Assembly (NCBI GenBank): GCA_045863395.1
Contig: BTVJ01000023.1
Location: 32,214 to 96,213, forward strand
Direction of reading: 5' to 3'
Origin: Myxococcales bacterium
GTDB taxonomy: Bacteria; Myxococcota_A; UBA9042; JABWCM01; BTVJ01
DNA length: 64,000 nucleotides
Shown here: piece by piece, positions 1 to 64,000 of the stretch
Layout of the letters: every line of letters begins with the position of its first letter
Position numbering within the stretch: position 1 is the stretch's first letter
Translations under genes and position numbers: made by a program
The notes under the pieces: model-generated
What the model saw: the letters and a program-made list of their open reading frames with translations, nothing else
Database searches by the model: none
What the model was told of the DNA's origin: nothing

Positions 1-2
1 TC

Positions 3-344
3 CGCACGACGAAGGGGCTCATCATCGGCGGTGCCTCGGGGATGAGCTCGAAGGCCGACGACCCCTACACCCACCCCACCGTCCGCGTGATCGACGCCCA
101 GACCGGCGCCATCGTCGCCGAGCACTTCGGGAGCGAGAGCGGCTCCTTTGCCATTCGGGTCTATGGGTCGATCCTGCTCGACGACGGCACGGTCATCGCG
201 CCCGGCGGGATCAGCGGAGACTACGGCCTGTATGCCATCCGGTTTCCCTACGGCGGGCTCGCCAAGACCGGGTGGCCCGTAGTGTTCGGCGACAACCAGC
301 ACTCGAACCGCTTTCGCCTCGCCCAAGCAGTCCCGCCCCCCTGA
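3..344 (+). CDS. Partial (5'-truncated) hypothetical protein, C-terminal part, possibly beta-propeller-like
   Basis: Frame is open from the window edge through the ORF 42..344, with GC3-rich codons; ends ...GWPVVFGDNQHSNR... Confidence 0.6.
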   Translation, partial: RTTKGLIIGGASGMSSKADDPYTHPTVRVIDAQTGAIVAEHFGSESGSFAIRVYGSILLDDGTVIAPGGISGDYGLYAIRFPYGGLAKTGWPVVFGDNQHSNRFRLAQAVPPP

Positions 345-559
345 CGCGCCTCGACCTCCTCCGTGACCGCGCTACCCCGGGCCACGCCTCCGCCGGGCGC
401 GCTGCGGCCGCGCGTGGAGGGGGTCGACGGACGGCGTAGACCCCATTGCTGAGGCACGCCGCTCCGGCCGCTGCGCTACGCGGTGAGCCACCATCTCGCT
501 GGTGGGAGCCGCTGCGGGTCGAGAGGGGGGCGGGCGCAACGGGCGGGGTCTGCCCGGGG

Positions 560-2203
<1,644 letters not shown>

Positions 2204-2308
2204 GGGATCGCTGTCGCCTCGGGCCTGGGATCCTCACCACCGCGCCACCGTCCGGCGCCGGGAGGGGTCGCCATCAGGCTCCGGCCATCGGACCCACACG
2301 TTTGGCCC

Positions 2309-2337
2309 TTTATAGTCCCGGGGGCCGGAATTATCAA
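2309..2337 (-). promoter_or_regulatory. sigma70-type promoter for the kinase gene
   Basis: Minus strand TTGATA-N17-TATAAA in an AT-rich patch. Confidence 0.65.
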
Positions 2338-2370
2338 CAGATTCGAGCCAAAGCGAGGTGCGGCGGTCCC

Positions 2371-2400
2371 TTGACGGTCCGAACGGGCGCGTGCTAACGT
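2371..2400 (+). promoter_or_regulatory. sigma70-type (extended -10) promoter for the FHA gene
   Basis: TTGACG-N18-TAACGT with TG at the extended -10 position. Confidence 0.55.
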
Positions 2401-2446
2401 CCCGCTCGGCACTCTTGGGGGCTCCACCTGACGGGAACTCGACGCG

Positions 2447-3724
2447 ATGATCACCTGCTCGCAGTGCGGCCGCGAAAACGAGATCTTCTTCAAGTTCTGC
2501 TTGGGCTGCGGCGCCGAGCTGGTCGCGGGTGCTCCGTCCAAGCCGAAGGTGGCGCCCAAGGCGGCAGCACGCCTCGCCGGGGCGCGTCCGACCGGCGCGC
2601 GGCTGCGCTCGGCGGTCGCCCAACCCGAGCCTGCTTCAGCCGCGGCGCCCGAGCCGAATCCCGAGCCCAAGCCGGCGCCCAAGCTCACGCCGGCGCCCGA
2701 TCCCAAGGCGGCGCCCGAGCCCAAGCCTGAGCCCAAACCGGCTCCGGAGCCGGTCGTCGCTGCGGCCGAGGCCGCCCCGCTGCGCCACGACACGGTCGAG
2801 ACCCGCACGATCATCGAGGGGCCGTCCGCCGAGCCAGAGGCTCCCGAGGCCTCTCCCGTAGCCGCCCCAGCCGCGGAGCCCGCATCCTGGGAGCCGGAGC
2901 CGCCCGCGGCAGCGCCCCCGGCCGCCGAGCCCTTGGCAGAGGCTGCGAAGCCGTGCCCGTCGTGCAACAAGCCCGTCGAGGCGGGCCACCTGTTCTGCAA
3001 GAGCTGCGGCACCCGCATGGACCAGCCACCGCAGCCGGCGGAGGCCTCCGTCGCCGTGGACCAGCGCACGCACGTCACCGCCGCGCGCATGGGCAAGCTG
3101 GTCCTGATCCGCGCGGATCGCACGGATGGCTCCGTGTTCCCGCTCTATGAGGGCGTCAACAGCTTCGGGCGCGACGACACGGACATCTCCTTCCCGCAGG
3201 ACGACTTCCTGGCGCCGCGCCACCTGGACGTCCACGTGGAGCCGGGGCGGGTGCGCATCCACCCCTACCCGACGGTCAACGGCACGTTCTACCGCATCCG
3301 CAGCGCCGTACACCTCGCGTCGGGGGACCAGTTCCGCATCGGGCAGCAGCTCCTCCAGATCGAGCTGGCGGACGCCATCGCCGAGATGCTCAACGAGGAC
3401 GGTCTGGAGCCCGTCGGTGCGGCCCTCCCGGCGCAGGTCTGGGGGCGGCTGCTCGTGCTCGTGGGGCCTGACACGGTCGCCAGCGCCTTCCTGCTCTCCG
3501 GCGACGAGATCGTCCTCGGGCGAGAGACCGGCCACATCACCTTCCCCCGCGACGGGTACGTCTCGGGCCGCCACGCGGCGCTGCGCCGGTCCCACGAGGG
3601 CACCGTCTCCCTCGTGGACCTGGGCTCGAGCAACGGCACCTACTACCGCACCAAGGGCGAGACGATGCTGGCGTCGGGCGACATGCTCCTCGCCGGCCAG
3701 CAGCTCTTCCGCGTCCAACTGTAG
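2447..3724 (+). CDS. Zinc-ribbon / double FHA domain protein
   Basis: CSQC..CLGC and CPSC..CKSC zinc ribbons, Pro/Ala linker, two FHA repeats (GR..LAPRH..NGT; GR..VSGRH..SSNGT). Confidence 0.9.
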   Translation: MITCSQCGRENEIFFKFCLGCGAELVAGAPSKPKVAPKAAARLAGARPTGARLRSAVAQPEPASAAAPEPNPEPKPAPKLTPAPDPKAAPEPKPEPKPAPEPVVAAAEAAPLRHDTVETRTIIEGPSAEPEAPEASPVAAPAAEPASWEPEPPAAAPPAAEPLAEAAKPCPSCNKPVEAGHLFCKSCGTRMDQPPQPAEASVAVDQRTHVTAARMGKLVLIRADRTDGSVFPLYEGVNSFGRDDTDISFPQDDFLAPRHLDVHVEPGRVRIHPYPTVNGTFYRIRSAVHLASGDQFRIGQQLLQIELADAIAEMLNEDGLEPVGAALPAQVWGRLLVLVGPDTVASAFLLSGDEIVLGRETGHITFPRDGYVSGRHAALRRSHEGTVSLVDLGSSNGTYYRTKGETMLASGDMLLAGQQLFRVQL

Positions 3725-3750
3725 CGCGTCGTCTTTCTGCGGAGCGGGCG

Positions 3751-5343
3751 TCAGGCGGCCGCCCGCGGGCGACCGCGCAGGGCCTCGAAGACCTGCGAGA
3801 GCAGCGCCCGCTGCTCATCGGCCGGGACCGCGTCGGGAGGATCGAACGTATAGGCGACTCCGGGTCGCCCCCCAGACTCCGCAGGGCGCCGGAGGTGGAC
3901 CCTCAGCGCGGCGCTCCCCCTCGTAAGCACAATGTCCAGCCCGTCGGGGGTCGCGACCGGCTGCACCGGAGTCCACGCACCGAACCCCCGCTGCGCCCGC
4001 ACCGCCTCCGCCATGCGGAGCAGCCGCCCCAGCTCGGCGTGGCGCCGGGCGATGGCGCCGGCGTCCGCTGCTTCGGTGACCTGCGCCCCCTCAGCGAGCG
4101 CCGTGAGCGCCCACACCGCGGCCCCGGCCCCCGCCGTCGGGTCCGTCGCCGACCCCAGGGAGACCCAGGCGTCGAAGCGGTCCGCGCGCATGTCGGGCGT
4201 GCGCCCGCCAGGGTCCGCCGCACCAGGCGGGCGCAGGTCGAGGCGGACCACCCCGGGTCCACCCCGCTCCACGAGCTGCACGGTCACGTGACGCGCCGGC
4301 TCGTCCGTGGCGATGCGAGCTGACCAGCGCGGTTGGGGCACAGACACGGCTTCCAGCCCTCGAGCCAGATGCAGCGGGAAGAAGCGCATTCCCGGGTCCA
4401 CGACCCGGAGCCGCTCCGGCGTGATGGGGTCGACCTCCTCGGTGCCGTAGAACTCCTGGTACAGCTCGAACAGGCCGTTGCACCGCGGCTTGAACAGACA
4501 CCGATCACATGGAGGCGGGTGGCTCTTGTCGAGGCGCTTCACCTCGTACTTGTCCCAGGCCGCCTCCAGCCCGCTCTGCCCGCTCGCCGATACGGTGACG
4601 GTGTGCTCGCCGTCGTGGTGGATGCGGTGGGCGTGCTCCGGCAGCAGGCAGAAGGGGTAGTTGCCCAGGTTGACGTCGAAGCCCTCGTCGAAGCCGTCGA
4701 GCATGCGCCGCAGGTCGTCGCGCATGTCGCTGTAGCGCGGCAGGATGCTCCGCAGGTACTCCTTCGTGCGCTCCCCGGCGTCCGACGGGCGCACCATGTC
4801 GATGTGGAGCTGACGCACCCCGTAGTCCGCCATCAGCGCCGGGAAGGCCGCGACCGAGCGGTAGTTGGTCGTGGTCAGGCACATATTGGACGTGATGGTC
4901 GCGCCCTGGTCCCGCAGTGTGGCGAGGCTGTCCAGGATGCGCTGGAAGCTGCCCGGGTTGCACGTCGTGGCGTCGTGGTGCTCGTGGTCCGCCCCCTGCA
5001 GCGAGAACCGCCACGTCACGGGCCCAAGCGCAAGGACCCTGTCGATGAACGCCGGGTCGCAGGTCTTCACGCCGTTCGTGAAGAGGACGATCTCGGTGTA
5101 GCCCAGCTCGTGGGCTGCCGCGAGGGCGGTGAAGAAGGACCGCTGGAGCGTCGGCTCGCCGCCGAGGAAGGTCACCTTCGTGACGCCGCGCTCTCGGGCC
5201 TGGCGCAGCTCCGTGATGACCGGGTCCGCGGGGATCTGCCGGGCCTGCTTCCACTCCGACACCTGCCCGCTCACGCAGAACACGCACCGGTTGTTGCACA
5301 GGTGGCCGAGCTGGATCTCGATCTGAGGGGGGCTGTCCGTCAT
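3751..5343 (-). CDS. Radical SAM protein with partial SPASM/twitch-like Cys cluster and C-terminal extension
   Basis: CNNRCVFC motif, GGEPT, TNG, PFC, CDRC..C; ATG at 5343 has a GGAG RBS. Confidence 0.9.
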   Translation of the reverse strand: MTDSPPQIEIQLGHLCNNRCVFCVSGQVSEWKQARQIPADPVITELRQARERGVTKVTFLGGEPTLQRSFFTALAAAHELGYTEIVLFTNGVKTCDPAFIDRVLALGPVTWRFSLQGADHEHHDATTCNPGSFQRILDSLATLRDQGATITSNMCLTTTNYRSVAAFPALMADYGVRQLHIDMVRPSDAGERTKEYLRSILPRYSDMRDDLRRMLDGFDEGFDVNLGNYPFCLLPEHAHRIHHDGEHTVTVSASGQSGLEAAWDKYEVKRLDKSHPPPCDRCLFKPRCNGLFELYQEFYGTEEVDPITPERLRVVDPGMRFFPLHLARGLEAVSVPQPRWSARIATDEPARHVTVQLVERGGPGVVRLDLRPPGAADPGGRTPDMRADRFDAWVSLGSATDPTAGAGAAVWALTALAEGAQVTEAADAGAIARRHAELGRLLRMAEAVRAQRGFGAWTPVQPVATPDGLDIVLTRGSAALRVHLRRPAESGGRPGVAYTFDPPDAVPADEQRALLSQVFEALRGRPRAAA

Positions 5344-5406
5344 CGCTCCATCCGGCGAGCCCACAGTGTGGTGCGGCGCCGGTGGCGATGTCAACCGGGA
5401 GAGCGC

Positions 5407-5832
5407 TCACGCGGGCGGGAGTCGCGCCGTGCCCAGCCAGAACGTGTGGATGGCGCTGACCACGTGGAAGAAGCGGTCCAGGTCGATGGGCTTCGTGACG
5501 TAGCAGTTCGCGTGGAGCTGGTAGACCTCCAGCACGTCCGCCTCGTCCTCGGATGTGGTCAGCACGACCACGGGAATGCGGCGCAGCTCTGGGTCCTGCT
5601 TGAGCTGCGCGAGGACCTCGCGGCCGTCCATGCGGGGCATGTTCAGGTCGAGCAAGATGAGCTGTGGCCGCAGCGCCTCTCCGTGGGGTCCCCCTCGCCG
5701 CAGGGTGTCGAGGGCCTCCAGGCCGTCGTGGGCCACTCGCAGGTCCACCGGCTCCCCCAGCTCCCCGAAGGCCTCCTGCGTCAGGCGAACGTCCGCGTCG
5801 CTGTCCTCGACGAGGAGGACGACCGGGCGCAT
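5407..5832 (-). CDS. Single-domain response regulator (Rcp1-like receiver)
   Basis: LLVED, LILLDLNMPRMDG, VLTTS, ANCYVTKP, FW; this is the C-terminal 141 aa of the ORF-track entry 5407..7344. Confidence 0.93.
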   Translation of the reverse strand: MRPVVLLVEDSDADVRLTQEAFGELGEPVDLRVAHDGLEALDTLRRGGPHGEALRPQLILLDLNMPRMDGREVLAQLKQDPELRRIPVVVLTTSEDEADVLEVYQLHANCYVTKPIDLDRFFHVVSAIHTFWLGTARLPPA

Positions 5833-5834
5833 CT

Positions 5835-7274
5835 CTAGAACCACTCGTTGAAGTGGAGCTCCAGGCTCAGGGCGAGGATGTCGTAGGACGACTCGAAGTG
5901 GCCCGCATTGGCGGGGGCACCGTTGCCGCCCATGCACGGCCCGGCGCCAGGGCACGGCGACAGCGGGCGCTGCTGGAAGACCTTGCCCTCGGCCTCGCTG
6001 ACGTCCACGCTCGGCTGGAAGACGTGCAGGTAGGAGACGCTCAGATCGATGCCCCAGTGCGTGAAGCGGAGGCCTCCGCCCACGCCCCAGCGGTCCAGCG
6101 AGAGGAAGTCGAGGTGGGTGTACGCCTTGGGCACGGCCCCCCGCTCCCAGTACGCTCCCGCCGAGATGCCGAACCAGTCCGGGACCGGCTCGACGCTGCC
6201 CCCGAGGCGCACGCTCACCGTGTCCCGCCAGGCCTTGGCGATGGTCAGGTCCGGCAGCGGGGTCGCGGTGAAGAGGTTGGACTCGCCGGACAGCTCGACG
6301 TCGTAGGACTCCAGCATGGACCAGGACTCGTAGACGGCGTCGAGCTCGATGTCGAAGACCTCCCGGTCCCCGTCCAGGTGGCGGTAGCGCAGCCCGAGGC
6401 GCGCCGTCATGGGCAACGTCAGGGGCATCTTCGCGTAGCTGTCGTTGACCTGGAGCTGCTCCGGCGTGAACTCGGCCTGCCCCGGGACGTTGCGCAGGAC
6501 CACGTCGCCCTCCGGGTCCAGGTAGACGGGCACGATGCGGCCAGCGACGCCCAGCTCCAGCTCGGGGATGACCCGCCACCAGGCGCCGATGACCGCCGAA
6601 AAGGCGAAGTCGTCCTTGAGGCGGAGGGTGGCCTCGACGTCCGCACTGCTGTAGTAGGGGTTGACCGCGCCGCCCGGCGTCGCGTCGACGACCAGGCTGA
6701 ACTCCGTCTTGGGCATGTGGACGTACTGGAGCGTCACGCCGACCCCGAAGACGTCCTTCCACCCGTAGGAGACCGCCGCGCTGTAGTACATGAGCAGGAT
6801 GTCCGTGGAGGTCAGCATGTACCGCTGCCCGCCGTCCACGGGGTAGTCCAGCTTGCCGACCGCGTTGGGCCCGTACACGCCGATGGCGAAGGTCCAGTCC
6901 TCGAGGCCGAAGTCCGAGGACAGGACGCCCATCATGCCCAGCGGGAAGAGCTCCTCGCCATTGTGGACCGGAGACAGGGGCGCGTCCTTCTGCGCGTAGG
7001 GGTCGGAGCGCGGGATGCTGCTCGGCGCCCGCTCGAAGGTCGTGGGGTGCCAGATCAGGTTGTGGGAGTAGAGGAAGCGGGTGCCCTTGACCCGCGACAG
7101 GCCGCCCGGGTTGAGGGCGATGGCCGTGAGATCGTCGGCCTTCGCGGTGAAGGCGCCGCCCCGGCCCACCGCGCGCGCGCCGTGGTCGGGGATCTCGAAG
7201 CCCCCGCCGCGTGCGTCGGACGCGACCCAGGAGAGGAACACCACTGCGACCTGCACGACACGGCGTCCCGACAT
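5835..7274 (-). CDS. FadL/OmpP1 family outer-membrane hydrophobic-compound transporter
   Basis: Signal peptide followed by GGFEIPDHGARAVGRGGAFTAKADD..NPGGL; beta-barrel pattern; C-terminal aromatic residue; ATG 7274 with GGAGG RBS. Confidence 0.88.
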   Translation of the reverse strand: MSGRRVVQVAVVFLSWVASDARGGGFEIPDHGARAVGRGGAFTAKADDLTAIALNPGGLSRVKGTRFLYSHNLIWHPTTFERAPSSIPRSDPYAQKDAPLSPVHNGEELFPLGMMGVLSSDFGLEDWTFAIGVYGPNAVGKLDYPVDGGQRYMLTSTDILLMYYSAAVSYGWKDVFGVGVTLQYVHMPKTEFSLVVDATPGGAVNPYYSSADVEATLRLKDDFAFSAVIGAWWRVIPELELGVAGRIVPVYLDPEGDVVLRNVPGQAEFTPEQLQVNDSYAKMPLTLPMTARLGLRYRHLDGDREVFDIELDAVYESWSMLESYDVELSGESNLFTATPLPDLTIAKAWRDTVSVRLGGSVEPVPDWFGISAGAYWERGAVPKAYTHLDFLSLDRWGVGGGLRFTHWGIDLSVSYLHVFQPSVDVSEAEGKVFQQRPLSPCPGAGPCMGGNGAPANAGHFESSYDILALSLELHFNEWF

Positions 7275-7438
7275 TCCAGTCCTCCCATCCGACGAGGTCC
7301 GGCATTGGTAGCACGCGCCCGCGGAGGCGGTCAACCGTTGACACGACGCCGTTGATTCTTCGATGATGCCGGACTTCAGACGATCAGCCATCGGGCTGGC
7401 ACCGGCGACGCGCCCCGTGGGGGCGGCAAGGAGTGGAC

Positions 7439-8338
7439 ATGGCGCGACGTGCAGCCCTGCTCGGCCTGCTCGGCCTACTGGCGGCCTGCGAGAACCCGGT
7501 CGATGACTCGGTGAACGTGCTCCCGGGTGCCCTGAGCGGGGACTCCACTGGCGGCAAGGACACGAAGACCCCTGGCGCCCTCGACGTACCCGCAGACGTC
7601 TCCCCCGTGGAGTGCTCCGACTGCATGAAGGTCGGCGACTTCTACCGCGTGAACCTCCTGGAGGTGACGCAGCTCGACGGCAAGGACCACCCGGTCATCG
7701 GCGTGCTGAACCCCCTGTGGAAGGAGGACATCCACCTCTTCGAGCTGAACATCCTGTTCCGCGTGGTCGCCATCGAGGACACGAAGCTGGAGCTGGCGGT
7801 CATCAGCGGTGCGCGCGTGGGCACCGACGGCAAGGTGTGCATCGTCAAGGACACGGAGGCCCCCCTGAAGCTCACGCGGGCGGGCTGCTTCGCCCCGGAC
7901 TCGGAGCCGGCGGCGCTCAACATCTACGCGGGGGCGCCCACGACACCCAAGAACTGCACCGTCTCCCCGACGACCCTGCCCGTGAGGCACGTGATCCCCG
8001 TGGTCAACGCCAAGATCACGGGCCAGGTCGCCACGGACTGCTCCACCATGACCAACGGCCAGGTGGACGGGGTCATCGCGGAGGAGGCCTTGAAGCAGAT
8101 CTGCACGTGCAGCACAGGCACGGGCGTCTTCAGCGACAAGTGCGGTTCGCCCGACAATTCCTATGCCGACGCCAAGTGTGGCGGGTGCGGCAACTCCTGG
8201 AAGAGCCTCATGGACCTGCTCAAGGCCTTCGGCGCCCTGGACTACGGCTGCAAGACCGAGGACGGTAAGCCCGGCGTGTGCCTGCTGGCTCACTTCGAGG
8301 CCGAGCGCTTCCCGGAGACGCCGCCCCCCTGCCCCTGA
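7439..8338 (+). CDS. Cys-rich lipoprotein of unknown function
   Basis: Lipobox LAAC, AGGAG RBS, many cysteines; alternative GTG start at 7433. Confidence 0.8.
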   Translation: MARRAALLGLLGLLAACENPVDDSVNVLPGALSGDSTGGKDTKTPGALDVPADVSPVECSDCMKVGDFYRVNLLEVTQLDGKDHPVIGVLNPLWKEDIHLFELNILFRVVAIEDTKLELAVISGARVGTDGKVCIVKDTEAPLKLTRAGCFAPDSEPAALNIYAGAPTTPKNCTVSPTTLPVRHVIPVVNAKITGQVATDCSTMTNGQVDGVIAEEALKQICTCSTGTGVFSDKCGSPDNSYADAKCGGCGNSWKSLMDLLKAFGALDYGCKTEDGKPGVCLLAHFEAERFPETPPPCP

Positions 8339-9006
8339 CCCGTCGCTCCCTGACGGCGCCCCACGAAGAGCACGTGACGTCCTCCGCGGCGCTCCCGGGC
8401 AGGCGGTCGCAGGACCTCCACCGAGAGGGCGGCCCGGCGCAAGCGCGATGTGTAGCCGGGGTCGTCCGCCGCTGACCAGACCACGAGGGCGCCGCCCGGC
8501 GCCAGCGCCTGCGCGCAGGCGGCGATGCCGTCGGGCCCGTACACGGCGTCGTTGGCGTCCCGGGTGAGGCCGCGGGGGCCGTTGTCGACATCGAGCAGGA
8601 TGGCGTCGAGGTCCCGGGATCTGCGGATCACGGTCAGGACGTCGTCGACGACGACCGTCACCCGCGGGTCGTCCAGCGGGTGCCCGGCGAGGGGGCCGAG
8701 GACGCCCCGGTTCCACGCGACCACGTCGGGGACCAGCTCGGCGACCACGACGGCCGCGCTGGTGGGGAGAGCGTCCAGCGCCGCGCGGAGCGTGTAGCCG
8801 AGACCGAGCCCACCGATCAGGACGCTGGCGCCAGCGCAAAGGCCCACGCAGGCAGCCCGGGCGAGGGCCTCCTCCGAACCGTGCATCCGGCTCGACATGA
8901 GCATCTGGCCATCGACACGGATGACCAGCTCGTCGCCGCGGCGGGCCAGCACGAGCTCACCACCGTCGGGGGCACGCCCGGTGCCGAGGGTCTCCCAGGG
9001 CTTCAC
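8290..9006 (-). CDS. Spermidine-synthase-like SAM-dependent methyltransferase-fold protein
   Basis: LMSSRMHGSE, VLIGGLGLGYT, VVVAEL, DAILLDVDNGP; GTG 9006 with GGAG RBS; 3' end overlaps the convergent lipoprotein gene. Confidence 0.85.
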   Translation of the reverse strand: MKPWETLGTGRAPDGGELVLARRGDELVIRVDGQMLMSSRMHGSEEALARAACVGLCAGASVLIGGLGLGYTLRAALDALPTSAAVVVAELVPDVVAWNRGVLGPLAGHPLDDPRVTVVVDDVLTVIRRSRDLDAILLDVDNGPRGLTRDANDAVYGPDGIAACAQALAPGGALVVWSAADDPGYTSRLRRAALSVEVLRPPARERRGGRHVLFVGRRQGATGQGQGGGVSGKRSASK

Positions 9007-9173
9007 GAAGACTCCGTCATGAGCGGCCCACTCCGTCGTCGAGATCCACGCAAAGCACCCAGTCTGCCGCGCCCCGACGTTTCTTCGCAACACCTCCGCG
9101 CCACGGTCGAAGCATGCGCCGCTCGCAACGCAGCGGGCTTCCCTCGAACAAATTGGACTCTGGAGGTATCGTC

Positions 9174-9626
9174 ATGCGCCTGTCCTCGCTTCGCTCTGCG
9201 TTCCTCAGTTTTGGCGCTACCCAGACCCTGTGGGCACTCCCGGCCATCTTCGACGACTTCACCATCTCCATGGTGCTCCTGGTGCTCCTCCCCGGGCTCC
9301 TCTACATTGGCATCGGCGCCAACCTCGCGCGGTGCCAGGTCTGGAGCCACCGCATCGTCGAGTGGCCGCCGCAGCTCTTCTCCCACGTGTTCCTCATGAT
9401 GGCCGTCGTGATGGGCGTCGCCAGCCTCGTCCTCCCAGGCGTGGACCATCGCTCGACGGAGAGCAGCGGGGACTACCTTGGCGCCGCAACGGTCCTGGGA
9501 GGCGTGGGAGCGCTCCACCTCGTGCTGTGGCTGTTCGCCCGCAAGGTGAATCGTCTGGTCGCCGCCATCGCGGAAGCGGACGTCTCGGAGAAGATGCCTC
9601 GCGTCGCCGCCATGGACGCCCACTGA
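9174..9626 (+). CDS. Hypothetical membrane protein (3-4 TM)
   Basis: GGAGG RBS before ATG 9174; several hydrophobic segments. Confidence 0.7.
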   Translation: MRLSSLRSAFLSFGATQTLWALPAIFDDFTISMVLLVLLPGLLYIGIGANLARCQVWSHRIVEWPPQLFSHVFLMMAVVMGVASLVLPGVDHRSTESSGDYLGAATVLGGVGALHLVLWLFARKVNRLVAAIAEADVSEKMPRVAAMDAH

Positions 9627-9667
9627 CCACCCGCCGAGCCCCTCGCCATCCCTCCTCCGAGCCCCCC

Positions 9668-12478
9668 TCAGAAGATGAGCGTCCCCTCCGAGAGCGACGA
9701 CGTGACGTAGCGCCGGATGGCGTCGAGCCCCTGGTCGATGGCGTACAGGCGAGCGTCCAGGTCGAAGGTGCGGAGCGCGTTGGGGAGGCCGCCTCCCAAG
9801 ATGGCGTCCGGCGTGAGGCGGCTCGTCACCGTGAAGCGCCAGCGGAGGTCCTGGGGGGTGGCGTCCACGACCTGCCCCGTGCCCGCGTCCGTCGTGCAGC
9901 AGCCCGGGCGCACGTTGATGGTGAAGGCGAAGTTGGTGAAGGGGTGGAGGTCCAGTGAGTCGTCCAAGTTGGCGCCGCTGCCGTCGAGGGAGCAGCTCAC
10001 GGCGGTGGCGCCCTCCTTCACCGTGGCCTGCGTCGCCCGCCCGGTCAGCCGTGGGTCCTTCGACTCGTCGACCACGCAGGCGCCCCCCTGGTTGACCACG
10101 CGGTGGAGGAAGCCCGTGCGGCCTCCGTTGACCACGAAGGTGCCCCGTGGGGCTCGCACGCGATAGCCAGAGAGCGCCGGAAAGCACGTGGGGTGGGGCG
10201 TGACGTCTACTCCGGGCGAGAACGTCCGGTAGGGCGCGACCTGGCCGCAGGCAGGCACCTCGTCGACACGCTCGTTCAGGATCCCCACTGCGCCCTCCGG
10301 CGACAGAACGAGGGAATCGACCCGCACCTCCGCGATGGGGATGGCGAAGCGGTCGCCGATCCAGCGGGCGGTCGAGCCGGGGGCAGCGCAGTCCACCCGG
10401 TAGCCGGGCTCGATGACCAGCACGTCGCCAGGCTCGATGCCCGCCGCGCAGAAGTCGGCCCAGGGGTCGTGGAACAGGCCGTCGGCGGTCAGGATGGCGG
10501 CGGTCTTCGTGTCGCCGCGGTCCAGGATGACCCCCTCATGGGTCAAGCTCCAGGACTCACTGCGGGTCGTCCGCGGGTCGTCGCCGAGCTGGACCCCGTA
10601 GTAGCGGCCTTCCGTTGGGCTCGTGCTGAAGGCGCCAAGGTTGGCGAACTCGGACTGGACGGACAGGCCCTGCTGGAAGGTCTCCCCGGCGATGGTCAGC
10701 TCCGGCTGCGTGACGGACCCTCGCCCCGTCGTGGCGAGCGTCCCACGCTGGAGGTGCTTCACCTCGTCGCCCAGCTCCGCGTCGATGACGTAGACGTAGC
10801 CGAGGCTCGTGCTCACGAAGGCGGCTTGCGTGGACGTCTGCTTCCCACCCACGATGGTCGTGGTCGCCGCGAAGGCCACCGAGAGCGGTGAGGCGGGGAG
10901 CTGGATCCCCGACACCTCTTGGGCGGCGAGCACCGGGTCGCCGTCCGCCTCCCGGGCGTTCACGTCCACATGGGCGCGGGCGTCCAGGTCGATGATCTCC
11001 ACCGTCCCTCGTGATTGGTCCGTGACGTAGAGCCACCGGCCGTTGGGCGAGACGGCGAGGCTCGACGCCGGGGAGGCGCCGCTCGGGGCCTCCGAGGCGC
11101 CACCTCGGGTGTAGCAGTCCGGGTCCTCCGCGTCGATGAGCCCGTCGCCGTCGTCGTCCACGCCGTTGGCGCAGGCCGGGCGTGCCTCGCTGTTGGCCCA
11201 CGGAGCGGCGCAGTCCGGGTCCTCGCCGATGCCGTCTCCGACCGGGGCTGCGTCCACCAGCCCGTCCCCGTCGTTGTCGATGCCGTCGTTGCAGGTCGTG
11301 GGGATCTCGTCCTCTGCGTTGTCCTGGCGGCTCCCGAAGCTGCGGAAGGGGGCGCAGTCCTTGTCGTCGGGGAGGGTCCCGTCGCCGCCGTAGTCCGCCG
11401 TGCCGTCGCCGTCGTTGTCCTCTCCGTCCGCGCACTGCGGGAGCTCGGACGGGCCCCGGGGGTTCCCGTTGCAGTGGGGATCTTCGAGATCCACGAGGCC
11501 GTCGCCGTCGTTGTCCAGGCCGTCGCTGCACGCAGGCTTGCTGGAGAACTCGGTGGTGTCGAGGCGCGAGCGGCAGCCCGGGTCTGCCGGCCAGTCCACG
11601 AGGCCGTCGCCGTCGTTGTCCAGGCCGTCGGCGCAGCCAGGGGGGGCGCCGTCGAAGGTGGCGGTCTCCTCCGAGGCCCCACTCGGGCTCTCGCAGTCGG
11701 GGTCGGCGCCGTCGACCAGGCCGTCCAGGTCATTGTCGAGGCCGTCGCCGCACTCGGGCGCGAAGGGGATGGTCGCGACCAACGCGCCGGTCGCCGGGTC
11801 CAGCTCGCTGACCGCCGAGATCGTGATATGCGAGGCGTAGATGGCCACCGCCTCTCCGTCCTTTGCGCGGACCGCCAGGTGGCGCGGTGTCCCGCCGACG
11901 GTCGTGCGCTCCAAGGCGGCCGGGTCCAGCGCGCCGAAGCCCTCGCCGAGGGGCACGCGGACCACCTCGCCGCGGTCGGGCAGCGTCAGCCACGCCGTCT
12001 GGGCCTCGGCGGTCCCGGTCACGACCACGTCCGCGGGCGTGCCTGGTAGCGCCTGTCGCTCCAAGTCGAGCGCGAGCTTGGCCACCCGCATGCGGTCGAG
12101 GGAGCGGGTGCCCGCGTTGGCCATGTAGACCCACGCGCCGTCCGCGCTCGCGACGATGCGGATGGGCTGGCCGCCGACGGGGCGGCGCGTGAAGCCGGGG
12201 ATGAACGTGTCCTGATCGACGAAGCCCCCGTCGCTCACGGTGACGACGGCGAGGTCGCCCAGCTCGCCGTTGGGGACGAAGCCCAGGATCGTGTGGCGGG
12301 TCGTGTCGCAGACCCCGGCGACCGGCACGAGGCCGGCGATGCCCTTGCGCCCGTCCACGCACACCAGGGCGATGTCCTGCGGGTGCGCGAGGTTGGAGGT
12401 CGGCTGGTCCGCGGGCGTGGGGCACGCAGCGGCGCCGAGGAGCAGCGAGAGGAGCAGGGCCTTGGGAGTGCGCGTCAT
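9668..12478 (-). CDS. Large beta-propeller (YncE-like) lipoprotein with six inserted Cys/Asp-rich Ca-binding-like repeats
   Basis: Lipobox GAAAC; propeller blade motifs (ASADGAWVYMAN, AVSPNGRWLYVTD); CxDGxDNDGDGxxD repeats. Confidence 0.85.
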   Translation of the reverse strand: MTRTPKALLLSLLLGAAACPTPADQPTSNLAHPQDIALVCVDGRKGIAGLVPVAGVCDTTRHTILGFVPNGELGDLAVVTVSDGGFVDQDTFIPGFTRRPVGGQPIRIVASADGAWVYMANAGTRSLDRMRVAKLALDLERQALPGTPADVVVTGTAEAQTAWLTLPDRGEVVRVPLGEGFGALDPAALERTTVGGTPRHLAVRAKDGEAVAIYASHITISAVSELDPATGALVATIPFAPECGDGLDNDLDGLVDGADPDCESPSGASEETATFDGAPPGCADGLDNDGDGLVDWPADPGCRSRLDTTEFSSKPACSDGLDNDGDGLVDLEDPHCNGNPRGPSELPQCADGEDNDGDGTADYGGDGTLPDDKDCAPFRSFGSRQDNAEDEIPTTCNDGIDNDGDGLVDAAPVGDGIGEDPDCAAPWANSEARPACANGVDDDGDGLIDAEDPDCYTRGGASEAPSGASPASSLAVSPNGRWLYVTDQSRGTVEIIDLDARAHVDVNAREADGDPVLAAQEVSGIQLPASPLSVAFAATTTIVGGKQTSTQAAFVSTSLGYVYVIDAELGDEVKHLQRGTLATTGRGSVTQPELTIAGETFQQGLSVQSEFANLGAFSTSPTEGRYYGVQLGDDPRTTRSESWSLTHEGVILDRGDTKTAAILTADGLFHDPWADFCAAGIEPGDVLVIEPGYRVDCAAPGSTARWIGDRFAIPIAEVRVDSLVLSPEGAVGILNERVDEVPACGQVAPYRTFSPGVDVTPHPTCFPALSGYRVRAPRGTFVVNGGRTGFLHRVVNQGGACVVDESKDPRLTGRATQATVKEGATAVSCSLDGSGANLDDSLDLHPFTNFAFTINVRPGCCTTDAGTGQVVDATPQDLRWRFTVTSRLTPDAILGGGLPNALRTFDLDARLYAIDQGLDAIRRYVTSSLSEGTLIF
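11114..11752 (-). repeat. Six coding repeats CxD/NGxDN/DDxDGxxD..DxxC
   Basis: CGDGLDNDLDG, CADGLDNDGDG, CSDGLDNDGDG, CADGEDNDGDG, CNDGIDNDGDG, CANGVDDDGDG. Confidence 0.9.
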
Positions 12479-13744
12479 TCAGCGGATCTCGGCGATGACC
12501 TGGTGGTGGAACGGGCTCTTCGGGTCCAGCTCGATGACGGCGACGGAGTTCTGCTCGAACTTGGACACGTAGGCACGCGTCCCGGCGGTCTCGCTCTGCA
12601 CGATGGCGATGTCGTACGGGCCGATGCCGAGCTCGATGCGGTCGACGACCTCCATCAGGAGGGTGTCGACCACCCACAGGTCGCCCGAGCCGAAGCAGAC
12701 CGCGTAGACCAGATCGCCCAGGCCGTCCTCTCGCGGGAGCACGGCCAGCTCGCTCGGGCGGGCGCCGAGGCCCACCATCCCAAGCACCTGGTTGCGAGGG
12801 TTGCCGTTCGCGCCGGCCGACACGTCGATGACGGCGATGGCTGGCGGGGAGCGCCATGCGACGTAGGCGCGTGTACCGGCCGCGTTGAGGGTCAGCCCGT
12901 GGCCGTAGTCGCCGGCCGTCGTCACGTTGGTGACGTTGACCGCCGACGCCGACACCTGGGGCAGTGTCTCGTTGCCGTCGACGTTGAGGTTCTCCGGGCC
13001 GACCTCGCTCCGGGGGCCGTCGGTGATCTTCAGCGCGAAGACCTGGGCGGCGAAGTGGCTCGACACGTAGGTCACGCCCGTCGCAGCGGAGGTCGCGACG
13101 CCGTGGAGGCCCGCCTGGAGCTGGACCGAACGCAGCAAGGACGGCGCGCCGTCCGCTGCGAGGCGCCACACCCCGAGGCGCCCGTCGAGGAGCGAGCCCG
13201 TCAGGAGGAGGTTGCTCTGGTTCGGGCCCATGGCCTTGACGCCGGCGCCGAAGGGGTTGTCGCCCACGCGGACCGTCGCCCCGTTGACCGTGGCCTCGCC
13301 GATGGAGAACTCCGGGGAGCACACCTCGATGCCGCTCGCGGCGTCGCCCTTCGTGCAGCGCAGATCGGGCGTGCCACCCTTGCGCTCGATGCGGAACCAA
13401 GAGAGGGCGTCCGCGTCCCGGTCAGGCAGATAGCCGGCGATGGCCGCGCCGTCCAGCGTCTCGAGCACCAGCTTGCCAGGGAACGTCCCCACCTGGATGG
13501 TGGCGTCCGGCACGATCCGGTGGGTCAGCAGGTCGACCACCACCACCGAGCCGCCCCGGTAGAGCAGGTCGAAGTTGGAGTTGACCACATAGAGGTGGCG
13601 CCCGTCCGGGTCCGCCGCGAGCGAGGTCGGGAAGTGGAGCCGGTCCGACGGATGGTCCTTGCCTCGGACCTCCTCGCCGCATGCCGCGAGGTTCGCGAGC
13701 CACAGGGCCGCGACCGCACCCCACGTCCCGAGCCTCACTCTCAC
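12479..13744 (-). CDS. YncE-family beta-propeller lipoprotein
   Basis: Lipobox LAAC; FPTSLAADPDGRHLYVVNSNFDL; repeated blades; start overlaps ppdK stop. Confidence 0.85.
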   Translation of the reverse strand: MRVRLGTWGAVAALWLANLAACGEEVRGKDHPSDRLHFPTSLAADPDGRHLYVVNSNFDLLYRGGSVVVVDLLTHRIVPDATIQVGTFPGKLVLETLDGAAIAGYLPDRDADALSWFRIERKGGTPDLRCTKGDAASGIEVCSPEFSIGEATVNGATVRVGDNPFGAGVKAMGPNQSNLLLTGSLLDGRLGVWRLAADGAPSLLRSVQLQAGLHGVATSAATGVTYVSSHFAAQVFALKITDGPRSEVGPENLNVDGNETLPQVSASAVNVTNVTTAGDYGHGLTLNAAGTRAYVAWRSPPAIAVIDVSAGANGNPRNQVLGMVGLGARPSELAVLPREDGLGDLVYAVCFGSGDLWVVDTLLMEVVDRIELGIGPYDIAIVQSETAGTRAYVSKFEQNSVAVIELDPKSPFHHQVIAEIR

Positions 13745-16410
13745 TTGCTCTCCTCGAGGGTGGCGTGGGCCGCCGCCAACCGCGCGATGGGCACGCGGAA
13801 GGGAGAGCAGCTCACATAGTCGAGGCCGATGCGGTGGAAGGTGTGGACCGAGATCGGCTCACCGCCGTGCTCGCCGCAGATGCCCAGGTGGAGGTGGGGG
13901 TTGGACGACCGGCCCCGGTCCACGGCCATCTGCACCAGCTCCGCCACGCCGTCGTCGACGACCACGAAGGGGTCGTGCTTGAGGACGCCCTTCTCCACGT
14001 AGCGGGGCAGGAACTTGCCCGCGTCGTCCCGCGAGAGGCCGAAGGTGGTCTGTGTCAGGTCATTGGTGCCGAAGCTGAAGAAGTCCGCGTGCTTCGCGAT
14101 GTCGTGGGCCTTGATGGCCGCTCGCGGCAGCTCGATCATGGTGCCGACGAGGTACTCCACGGTCACGCCCATGCGGGCCATGGTGTCCTCCGCCACGGCG
14201 ACGGACAGCGTGCGCAGCTCGGCGAGCTCGGTCTCGGTGCTGACCAGCGGGATCATGATCTCGGGGACGATGGTGTAGCCGTCGTCTCGCACCAGCTCGC
14301 AGGCTGCCTCCATGATGGCGCGCACCTGCATCTCGTAGATCTCGGGGTACGTCACCCCCAGGCGGCAGCCGCGGTGGCCGAGCATGGGGTTCATCTCGTG
14401 CAGCGTCTCGACCGCGTGCTTGACCGCCTCGAAGGTCGCGCCCGTATCCTCTGCCACGGCGCGGATGTCGTCCGCATGCTGCGGCAGGAACTCGTGGAGC
14501 GGCGGGTCCAGCAGGCGGATGGTGACGGGCAGGCCCTTCATCGCCTGGAAGATGCCGCGGAAGTCGCCGCGCTGCATCGGGAGCAGCTTGTCGAGGGCCT
14601 TGCGGCGGCCCGCCTCGTCCGGCGCCAGGATCATCTCGCGCACCGCCAGGATGCGCTCCTCGCTGAAGAACATGTGCTCGGTGCGGCAGAGCCCGATGCC
14701 CTGGGCGCCGAAGCCGCGGGCGACCTCCGCGTCGTGGGGCGTGTCCGCGTTGGCGCGCACCTTGAGGCGCCGGAAGCCGTCGGCCCAGCCCATGAGCGTC
14801 TCGAAGTTCTCGTCGGGATCTGGCGCGACCGTGGCCACCGAGCCGAGGAACACTTCTCCCGTGCTGCCGTCGACGCTGATCACCTCCCCCTCGTGCAGCG
14901 TCCGGTCGCCGACCTTGATGGTCCTGGCGGTCTCGCTGACCGCCAGGGCGCCGCAGCCCGCCACGCAGCACTTGCCCATGCCGCGGGCGACCACCGCCGC
15001 GTGGCTGGTCATGCCGCCGCGCGCCGTCAGCACCGCCCGCGCCTTGTTCATGCCGGCCAGGTCCTCGGGGCTGGTCTCGTTGCGTACCAGGATGACCTGC
15101 TTGCCCTCCGCCGCCCAGGCGACCGCGTCCTCCGCGGAGAACACGATCTGCCCGTGCTCGGCGCCCGGCGACGCGGCGAGGCCGGTGGCCAGGAGGCGCC
15201 GTTCTGCCTTGGCGGCCTTGATGGCCTTGGGGTCGAACTGGGGGTGGAGGAGCTGGTCCAGGTCCTTGGGCTGGACGCGAAGCACGGCGGTTCGCCTGTC
15301 GATGAGCCCCTCGCCGACCATCTCGACGGCGATACGGATGGCCGCCTTGGCCGTGCGCTTGCCGTTGCGGGTCTGGAGCATCCACAGCTTGCCGCGCTCG
15401 ACGGTGAACTCCATGTCCTGCATGTCGCGGTAGTGGGCCTCCAGGCGGTGGTAGATGTCCACCAGCTCCTGGTAGACCACCGGCATGGTCGCCTCGAGGC
15501 TCGGGAGCACGCTGTCGTGTCCCGAGATTGGCCGCGGCGTCCGGATGCCTGCCACCACGTCCTCGCCCTGGGCGTTGGGCAGGTACTCGCCGAAGAAGCG
15601 GCGCTCGCCCGTCGACGGATCACGGGTGAAGCACACGCCCGTGGCGCAGTCGTCACCCTGGTTGCCGAAGACCATGGCCTGGACGTTCACCGCGGTGCCC
15701 AGGTCGTGGGGGATCCCGTTGAGGTTCCGATACTCGATGGCGCGCTTGTTGTTCCAGCTCGCGAAGACCGCCTCGATGGACGCGATGAGCTGCGAGCGGG
15801 GATCCGTCGGGAACGGCTTGCCGGTCGCTGCCTGCACCTTGGCGCGGAAGATGCCGACCAGCTCGCGGAGCTGGTCCGCCGTCAGGTCCTGGTCCGTCTG
15901 GGCGCCCGCGCGCACCTTCATGTCGTGGAGCTCCGTCTCCAGGAGGCCGCCCTCCAGGTTGAGCACCACGTTGGAGTACATCTGGATGAAGCGGCGGAAG
16001 CTGTCCGCGGCGAACCGTGCCCCGCCCTTGGCGGCGAGGCCCTCCATCGTCTGGTCGTTGAGGCCGAGGTTGAGGACGGTGTCCATCATGCCCGGCATGC
16101 TGAACTTGGCGCCGGAGCGCACGGAGACGAGCAGCGGGTCCCCCGGGTCGCCGAAGCGGCGGCCCATCTTGCCCTCGAGCCACGCCATGGCGGCGTCGAC
16201 CTGCTCGTCCAGGCCCGCGGGGCGCTGGCGGCCGTTCCTGTAGTACTCGGTGCAGGCGTTGGTCGCGATGGTGAAGCCCGGCGGGACCGGGAGGCCGAGG
16301 CGGGTCATCTCGGCGAGGCCCGCGCCCTTGCCGCCGAGGACCTCCTTCATGCGGCCGTCGCCGTCCGTCTCGTCGTGGCTGAACTTGTAGACGTACCTGG
16401 TCTCGCTCAT
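13741..16410 (-). CDS. ppdK: Pyruvate, phosphate dikinase
   Basis: LGGKGAGLAEM, PLLVSVRSGA..SMPGMMDTVLNLG, GGMTSHAAVVARG, GIGLCRTEHMF, FSFGTNDLTQ, GICGEHGG. Confidence 0.98.
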   Translation of the reverse strand: MSETRYVYKFSHDETDGDGRMKEVLGGKGAGLAEMTRLGLPVPPGFTIATNACTEYYRNGRQRPAGLDEQVDAAMAWLEGKMGRRFGDPGDPLLVSVRSGAKFSMPGMMDTVLNLGLNDQTMEGLAAKGGARFAADSFRRFIQMYSNVVLNLEGGLLETELHDMKVRAGAQTDQDLTADQLRELVGIFRAKVQAATGKPFPTDPRSQLIASIEAVFASWNNKRAIEYRNLNGIPHDLGTAVNVQAMVFGNQGDDCATGVCFTRDPSTGERRFFGEYLPNAQGEDVVAGIRTPRPISGHDSVLPSLEATMPVVYQELVDIYHRLEAHYRDMQDMEFTVERGKLWMLQTRNGKRTAKAAIRIAVEMVGEGLIDRRTAVLRVQPKDLDQLLHPQFDPKAIKAAKAERRLLATGLAASPGAEHGQIVFSAEDAVAWAAEGKQVILVRNETSPEDLAGMNKARAVLTARGGMTSHAAVVARGMGKCCVAGCGALAVSETARTIKVGDRTLHEGEVISVDGSTGEVFLGSVATVAPDPDENFETLMGWADGFRRLKVRANADTPHDAEVARGFGAQGIGLCRTEHMFFSEERILAVREMILAPDEAGRRKALDKLLPMQRGDFRGIFQAMKGLPVTIRLLDPPLHEFLPQHADDIRAVAEDTGATFEAVKHAVETLHEMNPMLGHRGCRLGVTYPEIYEMQVRAIMEAACELVRDDGYTIVPEIMIPLVSTETELAELRTLSVAVAEDTMARMGVTVEYLVGTMIELPRAAIKAHDIAKHADFFSFGTNDLTQTTFGLSRDDAGKFLPRYVEKGVLKHDPFVVVDDGVAELVQMAVDRGRSSNPHLHLGICGEHGGEPISVHTFHRIGLDYVSCSPFRVPIARLAAAHATLEESK

Positions 16411-16429
16411 GTCCGTTCTCCAGTCTGGC

Positions 16430-18511
16430 CTATCGTGCGCCCGCCCCGGGCGTCTGGATGCGTCCGAAGTCGGCGATGTCTGCGAAGAGGGCGCGGATCT
16501 CTCCAAGGAGCGCCAAGCGGTTCTGCCGGACGGCGTCGTCGTCGACCATCACCATGACGTGGTCGAAGAAGGCGTCGACCGCCGGCTTGAGCCCGGCGAG
16601 CGCGCACAGCGCCCCGTCGAAGTCGCAGCAGCCCACCAGGGCCCGGGCCTCGGCGCCGATGCGCCGCGTCTCCGCGAGGAGCGCCCGCTCCTGGTCCGAG
16701 TCCAGCAGATCGGCGTCCGGTCCGTCCGGCCCGATGGGCTGGCCCTTCGTGATGTTCATGACGCGCTTGAAGGCGATGGCCAGGGGCTCGAAGTCCTCCC
16801 GGCTCCGGAGCGCCGACAGCGCCTTGACCTTGGCCACCAGATCCACGAGGACGTCGCCGGGGGTGGCCAGCACCGCTTCGATGACGTCCGTGGCGTGGTC
16901 GCCCTGGAGCAGGCTCCGCAGGCGGCCCCGGAAGAACTCCACCACGTCCTCGGTCACGTCCGCGGCAGGGCGGGTGAGGCGGCCGTCGTAGGCGCCGATG
17001 GCGTGGGCGATCAGGACTCGGAGCGGAAGCGTCCAGCCACGCCCGAGGAAGGTGTGGATGATGCCCAGGGCGCCGCGGCGCAGCGCGTACGGGTCCTGGG
17101 TGCCCGTCGGCAGCAGGCCGAGGCCGAAGCAGCCGACGATGCTGTCGATCTTGTCCGCAACGGCCACGATGGCGCCTGCGTCGCTGGCCGGGACCGCGTC
17201 GCCGGCGAACCGCGGCTGGTAGTGCTCGTAGATGGCGGTCGCGACGGCCTCGGGCTCGCCGGAGTGCTTCGCGTACTCGCGGCCCATGACCCCTTGGAGG
17301 TCCGGGAACTCGCCGACCATGTGGGTCGCGAGATCCGCCTTGCAGAGCAGGGCCGCTCGCTCCGCCAGGGACGCGGCGCCTGGGGCGCAGGCGGCGGCGA
17401 TGGCGCCGGACAGCGCAACCAGGCGCTCCGCCTTCTCGCGGACGGTGCCCAGGCCCGCCAGGAAGATCCGCTGGGACAGGCGCTCCACGTAGTCCTCGAG
17501 GGGGCGCTTCCGGTCCTCGGCGAAGAAGAACTGCGCATCGGACAGGCGCGCCGCCAGGACCCGCTGGTTGCCCCGGGTGACCAGGTCCATGTCCCGCGCA
17601 AGGGTGTTGCTCGCGACCAGGAAGTGGTTCAAGAGGGAGCCGTCGGCCGCCTCGAGCGCGAAGTAGCGCTGGTGGCTGCGCATGGAGGTGACGAGCACCT
17701 CCCGGGGCAGGGCCAGGAAGGCCGGGTCGAAGGTGCCCCGCGTCAGGTGGGGCCACTCGACGAGGTGGGTCACCTCCTCGACGAGGCCCTCGTCGGAGAT
17801 GGCGCGGCCGCCGCCGGCGGAGCCCAGGGTCGCGACCTGCTCTCGGATGAGGCGCCGGCGCTCCTCCGGGTCCACGAGGACGTGGGCCTGCGCAAGGGCG
17901 GCCAGGAGCGCATCGGGGCCCGTGACGGTGATGCCCTGCGGCGCCATGAAGCGGTGGCCGTAGGTGGTGCGCCCGCTCCGCACCCCCGCGAACTCGAAGG
18001 GCACGACTTCAGAGCCGAGCAGCGCCACGATCCAGTGGACGGGGCGCACGAAGGGCTGGCCGCCCCGCCCCCAGCGCATGGCCTTCGGCCAGGGCATGGA
18101 CGCGAGCAGCCGGGGCAGGACCTCGGCGAGCAGGGCGCCCACGGGACGACCCTGCACGTGCTTGCGGGCGGAGACGTAGGGTCCCTTGGGCGTGTCGACC
18201 ACGGACAGGGCGGACAGGTCGACGCCCTCCCGCCGCGCGAAGCCCTCGGCGGCCTTGGTGGGCTGGCCGTCCTTGAAGGCGACGGCGGCCGGCGGGCCGA
18301 GCACGTCCGCGACGATGTCCTCCTGGCGGTCCGGGATGCTCCCGGCGGTCAGGATCAGGCGACGCGGCGTGACTGCCGTGCGCAGGTCGGAGACGGGCAG
18401 GCGCAGGGCCTCGCACTCCTTGCGGAAGCGGGCCTCCAGCTCGGCGACGCCGCCGGGCGCCATGCGGGCCGGGATCTCTTCGGTGCCGACCTCGAGGAGG
18501 AAGGTGGTCAT
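16430..18511 (-). CDS. glyS: Glycine--tRNA ligase beta subunit
   Basis: [61 protein letters not shown]-terminal part of ORF 16430..20377. Confidence 0.97.
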
Positions 18512-19389
18512 GGCGCCACCTCCTTCTTGAGCATGGGGAAGCCGAGGCGCTCGCGCTGGGCGACGTAGGCCTCGGCGCAGCGGCGGGCGAGCCCCCGCAC
18601 CCGGCCGATGTATTTCTGGCGCTCGGTCACGCTGATGGCGCCGCGGGCGTCGAGCACGTTGAAGACGTGGCTGCACTTCAGGGTGTAGTCGTAGGCCGGC
18701 AGGACCAGGCCCTGCTCGAGGATGCGCTGGCACTCCCGCTCGAACTTCTCGAACAGCTCCAGGTGGAGCGCGACGTCCGCCACCTCGAAGTTGTAGGTGG
18801 ACAGCTCCACCTCGTCCTGGTGGTGCACCTCGCCGTAGGAGACGCCGTCCACCCACTCCAGGTCGTAGACCGAGCTCTTGCCCTGGAGGTACATGGTCAG
18901 GCGCTCCAGCCCGTAGGTGAGCTCCACCGCGACCGGGTCCAGCTCGATGCCGCCCGCCTGCTGGAAGTACGTGAACTGGCTCGCCTCCATGCCGTCGACC
19001 CAGACCTCCCAGCCCAGGCCCCAGGCGCCGAGGGTCGGGGACTCCCAGTCGTCCTCCACGAAGCGGATGTCGTGCTCCATGGGATCGATGCCGAGCGCCT
19101 TGAGGCTCCCCAGGTACAGCTCCTGGATGTCGTGGGGTGCCGGCTTCATGATCACCTGGAACTGGTAGTACTTGCCGAGCCGGAACGGGTTCTCGCCGTA
19201 GCGCCCGTCGGTGGGGCGGCGCGAGGGCTCCACGAAGGCCGTGTTCCACGGCTCTGGGCCCAGCACGCGCAGGAAGGTCGACGGGTTGAACGTGCCCGCG
19301 CCCTTCTCCACGTCGTACGGTTGGACGATGACGCAGCCCCGGCGCGCCCAGTACTCCTGGAGGCGCAGGATCACCTCTTGAAATGTCAC
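18508..19389 (-). CDS. glyQ: Glycine--tRNA ligase alpha subunit
   Basis: [53 protein letters not shown]. Confidence 0.98.
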
Positions 19390-19429
19390 GACCTGAACCT
19401 CCCACGAAGGGCCGCCCCAAGGACGGCGA

Positions 19430-19459
19430 ACCGTAGCACCGGCGCCGCGGGAGCGTCAA
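19430..19459 (-). promoter_or_regulatory. Putative sigma70 promoter of the glyQS-ppdK operon
   Basis: Minus strand TTGACG-N18-TACGGT with extended TG. Confidence 0.5.
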
Positions 19460-19555
19460 GCGGGACCGGGCGCGCTCCCGGGCCCTGGTTGCGCGGACGC
19501 GCGGGTGGTATGGTGCCCACGTGGAGCGGTTCCCTGGCGCAGACGGAGGCGCGCG

Positions 19556-20365
19556 ATGAGCTTGAGGGTCTGGAGCATGAGCGTGGTCTGTGTGGGCGTC
19601 TTGCTCCATGGCTGTGAGCCGCAGGAGACGGTGATCATCGAGACCCACACGTCCGGCCCCGACGTGCAGGCGGGGGGCCCGGTGGACGTCCTGGAGGCGA
19701 CGCCCGACGTGCCTTCGGTGGAGGACACCGGTGGTGAGGCGCCAAAGCCGAGCGGATTGCCCGACATCTCGGCCTTCGTCCCCGCCGGTCCCGTGACCCG
19801 CAACGCGTCTTGCAATGCGCCGTCGTCCTTCTCCAAGGGCGAGAACGTGCCCTGGAAGGGCTTCATCCATGACGGCAAGACGTACACCTGCAACCGCTGC
19901 CCCGGCGGCGACGAGCCGGCGCAGGGGGAGTGGCGCTTCGTGGACTTCGACACGGAGGACCCGGAGACCAAGCTCAACGACAACTACAAGGAGCTGCTGA
20001 TCTTCGAGGGCAGCACCTGGCGGCAGCACTCCTCGGGCCTGGACCTGGGCCAGCAGACCGACGCGTGGATCGAGGGCTACTACTTCCGCGGGGACGTGGC
20101 CGAGATCCCCGACCAGAAGCACGTCTTCGTGGTCACGCGGGTCGAGCCGGAGGGCGCGTTCGGCTGGCAGGAGGGCCTCGTGTTCACGGGCAAGCTCTAC
20201 AAGCAGGGCACCGACAAGCTCGCCTTCGAGTTTCAGGAGGGCTTCCTGACCGGCAAGCTCGGCGTCGCCATGTACTGCCGCCCCGGGACCATGGTGAACA
20301 CCTACCCCGACGGCCCTGCCGGGAAGGCCGTGAAGAAGCTGTGCCCGCACCCGTTCGGGGGGTAG
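19556..20365 (+). CDS. Hypothetical lipoprotein
   Basis: GGAGG RBS, lipobox-like LHGC, GC3-biased codons. Confidence 0.75.
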   Translation: MSLRVWSMSVVCVGVLLHGCEPQETVIIETHTSGPDVQAGGPVDVLEATPDVPSVEDTGGEAPKPSGLPDISAFVPAGPVTRNASCNAPSSFSKGENVPWKGFIHDGKTYTCNRCPGGDEPAQGEWRFVDFDTEDPETKLNDNYKELLIFEGSTWRQHSSGLDLGQQTDAWIEGYYFRGDVAEIPDQKHVFVVTRVEPEGAFGWQEGLVFTGKLYKQGTDKLAFEFQEGFLTGKLGVAMYCRPGTMVNTYPDGPAGKAVKKLCPHPFGG

Positions 20366-20382
20366 CACCTCGTCCAACGAGC

Positions 20383-20640
20383 ATGAGCACTCACGAGGAC
20401 ATCACGGTTCTCAGGGAGCGCGGTCAGACCTCGATCCCCGCCGAGCTGCGGCGTGATGTGGGGTCGGGAAGGGGCAGTGGCTCCTCTGGGAGCGGGTCGC
20501 TGAGCACGAGCTGCGGGTGCGCGTCGCAGGGACGGAGCGTGCCGCGGGCGCGTCCTCGGTCCTCGGCTCCGCCCGCCGATTTCGTGCGACTCGCTCGACA
20601 CAGGACTGGATGGGCGAGCTGCGCGAAGGTGAGAGGGGAG
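20383..20640 (+). pseudogene. AbrB/MazE-type antitoxin, frameshifted
   Basis: MSTHEDITVLRERGQTSIPAELRRDVG, then after a frame change near 20463 GKGQWLLWERVAEHELRVRV...TQDWMGELREGE. Confidence 0.75.
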
Positions 20641-21031
20641 CGCGTAGGCCGTCGACACCTGCGTCCTCATCGACGTCTTCGAGGATGAAGATCGATTCGG
20701 GGCCTCCTCTGCCCGGTGCCTGAATGAACTTCTGGAGGAGGGGCTGGTGGTGTGCCCCGTCACCTACGTGGAGCTTGCGCCCGCGTTCGATGGTGACGCG
20801 GGACTGCCGGGAGCCTTCCTGTCGGCCGTGGGAGCGTCCTGGCACGAGCCCTTGACGTGGCAAGGCACCGCTGTCGCCCAGGGCGCCTGGACGCGGTACA
20901 TCAGGCGTCGGCGCCGCGAGGGGCTCAGGCGTCGCCCCATCGCCGACGTCCTGATCGGAGCCTTTGCTTGCCGCGACGCCGGGCTCGTGACCCGGACCTC
21001 CTCGACGGTTCCACTCCGCAGGTGCCGGTGA
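20639..21031 (+). pseudogene. PIN-domain (VapC-like) toxin, disrupted
   Basis: A*AVDTCVLIDV...CPVTYVELA...RPIADVLIGAFA..GLVTR; in-frame TAG at 20645-20647, no intact start, aberrant C-terminus. Confidence 0.8.
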
Positions 21032-21085
21032 CTGAGACGCCCGGAAGCGGCCATGCAGGCCGTCCAGCTATCTCTGTTGACTCTG

Positions 21086-22594
21086 TCAAGGCCAGTTGCA
21101 GCGCTTGCCGCTGAAGACGGTGCCTGTGCAGACGAGCGGGGACGTGCAATCAGCGTCTGCGGAGCACTTGCGGTAGAGGCAGACGCCGAGTTCGTCCTCT
21201 CCGAACGGAATGATCGGTTTGATGTGGTCGGGGTGATCCCAGCACGTAGGAGTCACGCGCGTGTTCAGGAAGCTCCCGCAGATGCCCTGCGTGGGATCGG
21301 CGGTGACGCGGAAGCACGCCCCGCGGCAGGGGATCTCGGGAGCGGCGTTTCCGGTCGGCGCCATGACGCAGGGGTCGCCGTCGGGCAGGGCCGCCATGTC
21401 GACGGCTGGCCCGCAGATACCGTAGCGTGTCTGGCAGGCCGTGCCGGGCGGACAGTCGGAGTCGGCGGAACAGAACGGATAGCAGCCCGCGGCGTCGGGG
21501 CCCTCGCGCAGGACCCAGAAGCCGGTGCAGATCTGGGCCGGGGCGCAGGTTCCCTCGCCGGGGACGCACGCGGCCGTGCAGAGCCCGCCGTCGCCGGTCT
21601 GGCTGAGGCACGTGGTGCCGTCGCCGCCGCACTCCTCCTGCTCCATCTCGGGAGTCGCGTCTTTGCAGCCGGCCGTGCAGAGCCCGAGGGTGTTTCGCGC
21701 GTCGCAGATGGCGCAGTCGCCCTCGCAGTCGGAGTCGTTCCAGCAGGGGGCGCCGATGCCGCCGCCCGGGAGCTTCGGCGCTTCGAAGGCGGGCGCCGTG
21801 TCGCAGGCAGCGTCCCGCCCGGTCGCGAAGCTGCTCGCGCGCAGGTGGATCGTGACGACGCGCGACCAGACCTTCTCGGCGCCGGGGCGGCCTCGGCAGT
21901 CCTCGAACCAGCCCTGCTCATTCCACGCGCACAGCGGCTCGGCGCCGCCGCAGGACCCCGCGGCCGCGATGCCACAGAGGTTGCCGGGCTTCGTGCACAC
22001 GCGGACCGTCGAGTAGAACGGGTCGTTGCCGGCGCCGCGGCAAGAGAGCTGCCGCTGGGGCTCGAGGAAGATGTTGCCGTAGAAGGCGCCCTCCTGGGTC
22101 GGGAAGTCGGCGGCGTCCGCGGCGGAGAGTCCCCCGAGCGCCGGATGCGGGCCGCTCATGTAGATCGCGACCGGGATGCCGTAGACATTCGTACGCGCAA
22201 GCATACAGGCCGAGACCCACTCCTGGCAGGCGTCGTCGCACGGGCCCTGCGCCCACTCGGGGGCGAGCCCGACGCCGCCCGTGAGCTCGAGCGGTCCATC
22301 GGCCGTGGAGATCGAGAGGGCCGCCTCGGGTGGCAGGGCGCACTGGACGAGGTAGGTGGCGACCTTGGCCAGCGCCGGATCGTCAGCGATGGCCTCGGTG
22401 ATCGGCAGGCCGGCCACACCCTCGGTCGTGAGCGGATGGTGGATCAGCTCGCGGAACGGACCAGCCTGGGCGACATCGAGGCAGTTCGTGAAGATGGGTG
22501 GGTGCCGGGGCGGCGCCTCGACCGGAGCCGCGTCGCGGACCGTGCTTGGGAGCGCGCTCCCGACGGCGACGAACAGCACTGTGATCGTCCTCAC
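21086..22594 (-). CDS. Secreted Cys-rich protein of myxobacterial type
   Basis: YLVQCALP..GGVGLAPEW...CQEWVSACMLARTN...EGAFYGNIF followed by CxxDxDC repeats; GTG 22594 with GGAGG RBS. Confidence 0.75.
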   Translation of the reverse strand: MRTITVLFVAVGSALPSTVRDAAPVEAPPRHPPIFTNCLDVAQAGPFRELIHHPLTTEGVAGLPITEAIADDPALAKVATYLVQCALPPEAALSISTADGPLELTGGVGLAPEWAQGPCDDACQEWVSACMLARTNVYGIPVAIYMSGPHPALGGLSAADAADFPTQEGAFYGNIFLEPQRQLSCRGAGNDPFYSTVRVCTKPGNLCGIAAAGSCGGAEPLCAWNEQGWFEDCRGRPGAEKVWSRVVTIHLRASSFATGRDAACDTAPAFEAPKLPGGGIGAPCWNDSDCEGDCAICDARNTLGLCTAGCKDATPEMEQEECGGDGTTCLSQTGDGGLCTAACVPGEGTCAPAQICTGFWVLREGPDAAGCYPFCSADSDCPPGTACQTRYGICGPAVDMAALPDGDPCVMAPTGNAAPEIPCRGACFRVTADPTQGICGSFLNTRVTPTCWDHPDHIKPIIPFGEDELGVCLYRKCSADADCTSPLVCTGTVFSGKRCNWP

Positions 22595-22655
22595 GGCCTC
22601 CCTCCGCTGCTGCGGGGCGTTGACGCGGCGCCCGGGCGGCCGTATGTGTAATCCC

Positions 22656-23069
22656 ATGCGCTTCGCCCTGGCCGGGATTATCGTACTCACGCTCGCAGCC
22701 TGCAACACGCCTGCCGCCACCCCGAAGGCCGCCACCCCTCAGGACACCGCCACGCAGGATACGCATCTCGACGTACAGGCAACCGATGCCACGGGGCAGG
22801 CCGACGGAGCCAAAGCAGACGCGCGCGTGACCGACGCCGGCATGGCCGATGCGGCCACCCCTTTCGCGTGTGCTTGCGAGGACGCGGAGGACTGCCTCGG
22901 CTGCTATCAGCGCATCGCCACGTGCTGCTACGACGACCCCACCTGGATGGGCCAGGTCGAGCGCCTGGCCGGCAATTGCGAACGCGACGGCTCCTGCCGC
23001 ACGTGCTGCAACGAGTGTCTCGCCCGCTCCTGCGACGAGCTGAAGGCGAGCCATCACTGTCCGCTGTAG
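22656..23069 (+). CDS. Small lipoprotein with Cys-rich C-terminal domain
   Basis: MRFALAGIIVLTLAAC lipobox; Thr/Ala/Asp linker; Cys-dense C-terminus. Confidence 0.75.
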   Translation: MRFALAGIIVLTLAACNTPAATPKAATPQDTATQDTHLDVQATDATGQADGAKADARVTDAGMADAATPFACACEDAEDCLGCYQRIATCCYDDPTWMGQVERLAGNCERDGSCRTCCNECLARSCDELKASHHCPL

Positions 23070-23521
23070 GACCGCGTGCGCTGAGGGGGCCATCTCCGTA
23101 AGGGCACGCGGGGGGCTACACGCGCGGGTGGTCGGGCGGTGGAGGGGTGGAGGGCGGGGCCGTGGCGAACTCAGTCGCATGGTGAGGTTGTGTGGTTCGG
23201 CCCTCTGGTGACCTGTGGTGCTCACCGGAGGGGTACGTACCATGGCCGGACCCGCCTCGGGCAGTCGGTGGAGCGCTCCACATCGCGATCCGATCGGGGA
23301 CGGACGGCAGGTGGAGGGGTGCACCTGCCGCCCGAACCGGTTTCGTCCGCCAGGTGGAGCGCCTGGGATTGACGGGGGACTCGGAGCCGCTGAACTCGTA
23401 CGCGTAGATCTCCACGCGACCGAACTCTTCGCCGAGCCACTCATCCTCGGGAGGACGGGCCGCCCGCCGGGATGCAGCGGGGCCTGAGCAGCACAGGTCG
23501 TCGCGCACTGGCGCCTGGGCG

Positions 23522-24274
23522 CTACCCAGCCTTGTGGAGCCCGAACGGCGCGCCCGTCGGGTCCTGGGCGATGGCGATGCGGCCGATGCCGGGGATGTCC
23601 ATGGGCTCCAGCATCAGCGAGCCGCCCAGGGCGACGGCGCGCTGGGCCACCGCGTCCACGTCCGCCACCTTCACGTAGGAGAGCCAGAAGGTCGGGCCGC
23701 CCTCGGTGGCGTTCCCGATGCCGGCCACGTCCTTGTCGCCGCGGCAGAGCACCGTGTAGGGCATCATGTCCACGTCCATCGCGCGCTCCGTCCAGCCGAA
23801 GATCCCGCACAGGAAGGCGGCCGCCGCGGCCCGGTCGCTGCTGCTCAGCTCCGGCCACACGAAGGCGCCGACCGGCGTCGGGGACTCGTCTTCCGGCATC
23901 TGCTGGAGGCCCCGGAAGGGGGCGATGAAGCCGCCTGTGGGGTCCGCGATGATGGCGAAGCGCCCGACGGTCGGGATGTCGGTCGGGGGGACGTGGACCG
24001 CGCCGCCCAAGAACTTGGCTGCGGCTGCGGCCGCGTCCACGTCCTCCACCGTGGTGTAGTGGATCCAGTGGGAGGGCACGTCCGGCGCCTTCGCGGCCTC
24101 GATGCCCCCGAAGTCCTTGCCGCTGTTCGCGAACATGGTGTACTCGGCCTCGGGGCCCATGCTCATGGTGCGGGTGGTCCAGCCGAGGAGCTCCGTGTAG
24201 AAGGCCTTGGCGCGCTCCGGGTCCGTGGTGATCAGGTCGTACCAGACGATGCGTCCGGGCAGTGGGGTGGTCAT
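23522..24274 (-). CDS. VOC family (glyoxalase/bleomycin-resistance-like) double-domain protein
   Basis: IVWYDLITTDPERAKAFYTELLGW, PTDIPTVGRFAIIADPTG, duplicated second domain. Confidence 0.93.
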   Translation of the reverse strand: MTTPLPGRIVWYDLITTDPERAKAFYTELLGWTTRTMSMGPEAEYTMFANSGKDFGGIEAAKAPDVPSHWIHYTTVEDVDAAAAAAKFLGGAVHVPPTDIPTVGRFAIIADPTGGFIAPFRGLQQMPEDESPTPVGAFVWPELSSSDRAAAAAFLCGIFGWTERAMDVDMMPYTVLCRGDKDVAGIGNATEGGPTFWLSYVKVADVDAVAQRAVALGGSLMLEPMDIPGIGRIAIAQDPTGAPFGLHKAG

Positions 24275-24415
24275 GGCGCTGCTCCTTGTCGCAATGGGTT
24301 GCGGTGGGAGGAGAGCACCACGGCGGGCGCTCGTCAACCGGCACCCATGGGCGGGCGCCGTCTTTGGTCGCGTCGCCTGGCGCGCGCCCTCTGTCGGTCG
24401 TATGCTCCCCGCCCG

Positions 24416-26218
24416 GTGGCACCGCTCTCCTCCCAGCTCGCGCAGCTCCGGTCCCTCGTGGCCCTGCTGCGCCCGTATCGCGCCCGCTGGTGGCTCGCCA
24501 CGTCTGCGCTGCTGCTGGGCGGCGTCGTCAACCTGGCGCTCCCGCAGGCGTTTCGGGTGGGCATCGACGGCGCCCTCGCCCAGGGCGACCCCAACCGCTA
24601 CAACGTCGTCGCCGGGGTGACGGCCCTCGGCGCCGTCGTGCTTTCCGGCGCCATCTGGATGCGCCACGTGCTGATGAGCTGGCTCGGGAACCGGGTCGTC
24701 GCCGACCTGCGCGACCGTACGTTCCGGCACCTGCTCAGGCACCCCCCGGCCTTCTTCCACGAGCGGCGCTCCGGCGAGCTGGTCAGCCGCCTGACCAGTG
24801 ACATCGAGATGGTGCAGCATGCCGTGGGGGCGGAGCTGTCCGTGACGCTCCGATCCTCGATCATCGTGGTGGGCGGCCTCGCGGCTCTGCTCTGGACGAG
24901 CCCGCTCCTGACGGGGGTCATGATCGTGCTGCTGCCCCCGCTGGCGGTGGGGGCCGTCGCCGTCGGCAAGCGCATCAAGGCGCGCTCCCGGGAGGCCCAG
25001 GACCTGCTCGCGACGGCCAACGCCGGGCTGAAGGAGGCGATCACGGGCATCGAGACCGTTCAGACCTTCCGCGCCGAGGAGCGGGAGGCCCGCCGCTATG
25101 CCAGCTTCGTGGATCGGGCCTTCGACGCCATCCAGAGCATCGCCTGGGCCCGAGGGGCGCTGATCGCCGGGGCCCAGCTCGGGGCGTACCTGGCGATCAT
25201 CGTCATCCTGTGGATCGGCGGCCTCAAGGTGCTGGACGGGACGCTTGGCGCCGGGGAGCTGGCGTCGTTCCTGCTCTACACGCTCATGGTGACGGCGGCG
25301 CTCGTGTCGCTCGCCGAGGTGTGGGGCAACCTGCAGCGCGCGGCCGGCGCTACGGGGCGCATCTTCGAGCTCCTGGACGAGGACCCGACCATCGTGGACG
25401 CCCCCGACGCTCGCCCGCTGCCGCGGGTGGAGGGGCGCGTGCGCTTCGACGGGGTGTCCTTCACCTACCCGAGCCGCCCCAGCGTGACCGTGCTGCGGGA
25501 CGTGAGCTTCGAGGCGCACCCGGGGCAGGTGGTGGCCCTGGTCGGGCGGTCCGGGGCCGGGAAGAGCACCATCGCCGCCCTGGTACACCGGTTCTATGAC
25601 CCAGCAGCCGGTACAGTGAGCGTCGACGGCTGCGACCTGCGGACCGTGCGCCTCGCGGACCTGCGCCGGGCCATCGGGACCGTGCAGCAGGAGCCGGTGC
25701 TCTTCAGCGGCACCATCGCCGAGAACATCGCCTACGGTCGAGCCGGAGCGACCGACGCCGACGTCCGCGCCGCGGCGGCAGACGCCTGGATCAGCGACTT
25801 CGTCGACGCCCTGCCCGACGGCTATGCCTCGATGGTCGGTGAGCGCGGCGTCAAGCTGTCCGGCGGGCAGCGGCAGCGCATCGCCATCGCGCGGGCGCTG
25901 CTCGCGGACCCGCGGATCTTGATCCTCGACGAGGCGACGAGCCACCTGGACAGCGAGAACGAGGCGCTGGTCCACGCCGCGCTCCAGCGCCTGATGCTGG
26001 GGAGGACCACGCTGGTCATCGCGCACCGGTTGAACACCATCCGCAAAGCGGACATCATCCTCGTGCTCGATGAGGGGCGCATCGTGGAGCGGGGGACCTG
26101 GGACGAGCTGCTCTCCGGCGACACCGTGTTTCGCCGGTTGGTAGGCGCCCAGGCCGAGGCGGGCGCCGTATTGCTGGATCTGGGGGCCGAGAGGGAGCCC
26201 GCGAGGGCGGATGGATGA
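24416..26218 (+). CDS. ABC transporter permease/ATP-binding fusion (MsbA-like exporter)
   Basis: TM domain, Walker A GRSGAGKST, signature LSGGQRQR, Walker B ILILDEATS, IAHRL; GTG start inferred. Confidence 0.95.
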   Translation: MAPLSSQLAQLRSLVALLRPYRARWWLATSALLLGGVVNLALPQAFRVGIDGALAQGDPNRYNVVAGVTALGAVVLSGAIWMRHVLMSWLGNRVVADLRDRTFRHLLRHPPAFFHERRSGELVSRLTSDIEMVQHAVGAELSVTLRSSIIVVGGLAALLWTSPLLTGVMIVLLPPLAVGAVAVGKRIKARSREAQDLLATANAGLKEAITGIETVQTFRAEEREARRYASFVDRAFDAIQSIAWARGALIAGAQLGAYLAIIVILWIGGLKVLDGTLGAGELASFLLYTLMVTAALVSLAEVWGNLQRAAGATGRIFELLDEDPTIVDAPDARPLPRVEGRVRFDGVSFTYPSRPSVTVLRDVSFEAHPGQVVALVGRSGAGKSTIAALVHRFYDPAAGTVSVDGCDLRTVRLADLRRAIGTVQQEPVLFSGTIAENIAYGRAGATDADVRAAAADAWISDFVDALPDGYASMVGERGVKLSGGQRQRIAIARALLADPRILILDEATSHLDSENEALVHAALQRLMLGRTTLVIAHRLNTIRKADIILVLDEGRIVERGTWDELLSGDTVFRRLVGAQAEAGAVLLDLGAEREPARADG

Positions 26219-27288
26219 TGAGACGCGCGAGATCAGTGAGGCCAGCGAGACAGTGGAGGGGGTGGGTCGGGGGCGTCATCGCCGTCCTCGCGCTCCTCGT
26301 GGGTGTGGTCGCCGACGCGAGCCCCTTCGTGCCGATCCACCGGCAAGGAGGCGCGACCCTGCAGGACCTGGTGACCCGCGAGCTGGCGTCCGCGAAGGCG
26401 GCGAAGCAGAGCGTCGTGATCATGTTCACCGCCGACTGGTGCACCCCCTGCAAGGCGATCAAGGACTGGGTCCACGACAGCAAGGCCGTGCAGAAGGCGA
26501 TGGCCAAGGGGCGGATCCTGCTCGTGGACGTGGACGAGTGGCGGGGCCCCGCCCAGTCGCTGCTGCCCGGCATCGACGCCCAGAAGCTGCCCCAGCTCGC
26601 GCGCCTGGACGACGCGGGCAAGGTGGTCGTGTCCTGCTACGGGACCGACCTCGGGATCATGGACGAGGGCACCATCGCGAAGAACCTGGCGCGCCTGATC
26701 GCTGGCAAGCCCCCTGAGGCGGCGGTCTACGACAAGGACCCGGCCAAGGTCCGCGATCTGGCCATCGCCGACGTGGAGCGCAACAAGGCCAAGGTCGCGG
26801 GCCTCTCTGCGGTGGACGTGCAGGTGCTCGACGTGCAGCAGGCGGGGACCACGGCGCGGTACACGCTCAAGGTCACGCTCCGCAACAACGACTCCCGGCG
26901 CCGGTGGTTTGCCGTGTCGGGGCGCATCGGGGCGCCGCTCACAGAGGCCCCGACGGTCACGGGCTGGGTCGTGCACAAGTTCGAGGAGCACGTGCGGGCC
27001 ACGTACCTCCAGCTCCTGGGCCCCTCACCGATGGCGCTCATCCCCGTGGGCGGCTGGGGCTCGGCGGTCCTCGGCGGCTTCATCGTGGAGGGGGCGGCGC
27101 CAGGCAACCTGGAGGTCTGGGAGCTCGGCCAGCTCACGCTCGACGGCCAGCCGGCACAGTTCGACAAGAAGCTCCCCTACGCGCTGGAGATCGCGGCGGC
27201 CTTCCGCACGCGGCCCGTGTTCACCCGCACCACGCCGGCGCCCGTCTCCTTGCGGGCCGAGAAGAAGCACCAGATCCCGCTGGAGTGA
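26215..27288 (+). CDS. Secreted thioredoxin-domain protein with C-terminal extension
   Basis: Signal peptide; FTADWCTPCK; overlaps the ABC gene stop. Confidence 0.8.
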   Translation: MMRRARSVRPARQWRGWVGGVIAVLALLVGVVADASPFVPIHRQGGATLQDLVTRELASAKAAKQSVVIMFTADWCTPCKAIKDWVHDSKAVQKAMAKGRILLVDVDEWRGPAQSLLPGIDAQKLPQLARLDDAGKVVVSCYGTDLGIMDEGTIAKNLARLIAGKPPEAAVYDKDPAKVRDLAIADVERNKAKVAGLSAVDVQVLDVQQAGTTARYTLKVTLRNNDSRRRWFAVSGRIGAPLTEAPTVTGWVVHKFEEHVRATYLQLLGPSPMALIPVGGWGSAVLGGFIVEGAAPGNLEVWELGQLTLDGQPAQFDKKLPYALEIAAAFRTRPVFTRTTPAPVSLRAEKKHQIPLE

Positions 27289-27625
27289 GCGCTCCGGTGC
27301 GCCCTACGCCCTCGCGGCGCAGGGACCGGCGGAGGGCGGCGGCCGCCCGCGTGAGCGACGGAGCTGCCGTCAGGGCCCCGCGCCCATGCGGATCTCCGTC
27401 ACTCAGCGCCACCGCGTGGAGCGGTGAACGGAGGTGCGCTTGGGTCCAGATCCCGCAGTCTCCGAGGGGCAGGCACGAATCGGTTACAAACCGGGGTTGG
27501 TTATGCGTCAATGGTTACTTGTTAGCGTGCAAACTTCTGAATGTGCGATGGTTTTTCATTTGTGACCGCCCGCGCGCGCTGGTAGCGTCCGTCGCATGGC
27601 ACAGCCCAGGCGCCGCGGAGAACCC

Positions 27626-28663
27626 ATGCCCCCCACACCTCGTCGGCTCAGCGGCGTCATCTCCGTGGTCGCGGCGGGCGCCCTGTTCCTCGGGGGCGGC
27701 ACCCTGGGGCTGCTCTTGGGAGCACACCTGGGGAGGACCGTCGAGGTGGGCTCCATCTCCCCCCCCGCTCCAGGTGGAGCGTCAACGGACACCACCGAGC
27801 TCATCCGAACGACCGGGTATCGCTTCATCAGCCCCCTCATCGAGTGCGAGCGGAGCCGCATCGGGCAGCTCACCTTCGTCGAGTCGAAGCTCAATGACGT
27901 GATACGCCGCGTCAAGGAGCAGAAGACCGCGGAGCACGTCTCCATCTACGTGCGCGAGCTCAACAACGGACCTTGGCTCGGCATCGGCGAGCGGGCCGTG
28001 TTCTCGCCGGCGAGCCTGCTCAAGGTGCCCTTGATGATGACGGTGTTGCGCCTCGCCGAGCGGGACCCGCAGGTGCTTTCCGTGCGCCTGACGTGCCCCG
28101 ATGAGGAGGAGCAGTGGCGCCCCAACATCCGCGGGTCTCGCGAGATCGTCCCTGGAGAGACGTACTCGGTGGACGAGCTGGTCGATCAGATGATCGTCCA
28201 CTCGGACAACCGCGCCGCCAACCTCCTGTTGCGTTCGCTCAATGAGTCGGACCTCGTCCAGACCTACCAGGAGCTCGGGCTGCCGCTCCCCCCGCTGGAT
28301 GGGAAGCGCCACGAGATGACCGTGCGGCAGTATGCGGGGACCTTCCGCATCCTCTACAACGCTATGTTCCTGTCTCGGGCGGCGTCCGAGGACGCCCTGG
28401 AGCGCCTCAGCAGGACCGAGTTCAGGGACGGCATCGTCGCCGGCATCCCCGACGGGACACCCGTGGCGCACAAGTTCGGCGAGCGCGGCCTGGAGACCGG
28501 GCTGGTCCAGCTCCATGACTGCGGCATCGTCTACGCACCCCAGCTCCCGTATCTGATCTGCGTGATGACGCAGGGGAGGTCCTTCGAGGAGTTGAGGGGG
28601 GTCGTCGAGCTCATCTCCCGGACGACCTACGTGTCCCTCACGGAGCACGCGGCGAAGCACTGA
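27626..28663 (+). CDS. Class A beta-lactamase-related serine hydrolase (membrane-anchored)
   Basis: SxxK (ASLLK), SDN, HKFG, HDCGIVY; N-terminal TM. Confidence 0.88.
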   Translation: MPPTPRRLSGVISVVAAGALFLGGGTLGLLLGAHLGRTVEVGSISPPAPGGASTDTTELIRTTGYRFISPLIECERSRIGQLTFVESKLNDVIRRVKEQKTAEHVSIYVRELNNGPWLGIGERAVFSPASLLKVPLMMTVLRLAERDPQVLSVRLTCPDEEEQWRPNIRGSREIVPGETYSVDELVDQMIVHSDNRAANLLLRSLNESDLVQTYQELGLPLPPLDGKRHEMTVRQYAGTFRILYNAMFLSRAASEDALERLSRTEFRDGIVAGIPDGTPVAHKFGERGLETGLVQLHDCGIVYAPQLPYLICVMTQGRSFEELRGVVELISRTTYVSLTEHAAKH

Positions 28664-28789
28664 CACGCTGACGCCGCGGCGATGTACCCGGAGCGCCCAA
28701 AGACCGTTGCGACCCTGTGCCTCGCCCCAGTGCGCGACCGCGTCTGCATCGGGTATGATGCGCCGGTCCAGCCAGACGGGAGGTGCGCA

Positions 28790-31366
28790 GTGCGAGTGTG
28801 GATCTTGGCGTTCGTGGTGCTTTTGGGCGCGTGCGGCGATGGCGGGGGCGGCGGGGGCGAGGCGGTGGGCGACTCTGCCGTGGATGCCGGGACCGATGGG
28901 TTCACGGCCGATGCGCCAACGACGGACGTGGACGTGCCGCCCGACGCAGCCGAGGACGTCGCGGACTCCGACGACGCCTGGGAGGCCCCGGACTCCGGGC
29001 CGTGCGGCCCCGGGCAGTGCGTCGCGCCTTGGAACCGCAAGTGTGAGGACGACGCCAGCTTCAGCATCTGCGCGCCGGCCGGTGGCTCGTGCCTCGCGTG
29101 GAGCGCGTCCATCGCCTGTGCGGGGGAGTGCGTCGGCGGTGCGTGCGAGGACGGCTGCGTTGCCCCCCGCGCCTTGATCCTGGTCGACCGGTCCTCCGCC
29201 ATGACCGGGCTCTTGTGGGACCGCACCGTCGCGGCCATCAACGGCCTGGTTGCTGACCATCCATCCGGCGTGGAGCTGGGGGTGCGCGTCTTCCCCGCGC
29301 CCGGCACCGCGTGCGACGCGGGCGCCCCCGTCGCGCCCGCGGAGGGCCCGACCTCCATCGCCGCCGCTCTCGTTGCCCCCACCGCGTCGCCCTCTTCTCC
29401 CCTCGCCACCGCATTGACGGGGCTGGACGTTGCGCTGGGGCCTCCCCGGTCCGCGACCCTGGTCCTCGTCCTGCTCGCCGGGACCGAGACCTGCGCCGCC
29501 GAGGGGGCCGTGACGCAGGCCGTCCAGGGCCTGCGGGCGCGGGGCGTGGCGGTGCACCCCATCGGCGTCGGCGACGGAGCGGACGAGCACATGCTCGGGG
29601 TCATCGCGGCGGCGAGCGGGGAGGCGATCCAGAACGCCGTGACCGCGGCCGACATCCGTGGGGCGCTCCTCGGGCCCCTGGTCGCGGCCGGCGCGTGCTG
29701 CGTCGACGCAGACGGCGACGGGCGCGGCTCCTTCTGCGCCGGAGGGCCGGACTGCGATGACGCCGACGGGGCGACCTTTGCGCCGAGCTGCGCCGGCATG
29801 GAGTGCGGCGGCGACGGGTGTGGTGGGTCCTGCGGCACCTGCGAGCCTCCTCCGGGCGGCAAGGTGACCTGCGTGGAGGGCGCCTGCGTCACCACCTGCG
29901 ACCCGGGCACGCACCCGTGTGGCGGTGCGTGCGTGTCCGACGATGACCCGGCCCACTGCGGGTCATCCTGCGAGCCGTGTCCGAGCGTGGCTGGAGGCAC
30001 GGCGACCTGTGACGGCACGTCCTGCGGCTTCACCTGTGACGGGGGCAGCCACGCCTGCGACGGCGCCTGCGTCCCCGACGACTCCATCGCGGCGTGCGGG
30101 CCCGACTGCGTCGCGTGCCCCACCGACCTCCACGGCAGCACCGCGTGCGTGGACGGCGCCTGCATCCTGACGTGCGCGGGCGGGTATCTGGAGTGCGAGG
30201 GGACGTGCGCCGCGTGCCCGGGAGGCCCCGGCGTCGCGGAGACCGGGTGCGCCGGGCCCTCCTGTGTCGTCACCGCCTGCGCCCCCGGCTTCCTGCCCTG
30301 CGCCGCCGGCTGCTGCGACCGGATCGTGGTGGACGTCGCGCCCGCGAGCGGCGATCCCAACGACGGCGGCAGCCTGTCGCTGGCCGTGGACCCGTTCGGC
30401 GTGGCCCACCTGGCGTGGGCCGACCGCAAGACCCTCTTCTCCGGGGAGGTGCGCTACGCCAGCGGCACCTGGCAGGGCTTCACGACGGAGCTGGTGGCGA
30501 GCGGCAGCCACGGCGTCTACGGCCGCCCCACGCGCCTCGTCCTCGACTCGCAGGGGCGGCCCGTCGTCGCCTGGCGCGCGGGGACGACCGCGGCGTCTCC
30601 GGTCCTGATGCTCGCCCGGCGCGAGGCCGCGGGCTTCGATCCGCCCGTGCAGCTCGCGGACACCTTCGGCGCGTGGCCCTACGGTGCCTCGGACTTCGCG
30701 CTGGTCGCCCCGAAGGCGGGGAGCCTGTCGGCGGTCTATCCGTCGGTCACGCGGCTGTCCATCGCCTGGTGGACGGGCCTCGTGGTGAACCAGGGCACCG
30801 TTGCGGACGTGGCCGGCGCCACCTACACCCACGCCCCCGCGGCCCTCGGGGCACCCGACGGTCTCCTCGACGTGCTCCACGCCGAGCAGGTGGGCTCCAC
30901 CTGGGCCCTGGTTCACGCCCACGGCATCGACTCGGGCTGGACGGCGGGGCCGGTCCCCCTGGTGCTCTCTCCCGAGGGCGGGAGCCGCATGGCGCTGGCC
31001 CGATCTCCGTCGGGCACCCTGGGGCTCTGCGCCTTCACGACCGGCGGGCTGGTGCTCGCGACGCAGGGTGAGGGCTGGTCCGCGGAGATTGTGGATCCAG
31101 AGGGACGCCAGGCCTGCTCCCTGGCCTATGCGCCCGACGGGACACCCCATGTCATCTACCGGACCTTGTACGGGGCCATCCGGCACGCGGTCGGGCCGGT
31201 GTGGAACAAGCAGGAGCTCGGCGCGCCCGGCGGGTCCCCGGAGCAGGGGCTGCGGTGGCCGTCCGCCGGCATCGACCCCAAAGGGGGCCTCCACGCGGCG
31301 TGGTGGGACCAGGGCGCCGGCGTCATCCGGTACTTCCACATGCCAGTCCCCGCGGTCGCCCCCTGA
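28790..31366 (+). CDS. Lipoprotein with vWA-like domain, Cys-rich repeats and C-terminal beta-propeller
   Basis: Lipobox LGAC; ILVDRSSAM MIDAS-like; CGGDGCGGSCGTC and DPAHCGSSC repeats; blade repeats (LAVDPFGVAHLAW, IDPKGGLHAAWWD). Confidence 0.85.
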   Translation: MRVWILAFVVLLGACGDGGGGGGEAVGDSAVDAGTDGFTADAPTTDVDVPPDAAEDVADSDDAWEAPDSGPCGPGQCVAPWNRKCEDDASFSICAPAGGSCLAWSASIACAGECVGGACEDGCVAPRALILVDRSSAMTGLLWDRTVAAINGLVADHPSGVELGVRVFPAPGTACDAGAPVAPAEGPTSIAAALVAPTASPSSPLATALTGLDVALGPPRSATLVLVLLAGTETCAAEGAVTQAVQGLRARGVAVHPIGVGDGADEHMLGVIAAASGEAIQNAVTAADIRGALLGPLVAAGACCVDADGDGRGSFCAGGPDCDDADGATFAPSCAGMECGGDGCGGSCGTCEPPPGGKVTCVEGACVTTCDPGTHPCGGACVSDDDPAHCGSSCEPCPSVAGGTATCDGTSCGFTCDGGSHACDGACVPDDSIAACGPDCVACPTDLHGSTACVDGACILTCAGGYLECEGTCAACPGGPGVAETGCAGPSCVVTACAPGFLPCAAGCCDRIVVDVAPASGDPNDGGSLSLAVDPFGVAHLAWADRKTLFSGEVRYASGTWQGFTTELVASGSHGVYGRPTRLVLDSQGRPVVAWRAGTTAASPVLMLARREAAGFDPPVQLADTFGAWPYGASDFALVAPKAGSLSAVYPSVTRLSIAWWTGLVVNQGTVADVAGATYTHAPAALGAPDGLLDVLHAEQVGSTWALVHAHGIDSGWTAGPVPLVLSPEGGSRMALARSPSGTLGLCAFTTGGLVLATQGEGWSAEIVDPEGRQACSLAYAPDGTPHVIYRTLYGAIRHAVGPVWNKQELGAPGGSPEQGLRWPSAGIDPKGGLHAAWWDQGAGVIRYFHMPVPAVAP

Positions 31367-31470
31367 TCCGGGCGGGCATCCTATAGGTGGTTCGGGCGTT
31401 GTGGAAGCGGCAGCCGCGCTCTGCTAGTCTCAATGGCGGCTTCCCCAAACACCTGCTCCGAGGAGACTTC

Positions 31471-32217
31471 GTGAAGATACGACGAATGCCACTGATTTGC
31501 GGCGGCGCGGCCCTGTTCGCGCTCGCCGGGTGCGAGACCACGGGCGGCGGCGCCGCGGACGCCGCCCAGGCGGACGGCTCCGGCGGCGACAGCGGCGGCG
31601 CGGGCGGTGACTCGGGTGGGCCCGGCGCCGACGGCAGCGGCCAGGACGCAGCATCCGTGGACGCGAGCACACCGGACGGGGGCGGCTGGGACGCTTCGTC
31701 TGATGTGGGCTCCTGGGATGGCGCCTCCTGGGACGCGGGTTCTCCGGACTCGGTGGGCCCCTGGGACGCGGGCTCCCCGGACTCGGTGGGCCCCTGGGAT
31801 GGCGGGAGCCCCGACTCCGTGGGGCCCTGGGACGCGGGCAGCCCGGACGGTGGTGGGGGTGACGCGTGGGGCCTCGACGGGTGGACCCCGACGGACACGG
31901 GCCCCTGGGACGCGGGCTCCCCGGACACCAGCGACCCCAACGCCCCCAAGCTGGGCGACCCATGCGAGATGGGCTACACGGCCTGGTGCGACGCCAGCGC
32001 CACGCCCACGTTGTTCTGCGGCTGGACCGAGGCAGGCCAGGCGTGGATTCCCTATGAGAACGACGGCAGCCAGTATTGCTGGTGCGAGCCCGCCACCTCC
32101 CCCGGCATCACCTATTGCGCCGTCCCCGGCTTCGTCGGCCTCGACCGCGCCGGCCGCGCCCGCAAGGCGCGCACTCTCCGCTCGCTGCGCGCCAGCGCCC
32201 AGCGCCTCGCCGCCTGA
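31471..32217 (+). CDS. Lipoprotein with WDAGSPDSVGP tandem repeats
   Basis: GAGGAG RBS before GTG; lipobox LAGC; repeat linker; small Cys domain at C-terminus. Confidence 0.75.
   Translation: MKIRRMPLICGGAALFALAGCETTGGGAADAAQADGSGGDSGGAGGDSGGPGADGSGQDAASVDASTPDGGGWDASSDVGSWDGASWDAGSPDSVGPWDAGSPDSVGPWDGGSPDSVGPWDAGSPDGGGGDAWGLDGWTPTDTGPWDAGSPDTSDPNAPKLGDPCEMGYTAWCDASATPTLFCGWTEAGQAWIPYENDGSQYCWCEPATSPGITYCAVPGFVGLDRAGRARKARTLRSLRASAQRLAA
31729..31848 (+). repeat. 33-bp tandem repeat (about 3.6 units) encoding WD(A/G)GSPDSVGP
   Basis: Units start at 31729, 31762, 31795 and 31828; a further partial copy near 31903-31926. Confidence 0.9.
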
Positions 32218-32224
32218 GCTCTGG

Positions 32225-33997
32225 TCAGAGGGGCCAGAACCATGGGATCAGCAGGCTCGCCGTGATCCACAGGATCAGGTTCAGGGGGAGCCCCACCTTC
32301 AGGTAGTCGCGGAAGCGGTAGCCCCCGGGGCCCATGACCAGCGTGTTGGTCTGGTAGCCAATTGGGGTGGCGAAGCTCGCGCTCGCCCCGAAGGCGATGG
32401 CCACGAGCAGCGGCTTCGGGTCGATGCTGGCGCCCTGCGCGATGCCCAGCGCGATTGGCGCGAGCAGGACTGCGGACGCGTTGTTGGACAGGAACTCCGT
32501 GAACAGGCTCGTCAGCAGGTAGAAGGCGCTGACGAGCACGACGGGGCCGTAGGCGCCTGCGAAGCCGAGCACGCCGTTGGCGACGTCGGCGGCCATACCC
32601 GTCTTCTGGAGCGCCAGGCCCAGGGGGATCGTGCCCGCGAGCAGCAGCAGCACGGTGGCGTCCAGCGCGCGCATGGCGTCAGGCACCTGGAGGCACCGGG
32701 TGAGCAGCAGGGCAGCGACCCCGGCGACGGACAGGATGGAGATCGGCAGCACCTCGAAGGCGGCGAGGGTGACGACGGCCACCATGGTGGCGACGGCGAT
32801 GGGCACCTTCGCGTGTTCGCGCATGGTGTGCTCCACGCCCTCCACGAGCAGCGCGTCGCCGCTCTCCTTGAGGGCGTGGAGCGCCCGCGCGTCGCCCTGG
32901 ATCAGGAGCACGTCGCCGACCAGGAGGCGCATGCCGCGGATGCGGTACTGGTGGTGGTGCCCCATCCGCCGCACGGCCAGCACCTGGATCCCGTAGGTCC
33001 GCGTGAGGCCGATGTCGCGCACCTCCTGGTTGACGAAGCGGGACCCGGGCACCACGACGGCCTCCAGGATGGTGACGTCGGTGCGGCTGATGACCACGCG
33101 CTGATCGTCGGCGACGGCGGAGCCGAACTCCACGTCACCGCGGGCCGTCATGCGGCTCAGGTCGTCGGCGCTGATCTCAACGAGCAGGGTGTCGTCCCCC
33201 CGGAGGGGTGTCTCTGGAGGCGGGGCGAAGGTGACCTCCTCCTGGCGCACGAGCTGCAGGACCCGCGTCGAGGAGGCGCTGCCGAACAGCTCGGCAATGG
33301 AGCGCTCCTGGAAGCTCTCCGATGGCGGCAGCCACAGCTCGGTGACGAAGCTGGTGCGCTCCTTCGGCTCCAGGAGCTGGGCGAGGGACGTGCGGACGGG
33401 CAGCAGCCGACCCCCGAAGATCACGAGGTAGGCGGTGCCCACGGCGAGATAGCAGAGCCCCATCTTCGTGAACTCGAACATCCCGAAGCCGTCGCCCCCC
33501 GCCCCCCGGTGGATGGAGTGGACCAGGATGTTCGTGCTGGTCCCGATGAGCGTGGTGGTGCCCCCGAGGATCGCGAAGTAGGAGAGCGGGATCAGCAGCT
33601 TGGACGGGACCATGTCGAAGCGGCGGCACAGGGAAAGCACCACGGGGATCAGCAGGACCACGACGGGGGTGTTGTTCATGAACGCGCTCATGGCCGCGGC
33701 CAGGAGCCCCACCAGCAGCGGGACCCCGGCCGCCCAGAGGCTACCCGCGCGCTCCAGCGCGTCGGTCACGTAGTCGATGACGCCCGTGCGGACCAGGCCG
33801 GCGCTCAAGACGAGCATGGCGCCGACCGTGACGGTCGCCTCGTTGGCGAAGCCCGAGAGCGCCTCCTGGGGCGTGAGGATGCCGAAGACGACCAGCGACG
33901 TCAGGGAGAGGAGCGCCGTGATCTCGATGCGGATCCACTGCGTGATGTAGAGGGTCACTACACCGAGCAGGATGATCGCCAGGGTTGTCTTCTCCAC
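32225..33997 (-). CDS. SLC13/DASS family permease with two TrkA-C domains
   Basis: SAFMNNTPVV, GGTTTLIGTSTN, central TrkA-C region, TEFLSNNA, ATPIGYQTNTLVMGPGGYRFRD. Confidence 0.95.
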   Translation of the reverse strand: MEKTTLAIILLGVVTLYITQWIRIEITALLSLTSLVVFGILTPQEALSGFANEATVTVGAMLVLSAGLVRTGVIDYVTDALERAGSLWAAGVPLLVGLLAAAMSAFMNNTPVVVLLIPVVLSLCRRFDMVPSKLLIPLSYFAILGGTTTLIGTSTNILVHSIHRGAGGDGFGMFEFTKMGLCYLAVGTAYLVIFGGRLLPVRTSLAQLLEPKERTSFVTELWLPPSESFQERSIAELFGSASSTRVLQLVRQEEVTFAPPPETPLRGDDTLLVEISADDLSRMTARGDVEFGSAVADDQRVVISRTDVTILEAVVVPGSRFVNQEVRDIGLTRTYGIQVLAVRRMGHHHQYRIRGMRLLVGDVLLIQGDARALHALKESGDALLVEGVEHTMREHAKVPIAVATMVAVVTLAAFEVLPISILSVAGVAALLLTRCLQVPDAMRALDATVLLLLAGTIPLGLALQKTGMAADVANGVLGFAGAYGPVVLVSAFYLLTSLFTEFLSNNASAVLLAPIALGIAQGASIDPKPLLVAIAFGASASFATPIGYQTNTLVMGPGGYRFRDYLKVGLPLNLILWITASLLIPWFWPL

Positions 33998-34376
33998 GGC
34001 GTCCCTCGGTGCGCGGGCAATTCGTGTGACGTGTGGTCCCCCGCGGATGGGGGTGCGGCGCTGATGCCCACTGCGCCGTTCGTGTGCGACGCGATCCCTG
34101 CGCCCAGCCCCATCGTTCGGCGATCCACCCGCCTTGTGTCAAGCCCTCGGTCTGCCGCGCCAAGCGAGCACGGCGTCTGCGAAGCGCCCAAGCACGGGGA
34201 GTGGGGCCAGCGGGGAGACAACGGCGCGCGGGCTCCGGGGCCCCCACGGGTCGGAGGGCGCGCCGCGCCCGGGTTGCAGCGAGCGGCCCGAGGAGTCGGG
34301 TTGGTGTCCGTTCGCCCTCGCGCGTGTGTGGGCTGGCGCACTATGATGCGAGCCGCACTGACCCCAGGAGGCGACC

Positions 34377-34853
34377 ATGCACATCCGACGGATCGAGGAC
34401 GCTGATCGGGAGGCCGTGGCAGGGCTTCTCCGGACACGCTGGGCGGGCCCGCTGATCGTCACGCGGGGTGAGGCCCACGTGGCCTCCGCGCTGCCGGGCT
34501 TCATCGCCGAGGAGGGGGATCGGCTCGTCGGCGTGGCCACCCTGAGCCGCGACGGGGACGCGCTCCAGGTGGTCAGCCTGGACGCGGTGGTGGCGGAGCG
34601 GGGCATCGGCTCGGCGCTGCTCGAGGCGGTGCTCGCGGAGGCGAGGGCGCAAGGGCTGCGGCGGGTGTGGCTGTGCACGACGAACGACAACCTCCCGGCG
34701 CTGCGCTTCTGGCAGCGGCGCGGGTTCCGTCTGGTGGCGGTCCATCCCGGATCGGTGGACCGGGCGCGCGCCCTGAAGCCCCAGATCCCCGAGGTGGGCC
34801 ACCTGGGGATCCCGCTGCGCGACGAGCTGGAGCTGGAGGTCACCCTCCCATGA
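34377..34853 (+). CDS. GNAT family N-acetyltransferase
   Basis: RGIGSALL, LCTTNDNLPALRFWQRRGF, KPQIP..G..GIPLRDELEL. Confidence 0.92.
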   Translation: MHIRRIEDADREAVAGLLRTRWAGPLIVTRGEAHVASALPGFIAEEGDRLVGVATLSRDGDALQVVSLDAVVAERGIGSALLEAVLAEARAQGLRRVWLCTTNDNLPALRFWQRRGFRLVAVHPGSVDRARALKPQIPEVGHLGIPLRDELELEVTLP

Positions 34854-37567
34854 CACGTCGAGCGTGGACCCTGGCCTGGTGTGTGGTGGTCGGATGTGGT
34901 GGAGCGCCCTCGAGCCCCGAGGGGCAGGCGGTCGCCGACGTGTCGCCCGCAGACGGAGGTGCGGACGCTGCCGCAGGGCTCGTCGACAAGGACCCGGCCA
35001 CTCTCGACGGCCCGGCCCGGGTCGTGCTGGACGTGGACGGCATCCCGCACGTCTACGCCAGCACGGACGCCGACGTCTTCTTCCTGCAGGGGTGGGCGAC
35101 GGCGAGGCACCGCCTGTTCCAGATGGATCTGGTCCGCCGGCGTGCCCTGGGGACGCGGTCCGAGGTCCTCGGCGAGGCGACGTGGGCGTCGGACCTCCAG
35201 TCGCGGGCGCTGCGCTTCGGTGAGTGGGGGCGCCGCACGCGCGAGGCCCTTGCCGCGGAGGATCCCGAGCTGTTGCGGTGGTTCGAGGCCTACGCCGCCG
35301 GGGTCAACGCCTGGATGGCCACGGCCAAGGCGGAGGGGACGCTGTCTCCGCAGTTCGGCGCCCTCGGCTACGAGCCCGCGGCGTGGACCGTGGACGACTC
35401 TCTCGCCATCGAGAAGCTGATCGCGGCCGGTCTGTCCATGCGACCGGACCAGGACATCATCCTCGGGCTCATGGATCTGCTCCTGGGGGTGGACCTGTTT
35501 GCAGACCTCTACCAGTACCCGCCCTTCGACCGAGAGTACGTGACTCCCGGGTTCTCGTTCGGCACAAAGGCCGATGGCGGCGGGGGCGGGACGGGCAGGG
35601 CGGGGAGCGGTCGTGCCGCCATGCGCGCCGCGTCGGTCTCCGCCGCGCAAGCCCGGCTCGCGAGCCTGAGCCCGGCGCAGGTGGTCGGTGGGATCCGGGC
35701 GGCGCGAGCCCTCGACCTGTCTGGCGGTGGCTCCAACAACTGGGCGGTGTCGGGGAGTCATACTGCGTCCGGCGCGCCGATCCTCGCTGGCGACTCGCAC
35801 CAGGGGGTCGCTCACCCGGCGATCTACTACTTCATCCACCTCAGCACGAAGGAAGCTGGCGGCACCATCGACGTCATCGGGGCGAGCTTCCCTGGCGTGC
35901 CCTTCGTCGTGTTCGGCCACAACGGCGCGGCGGGCTTCCTGCCGACGACCTCCATCTACGACGCGGCGGACGTGTACCTGGAGGAGCTCGCCGACGGCGC
36001 GGTGCAGTTCGAGGGCAAGAGCGTGCCCATCGAGGCGCGCACGGAGACCATCCGGGTGCGTTCGGTGGATGGGATTGAGGAGCGCGAGGTCACCCTCCAC
36101 GACGTGCCCCACCACGGGCCCATGCTGCCGTCAGAGGCGCTGGGCCTCCCGCTGCCGCTGAACCTGTCCATCCGCTGGACGGGGTACCGGGCTCGGTCCC
36201 TGGGGCGCACCTTCCACGGCCTGGCGACGGCCAGGTCTTTCGAGGACTTCAGGGGCGCGCTCGACCTCTACTCCAGCGGGGGGATGCACTGGGTCTACGC
36301 GGACGTGGGCGGGGACATCGGCTACTCGTCCATGGTGGACCTGCCCGTCCGCGAGGTGGTGGACGCCACGACGCCCCCCATCAAGCTGCTGCCGGGTGGT
36401 GGGGGGTACGAGTGGCTCGTGGAGGGCGGGGAGCTGCGGCTCCTCGGGCGTGATCTGCTCCCGTGGAGTCTGAATCCTGCCTCTGGCTTCGTCGCCACGG
36501 CCAACAACGACCCGGTGGGGCAGACCGACGACGGGGACCCCTTCGACGCGCCGGTGTATCTCTCGGGAATCTTCGACATCGGCACTCGCGCGCTGCGTCC
36601 CAGGGTGCGCTTCGAGCAGGCGCGCGCCCAGGGCAAGCTCACGCTGGACGATGTTGCCGACATCCAGCTCGACGACGGGTCGCGCCTGGGAGAGCGCATG
36701 CGCCCCTATGTGGCAGCAGCGGCCGCGCGCCGCCCTGACCTCGTGACTCCGGCCATGGCGGCGGCCCTGGACGTGCTGGCGGACTGGGACTTGCGGTGCG
36801 GCGTGGAACAGGCCGGGCCGGTGGTGTTTCACGGGTGGCTGGCAGTCTTTGCCCGGACGGTGCTCTCAGACGAGGGGGGCGGGCTGCTCGAGTCGGTGCT
36901 CATAGAGGACCTGGACTCGAAGATTGGCCTCGTGGTCTCCAAGTTCCTGGCCCACTGGCTCGACGCCACCGCTGCGGACATCGACGCCCTGGACGCGGGC
37001 ACGAGCGCGTTTCCGTCGAGGAGCGGCGCGGACTTCTGGGACGACAAGGCGACGCCCGGGCGCGAGACGAGGGACGAGGCCATCCTGAGGGCGCTCGGTG
37101 AGGCGGTGGAGGAGCTGACCACCATCTTCGGGGTGATCGGCGCGCCGGGCGCCGACCCGGCGGACCCGGCGACGTGGCGGTGGGGCCGCTGGCACGTGAT
37201 GCAGCTCGTGGACGCGGCGGACGGCGTGCTGCCGGGCGCGTCGTCTGCGGCGCTCCCCAAGGGCGGCTGCCTCTACAGCGTGGACGTGGGAGACCACCCG
37301 TGGCTGGTGGGCGGCAAGCTCCCCGAGCGCCTGGTGGTGAACAACGCGCCGAGCAATCGCTTCGTGTTCGAGCTGCGCAAGGACGGGGTCGTCGGGCGCG
37401 CCATCCTCCCGGGCGGTCAGGACGAGCGCCCCGGCGCCCCCCACCACAACGACCAGCTCGCAGACTACCTCGGTGGAGTCTGGCGCCCCCTTCGGTTTGA
37501 CCGCGCCGAGGTGGAGGCCGCCGTCGAGGACGTGGTGGAGTTTGGCGCCGGGTTCGGGGCCCCGTAG
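34850..37567 (+). CDS. Penicillin acylase family (Ntn-hydrolase) lipoprotein
   Basis: DGIPHVYA, RLFQMDLVRR, GSNNWAVSG (beta-chain Ser), ATANN, PGGQ; lipobox-like VVGC; ATGA overlap with GNAT. Confidence 0.93.
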   Translation: MTRRAWTLAWCVVVGCGGAPSSPEGQAVADVSPADGGADAAAGLVDKDPATLDGPARVVLDVDGIPHVYASTDADVFFLQGWATARHRLFQMDLVRRRALGTRSEVLGEATWASDLQSRALRFGEWGRRTREALAAEDPELLRWFEAYAAGVNAWMATAKAEGTLSPQFGALGYEPAAWTVDDSLAIEKLIAAGLSMRPDQDIILGLMDLLLGVDLFADLYQYPPFDREYVTPGFSFGTKADGGGGGTGRAGSGRAAMRAASVSAAQARLASLSPAQVVGGIRAARALDLSGGGSNNWAVSGSHTASGAPILAGDSHQGVAHPAIYYFIHLSTKEAGGTIDVIGASFPGVPFVVFGHNGAAGFLPTTSIYDAADVYLEELADGAVQFEGKSVPIEARTETIRVRSVDGIEEREVTLHDVPHHGPMLPSEALGLPLPLNLSIRWTGYRARSLGRTFHGLATARSFEDFRGALDLYSSGGMHWVYADVGGDIGYSSMVDLPVREVVDATTPPIKLLPGGGGYEWLVEGGELRLLGRDLLPWSLNPASGFVATANNDPVGQTDDGDPFDAPVYLSGIFDIGTRALRPRVRFEQARAQGKLTLDDVADIQLDDGSRLGERMRPYVAAAAARRPDLVTPAMAAALDVLADWDLRCGVEQAGPVVFHGWLAVFARTVLSDEGGGLLESVLIEDLDSKIGLVVSKFLAHWLDATAADIDALDAGTSAFPSRSGADFWDDKATPGRETRDEAILRALGEAVEELTTIFGVIGAPGADPADPATWRWGRWHVMQLVDAADGVLPGASSAALPKGGCLYSVDVGDHPWLVGGKLPERLVVNNAPSNRFVFELRKDGVVGRAILPGGQDERPGAPHHNDQLADYLGGVWRPLRFDRAEVEAAVEDVVEFGAGFGAP

Positions 37568-37568
37568 C

Positions 37569-38615
37569 CTACCGGGTCCAGTCGGGGTCAGGTGCTGCCG
37601 CGGCGCCGAGCGCGTGACGCACACGGGCGGCGACCTTGGGCTTGAGCGCGTCCACGAACAAGAGCCAGCGGAAGGTGTCTCGCAGCACGTCTGCGGCAGG
37701 GCGCATGGTGACACCCAGCTCCGAGCGGGCCCGGGAGCCGCTGTAGGCGAGGTGTCTGCCATAGACGTCCTCGACCACGTCACGGGTCAGCGGCGGGTCC
37801 TGTCCGGTCTTGCGCGCCCTTCGCTCCCCGAGCCCGGCCATGAACCGCAGGAGGAAGCGCGGCGGTCGCATGACGGGCGGCGCGACTCCGCCGACCGCGC
37901 CGAACGTCCCGGACAGCTCCTTGGGCTGGAGGAGGTCGCCCGTCAGCAGGTAGCGCCGGCCACTCTTGCCCTTCGTGGCGGCGAGGACGTGCCCGCGCGC
38001 CACGTCGCGCACGTCGCTGACACACACCGCCAGGAACGCCGGGTCTCCCTGCAGGAGCCCCACGATGGCGCGGGTGGCGGGTGTGAGGCGGTAGTCGCGC
38101 GGACCGAAGACGCCGCTCGGGTTCACGACGACCACAGAGAGGTCGCTCCCGGCGGCGCCGAGGGCTACCTCCTCTGCCGCGATCTTGCTTCGTGTATAGA
38201 GGCTCCTGGCGCTGCGGTTGAACGAGCCCTCGTCGAGAGGCCTGGTGGGATCCGGCGTGAAGCCGACCGTGGCGCCGCTGCTCGTGTGCACCACGCACCG
38301 CACGCCGGCGCGTCTCGCCGCGTCGAGCACGTTTCGGGTGCCCTCGACGGCCGGCCCCATCATCTTCGCGTCGTCCGCTGCCCAGTTCCTGTGGACCGCC
38401 CCGACGTGAAAGACCACCTCGACGCCGGCTGCTGCTCTGTGCAGGCTCGCCGCGTCGAGCAGGTCACCCTCCCGCACCTCCACGTCGAGCCTGGCGAGGC
38501 CGCGCCGATCAGAGCCGGGGCGCACGAACGTGATCGGCTCGATCCCCGCCTCTACGCAGGCCCTCACCACGTGGCTGCCGATGTGTCCGTTTGCCCCCGT
38601 GACCAGCGCTTTCAT
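37569..38615 (-). CDS. NAD-dependent epimerase/dehydratase (extended SDR; DFR/3beta-HSD/HpnA-like)
   Basis: MKALVTGANGHIGSH, HTSS, YTRSK, NPSGVFGP, DVRDVARGH. Confidence 0.92.
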   Translation of the reverse strand: MKALVTGANGHIGSHVVRACVEAGIEPITFVRPGSDRRGLARLDVEVREGDLLDAASLHRAAAGVEVVFHVGAVHRNWAADDAKMMGPAVEGTRNVLDAARRAGVRCVVHTSSGATVGFTPDPTRPLDEGSFNRSARSLYTRSKIAAEEVALGAAGSDLSVVVVNPSGVFGPRDYRLTPATRAIVGLLQGDPAFLAVCVSDVRDVARGHVLAATKGKSGRRYLLTGDLLQPKELSGTFGAVGGVAPPVMRPPRFLLRFMAGLGERRARKTGQDPPLTRDVVEDVYGRHLAYSGSRARSELGVTMRPAADVLRDTFRWLLFVDALKPKVAARVRHALGAAAAPDPDWTR

Positions 38616-38934
38616 CTCTCTTGGCCCTCCTCCGTGTTGCTCACCAGTGCTCCGTCGAGGTTGCGCGCCGACCTGGGCTGACCCGCAGAGTCGTCGTGCG
38701 ACCCGAGTGGCCATTGTACGGCGATCTTAGAAACTCAGGTATGAAGGTTTTTCAGGCTCTTGTGTGTCATGTCCCCGTTGCTCCGTCCGGGCGCCTGCCT
38801 CCACTCCCAGAGATATTGCCGGCGCCGACCGGAACCCCGTGGTAGGCTCGCGTGTTGCGGGCGGGCGCGGAGAGCTCTCGGGGAGCGACGTGGGCTTGCA
38901 CCAGCCCCCGCCCCCCGCTACGGTTGCCCCCACC

Positions 38935-39720
38935 ATGGACACCGCTGCGGCCCGCGCTGCCACCTTCCGCTTCTGGCTCCTCTACACCCCGGTCTGGGGG
39001 CTCGTCGCCGGCGCCGTGATGGTGACTGGGCTCGCCGAGCGGTGGGGGGACCCGGAGCTCCTCGCCCTCGCCGTGGGGCTCGCGGTGCCCGCCGTGGTGG
39101 GGCCCATCGTCCGGTCTCCGCAGCGGGCGCTCCCCTGGCACCGTCGCACGGCCACGAGGCTCGCCGCGGCGGTCGCCGCCTTTGCGCTCCTGATGAACTG
39201 GTCGCAGACGCCGTTCTTCTTCGACGTGCTGCACATGCGCTACGGCTTCCGCGTGACGTGGACCCTGCAGGACAACCCGCTCTTCCTCTACCTGCTGACC
39301 ATCCCCTACTTCGCCACCTACTGCGCGCTGGGCTGCCTGGCGGTGGAGGCGCTTGGGGCCCGGACGGCGGGGTGGGGGAGGGTCGCGCGGGTGGTCGCGG
39401 TGGCGCCTGTGGCCCCCGCCCTGGCCTTCCTGGAGACCGCCATGAACGCCAACCCCTTCATGGAGCGCCTGTTCTGCTACGACGACGCTGGCTTCGCCCT
39501 CGGCTTCGGCACCGTGGTCTATGGCGGCACCATCGCGGTGAACCTGGCGGTGTGGAGCCGCATCGACGCGCGCGGGCCGACGCCGTGGCGCACCCTCGCG
39601 CTCTGGGTGGCGGCGGGCATGTACGTCATCGTGCTGTGGCTCGACGTCGCGCGCTTCGGCGTGGCCCCCCACCTGACGGCGGTGGGGAGAGACGCTACGC
39701 CGAGCTGCCTTGCGCCGTGA
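38935..39720 (+). CDS. Polytopic membrane protein, divergent cycloeucalenol cycloisomerase (CPI1)-like
   Basis: By-eye similarity to plant CPI1 along its length: FWLLYTPVW, NWSQTPFFFDVL..Y.F, LAFLETAMNANP, RID, LDVAR; TTGCAC-N17-TACGGT promoter at 38896-38924. Confidence 0.7.
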   Translation: MDTAAARAATFRFWLLYTPVWGLVAGAVMVTGLAERWGDPELLALAVGLAVPAVVGPIVRSPQRALPWHRRTATRLAAAVAAFALLMNWSQTPFFFDVLHMRYGFRVTWTLQDNPLFLYLLTIPYFATYCALGCLAVEALGARTAGWGRVARVVAVAPVAPALAFLETAMNANPFMERLFCYDDAGFALGFGTVVYGGTIAVNLAVWSRIDARGPTPWRTLALWVAAGMYVIVLWLDVARFGVAPHLTAVGRDATPSCLAP

Positions 39721-40579
39721 GGGTCCGGTCAGGGCCCACCCCCACGCTCCGCATGGATCGCGCGATGTCGCGCTCCACCGCGCGCAGGTAGGCCGCGCGA
39801 AACGGGCCCGACGGGGGGATTCCCAGGGTGCGGAGCTGCTCCGCCGCGGTCGGGTCGGCGAAGAGCGCCTCCTCGTCGGGCTCCACCACCGCGCGTCCTC
39901 GCATTGCCTCGCGCTGCCGCTCGAAGAGGGCGCGCACCTCACGATCACCAGGCCACGCGATCCAAGCGTCCTCGGCGCCGCTGCGGATGGCGCGCAGCAC
40001 GATCGGGCCGATGCGGGCGTGGAGCACCTCATCTCGCGCGATGGTGCGCAGGATGTCGCGGAAGCCGGAGGGGGGAAGCGCCTTGACCGCGTGGCGGATG
40101 AGCGCGTGAGCCACAACCTCGCCGCAGGCGTAGGTGCCGACGAGCATCTCCAGGAGCTGGTGCTCGAGGGGAGCTGCGGTCCGGGCCTGCTGGAGCTCCG
40201 GCAGGTCGAAGGCCACCACCCCGTCGCTGCCGAGCGCCTGGGCGGCGACCGTGCAGAGCGCCGCGTGGCGCTGCTCGTCGAGGAGCATGCGGAGGGCCGC
40301 CTCCTGGAGGTCCATGGGGGCGTTGAGGTCGACGAGGAGGCCGTGCAGGCGCCGCACGATCATGACGCCCACGTACTCGCTGCGGATGCGGTCCTCCCAA
40401 CCGCGGCAGGCGATGGAGAGGACGTCGCTGCGGACCGGCGGCGCCAAGAGCTGGGGCAGCGGCACGAGCGCCCGCGCGAGCACCGGGTCGTCTGCCACCG
40501 AGGAGACTCCGAAGTCGAGGCCCAGGGGCTCGGCGTCGTTCGGGCCGCCCCCTCCGGACGCCCCGCCGCGCTCAGTCAC
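39695..40579 (-). CDS. Ferritin-like (diiron carboxylate) domain protein
   Basis: E..(D)ExxH..E..(D)ExxH pattern: SEYVG, DEQRH, GEVVA, DEVLH; GTG start overlaps upstream stop. Confidence 0.85.
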   Translation of the reverse strand: MTERGGASGGGGPNDAEPLGLDFGVSSVADDPVLARALVPLPQLLAPPVRSDVLSIACRGWEDRIRSEYVGVMIVRRLHGLLVDLNAPMDLQEAALRMLLDEQRHAALCTVAAQALGSDGVVAFDLPELQQARTAAPLEHQLLEMLVGTYACGEVVAHALIRHAVKALPPSGFRDILRTIARDEVLHARIGPIVLRAIRSGAEDAWIAWPGDREVRALFERQREAMRGRAVVEPDEEALFADPTAAEQLRTLGIPPSGPFRAAYLRAVERDIARSMRSVGVGPDRTLTAQGSSA

Positions 40580-41960
40580 GGCAGCACAGCACGCCGCCCT
40601 TGTCCTGGCTCCCGACCCCATACCCGTCATACTGGCAGGAGCCGCCGGGGCAGCCCTTCTTGGTGACTGTCTCTCCCTCCAGCAGGTCGCTGCCGGGGCC
40701 GCCCTTGCACTCCCAGGGGCCCAGCGGCGGCTCCGCCTCGTTGAAGCCGCACTTGTCGGGGACGGTGCTCGCGATCACCCGGTCGAGGGGGCCGCAGCTC
40801 TTGTCCGGCCCCAGGGCCGTACCCAGGTTGCCGCAGCCGAAGACGTCGTTGTGGCCGTCGCCGTCCTTGCCGCAGACGCTGCCGTTCTTGCTCGGCTGCG
40901 CCATGGCGAACAGCAGGGACTTGGGCTTGGCGTCGGGGGGCGTCGCTCCCGCGCACCCGGACGGCGACTTCGCCGCCACCTCCTCCCAGCCTCGGCAGAG
41001 GTGCCAGCCCTCGGCGCAGAGATCCGCCGAGGCGCAGCCGTTGCCCTCGGGGTTCTGGCTGTCGTCGCCCCCCTTGCGCCCGCACGCGGGCACCACGGTC
41101 TTCGGCGTCACACCGGGCAGGCTCCACCCGCCGCTGCACCCGGCGATGTGCGTGAACGTGTTCTGGTCGAGGAAGCCCTCCCGCTCCCCGTCGCTGCACC
41201 CCACGGACGGCTGGGCCGGTGGGTACACCTTGCCCGTCACGGCTGCCTGGGCCTGTACGCAGCTCTGGGTCCCGTGCTCGTCCCAGACGTCCAGGGTGAA
41301 CAGCCAGGTCCCGGCCACATCCACCAGGAATGTGGGGGACTCCACGGTCGCCGACGGTGCAAACGTGGCCGCCGCCCCCGGGGGTGTCTGCACTCCCCAC
41401 TGCCACTTCGTGATGGCGCCGTCCTTCGAGACAGACTGCGCCGCCGAGAGGTGGAGCACGGTGCCGGCGTCCACGCTCGCCCCCTCTGCGATGGTGATGG
41501 CGGCGACCGGGCACTCCGGCGGGAGCTGGGGGTCGCAGTCCGGGTTCGGCGGGCAGTCCTCGTTGACCAGGCCGTCGCAGTCGTCGTCCGTGCAGTTGCC
41601 GCAGAACTCGTCGGGGGGGACGCAGGGGCCCCAGTCCTTCAGGCACTTGCGCTCGCCCGCCGACAGGCAGGACGTGACGCACGCCTCCACCGTCAGGGGC
41701 TCGCAGGGGTACTCGAAGCCGCTCGCATCCCCGGTGTCTGGAGTGCCGCCTACGTCGGTGGTGCCCCCAACGTCGCCCGCACCACCGGCGTCTCCACCTG
41801 CATCCCCCACCGCAGCGCTCGTGTCGCCCCCACCGGAGCCGCTATCACCACCCACCGCGTCCTGCGCGCTGCCGCCATAGGACGGGCCCGTCCCCGCGTC
41901 TCCACTGCTCACCGCGTCGCTGCACCCCACCAGGAGCGCCACCACCAGCAAGTACCTCAT
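40572..41960 (-). CDS. Cys-rich lipoprotein with PKD/Ig-like domain
   Basis: Lipobox LVGC; DDDCDGLVNEDC repeat; ITKWQW..DVAGTWLFTLDVWD PKD-like; Cys-rich C-terminal domain. Confidence 0.8.
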   Translation of the reverse strand: MRYLLVVALLVGCSDAVSSGDAGTGPSYGGSAQDAVGGDSGSGGGDTSAAVGDAGGDAGGAGDVGGTTDVGGTPDTGDASGFEYPCEPLTVEACVTSCLSAGERKCLKDWGPCVPPDEFCGNCTDDDCDGLVNEDCPPNPDCDPQLPPECPVAAITIAEGASVDAGTVLHLSAAQSVSKDGAITKWQWGVQTPPGAAATFAPSATVESPTFLVDVAGTWLFTLDVWDEHGTQSCVQAQAAVTGKVYPPAQPSVGCSDGEREGFLDQNTFTHIAGCSGGWSLPGVTPKTVVPACGRKGGDDSQNPEGNGCASADLCAEGWHLCRGWEEVAAKSPSGCAGATPPDAKPKSLLFAMAQPSKNGSVCGKDGDGHNDVFGCGNLGTALGPDKSCGPLDRVIASTVPDKCGFNEAEPPLGPWECKGGPGSDLLEGETVTKKGCPGGSCQYDGYGVGSQDKGGVLCCRD

Positions 41961-41963
41961 CGC

Positions 41964-44873
41964 TCACTCCTGCATCACGAAGATGGTGCCCGAGAGGGCA
42001 GCGAGGGAGAACGGGATTCCGCCACCGGAGACCGTGATGGGGTCGATCTTGTAGAAGAGGTCCTTCATCTTGGTTCCGTCCTTGATCCCCAGCGTCCCCA
42101 CCTGCAGAGTCCCGGACTTCATCGAGGACCCGCGGTTCAGCAGGACCACCGCCGCTCCGTCCCCCACCCGTCCGTAGGCGATGAAATCCGGCTCCGACCA
42201 GAGCGGCTGCGACCAGGTCCCCGTGCGGAGCGCCGGGTGTGCTGCCCGAATCTCGGCCACCTTCCCGACGTAGGCCAGGGTCTCTTCCTCCAGGCCCGTC
42301 ACGGCGCCGTCAAATCGCATGAATCTCCGGTTGTCCGGGTCTCCCGCTCCTGCCATGCCGATCTCGTCCCCGTAGTAGATGAGCGGAACCCCGGGGATGG
42401 TCAGCGCGTACATCATGGCGAGCCGCAGGCGCAGGTGCCCGTCCTCCGTCGCGGCCCCAGGCGGATTGAGCCACCCCTGCGCCTGATTGCTGAGCACGTC
42501 CCAGGGCCCGCAGGGGATCATCCCCGACGCCATGCTCGCGAAGCGCGCGATGTCGTGATTGCCGATGAAGGTGCTCATGAGCCCCGGGGTCGCGTACTGG
42601 CTCTTGATTCCGCGGATCGCCTGGTCCATCTGGTCGAGCCCCTCCTCGTAGGTCGCGAAGCCCTTGAGGATGTGCAGGTTGGACGGAAAGTCGAACTGCC
42701 CGTGCAGCTTCGACGGCCCAACGAAGCTCTCGATGAGGCCCGCGTCGCCCGTGAAGGTCTCCCCCACGATGTAGAAGTCGATTCCCGTCAGCTCGAGCTC
42801 TGCTTTCATTCGGGCCCGCAGGTCCTGCACGAAGGACATCTCCAGGTGCTTGACCGCGTCGAAGCGCAGCCCGTCGGCGCCGGTCGCCTTGACCCAGTCC
42901 ACCACGTGGTCGAGCATCGCCGCCCGCGCCCCGGGCTTCGTGTAGTCGATGTCCGGCAGATAGTCGACGAACCAGCAGGTCTTGGGCTTGTCGTCCCAGC
43001 CCACGTCCTGGCAGATCTCCGCCGGCAGATTGAACCACTCCTTTTGCTGCGCGTAGAGCGGCGACGAGTCGTGGACGTGATTCGCCGTGAAGTCGAGCAG
43101 CACGCGGATTCCCCGTGCATGAGCCGCCACCACCAGAGCCTGGAGCTCTGCCAGCGTCCCGTGGCGAGTCTCCACCTGGTCGAGCTGGCTCGGCCAGTAC
43201 CCGTGATAGCCCGTGTAGCGCATGGGAGAGAACTTGGTGCTCTTGGGGCCGAGGCCGCAGCCGCCCTGGTCCGGGAAGGCGCCGTCCTCGTAGAAGTCTG
43301 GATTGTCGACTGGCCAGCTGATCCAGAGGGCGCTCACGTGCAGCGCATCGAAGTAGCCCTGCTCGATCTTCTGCGTGATGCCGGCGAAGTCTCCTCCCTG
43401 GTAGTTGGTGCGCCAATCCACGTCTGTGATCGGCGCGTCGTTCCCAGAGTCTCCGTTGGCAAAGCGGTCCGTCATGGCGAAGTACATGAGCGCGTCACGC
43501 CAGTCCGTGCTCACCCCCACGTAGACCTTGAGCAGGAGCGTCTCGCCGCCGCTCGTGACCCGCACATCGTGGATCCCTGGGCCCAGGTCCAGCTTCAGGT
43601 GCGCCTCGTCGCCGACTGTGGTCAGCGGCGCCGGCTCCCAGTCGACGGTGACGCTCGCGCCGTCCGCGCCGCTGAACACCGCCTCGAAGGTGCCCCCGAG
43701 CGTCTTGTGAGACACCAGACTCAGCGCGCCACACGCCACGTCCAGCACGCTGTTGACCCCGCCGAAGCCGTCATCGGCGGTCTTGGGATTGGCGGGGTCT
43801 GGTATCCATCCCCCGTCCACGATGAACTTGTACTGGTAGGAGCCGGGCTCCAGGGTCTCCGTTCGGGTCCAGACACCGTCTCCGTCGCTGTCCGCAAGCG
43901 CCCACGCGCTGCCGGCGTCCGCACCCCACCCGTTGAACTCGCCCGAGACGAGCACCACGCTCGCCCCCGGCGCCGCCAGCGAGAAGGTTACGACTCCACA
44001 CGGTGGCTTCGGGGTGCCGCAGTCCACCACGAGGACGCTGTTCACGCCGCCGAAGCCGTCATCGACCGTCTGGGGATTGGCGGGGTCTGCCATCCACACG
44101 CCGTCCACGATGAACTTGTATTGGTAGGTGCCGGGCTCCACCGTGATGGTCGTCGCCCAGACGCCGTCTCCGTCGCTGTCGAACAGGTTGATCGCCGCCT
44201 CGGGGGTTGCCGCCCACCCGTTGAAGCTGCCGGCCAGCAAGACCTGGGTCGCCCCCGGCGCCGCGAGCTTCAGCTCCACCTCCCCGCACTTCGTCGGGTC
44301 CGGCGGAGGCGGCTTCACGGGCGGGGTCCCGGCCTCCACGGTCACGGTGAGCAGCTCCGTGTCCGTGTGGCCTGCCGGGTCCGTGACGGTCACCGGCACC
44401 TGCTCCGTCCCTGCCCAGCTCGCGGGCGCCACGATCAGCAGCACCTGGTTGCCCGTGTCCGCGATGGCGACCTGCTTGGCCTTCCAGCTCACGACCAGAT
44501 CAGCCACCGGGTCGTCGGCGTCGCTCAGGTAGGGGGTCAGATCCAGCGTCGTGCTGTGGCCCTGCTTGAGGGTCACAATGGGCAGGACGGCGATGTCCGG
44601 GTGGGCGCCGGGTGTCCCCAGGTCCTGGGGGACGACCACGTCGGGCGTCGCGTCCGGTGGGGCTCCGGCGTCCTCCGTGCCTCCCTTGGTGTCACCTGCC
44701 GCGTCTTGGCCCGCTCCGGCGTCCGCGGTGGCGTCGTGGCCACCCAGGTCGGCAGAGGGCCCGCCATCGGACGGAGCGAACGGGACCGACGAGTCCGACG
44801 CGTCCGCGATGGGCGCGTCATCGGAGCACGCGGCGGCCAGCAGCACGGCCAGCAGAACGAGCAAGCGCTTCAT
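41964..44873 (-). CDS. GH13 alpha-amylase family lipoprotein with two tandem CBM48-like domains
   Basis: Lipobox AAAC; two copies of GxFNGW..W..LEPGxYQYKFIVDG.W..DPANP..DGFGGVNSVL; DFTANH, GLRFDAVKH, GETF, FIGNHD, YYGDEIG. Confidence 0.93.
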   Translation of the reverse strand: MKRLLVLLAVLLAAACSDDAPIADASDSSVPFAPSDGGPSADLGGHDATADAGAGQDAAGDTKGGTEDAGAPPDATPDVVVPQDLGTPGAHPDIAVLPIVTLKQGHSTTLDLTPYLSDADDPVADLVVSWKAKQVAIADTGNQVLLIVAPASWAGTEQVPVTVTDPAGHTDTELLTVTVEAGTPPVKPPPPDPTKCGEVELKLAAPGATQVLLAGSFNGWAATPEAAINLFDSDGDGVWATTITVEPGTYQYKFIVDGVWMADPANPQTVDDGFGGVNSVLVVDCGTPKPPCGVVTFSLAAPGASVVLVSGEFNGWGADAGSAWALADSDGDGVWTRTETLEPGSYQYKFIVDGGWIPDPANPKTADDGFGGVNSVLDVACGALSLVSHKTLGGTFEAVFSGADGASVTVDWEPAPLTTVGDEAHLKLDLGPGIHDVRVTSGGETLLLKVYVGVSTDWRDALMYFAMTDRFANGDSGNDAPITDVDWRTNYQGGDFAGITQKIEQGYFDALHVSALWISWPVDNPDFYEDGAFPDQGGCGLGPKSTKFSPMRYTGYHGYWPSQLDQVETRHGTLAELQALVVAAHARGIRVLLDFTANHVHDSSPLYAQQKEWFNLPAEICQDVGWDDKPKTCWFVDYLPDIDYTKPGARAAMLDHVVDWVKATGADGLRFDAVKHLEMSFVQDLRARMKAELELTGIDFYIVGETFTGDAGLIESFVGPSKLHGQFDFPSNLHILKGFATYEEGLDQMDQAIRGIKSQYATPGLMSTFIGNHDIARFASMASGMIPCGPWDVLSNQAQGWLNPPGAATEDGHLRLRLAMMYALTIPGVPLIYYGDEIGMAGAGDPDNRRFMRFDGAVTGLEEETLAYVGKVAEIRAAHPALRTGTWSQPLWSEPDFIAYGRVGDGAAVVLLNRGSSMKSGTLQVGTLGIKDGTKMKDLFYKIDPITVSGGGIPFSLAALSGTIFVMQE

Positions 44874-44935
44874 GCGGCACCTCCCGCAGGCGTTGTAGCA
44901 CCTCTGCGCGACGGCTCCAACGCTCGCGGTGCCTC

Positions 44936-46534
44936 TCAGGGCACCAGGGTTTCAAGGAGCGCGCCGAGCAGCGGCCGGTCTCCGCCCGTGAGCGCGATGC
45001 GCAAGGTCGCTACCCCCATCCCGACGGTCTCCTCGAACTGCAGGGCGCCGAGCCGATCCAGGGCGCGGCGGATCACCACCTTCTCCAGGGGGCTCACCTC
45101 CATGCGGTCGAGCATCATGGCGCCGAACCGCGGCAGGTCCGCCTCGATGCGCGTGACCGTGGCGCCGCCCCACGAGCCAGCGACGGCCGCGAGCGCCGGC
45201 CCCAGGCGATCCCGCGCCCCACACGCGACCACGTCTGCCTGGTAGGCGCAGGCCAGCTCGTCGGTCAGGGGCCAGGTGGTGCGCTCGCCCTCGACCCGCG
45301 CCTCGCCCGGAGCGCTGGCTCCCATGGCCTCGCCCACGCCGCCGAGGAAGCGCCCGAACGCGGTCGCCTGGTCCCGCCCGAGCTGCGCGGTGATCAGGAG
45401 CCGCTTCCCGCCCTCGCTCATGGACGCGGCCACGCAGCGGAGCCTCCCCGGCGGCGCCCACATGCGCTCGGCGAGCCCCGAGCCCTCCCACGCCCGGGTC
45501 AGGGCCGCGAAGGTGCCGCCGAGCGCCCCCTCCTGCATGGCGGCGAGGACCTCCGCGATGGGCGCGATGTCTTCAAGACGGAGGGCGCCCGCCGCCCTGA
45601 ACAGGCTCCCCGCGTTGGCCTCCCAGGCGGCCTCCACGTCGCAGGCGCTCGCGAGCGCTTCGATTGCTTCCGTCGGGTTCGTGACCAGCGACGCGGTGCG
45701 CAGCTCCAGCCCCCCGCCAGGCAGGCTCAGCGAGACGAGGGAGTCGCCCTCCGTGTAGAACGACGCGGAGTTGGCGCCCAGCTCCGCCAGCTCCAGCCAG
45801 CGGTCGGCGACCGGGTCGCCCGTGCGCTCCAGCGCCAGCGGGGGTTGGCCGCCGAGGTCCCGGGTCCAGACGATGGCGAGGGCGCCGCTCGCCTCGTGGT
45901 CGCGCAGGGGCGCCAGGCGCGTCCGCCACGCCTCGGCTCCGCGCGTGGCTTCGTTGATGAGCCCGACCTCCGCTCCCATCAGGACTCCAACGCGGCCCTC
46001 GCCGCCAACGACGACGAGCCCCGCCAGCGGTCCGTCCGTGGCTCTCCATGCCCCCTCGGCTTCCACGAGCGGCGAGCCCTGCCGCTCGGCCCAGGTGCCG
46101 AGGGAGGCGCGCGCGACAAGGACGTCCGTCGTGGGCAGCCAGGCGAGCAGCCCCCCATCGGCCCCAAGGGAGGCCACCCACGGCCCCTCGGGGTCCACCC
46201 CCGCGGCCCGGAGCGCGGCCGGGTCCGTCACGTCGAAGGGCAGTGAAGAGACGAGCATGACCCGCACTGGCGCAAGGGCCGGCATCCCCATGGCCCTGTC
46301 GAGCCCCGTCTGCTCCAGGAGCTGCGTCACTCCGCGCACCACGTAGATGGCCGCCGCGTCGGGCGGGACGAGCCCCGGGACGAGGTCCACCAGGGGGGCG
46401 ACGGGCGGCGGCGGGACGGGCACCGGCTCCGTGGGGACTGGCTCCAGTGGGGTGTCGGACGAGCGCGGCCAGAGCACCCACGCGGCCGCACCCGCGAGCA
46501 CGGCGACGAACACGGCGATCACGCTGCGGGTCAT
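44936..46534 (-). CDS. Hypothetical membrane-anchored protein
   Basis: AGGAGG RBS, N-terminal TM and Pro-rich linker; no family recognised. Confidence 0.7.
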   Translation of the reverse strand: MTRSVIAVFVAVLAGAAAWVLWPRSSDTPLEPVPTEPVPVPPPPVAPLVDLVPGLVPPDAAAIYVVRGVTQLLEQTGLDRAMGMPALAPVRVMLVSSLPFDVTDPAALRAAGVDPEGPWVASLGADGGLLAWLPTTDVLVARASLGTWAERQGSPLVEAEGAWRATDGPLAGLVVVGGEGRVGVLMGAEVGLINEATRGAEAWRTRLAPLRDHEASGALAIVWTRDLGGQPPLALERTGDPVADRWLELAELGANSASFYTEGDSLVSLSLPGGGLELRTASLVTNPTEAIEALASACDVEAAWEANAGSLFRAAGALRLEDIAPIAEVLAAMQEGALGGTFAALTRAWEGSGLAERMWAPPGRLRCVAASMSEGGKRLLITAQLGRDQATAFGRFLGGVGEAMGASAPGEARVEGERTTWPLTDELACAYQADVVACGARDRLGPALAAVAGSWGGATVTRIEADLPRFGAMMLDRMEVSPLEKVVIRRALDRLGALQFEETVGMGVATLRIALTGGDRPLLGALLETLVP

Positions 46535-46590
46535 GGCGGCCTCCTGGCGCCCGACTCTAGCGTCGATCACCGCCCACAGTCACGCACCGA

Positions 46591-46620
46591 TTGACGCGCG
46601 CCCCAGACCGCGTCCATGAT
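46591..46620 (+). promoter_or_regulatory. Putative sigma70 promoter of uvrB
   Basis: TTGACG-N18-CATGAT shortly upstream of the start. Confidence 0.45.
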
Positions 46621-46640
46621 CCCCGCCTCACGAGGTGACC

Positions 46641-48638
46641 ATGCCGCCGTTCCGACTCGTCTCCCCGAACACCCCCTGCGGCGACCAGCCCCAGGCCATC
46701 GCCGAGCTGGTCGCCGGCATCCGCCGCGGCGACCGCCACCAGGTGCTGCTGGGCGTGACCGGGTCCGGCAAGACCTTCACCGTCGCCAACGTGGTCGCGA
46801 CGCTGAACGTCCCCACCCTGGTGCTCGCCCCCAACAAGACGCTGGCGGCCCAGCTCCACGCGGAGCTGCGCGAGCTGTTCCCCGACAACGCCGTCGAGTA
46901 CTTCGTCAGCTACTACGACTACTACCAGCCCGAGGCCTACGTCGCGACGACGGATACGTACATCGAGAAGGACGCGATCATCAACGAAGAGATTGATCGC
47001 ATGCGCCACGCGGCGACGCGCTCCCTGCTCGAGCGCAACGATGTCTTGATCGTGGCCTCGGTGAGCTGCATCTACGGCCTCGGCTCCGCGGAGGCCTACT
47101 ACGACATGCTGGTCCACGTGCTCCGCGGGCAGACCGTCGAGCGCGACAAGGTGCTGCGCAAGCTCGTGGAGATTCAATACGAGCGCAACGACTACGACTT
47201 CCACCGGGGCACCTTCCGGGTGCGCGGCGACGTGGTGGAGGTGTTCCCGGCCCACGAGGACCAGAACGCCATCCGCATCGAGTGGTTCGGCGACGAGATC
47301 GAGCGCATCAGCGTCATCGACCCCCTGCGGGGCAAGCGCCTGGACGAGCTGGACAAGATCGCCATCTACCCGGCCAGCCACTACGTGACGACGGCGGACC
47401 GCATGCGCCAGGCGGTCGTCACGATTCAAGACGAGCTCGGCGCGCGCCTCCGCGAGCTCCGCGCCCAGGAGCGGCTCCTGGAGGCCCAGCGCCTGGAGCA
47501 GCGCACCCTCTACGACATCGAGATGATGGAGCAGACCGGCCGGTGCGCGGGCATCGAGAACTACTCGCGGCACCTGACGGGCCGCGCGCCCGGCCAGCCG
47601 CCGCCGACGCTCATCGACTACTTCCCGCGGAACTTCCTGCTCTGCGTCGACGAGAGCCACGTGTCGATCCCCCAGGTGGGCGGCATGTACCGCGGCGACC
47701 GCTCCCGCAAGGAGAGCCTCGTCGAGCACGGCTTCCGCCTTCCGAGCGCGCTGGACAACCGCCCCCTCAAGTTCGAGGAGTTCACGGAGCGCATCAACCA
47801 GGCCATCTACGTGTCGGCGACCCCGGCGGCGTGGGAGCTGGAGCAGGCGGGCGGCGTCGTGACGGAGATGATCGTCCGCCCGACCGGCCTCGTGGACCCC
47901 CCCATCGAGGTGCGCCCCGTGGGCACCCAGGTGGATGATCTCCTGGAAGAGGTCCGCCTGCGCGTCGAGCGCAAGGAGCGCGTGCTGGTCACGACCCTCA
48001 CCAAGCGTATGGCGGAGGACCTGACCGACTACTACCGCGAGCTGGGCATCAAGGTGCGCTACCTGCACTCGGACATCGACGCCCTGGAGCGCATGGAGAT
48101 CATCCGCGACCTGCGCCTCGGCACCTTCGACGTCCTCGTCGGGATCAACCTGCTGCGCGAGGGCCTGGACATCCCCGAGGTCAGCCTGGTGGCCGTGCTG
48201 GACGCCGACAAGGAGGGCTTCCTGCGGTCCGGGCCGAGCCTGATCCAGGTGTCGGGACGCGCGGCGCGCAACGTCAACGGCCGCGTGATCTTCTACGCGG
48301 ACAAGGTGACCGACTCCATGGCGAAGTGCCTGTCGGAGACGGACCGCCGCCGCGAGGTGCAGACCCGGTACAACGCGGAGCACGGCATCACGCCCCGCAC
48401 CATCGAGAAGCCCATCCAGTGGTTCGGCGAGGTGGTGGAGCAGGCGAAGCGCAAGGGCGTGGCCGACGAGCTGCGCCGCATGGCGACCCACGACATGAGC
48501 CACGCGGACCTGCGCCGCACCGTCGAGGGGCTGCGCAAGGACATGCTCGCGGCGGCCGGGCGCCTGGAGTTCGAGAAGGCGGCGGAGCTGCGGGACAAGA
48601 TCAAGCTGCTGGAGCAGGCCGAGCTGGCGGTGGGGTGA
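46641..48638 (+). CDS. uvrB: Excinuclease ABC subunit B
   Basis: [59 protein letters not shown]-terminal UVR coiled coil; alternative GTG start at 46635. Confidence 0.98.
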
Positions 48639-48656
48639 GTCAGGAGAGGAGGAGCC

Positions 48657-48905
48657 ATGGCGACGTCCATCGGGGAGTTCGAGCTGAAGGTGATGAAGCG
48701 CGTGGCGCTGCACGGGGGGAGGGCGAGTCTCGTCTCTCCGGGGGCGGCGCGCATCGGCGAGGAGATCCTCGACGGCGAAGACGGCGCCCGCGTGGTCTCG
48801 GCGCTCCTCAAGCTGGAGTCTGCGGAGTACCTGGAGCGCCAGGGCGACGCCTTCGCGCTGACGGAGCAGGGCACCGAGTATCTCGACCTGCTGGGGCTCG
48901 CCTGA
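48657..48905 (+). CDS. Small hypothetical protein, possibly winged-helix-like
   Basis: Strong GGAGGAG RBS; LLKLESAEYLER....ALTEQG pattern. Confidence 0.7.
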   Translation: MATSIGEFELKVMKRVALHGGRASLVSPGAARIGEEILDGEDGARVVSALLKLESAEYLERQGDAFALTEQGTEYLDLLGLA

Positions 48906-48906
48906 C

Positions 48907-49749
48907 ATGGCCGCGGACTCGGCCCGCATCAGCCCCACCGCCCACTACACCGGCTACGTCTGGGTGCGCGCCGGTCTGTCTCACCCAGCGCTCGTCACCT
49001 GGCAGGGCAGGGCGCTCTACTGGGCGGCCGAGCCCCTGATTCGCCTCGCGGCCCCGACGGTGGGGGGCACCACGCTGGAGATCCTGCTCCGCGCCCGGCA
49101 CGCGATCCTGGACGAGCTGCTGCACGCGGCCATCGAGGACGGCCGCATCGGCCAGGTGGTCGAGGTCGCCGCCGGGCTCAGCCCAAGGGGTCTCCGCTTC
49201 GTCATGCGCCACCCCCGACTCCGCTACGTGGAGGCGGACCTCCCGGCCATGGCGGCGCGCAAGCGGGCGGCGCTCCAGGGGCGCGGCCTGCTGGAGGACC
49301 GCCACACGGTGGTGGACGTGGACGCCCTGACTGACACCGGCCCCCTGAGCCTCGGGAGCGCCGTTGCTCCCCTCCTGGACCCGTCTCTGGGGACGGCCAT
49401 CGTCACCGAGGGCCTGGTCAACTACTTCGACGAGGCGACGGTCCGCGGCATGTGGGCGCGATTTGCGCGCTTCCTCGGCGCCTTTCCCCACGGCCTCTAC
49501 CTCAGCGACCTGCACCTGGCCGGCGACGTGGACCACCTGCCCGCCGTGCGCCTCTTCCGGAGGGGTCTCGCCGCCTTCGCGCGTGGTGCAAACCACATGC
49601 ACTTCGAGGACGCGGCCGCCGCGCGTGCGGCGTTCGCAGACTGCGGCCTCACCGCGACCCTGCACCGGCCGAGCGAGTGGGTGGGGCGCCTGGCGCTGCC
49701 CCGCGAGGCGGCGACGGACGTCGTGCGCATCGTGGAGGCGAGCGCCTGA
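48907..49749 (+). CDS. Class I SAM-dependent methyltransferase (LCM/TcmP-like)
   Basis: ISPTAHYTG, QVVEVAAGLSPRG, YVEADLP, IVTEGLVNYF. Confidence 0.9.
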   Translation: MAADSARISPTAHYTGYVWVRAGLSHPALVTWQGRALYWAAEPLIRLAAPTVGGTTLEILLRARHAILDELLHAAIEDGRIGQVVEVAAGLSPRGLRFVMRHPRLRYVEADLPAMAARKRAALQGRGLLEDRHTVVDVDALTDTGPLSLGSAVAPLLDPSLGTAIVTEGLVNYFDEATVRGMWARFARFLGAFPHGLYLSDLHLAGDVDHLPAVRLFRRGLAAFARGANHMHFEDAAAARAAFADCGLTATLHRPSEWVGRLALPREAATDVVRIVEASA

Positions 49750-49945
49750 CCCCGCGCCTCGGGCGTCGCCTTCCGCCGCGGCCACCTCCGCTGAACCCCG
49801 TGTGATCGGTGGAGACCCGTTCGTCGACGAGCGCACCCTGGGCAGCACCGCCGCGGTGGACGTGGACCCGGTGAGACTGCCGTGGAGAGCGGGGCAGAGG
49901 GTCGATCTGGAGCGGAAGGCCACGGCTGGCTGGCAGCAGTGGCGA

Positions 49946-50533
49946 TCAGTCCTCGAGCACCGGCCACCAGAGCGAGAGATCGAGCTCAATGGCATCGAAC
50001 GGCTCGATGCGTGCCACCTCGTCATCCATGTGGGCGGCGATGAGCGACCAGCGGCCCCCCTCCAGGCGGAGGACCTCGAGGGTGCGGGCCAGGGGGTCGA
50101 CGAGCCATGCGTGCCGTACCCCGTGGCTGGCGTAGGCCGCGAGCTTGCGGACCCGGTCGAGGCGGGCGGTCGAGGGGGAGAGCACCTCGCAGATCCAGTC
50201 TGGCGCCATGGTGAACGCGGCGGCGCGGGGGAGCGCCGGCATCCGCTCGCGGCGCCAACCCGCCTGGTCCGGCACGAGGACGTCCCCGCCCAGGTGGAGC
50301 TCCGGCTCGGCGATGACCCACCACCCCCCGGGCCCGCTGCCGCGCCCGCCCGGGCCCTGGCCGAGCTGGAACGGGCCATTGAGGAGGGTGCCGAGCACCG
50401 AGCTGGTGGACCCGTGCGCTGGCGACGGCCGCGGGGTGGTCACGAGCTCCCCGTCGACGACCTCCGCGATCAGGTGCTCCGGGGCGCGGAGCACATCCTC
50501 GTAGGTGGCGCGTTTGCGTGCTGGCTCCGACAT
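49946..50533 (-). CDS. Uma2 family (DUF820) PD-(D/E)xK endonuclease
   Basis: ATYEDV..AEVVDGEL..PRP..H, EPELHL, VPD, APDWICEVLSPST..D...K, WLVDP; AGGAGG RBS. Confidence 0.93.
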   Translation of the reverse strand: MSEPARKRATYEDVLRAPEHLIAEVVDGELVTTPRPSPAHGSTSSVLGTLLNGPFQLGQGPGGRGSGPGGWWVIAEPELHLGGDVLVPDQAGWRRERMPALPRAAAFTMAPDWICEVLSPSTARLDRVRKLAAYASHGVRHAWLVDPLARTLEVLRLEGGRWSLIAAHMDDEVARIEPFDAIELDLSLWWPVLED

Positions 50534-50615
50534 GGTGGTCCTCCTGTCCGCCCAAGCGTATCGTCGGCGGGGCATCCGGTCCACCGCAACCGCGGCAAGA
50601 GCTCCCCGGCGGGCC

Positions 50616-50870
50616 TCAGCGCGCCCCATGCGAGCCGTCGCGTAGGTTCCACGTGACGGTGGAGTCGTCGCCGGGGGTGAGGCCCCAGGTGTCTGCACAG
50701 GCGACGACCGACTCGACGCCCTTGGCGGTGAGGGACAGCGCCGGGGCCATGTCGCCTGGGGATGTGCCGTCACCGCGGCACCGGAACCGAACAGCGCCTC
50801 GGGAAGGCTGTACGCGGGCGCGTAGGATCCGTCGGCGTTCAGGGTCAGCGCCACCGGCTCGGCGAGCCCG
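50616..50870 (-). pseudogene. Frameshifted gene remnant
   Basis: Coding-like GC3 pattern: GLAEPVALTLNADGSYAPAYSLPEALFGSGAAVT, then in another frame PGDMAPALSLTAKGVESVV..GDDSTVTW; no start codon or RBS. Confidence 0.45.
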
Positions 50871-50954
50871 GCACTGCGCCTGCTCTGGAGTCCAGGCTTG
50901 CTTCGGACGAGGCGGTGGTCGTCGGTCGTCTCGCGCCGCGTAGCCGGTGGCTGG

Positions 50955-50990
50955 GAACCGCTCCGGTCCGCGTACCGTACGGAACGGTTC
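50955..50990. promoter_or_regulatory. Inverted repeat, candidate enhancer (UAS) for a sigma54 activator
   Basis: GAACCGCTCCG-N14-CGGAACGGTTC (one mismatch), about 110-140 bp upstream of the -24 element. Confidence 0.5.
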
Positions 50991-51095
50991 GCGTCGCCTC
51001 TGCGTGTGGCGTCTACCCGAGCTCGGTTGGGGCGAGCTGTGTTGCAACTGTTCGTAAATGCGATGATTTGATGCTGGTTGTCCGCTGGACGGGTC

Positions 51096-51112
51096 TTGGC
51101 GCGGGTATTGCT
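51096..51112 (+). promoter_or_regulatory. sigma54 (-24/-12) promoter
   Basis: TTGGCGCGGGTATTGCT matches TGGCACG-N4-TTGC with exact GG-N10-GC spacing, 89 bp before ATG 51201. Confidence 0.75.
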
Positions 51113-51200
51113 CTGGAGTCCGGCCAGAAGCGCAACGACGCAGCGCGGGATGGGAGTCGACGCCCGCGCGCCAGGGAGTCAACGAAGGAGGCGAGGAACC

Positions 51201-52631
51201 ATGGACTTCTGGAAAGACCGGAAAGCGAGGGTCGGCTTGATGGCCGTGACCGTCGCAATGGTGACCGGGCAGACGCCGGCCATGGCGCAGGAGCCGCCGA
51301 CCGTCCGGGATGAGGCCGAGATGCAGGCGGTGAGGGAGCCGCTGCGGGAGGCCGCCTGGGAGCTCGACGCGCAGCGGGTGCGGCAGCTCCGCGAGGGTGG
51401 GGGCATCGACCCGACGGTCATCGGGGCGATGCAGAGGGCTTGCGCAGCGTTCGGTGCAGACGAGCGGATCACGGTGGCGGTCAGCCACCCCGATGCGGGT
51501 GCGCCAGGCAAGGTGCGTACACGGAGCGCCGCGTCCCTCTGCGCCGAGGCCGACATCGAGGCGGCGTATCTCATGAAGGGCGAGGAGCGCGAGCGGCTGC
51601 TCTGTCGCGCCAGCGAACAGGCGGTCGCGCGCCTTCGCTTCGACCCGTCCGACCGGGACGCGGCGGCGGCAGGCGCCATCGCGGGGTGCATTGGTCTGAG
51701 CGCCTGTCCGTCCGGCGATCGCCGGAGCTTCCTTGGTGCCTGCACGAGGGGGCTCGAGCTTCTGGACCGGTCTCTGGAGCACTGGCTCGGGCGGTCCGAC
51801 GTGGCGTCCATCATCTCCGCCGCCCAGATGGTCCGGGAGGCGGCGAGCGCCGTGGCCTGCGCCCCAGAGGTCGGGCCCGTCTTGGCGCGGATTGTCCGCC
51901 CGGGGCGCGCCGCGGACGTGGGGGGCGACCTGGCTGCAGACTGGGCCGAGGCGACGCGCCCCCTCGGCGAGGCGACGTCGCTGGACCCGGAGGACCCCGT
52001 CGTCGGGCTCATCGTCGGGCGGGTGCGGAGCCTGGTCCAAGTGGTTGTGGACGCAGGGTTGCTGGACCGTACCGTGGCTGCCGCTCGGGTGCGGCTCCGC
52101 ACGGCCATCGGGCGGGTGGCGCTCGCCGCGGTCGACGCGCAGATGGTGCAGGAGCGCTGCGACGAGCCCGAGGGGTGTGACGAGCGTGCGGTCGAGGCAG
52201 CGCTCGGCGCCGCGTGCCTCGCCTCGTCCACGGGCGTCGACGCGCCCGAGGTGCTAACCAACGCGGACACCGCCCTGCACGACTACGTCTCCGCGCGGTG
52301 GGAGCAGATCAACGGCGGCGAAGATGGCCCCACGATGGCCCTCGAGCGCCTCACGGCTGTCTGCCAGCCCACGACCTTCGTCTCTGCCGTCCGCTGGTTC
52401 GTGCTGCGCCGACTCCAGGGCGGAGGCAAGCAGACAGCTCCAGCCTTGCTCGACTCGTTGCTCGCGGAGCCGGACGACGCGCGGCGGGTCAAGACCTGCT
52501 CCCTCAACCTGGGCGGGCCCTTCGAGGAACTCCTGTACGGCACTGCCCAAATGCCCGCCGTCGAGGACTTCACCGCGGACTGCTCGCAACAGCACGCCCG
52601 GGACACCCGTGGCAAGGAGGATGCACCATGA
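51201..52631 (+). CDS. Hypothetical secreted helical Cys-containing protein
   Basis: GGAGG/GAGG RBS; signal peptide ending AMA-Q; no family recognised. Confidence 0.75.
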   Translation: MDFWKDRKARVGLMAVTVAMVTGQTPAMAQEPPTVRDEAEMQAVREPLREAAWELDAQRVRQLREGGGIDPTVIGAMQRACAAFGADERITVAVSHPDAGAPGKVRTRSAASLCAEADIEAAYLMKGEERERLLCRASEQAVARLRFDPSDRDAAAAGAIAGCIGLSACPSGDRRSFLGACTRGLELLDRSLEHWLGRSDVASIISAAQMVREAASAVACAPEVGPVLARIVRPGRAADVGGDLAADWAEATRPLGEATSLDPEDPVVGLIVGRVRSLVQVVVDAGLLDRTVAAARVRLRTAIGRVALAAVDAQMVQERCDEPEGCDERAVEAALGAACLASSTGVDAPEVLTNADTALHDYVSARWEQINGGEDGPTMALERLTAVCQPTTFVSAVRWFVLRRLQGGGKQTAPALLDSLLAEPDDARRVKTCSLNLGGPFEELLYGTAQMPAVEDFTADCSQQHARDTRGKEDAP

Positions 52632-53371
52632 GCTCGGAGAACCCCCTCAAGGTGTTGGCCATCGTGTCTCTCTGCGGTCTCCTGGCGGCAGGCCCGGCGA
52701 CCGCCGCCACGAAGGCCGTCACGGCAGTCGCCCACTATGCCAGTGGCTACCGTGACGCCGCAGCGGCCCTCGCCCCCGAAGCGGCGGCCGAGTGCAACGC
52801 GCTGAATCTCCGGGCCCGGGCCGGATCACTGGGTTCGAAGGATGCCGAACAGGCAGCAGCCTGTGACGCCCTCACGCAGGCTGGCCTCATCGGATCGGAC
52901 TGGAAACACCCCAGGCTCGACGAGCTGGTCGCGCAAGGACCTGGCCCGGGCAGACTCACGGTGGGCGGGTCGCCGGAGAGTCTCGATGACATCCTGCAGA
53001 TATCGCGCAAACTCGCGGCGGCCGAGGCGCTGGCGCTGGACGTGGCGGCTCCAGACACAGGGCTTGACGATGCTGTTGTCGCAGGTTGGGTCGCGTCCGG
53101 CGTCGTGACGGTCGCCGGAATCACCGTCCTCGCGCTCTACGGCGTGGAGGCGGCGCGCTTCGACGCGCGTCAGACCAACCCAATGGCGACCACCCGGGAG
53201 CTTGGGGATCAGCGGCAGAAGGCGACCGACTACGGCATCGCTGGCGGCGTGGTGACCGGCGCTGGGGTGCTGGGACTCATCGTGATGCTGGCCGTCACTC
53301 TCGCCACCGACTCAGACACCTCGCCGGTGCACGTCGGGCCCCAGGGTGTGGTGGCCGGCGCTGGATTCTGA
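52628..53371 (+). CDS. Hypothetical exported protein with two C-terminal hydrophobic helices
   Basis: ATGA overlap, AGGAGG RBS, signal peptide, two Gly/Val-rich TM segments, C-terminal GAGF. Confidence 0.75.
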   Translation: MSSENPLKVLAIVSLCGLLAAGPATAATKAVTAVAHYASGYRDAAAALAPEAAAECNALNLRARAGSLGSKDAEQAAACDALTQAGLIGSDWKHPRLDELVAQGPGPGRLTVGGSPESLDDILQISRKLAAAEALALDVAAPDTGLDDAVVAGWVASGVVTVAGITVLALYGVEAARFDARQTNPMATTRELGDQRQKATDYGIAGGVVTGAGVLGLIVMLAVTLATDSDTSPVHVGPQGVVAGAGF

Positions 53372-53473
53372 GTCGCGGAGTCATGGGGAGGGAACGGGGA
53401 GTCATCCCCGACAGGGAGAGTCCGCCCGCAAGGTGCGAGCGGTCGAAACAGTGCGAAGTCAGGAGGTACGGTC

Positions 53474-55927
53474 ATGTTCCGCAAGTGGATTCCTCCATCG
53501 GTCCGGCGCTGTGGCCTCGCGCTCTGCCTCTGGACCGTCGTCTCCGTCGTCGCCGCCTGCCTGGACGGCGTGCGTGAGCCAGACCTGCTCGGCCCGCAGT
53601 CCGTGGAGTGCGATCTGGTCATCCCCCCCGAAGGTGGCACCCTGAGCTGCCACCCGGCCGTGTCGCTGCGGGTGCAGCCGGGCAGCGTCGCGGAAGCCAT
53701 GCCCATCCGGGTGGGGGTGACGAGCCCCGCTGCGCTGGCCCCCGACGCATCGAAGCACCGGCTGTTCCGCGTCTCCTTCACCGGGCTCGATCAGACCACG
53801 GTGGAGTTCGAGCGGCCCGTGGAGATCACCGTGGACCTCGCGGCGCTGCGGGACTTCGACGTGGCGAGCCGTGACATGCCGCCGCCGCCGGTGTCTGCGG
53901 GCCAGCCCCTAGCGGTCCTCTGGGTCGAGGGCAAAGAGTGGGCGCTGGGTCAGCTCGATCCGAGCCAGGGCAAGGTCGCCTGGCCCGTCCGGCACCTGTC
54001 CGCCTACGAGGGCATCGTCGACCAGGCGGCCCCCGGCGGCCTGCCGTCCTGGCCCCTGCCCGTGACGGACGGCGTCACTGGCAACCCCGTGGAGTACCCC
54101 ATCGAGGCGGGGACGGAGCGCGCCACGGTCGCTGACGCGGCGCCCGGTGACGACCACATCCATCCGTGCCAGCAGGTCGGACCCGTGGCGGGCGCAGGAC
54201 TCCCGGCGGCACCCTGCCGCAAGGCCATCGCCGCGGACGTGACGCGTATCGTCGTGCTCCCTCACTTCGCGTGGACCAACGACCTCTTCGCCTCCCTGTT
54301 CGGGCCTATGGAGAGCGTCGCCCTGACCGGCGAGGTCGGCTCCTTGCGCCTGGGCCTGGGGTCCAACTGGGTCGATGTCCCCGCCCCGATGGTGCACATC
54401 GACGACGCCTTCCTGGACACGCTTGCCGCCTACGTCGACGACTGGGACGAGCTCCCTTCGCTGGCTCCCGTCCAGGCCCGCATCCTGCGCCTCGTGGACG
54501 CGCTGCGCGGCGCGGACGTGCGCGCTCCGCTCCCCGTGCTGAAGTATGCGCTCGGGCTCGCTGTGGAGCAGGGCCTCGTGTGGGCGGAGATCGCCGCCAT
54601 CACGAGCCGCGCCCAGACCGTCGGCGGGTCGCTGGCTCCCCTCGGCGGCCTGGAGCGCGACGTCGCGGCCCTGGACGGCATCCGGGAGGCGGGCGAGGCC
54701 ATGCTGGCCGAGCAGGAGACCTGCGTCGATGACCTGGCCTCCCGCCTGCTCGCGAGCCCCGTCCTGGACGACCTGCGCGGCGTGCGGCTCCCGTGCGGCA
54801 GCCGGAGCCTGACCGCCGCGGCCTTCGGCGCCGAGCTGCCCGGGGCCAGCTCCTGGACCGACGACTCCGCCGACGCGCTGACGGACATGGGCACGCCGGG
54901 CCGCAAGGCGGTGACGGCCATGCGCATCGCCATGGCGCGCAAGCTCCTGGACTCCGCCTGGATCGGCGAACCCGTGGCGTCGGCGTACAAGCCCGAGTGC
55001 ACGACGGCGCAGTGTCTCAGCGAGCTGGCCGGGGCGATGGTCCGCGGTGGCCTCGAGGCCTTCATCCTGCACGCGCGGGCCAGGCTCCTCGAGGAGGACG
55101 GCGCCGCCTCCCTCGCAGGCCGGTCCTACTGCATGGGCGAGCGCCCCTACACCGTGCTGTCCGAGGACGTGGCCTCCTGCGGCGGCTACGCGCTGGATGC
55201 CCCCGGGCTCGGGGCGCTGGGCCTGCGGGTCGCGCTCGAGCAGTCTGTTGGGGTGCTCCAGGACCTGCGCTCGTCCTGGCTCAAGCCCATCCTGAACGTC
55301 CACGGCGTGCCGGACGACGGCGTGAAGGTGGTGAGCCCGCTGGATGGGCTGCCGTTCGCCCCCTGCTCCAAGGCCACCGGCCCTCACGAGCCGGCCACTG
55401 GAGCCTGTGGTGACGCCTTCGAGACCGTCTGGGGTCATGATGGTGAGAAGTGCAGCGCCTGGTACACGGTCAGAGTCAGCGGAGGCAGCTCCGTCCTCAA
55501 GGCGCCCCTGGACATGCACGTCTCCGGGCTCGTCGAGCCCGGCACCGGTGACCCGACCCTGGGCGGCGTCGTGTGCTTCCAGTCGGACCTCAAGGACCGC
55601 CCCTCCGATGCCCCCTGGATGTTCTGCATTGGTGGGCTCGGCGCGATCCTCGCCGGTGGACAGGGCAGCCACGTCGAGGCGGGTCAGCCCATCGGAATCG
55701 TGAGCGGCCTCGGGGCCCCCGACGGCGTCCCCCTGGCGCGTATCCAGGCGGTGCGGCCGCCCGTGAGGGCCGATGGCACCATCACCCACGGCCTGCCCCT
55801 GAGCCTGGCAGCGTCCATGCCAGCCGCCGAGTGCTGGGCGGCCCTCGACGCCTTCGGCAGCGATCCCCTGGCTCTGCTGGGCAAGGTCGAGGCGGCGCAG
55901 GCGGCCGGCGCCCCCGTCGTGGAGTAG
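53474..55927 (+). CDS. Hypothetical lipoprotein with N-terminal ZU5-like and C-terminal degenerate M23-like domains
   Basis: Lipobox VAAC; IPPEGGTL..LRVQPGS..FERPVEIT..HLS; C-terminal VEAGQPIGIV lacking the HxH motif. Confidence 0.7.
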   Translation: MFRKWIPPSVRRCGLALCLWTVVSVVAACLDGVREPDLLGPQSVECDLVIPPEGGTLSCHPAVSLRVQPGSVAEAMPIRVGVTSPAALAPDASKHRLFRVSFTGLDQTTVEFERPVEITVDLAALRDFDVASRDMPPPPVSAGQPLAVLWVEGKEWALGQLDPSQGKVAWPVRHLSAYEGIVDQAAPGGLPSWPLPVTDGVTGNPVEYPIEAGTERATVADAAPGDDHIHPCQQVGPVAGAGLPAAPCRKAIAADVTRIVVLPHFAWTNDLFASLFGPMESVALTGEVGSLRLGLGSNWVDVPAPMVHIDDAFLDTLAAYVDDWDELPSLAPVQARILRLVDALRGADVRAPLPVLKYALGLAVEQGLVWAEIAAITSRAQTVGGSLAPLGGLERDVAALDGIREAGEAMLAEQETCVDDLASRLLASPVLDDLRGVRLPCGSRSLTAAAFGAELPGASSWTDDSADALTDMGTPGRKAVTAMRIAMARKLLDSAWIGEPVASAYKPECTTAQCLSELAGAMVRGGLEAFILHARARLLEEDGAASLAGRSYCMGERPYTVLSEDVASCGGYALDAPGLGALGLRVALEQSVGVLQDLRSSWLKPILNVHGVPDDGVKVVSPLDGLPFAPCSKATGPHEPATGACGDAFETVWGHDGEKCSAWYTVRVSGGSSVLKAPLDMHVSGLVEPGTGDPTLGGVVCFQSDLKDRPSDAPWMFCIGGLGAILAGGQGSHVEAGQPIGIVSGLGAPDGVPLARIQAVRPPVRADGTITHGLPLSLAASMPAAECWAALDAFGSDPLALLGKVEAAQAAGAPVVE

Positions 55928-55984
55928 CGAACCTGCGCCCCGCCCGCGGTGGGCGGGGCGCCCCACCCCCAAGAGGAGGAACCC

Positions 55985-56863
55985 ATGAAGACGAGTGGAC
56001 GTGACAGGATCCGGGAGCTGTGCATGCCCTCGCTGGGCTTCGCGCTGGCGGCGGTGATGCTACTGCCCAGCGCCGCCATTGCGGCTGGGGCGGATGAGGG
56101 CTGTCGTGCGGAGGGCTCGTGCGATGACCCTGGCGCGGTGGTCGTGGAGGAAGACGGGGCGTTGCCCGACGACGGCGGTGACGCAAGGGTGCCCGGCGGA
56201 GACGTCGAAGCGGCCATGAGTGACGAGGTCGTGCCCGAGCCGGAGCCCGAGGCGGCGACGACGCCCCGCTGCCCCCTCGGCGCCGAGGAGGTGACCATCG
56301 CCGAGTCCGACGCCTGCGTCGAGCGCGGCGACGGGTGGTGGGTGGTGCCGGGCCACGGTGGCGAGGCGCTCCTGGCCTACGCCGGCCCCCCCGACTCCGT
56401 GGTGACCTTCCGGCTCGTGGCGGAGGGGGAAGGCAAGCGCGCCTTCTGGCTGCACGTCCCCGACCGGGACCACCTGTCGCCAAAGGCGCCCGCCACGGTG
56501 ATCGTCGACGGACAGCGGCACGAGCGGTTCGTCGACCTTCTCGCGATGCGGGGCGGGTGGGCCTCCCTGGGCGCGTACCCGGTCCACGCAGGCGCCGACG
56601 TCCGCGTGGAGGTGCGCGACGACACGGGCGAGGCCTTCACGGGGGCCGCCGACAGCCCCGCCGTCACCATCGACGACCTGCGCGTCACGCTCCTGGAGCC
56701 GGTGTCCGTGTGCACGGGCTGCGAGCCGCCGGAGCTCCTCGGCTGGCCGGACCCCCCGACCCCCGACGCCGCGGCGCAGGGCTGTATGGCGGCGAGCCCT
56801 CAGTCTGGCGCGGTTGCTGCGGTCGCGCTGCTCCTCGCCTGGACCCGTCGCCGCCGGGCGTGA
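55985..56863 (+). CDS. Secreted protein with beta-sandwich domain and MYXO-CTERM-like sorting tail
   Basis: Signal peptide; C-terminus GCMAA..hydrophobic helix..RRRRA. Confidence 0.75.
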   Translation: MKTSGRDRIRELCMPSLGFALAAVMLLPSAAIAAGADEGCRAEGSCDDPGAVVVEEDGALPDDGGDARVPGGDVEAAMSDEVVPEPEPEAATTPRCPLGAEEVTIAESDACVERGDGWWVVPGHGGEALLAYAGPPDSVVTFRLVAEGEGKRAFWLHVPDRDHLSPKAPATVIVDGQRHERFVDLLAMRGGWASLGAYPVHAGADVRVEVRDDTGEAFTGAADSPAVTIDDLRVTLLEPVSVCTGCEPPELLGWPDPPTPDAAAQGCMAASPQSGAVAAVALLLAWTRRRRA

Positions 56864-56942
56864 CCCGTTGGGGGGGCACGACAGTTGACAGGACCGAGGC
56901 GTTTCGCTTCCAATCGACAGCCTGACGCGGCGGGAGGTCAGC

Positions 56943-58382
56943 ATGTGGAGCCCGGATCGGGTAGCGCGTATCGAGAGAGGCGGGGAGCTCGTGGCCGCGG
57001 GCTACGCCATTGGACCGCGGCACGTGCTGACAGCGCGGGCCGCGGTGCAGGGGCGGGAGGGTCTTCGCGTGACCGTGGGGGAGCTCCGAGGCGTGGCAGC
57101 GACGATGGTGTGGCCGAACAACGAGGCCTTCGCGCCGGCTCTGCTGCAAACGGAGGGAGACCTCAAAGTGCCCTTGGACCTCGTTGGGCTCACGGGGCCT
57201 TGGTACTCGGCCGAATTTGCAGAGGTCCACGAGTTGGCGCTGCCTGACCAACCCAAAGGCACGGTCGCAACCACGTCAGGGCCGATGCCCCATGCGGACC
57301 GTGACACCACCTCTGTCTACCTGGAGTGTTGGACGAAGGCAGGCGAATCACAGGCAAGCCTGGGAGCTCCTGTCGTCGTCCGGTCGTCCACCCGATCAGG
57401 GTGCGTCGTGGCCGTGGTCACAGGTTCCGCGCAGCATGGCGATAACGTCGTGGACATGGCGACGCTCACCCGCGCCTTCGCCTGCGATTCCACGTTCGTC
57501 GAGGCGGTTCTCGGAGAGACTGCGGCGAAGCGGCACCAGTCATTCCTCGCCGATCTCGAGGTGAAGGTGTCGAAGACGCTGGGCGCGTCCCGTCCGCTCC
57601 GCGATGCAATGCACCAGACACTTGAAGGGCGGACAGATGGGACGCCGGAGGCGCTCGCCCGCTGGCTCCTTCACAAGGTCAGCGGAGCAGAAACCATCCG
57701 GTGTCTCCACGACGCCTGGAGGGCGGCAGACGAGCCGGCGGTCCGTGGCTTCGCGAGAGACCTGGTCTGTCACCTCCTTCCCGCCAGTCTCGATTGGCGG
57801 AGCCGAGTCTATCAGGCGATGAGCGATCTGTCCGAGATCCCCAGAGCCACTAGAATTGAAGCGCACTCGGTGACGATCGCCGAGGCCATCATGGCAGGCG
57901 CCGAGGCGCGGCCGGTGCGGTTCGCCCCGGTCCAGCACGATGCGGATCTACCGGGGCTGTCGGCCATCATGGCCCCGCCGAACACGATGGTCACGAACTG
58001 GGAGGGTCTGGCGCCGGAGGCCGTAGCCCATGGGGTGCAGCAGATGGGGGCCGATGATCCCGTAACCCTGGTAGAGGAGAGACTGGGTAGGCGCTACGCG
58101 ACCCCGGAGGTGCGGCACAGGAAGCTGGAGGGAGAGCTGAACAGGCGCGCCGAGCGTGGATTGCCCGAGCGGCCGGCGTACTACCTGCTGGTGTCCGACA
58201 TCGCCGCTGATCCCGTTGCGCGCGCCGGCCGGTGGGAGGCATTCGAGCACCAGATGTCGCGGGTCCTCCCGAGCCTCCGTGTCGTGCTCCTCTGGGGCGG
58301 CGAGGGCGTGGACGGCGAGGAGACCATTGCCATTGACTTGAGCAGCATGTTCGCGAGCGGTGAGCAACGACCACGAGGTTGA
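56943..58382 (+). CDS. vWA-MoxR-associated adaptor protein with N-terminal inactive trypsin-like domain
   Basis: GYAIGPRHVLTARAAV / ALL / SLGAPVV trypsin-like pattern without the catalytic triad; immediately upstream of MoxR; GGAGG RBS. Confidence 0.7.
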   Translation: MWSPDRVARIERGGELVAAGYAIGPRHVLTARAAVQGREGLRVTVGELRGVAATMVWPNNEAFAPALLQTEGDLKVPLDLVGLTGPWYSAEFAEVHELALPDQPKGTVATTSGPMPHADRDTTSVYLECWTKAGESQASLGAPVVVRSSTRSGCVVAVVTGSAQHGDNVVDMATLTRAFACDSTFVEAVLGETAAKRHQSFLADLEVKVSKTLGASRPLRDAMHQTLEGRTDGTPEALARWLLHKVSGAETIRCLHDAWRAADEPAVRGFARDLVCHLLPASLDWRSRVYQAMSDLSEIPRATRIEAHSVTIAEAIMAGAEARPVRFAPVQHDADLPGLSAIMAPPNTMVTNWEGLAPEAVAHGVQQMGADDPVTLVEERLGRRYATPEVRHRKLEGELNRRAERGLPERPAYYLLVSDIAADPVARAGRWEAFEHQMSRVLPSLRVVLLWGGEGVDGEETIAIDLSSMFASGEQRPRG

Positions 58383-58385
58383 TAG

Positions 58386-59357
58386 ATGACCGACTTCCTC
58401 CCCGACGACCGCGACCTCGTCATCCCTCTGGAAGCCCGCGGTGGCCTCCCCAAGTCTGTCCACCTCCTCGAGCAGGAGCAGGCGCGGGCCGTCAACGCGG
58501 CCCTCGCCACGGGTCGGCCGCTGCTCGTGCGGGGCCTGCCGGGGACGGGCAAGAGTCAGTTTGCGCGCGCCGCCGCCGAGCAGCTCAGGCGGCCGTTCGT
58601 CGCGACGGTGGTGGACGGGCAGACGGAGACGCGGGACCTGCTCTGGACCGTGGACGCCGTGGCCAGGCTGGCACGCGCGCAGGCCATCGGCGCCATGCGT
58701 CCGCAGAGCCTCCACGAAGTGTCTGAAGAGATCGCACCCGAGAAGTTCGTCCAGCCTGGCGCCCTCTGGTGGGCGTTCGATTGGACGGACGCGGAGAATC
58801 AGGCTGAGCGCGGCGGTCCCGGCGCCTGCCTCAGGGTGGTAGACGGCTTCGACACGACGCGCGGGTGCGTCGTGCTGGTCGACGAGATCGACAAGGCGGA
58901 CGCGACCGTGCCCAACGGGCTCCTCGAGGCGCTCGGGAACGGGAGCTTCAACAAGCCCTTCGGAGGGACGGTGACGATGAACCGGGAGACCCCGCCGCTG
59001 GTCGTCGTCACGACCAATGAGGAGCGCGCCTTGCCGGACGCCTTCCTGCGGCGCTGCTTGGTGCTGCACCTGGAGCTGCCGAAGGGCCGGGGCGAGCGCG
59101 TGCGCTACCTGGCGCTCCGCGGGGAGCAACACTTCGAGGGGAAGTGGGGTCCGCTCGTGCAGGAGGCCGCCGAGCTCGTCGCGGACGATTACGCGGCGGC
59201 CCGGCGGGCGGGGAAGAGCCCCCCAGGCGTCGCGGAGTATATCGATCTCGTCCGGGCAGTGGGCTCGCAGCGCAAGGACGAGGTCGGTCAGCGCGACCTG
59301 CTCAAGTTGGTCAAGCAGTTCGCCCTCGAGAAGCACCCGCGCGAGGAGAGGCCGTGA
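58386..59357 (+). CDS. MoxR-type AAA+ ATPase (conflict-system clade)
   Basis: RPLLVRGLPGTGKS, DLLWTVDAVARL, VVLVDEIDKAD..PNGLL, TTNEERALPDAFLRRC. Confidence 0.93.
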   Translation: MTDFLPDDRDLVIPLEARGGLPKSVHLLEQEQARAVNAALATGRPLLVRGLPGTGKSQFARAAAEQLRRPFVATVVDGQTETRDLLWTVDAVARLARAQAIGAMRPQSLHEVSEEIAPEKFVQPGALWWAFDWTDAENQAERGGPGACLRVVDGFDTTRGCVVLVDEIDKADATVPNGLLEALGNGSFNKPFGGTVTMNRETPPLVVVTTNEERALPDAFLRRCLVLHLELPKGRGERVRYLALRGEQHFEGKWGPLVQEAAELVADDYAAARRAGKSPPGVAEYIDLVRAVGSQRKDEVGQRDLLKLVKQFALEKHPREERP

Positions 59358-62197
59358 CCGCGGCGGCGCCCTCGGCCCGGCAGCTCGGCGCCGTGGGGCG
59401 GGCGGACCTCGCACTGCTCCTCGCGCGGGCGAGTGGCGCAGAGGTGGCCGCACAGGCTGCTTTGCTGGGATATGTGCCCATCCCGGCACCTCCTCGTGCT
59501 CGCGAGCATGGCCGCGCTGCCCCAACGGAGCCCGCCATGCCCCTTGCGGAAGGGCCGGCCGTGGTGGCCGAGGCGTCGTTCCCGCCGGTCCCGCTGCTCC
59601 AGCTCGTCGTGTCAGAGCGCCACCCGGAGGTTGCGGTCGCCCCCACTCCTCTCGAAGAGGCGGCCCCGGCCCGGGAGATCGTGGAACCGGATTCCCGCCG
59701 TACCCTCATCGACGCGCTCCCGGGTCCTCCCCTCGCGCCATGGTCGCGTCTCGAGCCAGTGCTGCGGGCCCTGCTCACGTCGGACGGCGCGGGGCGGGGC
59801 GTGGACGTGCCCGCCGTCGTCCGAAGGCTGGCGCGCGTCGAGGAGCTCTCGCGCCTTCCGCGCCGGCGGGCACGGGGCTTCGTCGGGGCCGTGGAGCTGT
59901 GGGACGACCGCTCGCACCGCGTGGCGCCCTTCCGGCACGACGCCGACCGGGTCCGTGACCGCCTCGAGAAGGTCCTGGGCCGCCACGCCGTGCGTCGGCG
60001 CCTTCTGCCGGAGCGGGACCAGCGCCTCGCGGCCTGGGACCATGGCTCCGTCCTCCCGCCCAACCAGATGCCGGTGGCGGGAACGACCGTGCTCGCGCTG
60101 AGCGACCTGGGCCAGTACGGCGACGGTGCCATGCGGCAGGCTTGGCGCCTGACGGCCGGGGCGCTGCGCAGGCGGGGGGTGCGCGTCTGTGCGCTCACGC
60201 CTGTGCCCCCGCATCGGTGGGACGTGGAGGTCGCCGCGGCGTGGCGCGCGGAGGGTTGGGAGCGCCGCCCGGTCGCTGACGCGCCGGATGCCAGGGTGGA
60301 CGCCCGGGCCGAGCGGCTCCTGGCCCTGTGCGCCGCGAGCGCGTGGACGACCCTGGGCATGCTCCGCGAGCTGCGTCTCGCGCTGCCCGCCGCCGAGGCG
60401 GACGCAGGGACGGAGGCCGACGCCTGGAACCACGCGGACGCTCTGACGGGCTGCGCGGTGGCCCTCGTGGTGGCCGCGCCGGCTCGCGACGCGCTGCGCC
60501 GGCGCTTCGCCGATGAGCCGGCAGCGCTGCGGGACCGGGTCGCCCGCATCGTGGAGGAGCGTCACGCGCGCCTGCACCTGCCGGAGCTGCTGCACGGCGA
60601 GACCCTCGTCTGGCTGCACGGCGGCCTGTGCGGCCAGTCCGGCGACGGCAGCGAGGTGCAGCCGCCCGGCGACGTGGAGCAGGCGCGCGCCCTGGTCCAG
60701 CGCTTCGCCCAGATCGCCCGGACCGGGCGGCTCGATGCCGACGCGGTGGCGCAGGTGGCGTGGTACGCAGCAGAGCTCGTCCCCCAGCTCCCCCCCGAAG
60801 CCCTCGCCGACCCGCACATCGGGCGCCCCCTGTCCGTGCTGGCTGCGCTGGCCACACGGGTGAGCCAGCGCCGGCTCCCAGCGGGCCCGGACCCGGCGAC
60901 CGCGCTCCGTGAACTCGGCGGACCGGAGCCGCCGCCGCCCCGCTGGTGGACCCTCCGCCATGTGGGTGACGCGGTCGTGGCACGACCCGGGCCGGGCCCC
61001 TGGGACGTGCGCTCGCCCCTCGGCGGCTCGCCCCTCGGCGGCATCCAGGCGAGGCTACCGCAGCTCGCCGTCCGCGTGGGCGACGGCCCGGTGATGCTCG
61101 TCGCCCTCGACGGCCCGGACCCGGCCATCCGCCTGCCGAGCGCCGTCCGCGTCGAGCTGGTGTCGGACGTGGAGCGGGTCGTCCTCGACGCACTGGAGTG
61201 CCCGGAGTGGGCCGTCGCGGCGGGCCGGGACCGCTACGGCCTGTGGGCGGACGCAGAGATCCGGGGTGTGGTGCAGCGGTTCCGGTGGGTGCCGCCTGGG
61301 ACGTTCCTGATGGGGTCGCCGGAGAGCGAGGAGGGCCGGGGGGAGAACGAGGGCCCGCAGCACGAGGTGACGTTGACGCGCGGGTACTGGTTGGGGGACA
61401 CGCCGGTGACCCAGGCGCTGTGGGAGGCGGTGCGAGGCAGGCAAGCAAACGGGAGTCGCTTTCAGTCCCCGAGTCGGCCTGTTGTGAAAGTTTCTTGGTA
61501 CAAATGCTATGCCTTCTTGAGAGAGTGCGCACGGTTGGCGCCTCAGCTCGCGGCGCGCCTGCCAACTGAGTTCGAATGGGAGTACGCGTGCCGCGCTGGC
61601 GCATCGACAGCCACGTGGCTCGGCGATCTCGACATTCGGGGCGAACACGATGCCCCGCTCCTCGACCGGATCGCTTGGTACGGCGGCAACTGCGGTCGGG
61701 ACTTCATGCTGGCCGATGGGTACGACATCCGCCCCAAGCGCGAGCGACAGTACAACGACGCATTTGGTGGTACGCACGATGTGGCTGGCAAGGCGCCAAA
61801 TCCGCTCGGGCTGTTCGACATGCTCGGAAACGTCTGGGAGTGGTGTTCGGGCTGGCTAACCCAGTACAACGCCACGGCATCCACGGACCCCACCGACACC
61901 ACCACTGGGACAGGGAAGGTTCTACGTGGAGGGGCTTGGCTCGATGCGGCCAGGAACGTTCGGGCGGCGAGCCGGGGCTGGAGCGACCCAGGTTACGGGA
62001 GCAAGGACACAGGTTTCCGCCTGGCCCGAGGTCACGTCCCGGCGGGGCAGGGGCCGGCGGCGCGGACGATGCCCCCCGCGGAGGGCGAGCGGAGCGTTCC
62101 GGGGGCGGGGGGCGGCGTTCGCGCTCCCGGCGGTGGAGGCACAGCGGCGCCTCGGACGAAGCGCCGCCCGGCGACTGATCCGAGGCGAGGGCACTGA
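59354..62197 (+). CDS. vWA-like domain protein fused to C-terminal FGE-sulfatase (CLec-fold) domain
   Basis: GTGA overlap with MoxR; GRADL, DDRSHRVAPF, LALSDLG; FLMGSP, PVTQALW, RLPTEFEWEYACRAG, GNVWEW, RGGAW..GFRLA. Confidence 0.88.
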   Translation: MTAAAPSARQLGAVGRADLALLLARASGAEVAAQAALLGYVPIPAPPRAREHGRAAPTEPAMPLAEGPAVVAEASFPPVPLLQLVVSERHPEVAVAPTPLEEAAPAREIVEPDSRRTLIDALPGPPLAPWSRLEPVLRALLTSDGAGRGVDVPAVVRRLARVEELSRLPRRRARGFVGAVELWDDRSHRVAPFRHDADRVRDRLEKVLGRHAVRRRLLPERDQRLAAWDHGSVLPPNQMPVAGTTVLALSDLGQYGDGAMRQAWRLTAGALRRRGVRVCALTPVPPHRWDVEVAAAWRAEGWERRPVADAPDARVDARAERLLALCAASAWTTLGMLRELRLALPAAEADAGTEADAWNHADALTGCAVALVVAAPARDALRRRFADEPAALRDRVARIVEERHARLHLPELLHGETLVWLHGGLCGQSGDGSEVQPPGDVEQARALVQRFAQIARTGRLDADAVAQVAWYAAELVPQLPPEALADPHIGRPLSVLAALATRVSQRRLPAGPDPATALRELGGPEPPPPRWWTLRHVGDAVVARPGPGPWDVRSPLGGSPLGGIQARLPQLAVRVGDGPVMLVALDGPDPAIRLPSAVRVELVSDVERVVLDALECPEWAVAAGRDRYGLWADAEIRGVVQRFRWVPPGTFLMGSPESEEGRGENEGPQHEVTLTRGYWLGDTPVTQALWEAVRGRQANGSRFQSPSRPVVKVSWYKCYAFLRECARLAPQLAARLPTEFEWEYACRAGASTATWLGDLDIRGEHDAPLLDRIAWYGGNCGRDFMLADGYDIRPKRERQYNDAFGGTHDVAGKAPNPLGLFDMLGNVWEWCSGWLTQYNATASTDPTDTTTGTGKVLRGGAWLDAARNVRAASRGWSDPGYGSKDTGFRLARGHVPAGQGPAARTMPPAEGERSVPGAGGGVRAPGGGGTAAPRTKRRPATDPRRGH
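62060..62124. repeat. Imperfect inverted repeat (hairpin A) downstream of the first CLec variable-like region
   Basis: GCGCGGACGATGCCCCCCGC ... GCGGGGGGCGGCGTTCGCGC. Confidence 0.7.
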
Positions 62198-63042
62198 TGG
62201 CACGGATGATCGACACAGTGCCTGGGCCGCCCGCTCTGCCTGCCGGCCCGCTTCTGCCCCCAGGCCGCCACCCGCTGGCCCCTGGGCTCCCCGAGCCTTG
62301 GGCCGCGGAGTGGGGGCAGGACCGCTACGGTGTCTTCACGGCCTTCGCGGTCGGCGACGTGGTTCAGCGCTTGCGGTGGGTTCCCCCCGGCACGTTCCTG
62401 ATGGGCTCGCCCGAGGGCGAGGAGGGGCGGCGGGACCTCGAAGGACCTCGGAGCCCCGTCACGCTCACGCGCGGCCTGTGGATGGGCGAGACCCCGGTGA
62501 CGCAGGCCCTGTGGAGGGGGGTCATGGACCACAATCCGAGCAGGTTTGAAGAGGACGGAAGGCAGCGACCTGTCGAGTGCGTGAGCTGGGACGACTGCCA
62601 GCACTTCCTAGAGCGGCTCCACCGGGTCGTGCCCGGCCTGCAGCCCCGCCTGCCGACGGAAGCCGAGTGGGAGCGCGCCTGCCGGGCGGGAACGGATGGC
62701 GCGCGCTACGGGAGGCTCGACGAAATCGCGTGGCACGACGGGAACTCCGGCAATGGGACCCGCTCGGTGAAACAGCGGCTTCCGAACGCCCTCGGGCTGT
62801 ACGACATCCTCGGCAACGTGTGGGAGTGGTGCTCGGACTGCCTCGGTCCGTACCCACCAGGCCCTCGGGTCGACCCGGCCAGCGTCTCTCCGGGCTCGAG
62901 GCGGGTCATCCGGGGCGGCTCCTGGAGCAACCCGGCCGGGAACGTCCGGGCGGCCTACCGGAGCGGGTACCCGCCCGGGTTCCGGTTCGAGTTCCTGGGC
63001 TTCCGGCTCGCCCGAGGTCACGACCAGCAGGCCAGCCAGTAG
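62197..63042 (+). CDS. Stand-alone FGE-sulfatase (SUMF1/CLec-fold) domain protein
   Basis: TGATG overlap; GQDRYG, FLMGSP, RLPTEAEWERACRAG, GNVWEW, RGGSW...GFRLA; lacks FGE catalytic cysteines in the C-terminal segment. Confidence 0.92.
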   Translation: MARMIDTVPGPPALPAGPLLPPGRHPLAPGLPEPWAAEWGQDRYGVFTAFAVGDVVQRLRWVPPGTFLMGSPEGEEGRRDLEGPRSPVTLTRGLWMGETPVTQALWRGVMDHNPSRFEEDGRQRPVECVSWDDCQHFLERLHRVVPGLQPRLPTEAEWERACRAGTDGARYGRLDEIAWHDGNSGNGTRSVKQRLPNALGLYDILGNVWEWCSDCLGPYPPGPRVDPASVSPGSRRVIRGGSWSNPAGNVRAAYRSGYPPGFRFEFLGFRLARGHDQQASQ

Positions 63043-63045
63043 GCG

Positions 63046-63110
63046 GCGCAGACGACGGCCCCAGCGGAGGGCCAGCGGAGCGGCCCGGAGCCTGGGGCCG
63101 TCGTTCGCGC
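63046..63110. repeat. Inverted repeat (hairpin B) downstream of the second CLec gene, homologous to hairpin A
   Basis: Perfect 13-bp core ACGACGGCCCCAG (63052-63064) / CTGGGGCCGTCGT (63092-63104); a second 8-bp stem CGGTCGAG/CTCGACCG at 63117-63145. Confidence 0.8.
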
Positions 63111-63283
63111 CGCCCCCGGTCGAGTCTGCTCGGGCGCCTCGACCGCCCGTTTCCAGGCATCCGCCCGTACGCGACCCCCGAGAAGACTCCCCCCGCTGAA
63201 TCCCCGTGGTTGTCCGTGACGGCTGTTGAACCAATGAGCGCTCTCCCGAACCGCACCAGCGGACCGGACCATCACCCAACGCG

Positions 63284-64000
63284 CTACTTCGCCATCCGCC
63301 TGTACCGAGCAACCTTGGCGATGCCCTGCATCCTCAGCTCGTCCCCGAGACCCTGCGCCGTAAGGCCGAGCTTGCGGGCTGCCGCGGTGACGTCTCCTCC
63401 ACACTCCGTCCACGCCGCTCGCAGCGCCTCAGCACTGACCGTGTCCCCGGCCTCTCGCAGAATCTCGCGACGCTGGAGCTCCCTGCGGAGCTGCCCCACG
63501 CTGACGACGATTCCATGCTTCATCTGCAGGCGGTCCACGGTCGCGGCCAGCGAGCGGCCCGGGTCGCGCTCCTCCCATCTCTCCTCGAACAGAGACTCGA
63601 TCTCTGCGCGGTCCAGGTCAACGAGCCCCTTCGATGGCCGCTCGGGTCCTCCGCACGACACCCCCTCGTCTCGGCCCGGCGACGGGGTCTCGCAGAAGGC
63701 CTCCGGCGCGGGCATGGCCCGCGTCCCTCCGAACTCCACCTGCGCGTCCGGGTTCCTCTCGAGAGCGTGGCGATTGAAGGTCCAGAGCCACTCGGCGGCC
63801 GCCCGGAGCTGCCGCACGTTGAGTGGCCAGTCGTAGCGCAGGAGCCGGCACAACAGCTCCGGGGGAACCAGAGGGCTCTCGCGGGAGGTGAGGCGGCCCA
63901 CGTCATACCCCGAGGAGGATGCCGCCTGCCGCAGGAAGTGCCAGAATGTTGACGCGCATCGGAAACCGCGCAAATCACAGCACGCCGGAGGGGGACTGGC
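63284..64000 (-). CDS. C-terminal part of a sigma54-dependent activator-like (bEBP/Fis-HTH) protein, truncated by the window edge
   Basis: HFL, LLRYDWPLNVRQL (sensor II-like), GGDVTAAARKLGL Fis-type HTH; frame open to window end. Confidence 0.75.
   Translation of the reverse strand, partial: ASPPPACCDLRGFRCASTFWHFLRQAASSSGYDVGRLTSRESPLVPPELLCRLLRYDWPLNVRQLRAAAEWLWTFNRHALERNPDAQVEFGGTRAMPAPEAFCETPSPGRDEGVSCGGPERPSKGLVDLDRAEIESLFEERWEERDPGRSLAATVDRLQMKHGIVVSVGQLRRELQRREILREAGDTVSAEALRAAWTECGGDVTAAARKLGLTAQGLGDELRMQGIAKVARYRRMAK

Follow-up and report, generated by a model that had tools for sequence, protein, structure and literature searches.

Organization of the locus

The window, that is, the whole stretch of 64,000 nucleotides analyzed here, was the end of a contig (C23) from an uncultured Myxococcales bacterium whose genome assembly (8.8 Mb, 186 contigs) was 97.4% complete. 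The sequence-only reading had proposed a myxobacterium-like organism, and the host indeed appeared to belong to Myxococcota, the phylum of Polyangiaceae in GTDB. The runs containing the window stretch came from sludge and bioreactor metagenomes. The operon consisted of four intact ORFs encoding an adaptor (gene 1), a MoxR protein (gene 2), a vWA/vWA-L/CLec fusion (gene 3), and a CLec-only protein (gene 4). They were as tightly coupled as first described (a 3-bp gap, then GTGA and TGATG overlaps), and the operon was conserved among relatives. A promoter of its own, TTGACA-N18-TCCAAT, had also been suggested as possible for the operon, at a position where the sigma-70 consensus scan made no call. 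The features were as follows.

56885..56914, + strand: putative promoter; perfect -35, poor -10, absent from the sigma-70 scan calls
56943..58382, + strand: gene 1, third component (adaptor), with pseudo-trypsin, TERNS3-N-like helical and TERNS3-like alpha/beta parts (AF2, hhalign)
56943..57512, + strand: trypsin-fold domain, triad lost (homologue alignment)
57516..58355, + strand: putative divergent TERNS3-N (helical, ~aa 192-296) and TERNS3 (alpha/beta, ~aa 300-471), from secondary structure and profile homology
58386..59357, + strand: gene 2, MoxR AAA+ ATPase, motifs intact, placed with TERNS3 systems in one tree clade
59354..62197, + strand: gene 3, vWA, vWA-L, beta-domain, CLec (former DGR target 1) and a read-through tail over a hairpin
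59885..60271, + strand: vWA domain, aa 178-306 (VIA matches, alignment)
60275..60673, + strand: vWA-L linker, aa 308-440; winged helix and helical arm in the model
61424..62029, + strand: 3' two-thirds of the gene 3 CLec, foreign codon composition (synonymous-site AT, GC3)
61925..62020, + strand: variable-region-like segment of gene 3, out of register with gene 4
62056..62128, + strand: gene 3 hairpin after the VR, carrying the short GC-GGA-GC motif; homologue of the gene 4 hairpin (fold z -1.9)
62197..63042, + strand: gene 4, CLec-only, former DGR target 2
62911..63006, + strand: gene 4 variable region (VR) with the DGR mutation signature (comparison with paralogue C97)
63042..63114, + strand: post-VR DNA hairpin of gene 4, DGR cis element type (-36.1 kcal/mol, z -6.2, 0/200 shuffles)

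Upstream of the operon (window 55949-56863, +) lay a gene for a secreted protein with a weak Golvesin_C match and a C-terminal sorting-type tail, for which no linkage to the system was found. Downstream (window 63284-64000, -), a sigma-54 activator remnant with an AAA lid and a Fis HTH was cut by a 55-base element end. This end recurred at the ends of at least seven contigs and was probably part of an insertion sequence.

The operon as a TERNS3-type ternary system

The initial proposal of a MoxR/vWA ternary conflict-type system, as opposed to a metabolic chaperone, agreed with the MoxR phylogeny. It was a quick ML tree of 67 MoxRs that included 4 iSTAND, 5 VMAP and CoxD-like sequences, with RavA not among the rows. 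The gene 2 product and 42 others formed a 43-row clade (support 99) apart from the iSTAND, VMAP and CoxD-like MoxRs. Two branches made up this clade, one of 28 CLec-type rows (support 98) and one of 15 rows (support 84) whose vWA gene was short. Two members of the latter, sister branch, L036 and L045, were WP_133291404.1 and WP_132123911.1, both given as TIR+TERNS3-N+TERNS3 proteins in the source data of Kaur et al. 2021, supplement 1 (PMC8195603).

The profile of the gene 1 C-terminus matched an alignment of 13 sister proteins, the two listed TERNS3 proteins among them, with a moderate hhalign probability of 90.1 (E=1.6e-6, 199 columns), and 20 of 20 block-shuffled controls stayed at or below 0.3. 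A deep HMM of the same region matched single sister proteins weakly (best E 4e-4, several >1), indicating that the homology across the split was distant. The C-terminus of gene 1 appeared to be a divergent TERNS3-N plus TERNS3 module. As the sequence-only reading had noted by eye, it was not recognizable as VMAP-C or iSTAND at the sequence level. Pfam matches to VMAP-C (PF20028) and iSTAND (PF19995) were lacking in gene 1 and in 96 homologues, and hhalign probabilities were at most 0.2 against 6 VMAP-C sequences and at most 0.4 against 4 iSTAND sequences. That reading had suggested that the domain may mark a new variant; by hhalign it was not wholly new, being distantly related to the TERNS3 module already in the literature. 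The N-terminal motifs of VMAP-type MoxRs, WxhapG and PsWRxa, were absent from the MoxR alignment. The listed examples of iSTAND2 were EAD fusions of 290-420 aa.

The vWA gene lay directly downstream of MoxR, as in the TERNS3 ternary order. An HMM of the vWA-L (gene 3 aa 308-440) matched all 15 sister loci, including L045 and L036, and in 13 of them the match was on the strand downstream of the vWA. The vWA and vWA-L were fused here and in the CLec subclade, whereas they are usually separate genes in TERNS3 systems (fused in 4 cases of the Kaur 2021 list, PMC8195603), and this made the operon a member of a variant subfamily rather than a plain one. By these profile and tree comparisons, it appeared to be a new CLec/DGR-linked variant of the TERNS3 ternary systems. 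Its MoxR clade was present in 11 of 401 sampled genomes of the phylum, and viral contigs yielded distant MoxRs only (24-29% identity). The trypsin+TERNS3 protein from Sorangium in the Kaur list had no counterpart among the homologues collected here. The term TERNS3 was not found in other relevant literature by open-access text search, nor in the supplements of Dore et al. 2024 (PMC10907252) by term search.

Loss of the catalytic triad in gene 1

The adaptor had been read as a pseudo-trypsin, and all three triad columns were in fact substituted: in the homologue alignment, Ala, Ala and Leu stood at the positions of His33, Asp64 and Ser140. Triad residues were lost in 6 of the 55 full-length trypsin-type homologues, among which gene 1 was the only one to have lost all three. 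The AF2 model of gene 1 reached a pLDDT of 86.8 and a pTM of 0.88. Its trypsin domain kept high pLDDT, yet scored only 34 bits against its own family profile. The gene 1 family comprised 866 clusters at 50% identity. Whole-protein identity to active relatives was 22-28%, with no frameshift or stop. Among 96 homologues scanned, the N-terminal effector was swapped between trypsin (commonest), TIR, caspase, phosphoesterase, PNP and SIR2, and no active trypsin of the family type was found elsewhere in the genome. Low GC3 of gene 1 was rejected as a sign of decay, since gene 1 of locus L007 showed the same.

It was likely that the gene 1 trypsin was proteolytically disarmed, and the loss of the triad would thus remove the proposed proteolytic output. 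Any effect here would then be binding or sequestration. Because the dead domain had diverged far with its frame unbroken, retention as a binding or scaffold module was favoured over neutral decay.

Phmmer-type searches with gene 1 and the gene 3 N-terminus returned almost no matches, PDB sequence searches returned none, and PADLOC systems had no match for genes 1, 3 and 4. The strand-helix order of the gene 1 C-terminus was compatible with an inactive STAND/P-loop fold, although matches to the trypsin domain took up the results of the fold searches. The Atlas gave no more than leads, an iSTAND cluster (0.76) and FtsK (TM 0.38). Prediction of a complex between gene 3 aa 125-525 and gene 1 aa 196-479 gave no answer (score 0.01).

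Domains of gene 3 and probable exchange of its CLec

Gene 3, described initially as a vWA-like domain fused to FGE/CLec, was confirmed as a fusion and resolved into vWA, vWA-L, a beta-domain and CLec. The top VIA matches of its vWA were CMG2, TEM8, the CD11b I domain and the NorD vWA, and both MIDAS aspartates, D185 and D251, were kept and invariant in the alignment. The vWA-L modelled as a winged helix with a helical arm, resembling the STAND proteins MalT and PH0952. Foldseek with the gene 3 model gave no match at E 0.001. In the closest relative, L007, the MoxR was about 62-63% identical to gene 2, and 94 of 197 synonymous sites differed.

From codon 691 of gene 3 onwards, A or T stood at 29 of 103 synonymous third positions, compared with 21 of 243 upstream (p=8e-6), and GC3 of the 3' part of the CLec was 0.72 against 0.96. 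We read these AT-rich sites as a CLec swap, likely by recombination from a lower-GC donor. Six of 75 conserved CLec residues were lost in gene 3, compared with one in gene 4, which also fits decay. The VRs of genes 3 and 4 differed at 13 third positions. The template pattern was still followed by the CLec-only target, but no longer by the vWA-fused one, in the window and at L015, L040 and L263; L008 tended the other way.

The DGR scar of gene 4

Both CLec genes are former DGR targets. A paralogue of gene 4, 85% identical and 5'-truncated, was found at the start of contig C97 (C97:1-711). Within the VR, 17 of 18 differences between the two fell on codon positions 1-2, whereas 34 of 74 upstream differences were at position 3 (p=0.001). 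The templates of six relatives, taken together, marked 24 sites of the 96-base VR core as adenine in three or more of them, and 16 of the 17 differences in the core lay on these sites (p=2e-11). There was one third-position difference in the VR and one difference in the 99 bases downstream, and the 73-base hairpin of gene 4 was nearly identical in the paralogue. Post-VR hairpins are DGR cis elements. From the adenine-site differences and the common hairpin, we conclude that DGR mutagenesis acted on gene 4 until recent times.

The possibility that C97 was an allele of gene 4 was rejected, as C97, gene 4 and the upstream contig all had a depth of ~20 in run X1. The paralogue had no stop codon and read through its hairpin, and it adjoined a sequence end also present at the starts of C17 and C78.

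RT/template cassette not found in the genome

Templates were sought by ungapped adenine-tolerant scans, a pattern search and a template-flank profile. Neither the scans nor the pattern found one for gene 3, gene 4 or C97 in the genome; as a positive control, the VR of the DGR on contig C33 found its own template with 0 non-A mismatches. The flank profile, which recovered three held-out sites at E <0.001 and missed others, had no match in the genome. Four RTs were present, the best of them scoring 175 bits against 340-377 for held-out cognate RTs, and no cognate HRDC was found in the 97.4% complete genome. The gene 3-gene 4 junction held no template-flank remnant, with scores at shuffle level (true flanks score 73-209 mutually). 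Deletion by VR-template recombination was therefore unlikely, and the gene 3 hairpin was still present.

VR variation was checked on the contigs of four metagenome runs (X1, X2, X6, X8) at 80% likeness, from which rare variants may escape. Among the matches listed, the changes to A in run X1 (9+3+4) could all be accounted for by the C97 paralogue. The gene 4 VR was unchanged in contigs of X2 and the RNA-labelled X8, from two other studies, the gene 3 VR was unchanged in X2, and, among the matches listed, X6 and X8 had the same C97 alleles. No template-like contig occurred in the whole of run X1 at 80% likeness, and the degenerate VR pattern had no match in JGI metagenomes. With 186 contigs and C97 beginning at a contig break, the cassette could be unassembled. 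Even so, it was likely that the DGR cassette was lost and the gene 4 sensor frozen.

Two candidates within the genome were rejected: the C33 DGR, although intact, had 30 non-A mismatches and so could not have supplied gene 4 in trans, and an RT stub on C68 scored only 145 bits as the cognate RT. Several other DGR loci were noted. The intact one (G000:C33:45128-52680; L003, L005) had HRDC, Avd, RT and template along with a target that was a large, secreted FGE protein, and an opposite-strand gene separated RT and template. Three contig-end CLec genes (G000:C18:162-833, C32:105-767, C162:5616-6390) had a common VR pattern and hairpin, and no template was found for them. The stretch C68:1-938 started with the same hairpin and joined the N-terminal part of an RT, in frame, to the C-terminal part of an Avd; it was likely a deleted DGR. 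At G000:C47:10300-10960, a shortened repeat resembling a template lay ~220 bases beyond an FGE target, and the vicinity had no RT, making this a further DGR relic.

Cassette presence and absence among relatives

At L007, an HRDC gene, RT and template lay between the two CLec genes, whose VRs differed from the template only at adenines (11/11 and 13/13). We surveyed 33 informative relative loci, leaving out truncated, single-target and CLec-less ones and merging duplicates. A full HRDC-RT-TR cassette with adenine-specific differences lay between the targets in 10; in 2 a cassette started at the contig end, and one had an HRDC stub and template without RT. The remaining 20 of 33 had no cassette between the targets. 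One of these, L015, had a template ~11 kb away. Another, L274 in genome G188, fitted the template of L264 on another contig (11/13 and 12/12 differences at A), so absence next door was no proof of freezing. One DGR template in G188 thus appeared to serve two ternary operons, L264 and L274, in trans. In genome G268 (98% complete, ~10 contigs), three loci lacked the cassette and neither an RT nor an HRDC of the cognate type was found; 3 of the 6 VRs at these loci still shared one pattern.

The median number of third-position differences between adjacent VRs was 0 in the 10 pairs with a matching template and 10 in the 16 pairs without one, the window included (p=2e-4, which is overstated because the loci are kin; pattern-missed pairs and L040 were left out). 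Cassette-less loci reached 16-22 synonymous VR differences. Decay intermediates, namely L040 and L028 with its frameshifted RT, suggest cassette loss rather than gain, the change being unrooted.

Tandem arrays of three to five CLec genes were found at cassette-less loci (L021:12907-18088, L268, L270), with five CLec genes at L021, which suggests that duplication replaces hypermutation there. Directly 3' of the templates of L007, L028, L264, L265, L269 and L271, ~150 bases were conserved, and these may form a structured RNA element in HRDC-type DGRs. Literature searches, with subscription journals outside their coverage, had no match for DGR loss or for DGRs in Myxococcota.

Interpretation

Our comparisons showed the domain make-up, the family placement, the triad loss, the DGR scar of gene 4, the missing cassette and the VRs unchanged in the runs compared. 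The explanation that we somewhat favoured was that the operon was a CLec-tipped TERNS3 variant with its protease triad lost and its HRDC-RT-template cassette not found, which survived as a fixed-specificity binding module and neither cut nor mutated. In armed relatives, DGR-randomised CLec domains, one tethered to the vWA and one free, would recognize foreign ligands, for instance phage or non-kin proteins. A MoxR hexamer would grip its vWA partner and use ATP to remodel the vWA-L arm, and this change would be relayed to the TERNS3 adaptor and activate the exchangeable effector at its N-terminus (trypsin, TIR, caspase, phosphoesterase, PNP or SIR2), with cell death or dormancy as the result. 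In the window genome, the RT and template would have been lost and the gene 4 sensor then frozen, gene 3 would have acquired another CLec through recombination, and its neighbour, the trypsin of gene 1, may have turned into a folded pseudo-enzyme serving as scaffold or decoy.

It was less probable, at perhaps a third of the weight we gave to that explanation, that the operon was a neutral relic, idle after the loss of DGR and protease, with ORFs that were just not yet broken. The missing triad, the lack of a cognate effector elsewhere in the genome, the six altered CLec residues of gene 3, the truncation of the C97 paralogue beside a repeated element end and the other broken DGRs of the genome all fit such decay. 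On the other hand, the trypsin domain was unbroken and modelled well at 22-28% whole-protein identity to active relatives, the MoxR stayed ~63% identical to that of L007 while 94 of 197 synonymous sites differed, pseudo-trypsins recurred (6 of 55 homologues), and cassette-less loci lasted to 16-22 synonymous VR differences.

Somewhat more doubtful still was that gene 4 remained a remote target, diversified in trans by a cassette missed in the assembly. The single third-position VR difference indicates that gene 4 and C97 had a common template recently, the gene 4 hairpin was intact, L274 offered a precedent, and trans activity of DGRs was described in Dore 2024 (PMC10907252). However, the genome had no cognate RT, HRDC, template or template flank, run X1 contained no template-like contig, other studies yielded the same VR alleles, and the gene 3 VR did not fit the gene 4 pattern. 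A metabolic MoxR/vWA chaperone pair of the CoxD/CoxE or NorQ/NorD type beside unrelated FGE genes was highly improbable, because the MoxR grouped with those of ternary systems (clade supports of 96 and 99) and not with the CoxD-like MoxR encoded on C56 of the same genome, in a tree without RavA, and the neighbours across relatives were TIR, caspase, trypsin, SIR2, EAD1/EAD5 fusions and DGR cassettes.

Beyond the favoured reading of a fixed-specificity binding module, we speculate that these systems are split STAND/NLR receptors, in which TERNS3 would be a degenerate nucleotide-binding domain with an effector, vWA-L the winged helix and arm, and the MoxR-vWA motor the replacement of the ATP switch, and that they cycle between adaptive and memory states. 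The window genome might then be in the memory state, with the cassette dropped, the sensors fixed, arrayed or swapped, and the lethal protease off. Both parts, taken jointly, are unlikely in our estimate.

The locus joins two published but unconnected pictures, since TERNS3 and vWA/vWA-L seem to account for the domains left unassigned at DGR loci with a linked MoxR. It also gives vWA-L a candidate fold in common with NLR-like STAND receptors. The hypermutator of a proposed bacterial adaptive-immune system was absent from most sampled loci while the sensors persisted, which opens DGR-selected variants to study in retrospect. Being frozen, such a sensor offers an invariant reagent with which to look for the ligand, and an intact relative of the MoxR exists in a cultured strain, Sorangium sp. 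So ce1151. The window locus itself is a single, disarmed example of a predicted system.

Comparison with known systems

The operon shared with the TERNS3 systems of Kaur et al. 2021 (PMC8195603) the order third component, MoxR, vWA, homologous TERNS3-N+TERNS3 and vWA-L, a sister MoxR clade, and N-terminal TIR or protease fusions. That list includes one trypsin+TERNS3 protein (Sorangium) and several vWA-L+TIR+FGS effectors. Unlike the listed systems, the operon fused vWA, vWA-L, beta-domain and CLec in one protein, with a second CLec-only gene next to it, and its protease was dead. Trypsin was the commonest N-terminal domain in the present family, and many relatives had an HRDC-RT-TR DGR inside the operon; the TERNS3 listing in supplement 1 has no DGR or vWA+vWA-L+FGS architectures (PMC8195603).

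With the systems of Kaur 2020, as described in PMC7159879, the operon had in common the three-part grammar, the same pool of N-terminal effectors and EADs, and FGS/CLec plus DGR in some. It differed in having no VMAP-C/iSTAND profile match and a separate MoxR clade, and the third-component peptidases were described there as active.

The HRDC-type DGRs of Architecture C (Wu et al. 2018, PMC5758913), as described, likewise have HRDC-RT-TR cassettes and a VR followed by a hairpin, as in the relatives; of these parts, the window retained only targets and hairpins. In STAND proteins, the domain order puts the winged helix and arm ahead of the sensor. The vWA-L resembled this fold in the STAND NTPases MalT and PH0952, and likewise preceded a sensor domain.

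The DGR8 and DGR9 loci of Thiohalocapsa clade 5A (Dore et al. 2024, PMC10907252) were similar in that their MoxR gene immediately precedes a long CLec target with an N-terminal extension, that a short CLec-only target is also present, and that the trypsin or TIR gene further upstream shows no VMAP-C. The likeness is one of architecture alone. The account given there leaves the extension and the upstream domain unassigned, and, unlike the window, these loci have RT and template and are diversifying. In the model of Kaur 2020 (PMC7159879), the third component senses and its protease frees vWA-linked effectors, whereas in that of Dore 2024 (PMC10907252), the CLec senses and MoxR relays to the effector of the third component; under both models, proteolysis would be switched off in the window operon. 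The swappable toxic domains on the adaptor, together with a hypervariable CLec, favour the latter model for the CLec-type family.

Follow-up and report, generated by a model that had tools for sequence, protein, structure and literature searches.

A predicted DGR target-site signal of IMH and GCGGAGC-capped hairpin after two CLec genes of a Myxococcales bacterium

The window analyzed here, a 64,000-nt stretch of a Myxococcales bacterium contig (BTVJ01000023.1), carries two adjacent predicted target genes on its forward strand, where all of the features described below lie. Directly 5′ of the first is a gene for a MoxR-like AAA+ ATPase (58386..59357; Pfam AAA_5, E = 4.8e-9, above cut-off). Target gene 1 (59354..62197, from the ORF list) encodes a long, unannotated N-terminus and a C-terminal FGE-sulfatase (CLec) domain (Pfam PF03781, residues 645-892), and its stop codon overlaps the start of target gene 2 (TGATG). 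Target gene 2 (62197..63042) encodes a short CLec-only protein of 281 aa (PF03781, residues 61-273). The VR of gene 2 (62914..62997), the 28 codons before Gly-Phe-Arg, was placed by its pattern of variation against a paralogue on contig C97, and a VR-equivalent region of gene 1 (61940..62011) by comparison with the gene 2 VR and with TRs of the same CLec clade. Each region is followed by a copy of a putative IMH motif (62024..62036 and 63010..63022; predicted TR/VR boundary after 62030 and after 63016) and by a long imperfect hairpin. Hairpin copy 1 (62056..62128) is translated within the tail of gene 1, which ends at 62197, and copy 2 (63042..63114) begins on the final base of the gene 2 TAG (63040-63042) and lies past the stop, the arrangement described in the first-pass annotation.

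Both CLec domains are followed by the identical 13-mer GCCCGAGGTCACG, and the 19-nt spacer between 13-mer and hairpin, noticed in the same annotation, is exact in both copies. The 13-mer reads in frame GCC CGA GGT CAC, and its second and third codons are unusual here, as had been claimed: in long high-GC3 frames CGA makes up 7.7% of Arg and GGT 8.6% of Gly codons. GCCCGAGGTCACG occurs four times in the 8.8-Mb genome, and the other two occurrences sit in unrelated contexts. Between copies 1 and 2, identity is 86% in the IMH region and 78% in the hairpin, compared with 57% in upstream coding DNA, 61% in the VR, 58% in the spacer and 50% downstream.

To place the 13-mer relative to TR/VR homology, we used a set of 352 CLec-like ends, 28 of which are targets of the same clade matched to a TR in an intact DGR. 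Homology between TR and VR ends at +19 in 20 of these 28 targets and between +18 and +20 in 25; at +19, GCCCGAG is followed by G in the VR and by C in the TR, or close variants of these. Two of the 28 matches are to a TR in another genome and the targets are mutually related, so the counts overstate independence. The 11-mer GCCCGAGGTCA is the commonest or joint-commonest at the clade TR/VR boundary. Because clade homology stops inside the 13-mer, we assign the 13-mer as the IMH, an assignment that places it at the point of VR/TR divergence by homology with clade targets, no cognate TR being present in the assembly.

The hairpin had been described as a stem of about 19-20 bp around a conserved loop. 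The stem is real and slightly longer, spanning 23 positions, of which 21 pair in copy 1 and 22 in copy 2 when G-T is counted. The loop is shared by both copies, as stated, but is not open: it forms an inner stem tipped by GC-GGA-GC. GCGGAGC lies at 62089-62095 in copy 1, which has one further CGGAG, and at 63075-63081 in copy 2, where two CGGAG flank it. Two stem pairs are switched on both sides between the copies (G-C/C-G and A-T/C-G), in agreement with the compensatory changes reported earlier; two more vary on one side yet still pair, and a further three fail to pair in one of the copies. This covariation is not significant, being matched by 55 of 500 shuffles with only two independent stems. 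DNA fold z-scores are −5.5 for copy 2 and only −2.2 for copy 1.

A third copy of the hairpin, 74 nt identical to copy 2, is present in the same genome (G000:C97:614-687). The genome scan proposed in the first-pass annotation recovered exactly these three copies (nhmmer, E ≤ 1e-13; next match E = 3.2), all after CLec ends and with constant spacing to the IMH, a distribution at odds with a dispersed REP-like repeat or MITE, which would lie in many copies at unrelated positions. A terminator, the other explanation that had been held out as a refutation, is equally discounted, as there are no terminator sites and no U-tract follows the stem. An Rfam scan of 61900-63300 returned two weak miRNA matches (E > 5), attributable to chance. 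The exact 17-nt loop did not hold up as a motif kept beyond this genome: we dropped it because its 12 matches in 400 other genomes of the phylum equal the 12 control matches, and none lies next to a CLec gene. Outside G000, a DNA search of the order (3 genomes) gave coding-region matches only. Long stems around GCGNAGC with 15 of 18 pairs are at chance level genome-wide (30 of 18,206 sites; 35 of 27,577 control sites). At 16 or more pairs there are 7 loci, 5 of them after CLec ends; the control count refers to the 15-of-18 threshold only. A transposase-like gene elsewhere in the genome (G000:C27) also carries a similar GGA-decorated long hairpin.

Across the clade, we counted GGA-triloop hairpins with a perfect stem of at least 3 bp. 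The 27 TR-matched targets contain 67 such hairpins on the coding strand (4.4 in shuffled sequence; 1 on the other strand), distributed over 21 targets, with none in the remaining 6. Clade ends without a TR match (n = 90) contain 69 (7.9 shuffled), other CLec ends (n = 163) 14 (11.7 shuffled), and the regions after TRs (n = 20) 2 (1.5 shuffled). Counted per independent TR system, the motif follows the target in 13 of 16 cases and the TR in 2 of 16. Loop choice is nearly strict (67 GGA and 2 GAA in TR-matched targets), and 47 of 69 CGGAG sites extend to stems of at least 4 bp with 11 different arms, against a genome background of 1.8%. The stems are unrelated between genomes and cannot be aligned, and the loop is constant. 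What the genomes have in common is the GGA triloop; the long stem is not conserved among them.

In relatives of the window targets, short GGA hairpins form arrays, with up to 5-7 per array. The long-stem form accounts for a minority: 3 of the 27 TR-matched ends and 12 of the 88 clade ends lacking a TR match, counts that include the two in the window. The GGA tips in the window have only two perfect pairs before an A-G mismatch and therefore fall outside the statistic for stems of at least 3 bp; the window element is a long-stem form of the clade GGA-hairpin signal. The same layout of two adjacent targets occurs on G148:C36, where both match a TR on another contig, G148:C82 (12 A and 0 other mismatches; 11 A and 2 other).

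Gene 2 and the C97 paralogue differ at 16 positions over 81 nt of VR, 15 of them within the 22 columns in which the 16 clade TRs indicate adenine (P = 3e-10). By codon position, the VR differences number 7/9/1, versus 22/18/34 in the 142 upstream codons. We take these adenine-limited differences as a DGR fingerprint. The CLec 3′ end of gene 2 thus varies at template-adenine sites and that of gene 1 does not: its VR differs from the gene 2 VR at 31 positions in 81 nt, and 13 of these differences fall in columns in which A is rare among clade TRs; on this comparison it is not overwritten from the TR of gene 2.

A pattern search and an adenine-tolerant scan of the assembly found no TR for either window VR or for C97; the same scan recovers the TR on C33 (11 A, 0 other), which confirms the method. 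The assembly contains no RT, HRDC gene or TR of the clade type, nor the cognate TR and RT of an active DGR, but at 97% complete in 186 contigs this is not proof of absence. There was no TR-like contig among the filtered contigs listed from eight sequencing runs, and no new VR allele in pieces covering the VRs in runs X2-X5 and X8 (three studies), whose contigs drop rare variants. In run X2, a single contig has C97-type alleles connected to DNA from downstream in the window. In the clade core loci checked, the HRDC gene is present in 9 of 9, the RT in 7 of 9 and Avd in none of 9.

Target hairpins as such are already published, with a GRNA tetraloop and, in archaea, a GRA triloop. Efficient homing into the Bordetella phage BPP-1 target is reported to need a hairpin whose stem acts by structure and whose loop acts by sequence (Guo et al. 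2011, PMC3240598). The window and its clade share with that target, as described there, an inverted repeat of high GC content that lies immediately 3′ of the IMH and is absent after the TR, a stem of free sequence with a constant loop, and position, the window stem starting 25 nt past the predicted TR/VR boundary, within the reported 4-34 bp. The BPP-1 type is described as one perfect stem of 7-10 bp with a GRNA tetraloop, in which long insertions lower activity (PMC3240598), whereas the window stem has 23 positions, is imperfect and bulged, and ends in a GGA triloop. Standard rules are reported to detect target hairpins for only about one DGR in three (127/372; PMC5758913), and the MyDGR rule, as given in PMC6602519, would miss both the long stem of the window and the GGA arrays of its relatives. 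DUSEL4 nanoarchaeal DGRs are described with a three-base G-R-A loop and a hairpin that may sit in the target reading frame (Paul et al. 2015, PMC4372165); unlike these archaeal loops, given per DGR, the signal here is bacterial, nearly strictly GGA, and multiplied or set on a long stem.

In gene layout, the locus resembles the clade 5A MoxR conflict loci of Dore et al. 2024 (PMC10907252), with a MoxR-like ATPase directly 5′ of a long target whose N-terminus is unannotated, plus a short CLec-only target. That survey describes loci without RT or TR as well as trans targeting; in the window's case no RT or TR is found at the locus or elsewhere in the assembly. The word hairpin is absent from the journal main text of the survey (PMC10907252) and appears once in the preprint, for MITE-like repeats. 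In the literature searched, neither GGA arrays nor long stems with a GGA cap are described for DGR targets, though supplements (Wu 2018, Dore 2024) could list such features; one retrieved article (PMC10743442) concerns protein beta-hairpins and is irrelevant to DNA hairpins. GCGNAGC is reported to fold as DNA into a mini-hairpin of unusual stability; RNA hairpins related to it are weaker, and SSB binding to a related mini-hairpin is poor (PMC13037366). According to the same source, the promoter of the phage N4 vRNAP contains the identical 7-mer GCGGAGC, strand-specific and read by protein on ssDNA; unlike the N4 hairpin, the window's stands at a retroelement target, with no polymerase or primase link shown.

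Taken together, we consider it likely that the element is a DGR target-site signal, an IMH at each CLec end plus a GC-rich, GCGGAGC-capped DNA hairpin, whose HRDC-RT-TR core is absent from the assembly. The earlier proposal of IMH and downstream hairpin as a cis element for mutagenic homing is well supported by the clade boundary inside the 13-mer, the adenine variation of gene 2 and the position of 3 of 3 copies after CLec ends; for its other suggestion, the swapping of CLec cassettes, we found no specific evidence. The hairpin would fold when the coding strand is single-stranded, as lagging-strand template or during transcription, a lagging-strand model having been published for DGRs (PMC12875486). 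Once folded, it may keep the adjoining VR open for mutagenized cDNA, which, being complementary to the coding strand, would pair in the upstream direction, starting at the IMH. Given constant loops on differing stems, recognition of the GGA loop probably depends on its sequence in addition to its structure. The two targets may have lost, or never had, a core between them and been diversified in trans or at an earlier time, gene 1 being perhaps the most drifted; they are probably orphaned and no longer rewritten.

The hairpin could instead act in the target-gene transcript as a stabilizer, processing or pause site, its adjacency to the IMH being coincidental. Its location on the coding strand and the G-T wobbles that favor folding of that strand would fit such a role, as would the better fold of the top strand over the bottom (79 of 115 clade ends under RNA parameters, 87 of 115 under DNA parameters). 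We regard this as very unlikely, given the lack of a U-tract or terminator, the position of copy 1 inside a reading frame coupled to gene 2, the reported stability of GNA mini-hairpins as DNA with much weaker related RNA hairpins (PMC13037366), and an enrichment that follows the DGR target clade rather than CLec genes in general. Neutral descent is most improbable as a source: paralogue ancestry, the conserved peptide GFRLARG, Ala-Glu-rich tails and chance hairpins in 71% GC DNA could yield such an element, and indeed the 13-mer codes for conserved residues, the copy 1 z-score is modest, the GCGNAGC long stems are at chance level genome-wide, and 58 of 92 translated clade hairpins share one common reading frame. 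The remainder use other frames, however, 44 of the 136 clade hairpins are untranslated, being past the stop codon, the rare codons are kept, and IMH and hairpin exceed the 57-61% identity of flanking coding DNA though one copy is untranslated; with a strand-specific, 15-fold enrichment over shuffles, the clade statistics largely refute a neutral by-product.

A recombination or mobility site through which CLec cassettes are moved or exchanged (a swap point, or a MITE or IS relic) might account for the 74 identical nucleotides of hairpin next to only 82% identity upstream between gene 2 and the C97 copy, and for downstream identity equal to or above upstream coding identity in most same-locus pairs, but purifying selection explains the high downstream identity equally well. 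Hairpins resembling MITEs have been described at DGR loci (PMC10907252), and the transposase-like gene on C27 offers a hairpin of like shape; against this, the element has only three copies, all at the fixed IMH distance, and across the clade's genomes the loop stays the same on stems of unrelated sequence. The X2 join between C97-type alleles and the window's downstream DNA would suggest exchange, yet is a single low-depth contig over the 74-nt shared repeat and is likely an assembly path. Overall, we judge mobility highly improbable.

Returning to the target-site signal, a bolder and doubtful extension is that Avd-less, HRDC-type DGRs recognize their targets, remote ones included, through a code of GCGGAGC ssDNA mini-hairpins carried by the coding strand and read by the HRDC protein. 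The loops would then be displayed either in arrays of short hairpins or, as in the window, on one long bulged stem. Being probably inactive, the window's example is of value as a further structural variant of the signal. A clade-wide, strand-specific GGA-triloop signal with free stems would offer a precise, mutable handle on the way in which DGR cDNA locates and enters its target. The GGA-triloop hairpin may likewise help to flag, by sequence, targets that are remote or orphaned and have no RT nearby, and the HRDC accessory protein is a candidate to bind it.

The two CLec targets in the window each end in the same 13-mer, followed by a 19-nt spacer and a collinear hairpin, as the first-pass annotation had described. 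The outer stem spans 23 positions (62056-62128 in copy 1, ending the long target; 63042-63114 in copy 2, ending the short target), of which 21 and 22, respectively, are paired. The stems differ by two fully compensated pairs, two one-sided changes and three positions unpaired in one copy. The compensated pairs behind the earlier proposal of a covarying hairpin are present, but with two independent stems the covariation is not significant (55/500 shuffles reach the same). Identity between the copies, at 57% in upstream coding sequence, 61% in the variable repeat (VR), 86% in the IMH region, 58% in the spacer, 78% in the hairpin and 50% beyond it, reads as better evidence of selection than covariation. 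As translation extends through just one of the two copies, constraint on the protein is unlikely to explain the conservation of IMH and hairpin. The hairpin "loop" folds on, and the inner stem of copy 2 is tipped by GC-GGA-GC and flanked by two further CGGAG. Beyond each main hairpin lies another, smaller inverted repeat (63118-63144 and 62146-62169); these two are unrelated to each other, and a third copy of the element, on contig C97, diverges before that point.

A profile built from the two copies has exactly three matches in the window's own assembly, two in the window and one at C97:614-687, 3′ of a 5′-truncated paralogue of the short target. Searches at the element found no terminator and no Rfam family, and the exact hairpin loop is private to this genome. 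The C97 copy carries one IMH change, and its reading frame continues through the stop. The 5′ end of the C97 gene is cut by a 51-nt sequence (C97:1-51), possibly an insertion-element end, which recurs at the start of C17 and partly at C78. Copy 2's order of CGGAG, GCGGAGC and CGGAG recurs in a long hairpin at C27:16730-16815, within the 5′ portion of a transposase-like gene that resembles IS3 by eye; such an arrangement is therefore not confined to DGR targets.

Loci of relatives were collected from the matches listed in scans of two collections and from genome searches, and at least 352 distinct CLec-like ends were taken from L005-L345, leaving out L198-L212. Among the matches listed, 32 of 352 ends matched a template repeat (TR) at adenines, 28 of them in the window's clade (cut-off at least 280 bits) and two of these 28 via another genome's TR. 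TR homology stops at one common base in 20 of the 28 clade targets among the matches listed; across it targets read GCCCGAG-GTCA or a close variant and templates GCCCGAG-C, which places the IMH/IMH* boundary within the 13-mer.

We counted hairpins with a GGA loop and a perfect stem of at least 3 bp between +18 and +200, dropping ends with less than 120 nt downstream and keeping the window's own copies among the TR-unmatched groups. Among the matches listed, 27 TR-matched targets have 67 such hairpins (4.4 in shuffled sequence, 1 on the opposite strand, 2 with GAA) and 90 TR-unmatched clade ends have 69 (7.9 shuffled); 163 more distant CLec ends have 14 (11.7 shuffled), the 31 most distant have 1 (1.6 shuffled) and 20 TRs have 2 (1.5 shuffled). 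The motif follows the target in 13/16 TR systems and the TR in 2/16. The GGA-triloop hairpin is a clade-wide feature. Stems of at least 4 bp extend from 47/69 CGGAG sites with 11 different arms (genome background 1.8%); the stems vary around a fixed GGA loop. Past the stop codon lie 44/136 clade hairpins, and 58/92 translated ones share a common frame. At most targets, short hairpins occur in arrays; a window-like long stem occurs at 3/27 matched and 12/88 unmatched clade ends versus 6/190 others among the matches listed, four of the six coming from the window's genome. The window's own GGA tips have two perfect pairs each and are a variant, atypical of the counted class. Searches of the accessible literature turned up no description of arrays of GGA hairpins or of long stems with a GGA cap.

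Between the short target and its C97 paralogue, differences at codon positions 1/2/3 number 22/18/34 over 142 upstream codons and 7/9/1 in the last 28. In the 81 nt tested, 15/16 differences fall in the 22 columns where 50% or more of 16 related TRs have adenine (P=3e-10). The VRs of the long and short targets differ at 31 sites, 13 in non-adenine columns, so a single template is not rewriting both. No TR for this family was found in the assembly by a scan that recovers the true TR/VR pair on C33. The assembly also lacks a clade-type RT and HRDC. Contigs of other runs hold the same VR alleles and no TR among the matches listed, a weak result since contigs lose rare variants. GC3 of the long target's CLec domain (61200-62000) is 0.73 versus 0.87 in the short target, suggesting another origin or longer drift.

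Intact clade loci run long target, HRDC, RT, TR, short target, and those checked have HRDC in 9/9, RT in 7/9 and Avd in 0/9. The window has both targets without the HRDC-RT-TR core, as does contig C36 of another genome (G148), whose targets match a TR on a different G148 contig. The post-TR spacer looks conserved in L244, L247, L248, L252 and L258, where it comprises two hairpins plus an A-rich stretch and is a candidate for the RNA structure that primes Avd-less DGRs. The window's gene order is an unannotated 479-aa gene (56943-58382, + strand), a MoxR-like ATPase, the long target and the short target, whose start overlaps the long target's stop; this layout matches that of clade 5A DGR loci as described in PMC10907252 and its preprint. 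The 479-aa protein has no credible Pfam or NCBIfam match; its N-terminus is trypsin-like by eye, the catalytic His seemingly absent. CLec homologues carry Myxococcota and Acidobacteriota source names, and the window's DNA is present in sludge and bioreactor runs.

The assembly totals 39 FGE-sulfatase and 4 RT matches. An apparently intact DGR of another clade (C33:45128-52700; L003, L010) has a 1228-aa CLec target, HRDC, Avd, an RT with YMDD, a TR with 11 A-only differences some 1.5 kb beyond that RT, and, after the target, a perfect long hairpin with GCGAAGC at its tip. Three contig-end CLec paralogues with DGR-type variation (C32:108-782, C18:165-848, C162:5601-6284) share a long hairpin running on into the start of C68 (C68:1-938), where a truncated RT has an Avd-like stretch at its end; a TR search for this set found none. 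At C47:10490-11456 lies a decayed DGR: its CLec gene is interrupted by a stop codon, its long hairpin is decorated with GGA/GCA, its TR is partial and its neighbourhood lacks an RT.

According to the literature, a hairpin 3′ of the IMH boosts homing efficiency, its stem counting by structure and its loop by sequence (PMC3240598); homing is favoured with the cDNA-complementary strand as lagging-strand template, and the hairpin has been suggested to make the open state last longer (PMC12875486). GCGNAGC forms a very stable, protein-readable DNA mini-hairpin, and SSB binds a related one poorly (PMC13037366). The window element would work like the BPP-1 target hairpin, yet falls outside the BPP-1-type definition of stem plus tetraloop; it shares its triloop with archaeal DUSEL4 DGRs (PMC4372165). 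On the coding strand, with which the cDNA pairs, the GGA hairpins would form beside the annealing site of the cDNA's IMH end and could keep the VR accessible; a DGR or host protein may bind them. We give this single-strand mechanism, in its details, roughly even chances, and reading of the hairpin by the HRDC protein is a guess from their co-occurrence. The window element is a real feature, quite likely a DGR target-site signal, and its targets are probably orphaned.

Follow-up and report, generated by a model that had tools for sequence, protein, structure and literature searches.

The window analyzed here, that is, the whole stretch of 64,000 nucleotides, lies at the end of contig C23 in an assembly of 8.77 Mb with 71% GC and 186 contigs, 97.4% complete. 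The main features of the locus are listed in Table 1. Its genes form an operon in the order effector, MoxR, long CLec target, and short CLec target. The short target comes last, its start overlapping the stop of the long target in a TGATG, and the two targets abut with nothing between them. No sigma-70 promoter or terminator was found in a scan of positions 61900-63400.

Table 1. Features of the MoxR/CLec locus, in coordinates of the window
Feature	Coordinates	Strand	Description or basis
Third component (effector position)	56943..58382	+	479 aa; trypsin-like N-terminal domain and conserved C-terminal domain matching no Pfam family
MoxR-type AAA+ ATPase	58386..59357	+	Pfam AAA_5, E=4.8e-9
Long target gene	59354..62197	+	947 aa; a vWA-like domain predicted at about residues 144-305, a helical region, and a CLec domain at the C-terminus
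Decayed or decoupled variable region (VR) of the long target	61916..62035	+	40 mismatches to the short VR
Diverged hairpin copy, translated as the tail of the long target	62053..62134	+	83 nt aligned with the hairpin of the short target at 79.5% identity; z=-1.85
Approximate cassette site (HRDC-RT-template in orthologous loci), empty here	62135..62196	.	Gene order in L179, L180, L186, L189, L192
Short CLec-only target gene	62197..63042	+	281 aa; FGE-sulfatase/TvpA-like fold
VR of the short CLec target	62902..63021	+	A-to-N footprint against the C97 paralogue and orthologous templates
Putative IMH at the VR's constant 3' end (inferred)	62995..63021	+	1 mismatch to the C97 copy
GC-rich hairpin with GCGGAG motifs, putative target-recognition inverted repeat	63042..63114	+	DNA fold and conservation

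Genes of the operon

The product of the short target gene matches the FGE-sulfatase family in Pfam (PF03781, E=1.7e-42), and its best match in PDB is the Treponema DGR target TvpA (2y3c, E=1.4e-30), with the alignment running through the VR. In catalytic FGE proteins the RGGS motif is directly followed by a pair of active-site cysteines, and FGE 6muj, as aligned, has cysteines at this place. The short target has a gap there and no cysteine beyond residue 215; to judge from the alignment, it would not be a catalytic formylglycine-generating enzyme. The protein forms a singleton cluster, its closest homologue among the matches listed being 62% identical; myxobacterial names occur among the named homologues, and a DNA search of 60 relatives revealed no close copy of the locus, the best matches reaching about 70-80% over short stretches.

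The hairpin immediately downstream of the short target has a DNA folding energy of -36.9 kcal/mol (z=-4.83), which was equaled by none of 200 shuffles, and it is not followed by a terminator-like T run. Long genomic matches to its sequence are confined to the 3' flanks of three targets of the family. The hairpin is similar to the GC-rich inverted repeats reported 3' of the IMH in DGR targets (PMC5758913). The VR's end, and with it the putative IMH, was placed directly after the GFRLAR codons, where the family templates diverge from their own VRs.

The long target matches FGE at its C-terminus in Pfam. Its N-terminus is probably vWA-like, as suggested by modeling. The AlphaFold model of this part has a mean pLDDT of 79, and its top four VIA structure matches, all to chains of vWA type, have Z 8.5-9.0 and rmsd 2.7-3.4 across 115-121 residues; phosphoribosyltransferases are tied with them at Z 8.4-8.5. 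A weak VWA_CoxE match in Pfam (E=0.013) was observed in one of 16 members, the best Foldseek match, a NorQD chain, was not significant (E=0.013), and a profile search of PDB sequences with the N-terminus gave no significant match. By its features the long target was assigned to a SAV_2336-like cluster (0.92).

The MoxR protein is 42-56% identical to the ATPase encoded upstream of orthologous targets. The alignment shows other residues at the catalytic His and Ser positions of the third component; three orthologues retain His and Ser. The protein had no significant match in Pfam and no VMAP-type domain there, and the N-termini of orthologous third components are Trypsin_2, TIR, CHAT, SEFIR, or Metallophos domains. 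Since the protease residues look substituted, the third component looks like a decoy or a decaying gene, and the locus itself may be decaying.

On the minus strand, positions 63284-64000 encode a fragment of a sigma-54-type activator (AAA lid and Fis-type HTH, both weak in Pfam), cut by the contig end. About 55 bases at that contig end are common to six other contig ends and probably belong to a mobile element.

Footprint of mutagenesis in the variable region

The original prediction recognized, from codon endings, a DGR-derived VR in the FGE-type CLec C-terminus of the short target. The codons it quoted match exactly and lie at 62923-63021; the span given for them, 62911-63022, starts four codons earlier, at the RGGS motif. 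Its own caveat, that codons ending in C or G are expected in a GC-rich genome, is justified. At the template-type slots of the VR, picked from the family templates, all nine codons end in C, and given that C occupies third positions at a frequency of 0.44-0.46 in the coding DNA nearby, this has a chance probability of about 8e-4 (0.45^9). The DGR-linked FGE C-termini of the genome have 8-9 of 9 such slots ending in C. The eight other FGE C-termini that are spaced alike and show no evidence of a DGR have 2-7 of 9, the comparison being restricted to FGE genes and chance regex matches elsewhere being left out of the count. Because three of these eight reach 7/9, codon endings taken alone are suggestive, and we regard as decisive the comparison of the VR with a paralogue.

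A second copy of the short target was found by BLASTN of the genome at the start of contig C97. The bodies of the two genes are 82.5% identical over 423 bases, and the 74 mismatches include 34 at third codon positions, with 24 synonymous codons. The 120 bases of the VR contain 18 mismatches, 17 of them at codon positions 1-2, and no synonymous change. The contrast in third positions between body and VR is significant (Fisher p=0.001), and the probability of at most one third-position change in 40 codons, given 34 in 141, is 2.2e-4. In this respect the pair (17 mismatches in this comparison, one at a third position) resembles VR pairs of intact DGR loci, which have 10-18 mismatches with 0-2 at third positions.

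The mismatches also follow template adenines. In six templates of orthologous loci adenine occupies 26 of the 120 VR positions, and 15 of the 18 mismatches fall on these (p=1e-9, or p=5e-8 when positions 1-2 alone are considered), the test being one of a paralogue pair against proxy templates, with the pair's own template never observed. The same 15 of 18 were obtained with 11 more distant template-like segments as proxies; these were chosen from 114 C-termini by at least six Asn codons, and six of them pass a self-repeat test, L071 being unconfirmed. The three mismatches off the family adenine sites are at 62925, 62978, and 63014. Differences at positions other than A occur in 23% of DGRs according to Wu et al. 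2018 (PMC5758913). Thus the footprint seen in the C97 paralogue bears out the predicted origin, and the segment is, on this comparison, a real DGR variable region.

Could the paralogues have acquired this pattern without any DGR, through gene conversion that homogenised their 3' ends, followed by positive selection on ligand-binding residues? The 93 bases past the VR (63022-63114) contain a single difference from the C97 copy, and since retrohoming alone does not explain this identity of 98.9%, one must assume either conversion or a hairpin under strong selection; the residues that changed correspond, too, to naturally variable columns of the family. Nonetheless, we consider it very unlikely that the VR was never a DGR target. 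Conversion and selection would have to account for 14 amino-acid changes, four of them two-base, in 40 codons beside one change in 93 adjacent bases, and for changes that track template adenines even within codon positions 1-2, and the orthologous loci are true DGRs.

The VR of the long target has a different history. Of its 40 mismatches to the short VR, 16 are at third positions, and of 22 residues that are identical, 11 are encoded with a different third base. In four intact loci the corresponding number of third-position mismatches is 0-2, so the long VR seems to have been decoupled long ago. Third-position GC is 0.68-0.78 in the CLec domain of the long target (61394-62000) and 0.86-0.98 upstream of it; a domain swap from another source or long drift could possibly explain this drop.

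Templates and cassettes

When the N-terminal 79 residues of the family were searched against 400 genomes of the phylum, 15 genomes gave matches. Twenty regions around the matches, from 12 genomes, were examined, and 13 of them contain MoxR and at least two CLec domains (L182, L187, L193, and L195-L198, having no MoxR match or RT, are left out of this count). In five of the 13 loci, those named in Table 1, an RT and a template are present, always between the long and the short target, and an HRDC gene is detectable in three of the five. A short contig of G009 has the order HRDC-RT-template-short target. The cassette is missing from the remaining eight loci, as well as from two named loci, L037 and L048.

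Templates of orthologous loci differ from their VRs mostly at adenines (11/11, 16/16, 12/13, 12/14, 7/8, 13/13, 12/15, 13/13, and 8/8 mismatches). They are also close to the template that the original prediction had guessed from the VR, apart from two slots: at A-A-x-R all six orthologous templates have Tyr and not the guessed Asn, and at 62965 they have Trp (five) or Gly (one). The nearest real template, that of L189, and the VR have 24 differences, 11 of them at template adenines.

Of the eight loci, L188 (G148) is without the roughly 1.9-kb cassette carried by its congeneric orthologue L180 (G156), and 15 of the 16 mismatches between the L188 short VR and the L180 template are at A; to judge from these alignments, the pair shows a direct case of cassette loss in congeners. 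The VRs of L194, another of the eight, differ from the L179 template of the same genome by 12 and 14 mismatches, 12 of them at A in both cases, and L194 is by this footprint a real trans target. In G259 (98% complete), G117, and G362, an RT query and a template pattern found nothing, within the scope of those queries; three G259 VRs at two loci have 15-16 base differences, with 0-1 at third positions. In L127 (G009:C359) the cassette is present, and the adjacent short target, which differs from the template at 28 sites, 14 of them at A, is apparently decoupled in cis.

No cognate template was found in the 97.4%-complete assembly of the present genome by BLASTN and by scaffold and motif scans. 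In the scaffold scan only the short target and the C97 copy match at 91 of 91 positions, the next match being the long target with 64; a scan for windows rich in Asn codons was uninformative, having too many matches, and was replaced by the scaffold and motif scans. BLASTN for a cassette remnant between the two targets gave nothing convincing. The genome contains four RT matches, of which the best is 35% identical to the RT of an orthologous locus, compared with 56% between orthologues. In the tree five orthologous RTs form a 100/100 clade with all RTs of this genome outside (the tree omits the L186 RT, which is in two pieces, and the C33 RT is a long branch). Accordingly, a cognate DGR RT with its accessory gene was not found in the assembly.

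Other DGR elements of CLec type are present in the genome. C33:45128-52670 is an intact-looking DGR, in which a 1228-aa ORF ending in a CLec VR is followed by HRDC, Avd, and an RT with the YMDD motif; its template, about 1.5 kb beyond the RT and past an opposite-strand stretch, differs from its own VR by 13 mismatches, 12 of them at A. Another DGR, at C47:10490-11456 (minus strand), is decayed: it has a CLec target with an internal TGA, no RT, and a 5'-truncated template remnant that pairs with this CLec target, 11 of 14 mismatches being at A.

That the short VR is a target of one of these elements, namely the intact C33 DGR, the RT relic on C68, or the C47 template remnant, is the least probable of the explanations considered, although all three are present and of CLec type. 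The C33 template differs from the short VR at 50 of 123 sites, only 16 of them at A, which leaves 34 non-A mismatches, and the C47 remnant differs at 33 of 78 sites, 10 of them at A. The truncated C68 RT stops short of the catalytic motif and is joined to an Avd end, and neither it nor the C33 RT falls in the orthologous clade. All three were rejected as the source.

Variation at the VR was sought in contigs of four runs (X1, X2, X3, and X6) of bioreactor and sludge metagenomes from three studies, at 80% likeness; these are contigs, in which rare variants are lost, some records are removed by a filter, and X1 may be the source sample. The window allele has no differences wherever it is covered, its coverage ending at 63028 in X3 and at 62955 in X6, and its VR is letter-identical in the three studies as far as coverage reaches. 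The C97 allele recurs in runs with the expected 60, 21, and 16 differences, and in X1 the 93 differences listed are the 93 differences of C97, kind for kind. Among the matches listed for the four runs there was neither a template nor a further VR allele, and at 80% likeness the 3' half of the VR was covered by no third contig, in a search sensitive to 39-42-nt pieces of distant genes in the same runs. The depth over 62954-63010 is fully explained by the listed contigs of target copies in all four runs, and over 62897-62953 the excess of 0-2.7 is far less than a copy would add at the depth that the organism has in X1 and X2. Contigs of the RNA run X2 span 61700-63035, and contigs cannot show transcription; contigs of X3 and X6 in which one paralogue passes into the other at repeats common to both probably reflect joins made in assembly, and were set aside. 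At the contig level, where rare variants are hidden, no new allele was seen of the kind for which the original prediction had proposed the mapping of reads.

Two scans for the VR pattern were made in larger collections: in the metagenome collection it gave only two matches, both by chance in unrelated genes, and in the viral collection none, such scans being no proof of absence.

Among the findings that were to speak against a DGR origin, the original prediction had listed a missing template, missing variation, and paralogue differences not confined to template adenines. The template and the variation were indeed not found, and the paralogue differences nonetheless concentrate at the template-A sites. 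Its further claim of a remote target acting in trans is unsupported for the present, as neither the assembly nor the contigs of the four runs yielded a cognate template or RT.

A live target of this kind would require that a cognate HRDC-RT-template cassette exist in the organism, be missing from the bin, and act in trans at low frequency. The footprint is fresh and the hairpin intact, the family contains true trans targets (the L194 VRs with the L179 template), and, according to Doré et al. 2024 (PMC10907252), strains with intact cassettes occur alongside broken ones. Room for such a cassette is offered by contig C97, on which the copy of the short target begins mid-gene; a repeat end cuts off the DNA upstream, the expected place of the cassette, and the 5' half of the gene is absent from the assembly. 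This repeat end, which we take to be the end of an IS-like element, is common to two other contig starts. Against a live cassette, a third contig spanning the 3' half of the VR is missing from the matches listed for four runs at 80% likeness, and neither allele changes in any of the three studies over the parts that are covered. We therefore hold continued rewriting to be unlikely, though less so than conversion with selection or targeting by another element of the genome, and the VR is probably no longer live.

On the same contig, C97:754-2601 (minus strand) encodes a kinase-like protein fused to FGE/CLec, convergent on the paralogue, and its C-terminus carries no DGR footprint.

A probably orphaned target and its relatives

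We suggest that the segment is the VR of a DGR target that has likely been orphaned and is frozen at the last allele written before the cassette was lost, and we assign this reading a probability of roughly 0.78. The ancestral locus may have had the order effector-MoxR-long target-HRDC-RT-template-short target. The cassette would then have been lost from the locus, after which the VR of the long target drifted to saturation. Until recently a single template would have served to rewrite both the short gene and its C97 paralogue, one or both of them in trans: of 120 VR sites, only about 3 differ off template adenines, while the gene bodies are 17.5% apart. Past targeting of the VR in trans is likely in view of the single template footprint shared by two copies on different contigs. 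The last cassette would have been lost too, possibly from upstream of the C97 copy cut by the IS-like end, and a loss on the C97 side is plausible.

The arrangement resembles described systems. In the clade 5A loci of Doré et al. 2024 (PMC10907252), for instance DGR 8 of Thiohalocapsa PB-PSB1, MoxR lies directly upstream of a long CLec target, a short CLec-only target is present, and trypsin, TIR, or caspase effectors are nearby, an arrangement that the window locus shares. By gene arrangement the window locus is likely a MoxR/CLec target of the clade 5A type. It differs from the clade 5A loci in having no RT or template of this class, at the locus and genome-wide, and in a VR that is invariant in the contigs of the runs. 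The N-terminus of the long target, described as "without predicted domains" in the same source, here has a predicted vWA-like fold.

Other loci of PB-PSB1, described in PMC10907252, offer parallels too. Its DGR 1, 4, 5, and 7 are targets without their own machinery, as is the present one. DGR 1 shows no variation and the DGR 7 VRs have no matching template in the reference, and in both respects the window VR is alike at the level of the assembly and the contigs of four runs. In contrast to the window VR, DGR 1, 4, and 5 match a template elsewhere and DGR 7 is intact in some strains. Mobile elements are reported there to degrade the PB-PSB1 cassettes.

The locus is also similar to the MoxR-vWA ternary conflict systems with FGS and DGR, which, according to Kaur et al. 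2020 (PMC7159879), combine a variable effector, MoxR, and a vWA-like protein with a C-terminal FGS. Unlike in these systems, the third component of the window has no VMAP-type domain in Pfam and its protease domain looks inactive. The sensor and defence roles are proposals that the authors of both papers (PMC10907252 and PMC7159879) put forward by inference. By analogy, the CLec domains of the window could be putative ligand sensors of a MoxR-vWA ternary conflict system, their specificity now being fixed, and a defence role of the locus is putative.

A further relative is TvpA of Treponema denticola (2y3c), an FGE-type CLec1 target with a C-terminal VR and a GC-rich inverted repeat downstream, as here. 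According to PMC5758913 the HRDC-type DGR of T. denticola has remote targets, and an HRDC accessory gene occurs also in the cassettes of relatives of the window locus. TvpA is described there as an outer-membrane lipoprotein with a cognate template; the window gene, on the contrary, lies in a MoxR operon and no template was found for it.

Our literature search, with partial coverage, found nothing on orphaned myxobacterial DGR targets, and the order with the cassette between the targets may already be contained in the supplementary figures of Doré et al. The locus is a probable myxobacterial addition to the MoxR/CLec DGR systems, as a relic of a described system. In this case a DGR target could be recognized from a pair of paralogues without a template. 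The decay of three of the four CLec-DGR classes in this genome suggests that MoxR/CLec cassettes are short-lived, which bears on whether the diversification of the proposed "bacterial adaptive sensors" is continuous or is episodic and then fixed.

More tentatively, and at somewhat less than even odds, the MoxR/CLec cassette of this phylum may be a hit-and-run diversifier, a removable HRDC-RT-template element between two targets that would install a repertoire of sensors in the paralogues and be lost time and again, so that frozen repertoires outnumber live DGRs, as cassette-less loci do among the 13 (eight to five). If so, surveys anchored on RTs would miss the frozen repertoires, and comparison of VRs between paralogues could be used to count extinct DGRs.

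A second orphan family is present in the same genome. It consists of three CLec genes (C32:108-782, C162:5601-6284, and C18:165-848) and a remnant at C2:199036; the VRs have 14-17 base differences, 1-2 of them at third positions, a hairpin is shared at contig ends, and no template for the family was found in the genome. The RT relic at C68:63-938, a fusion with an Avd C-terminus, starts with the hairpin of this family. The genome thus contains four CLec-DGR classes, three of them decayed. Two more RTs, at C78:18551-19138 and C64:33052-33651, lie in open frames of 1179 and 842 aa and fall outside the DGR group in the tree.
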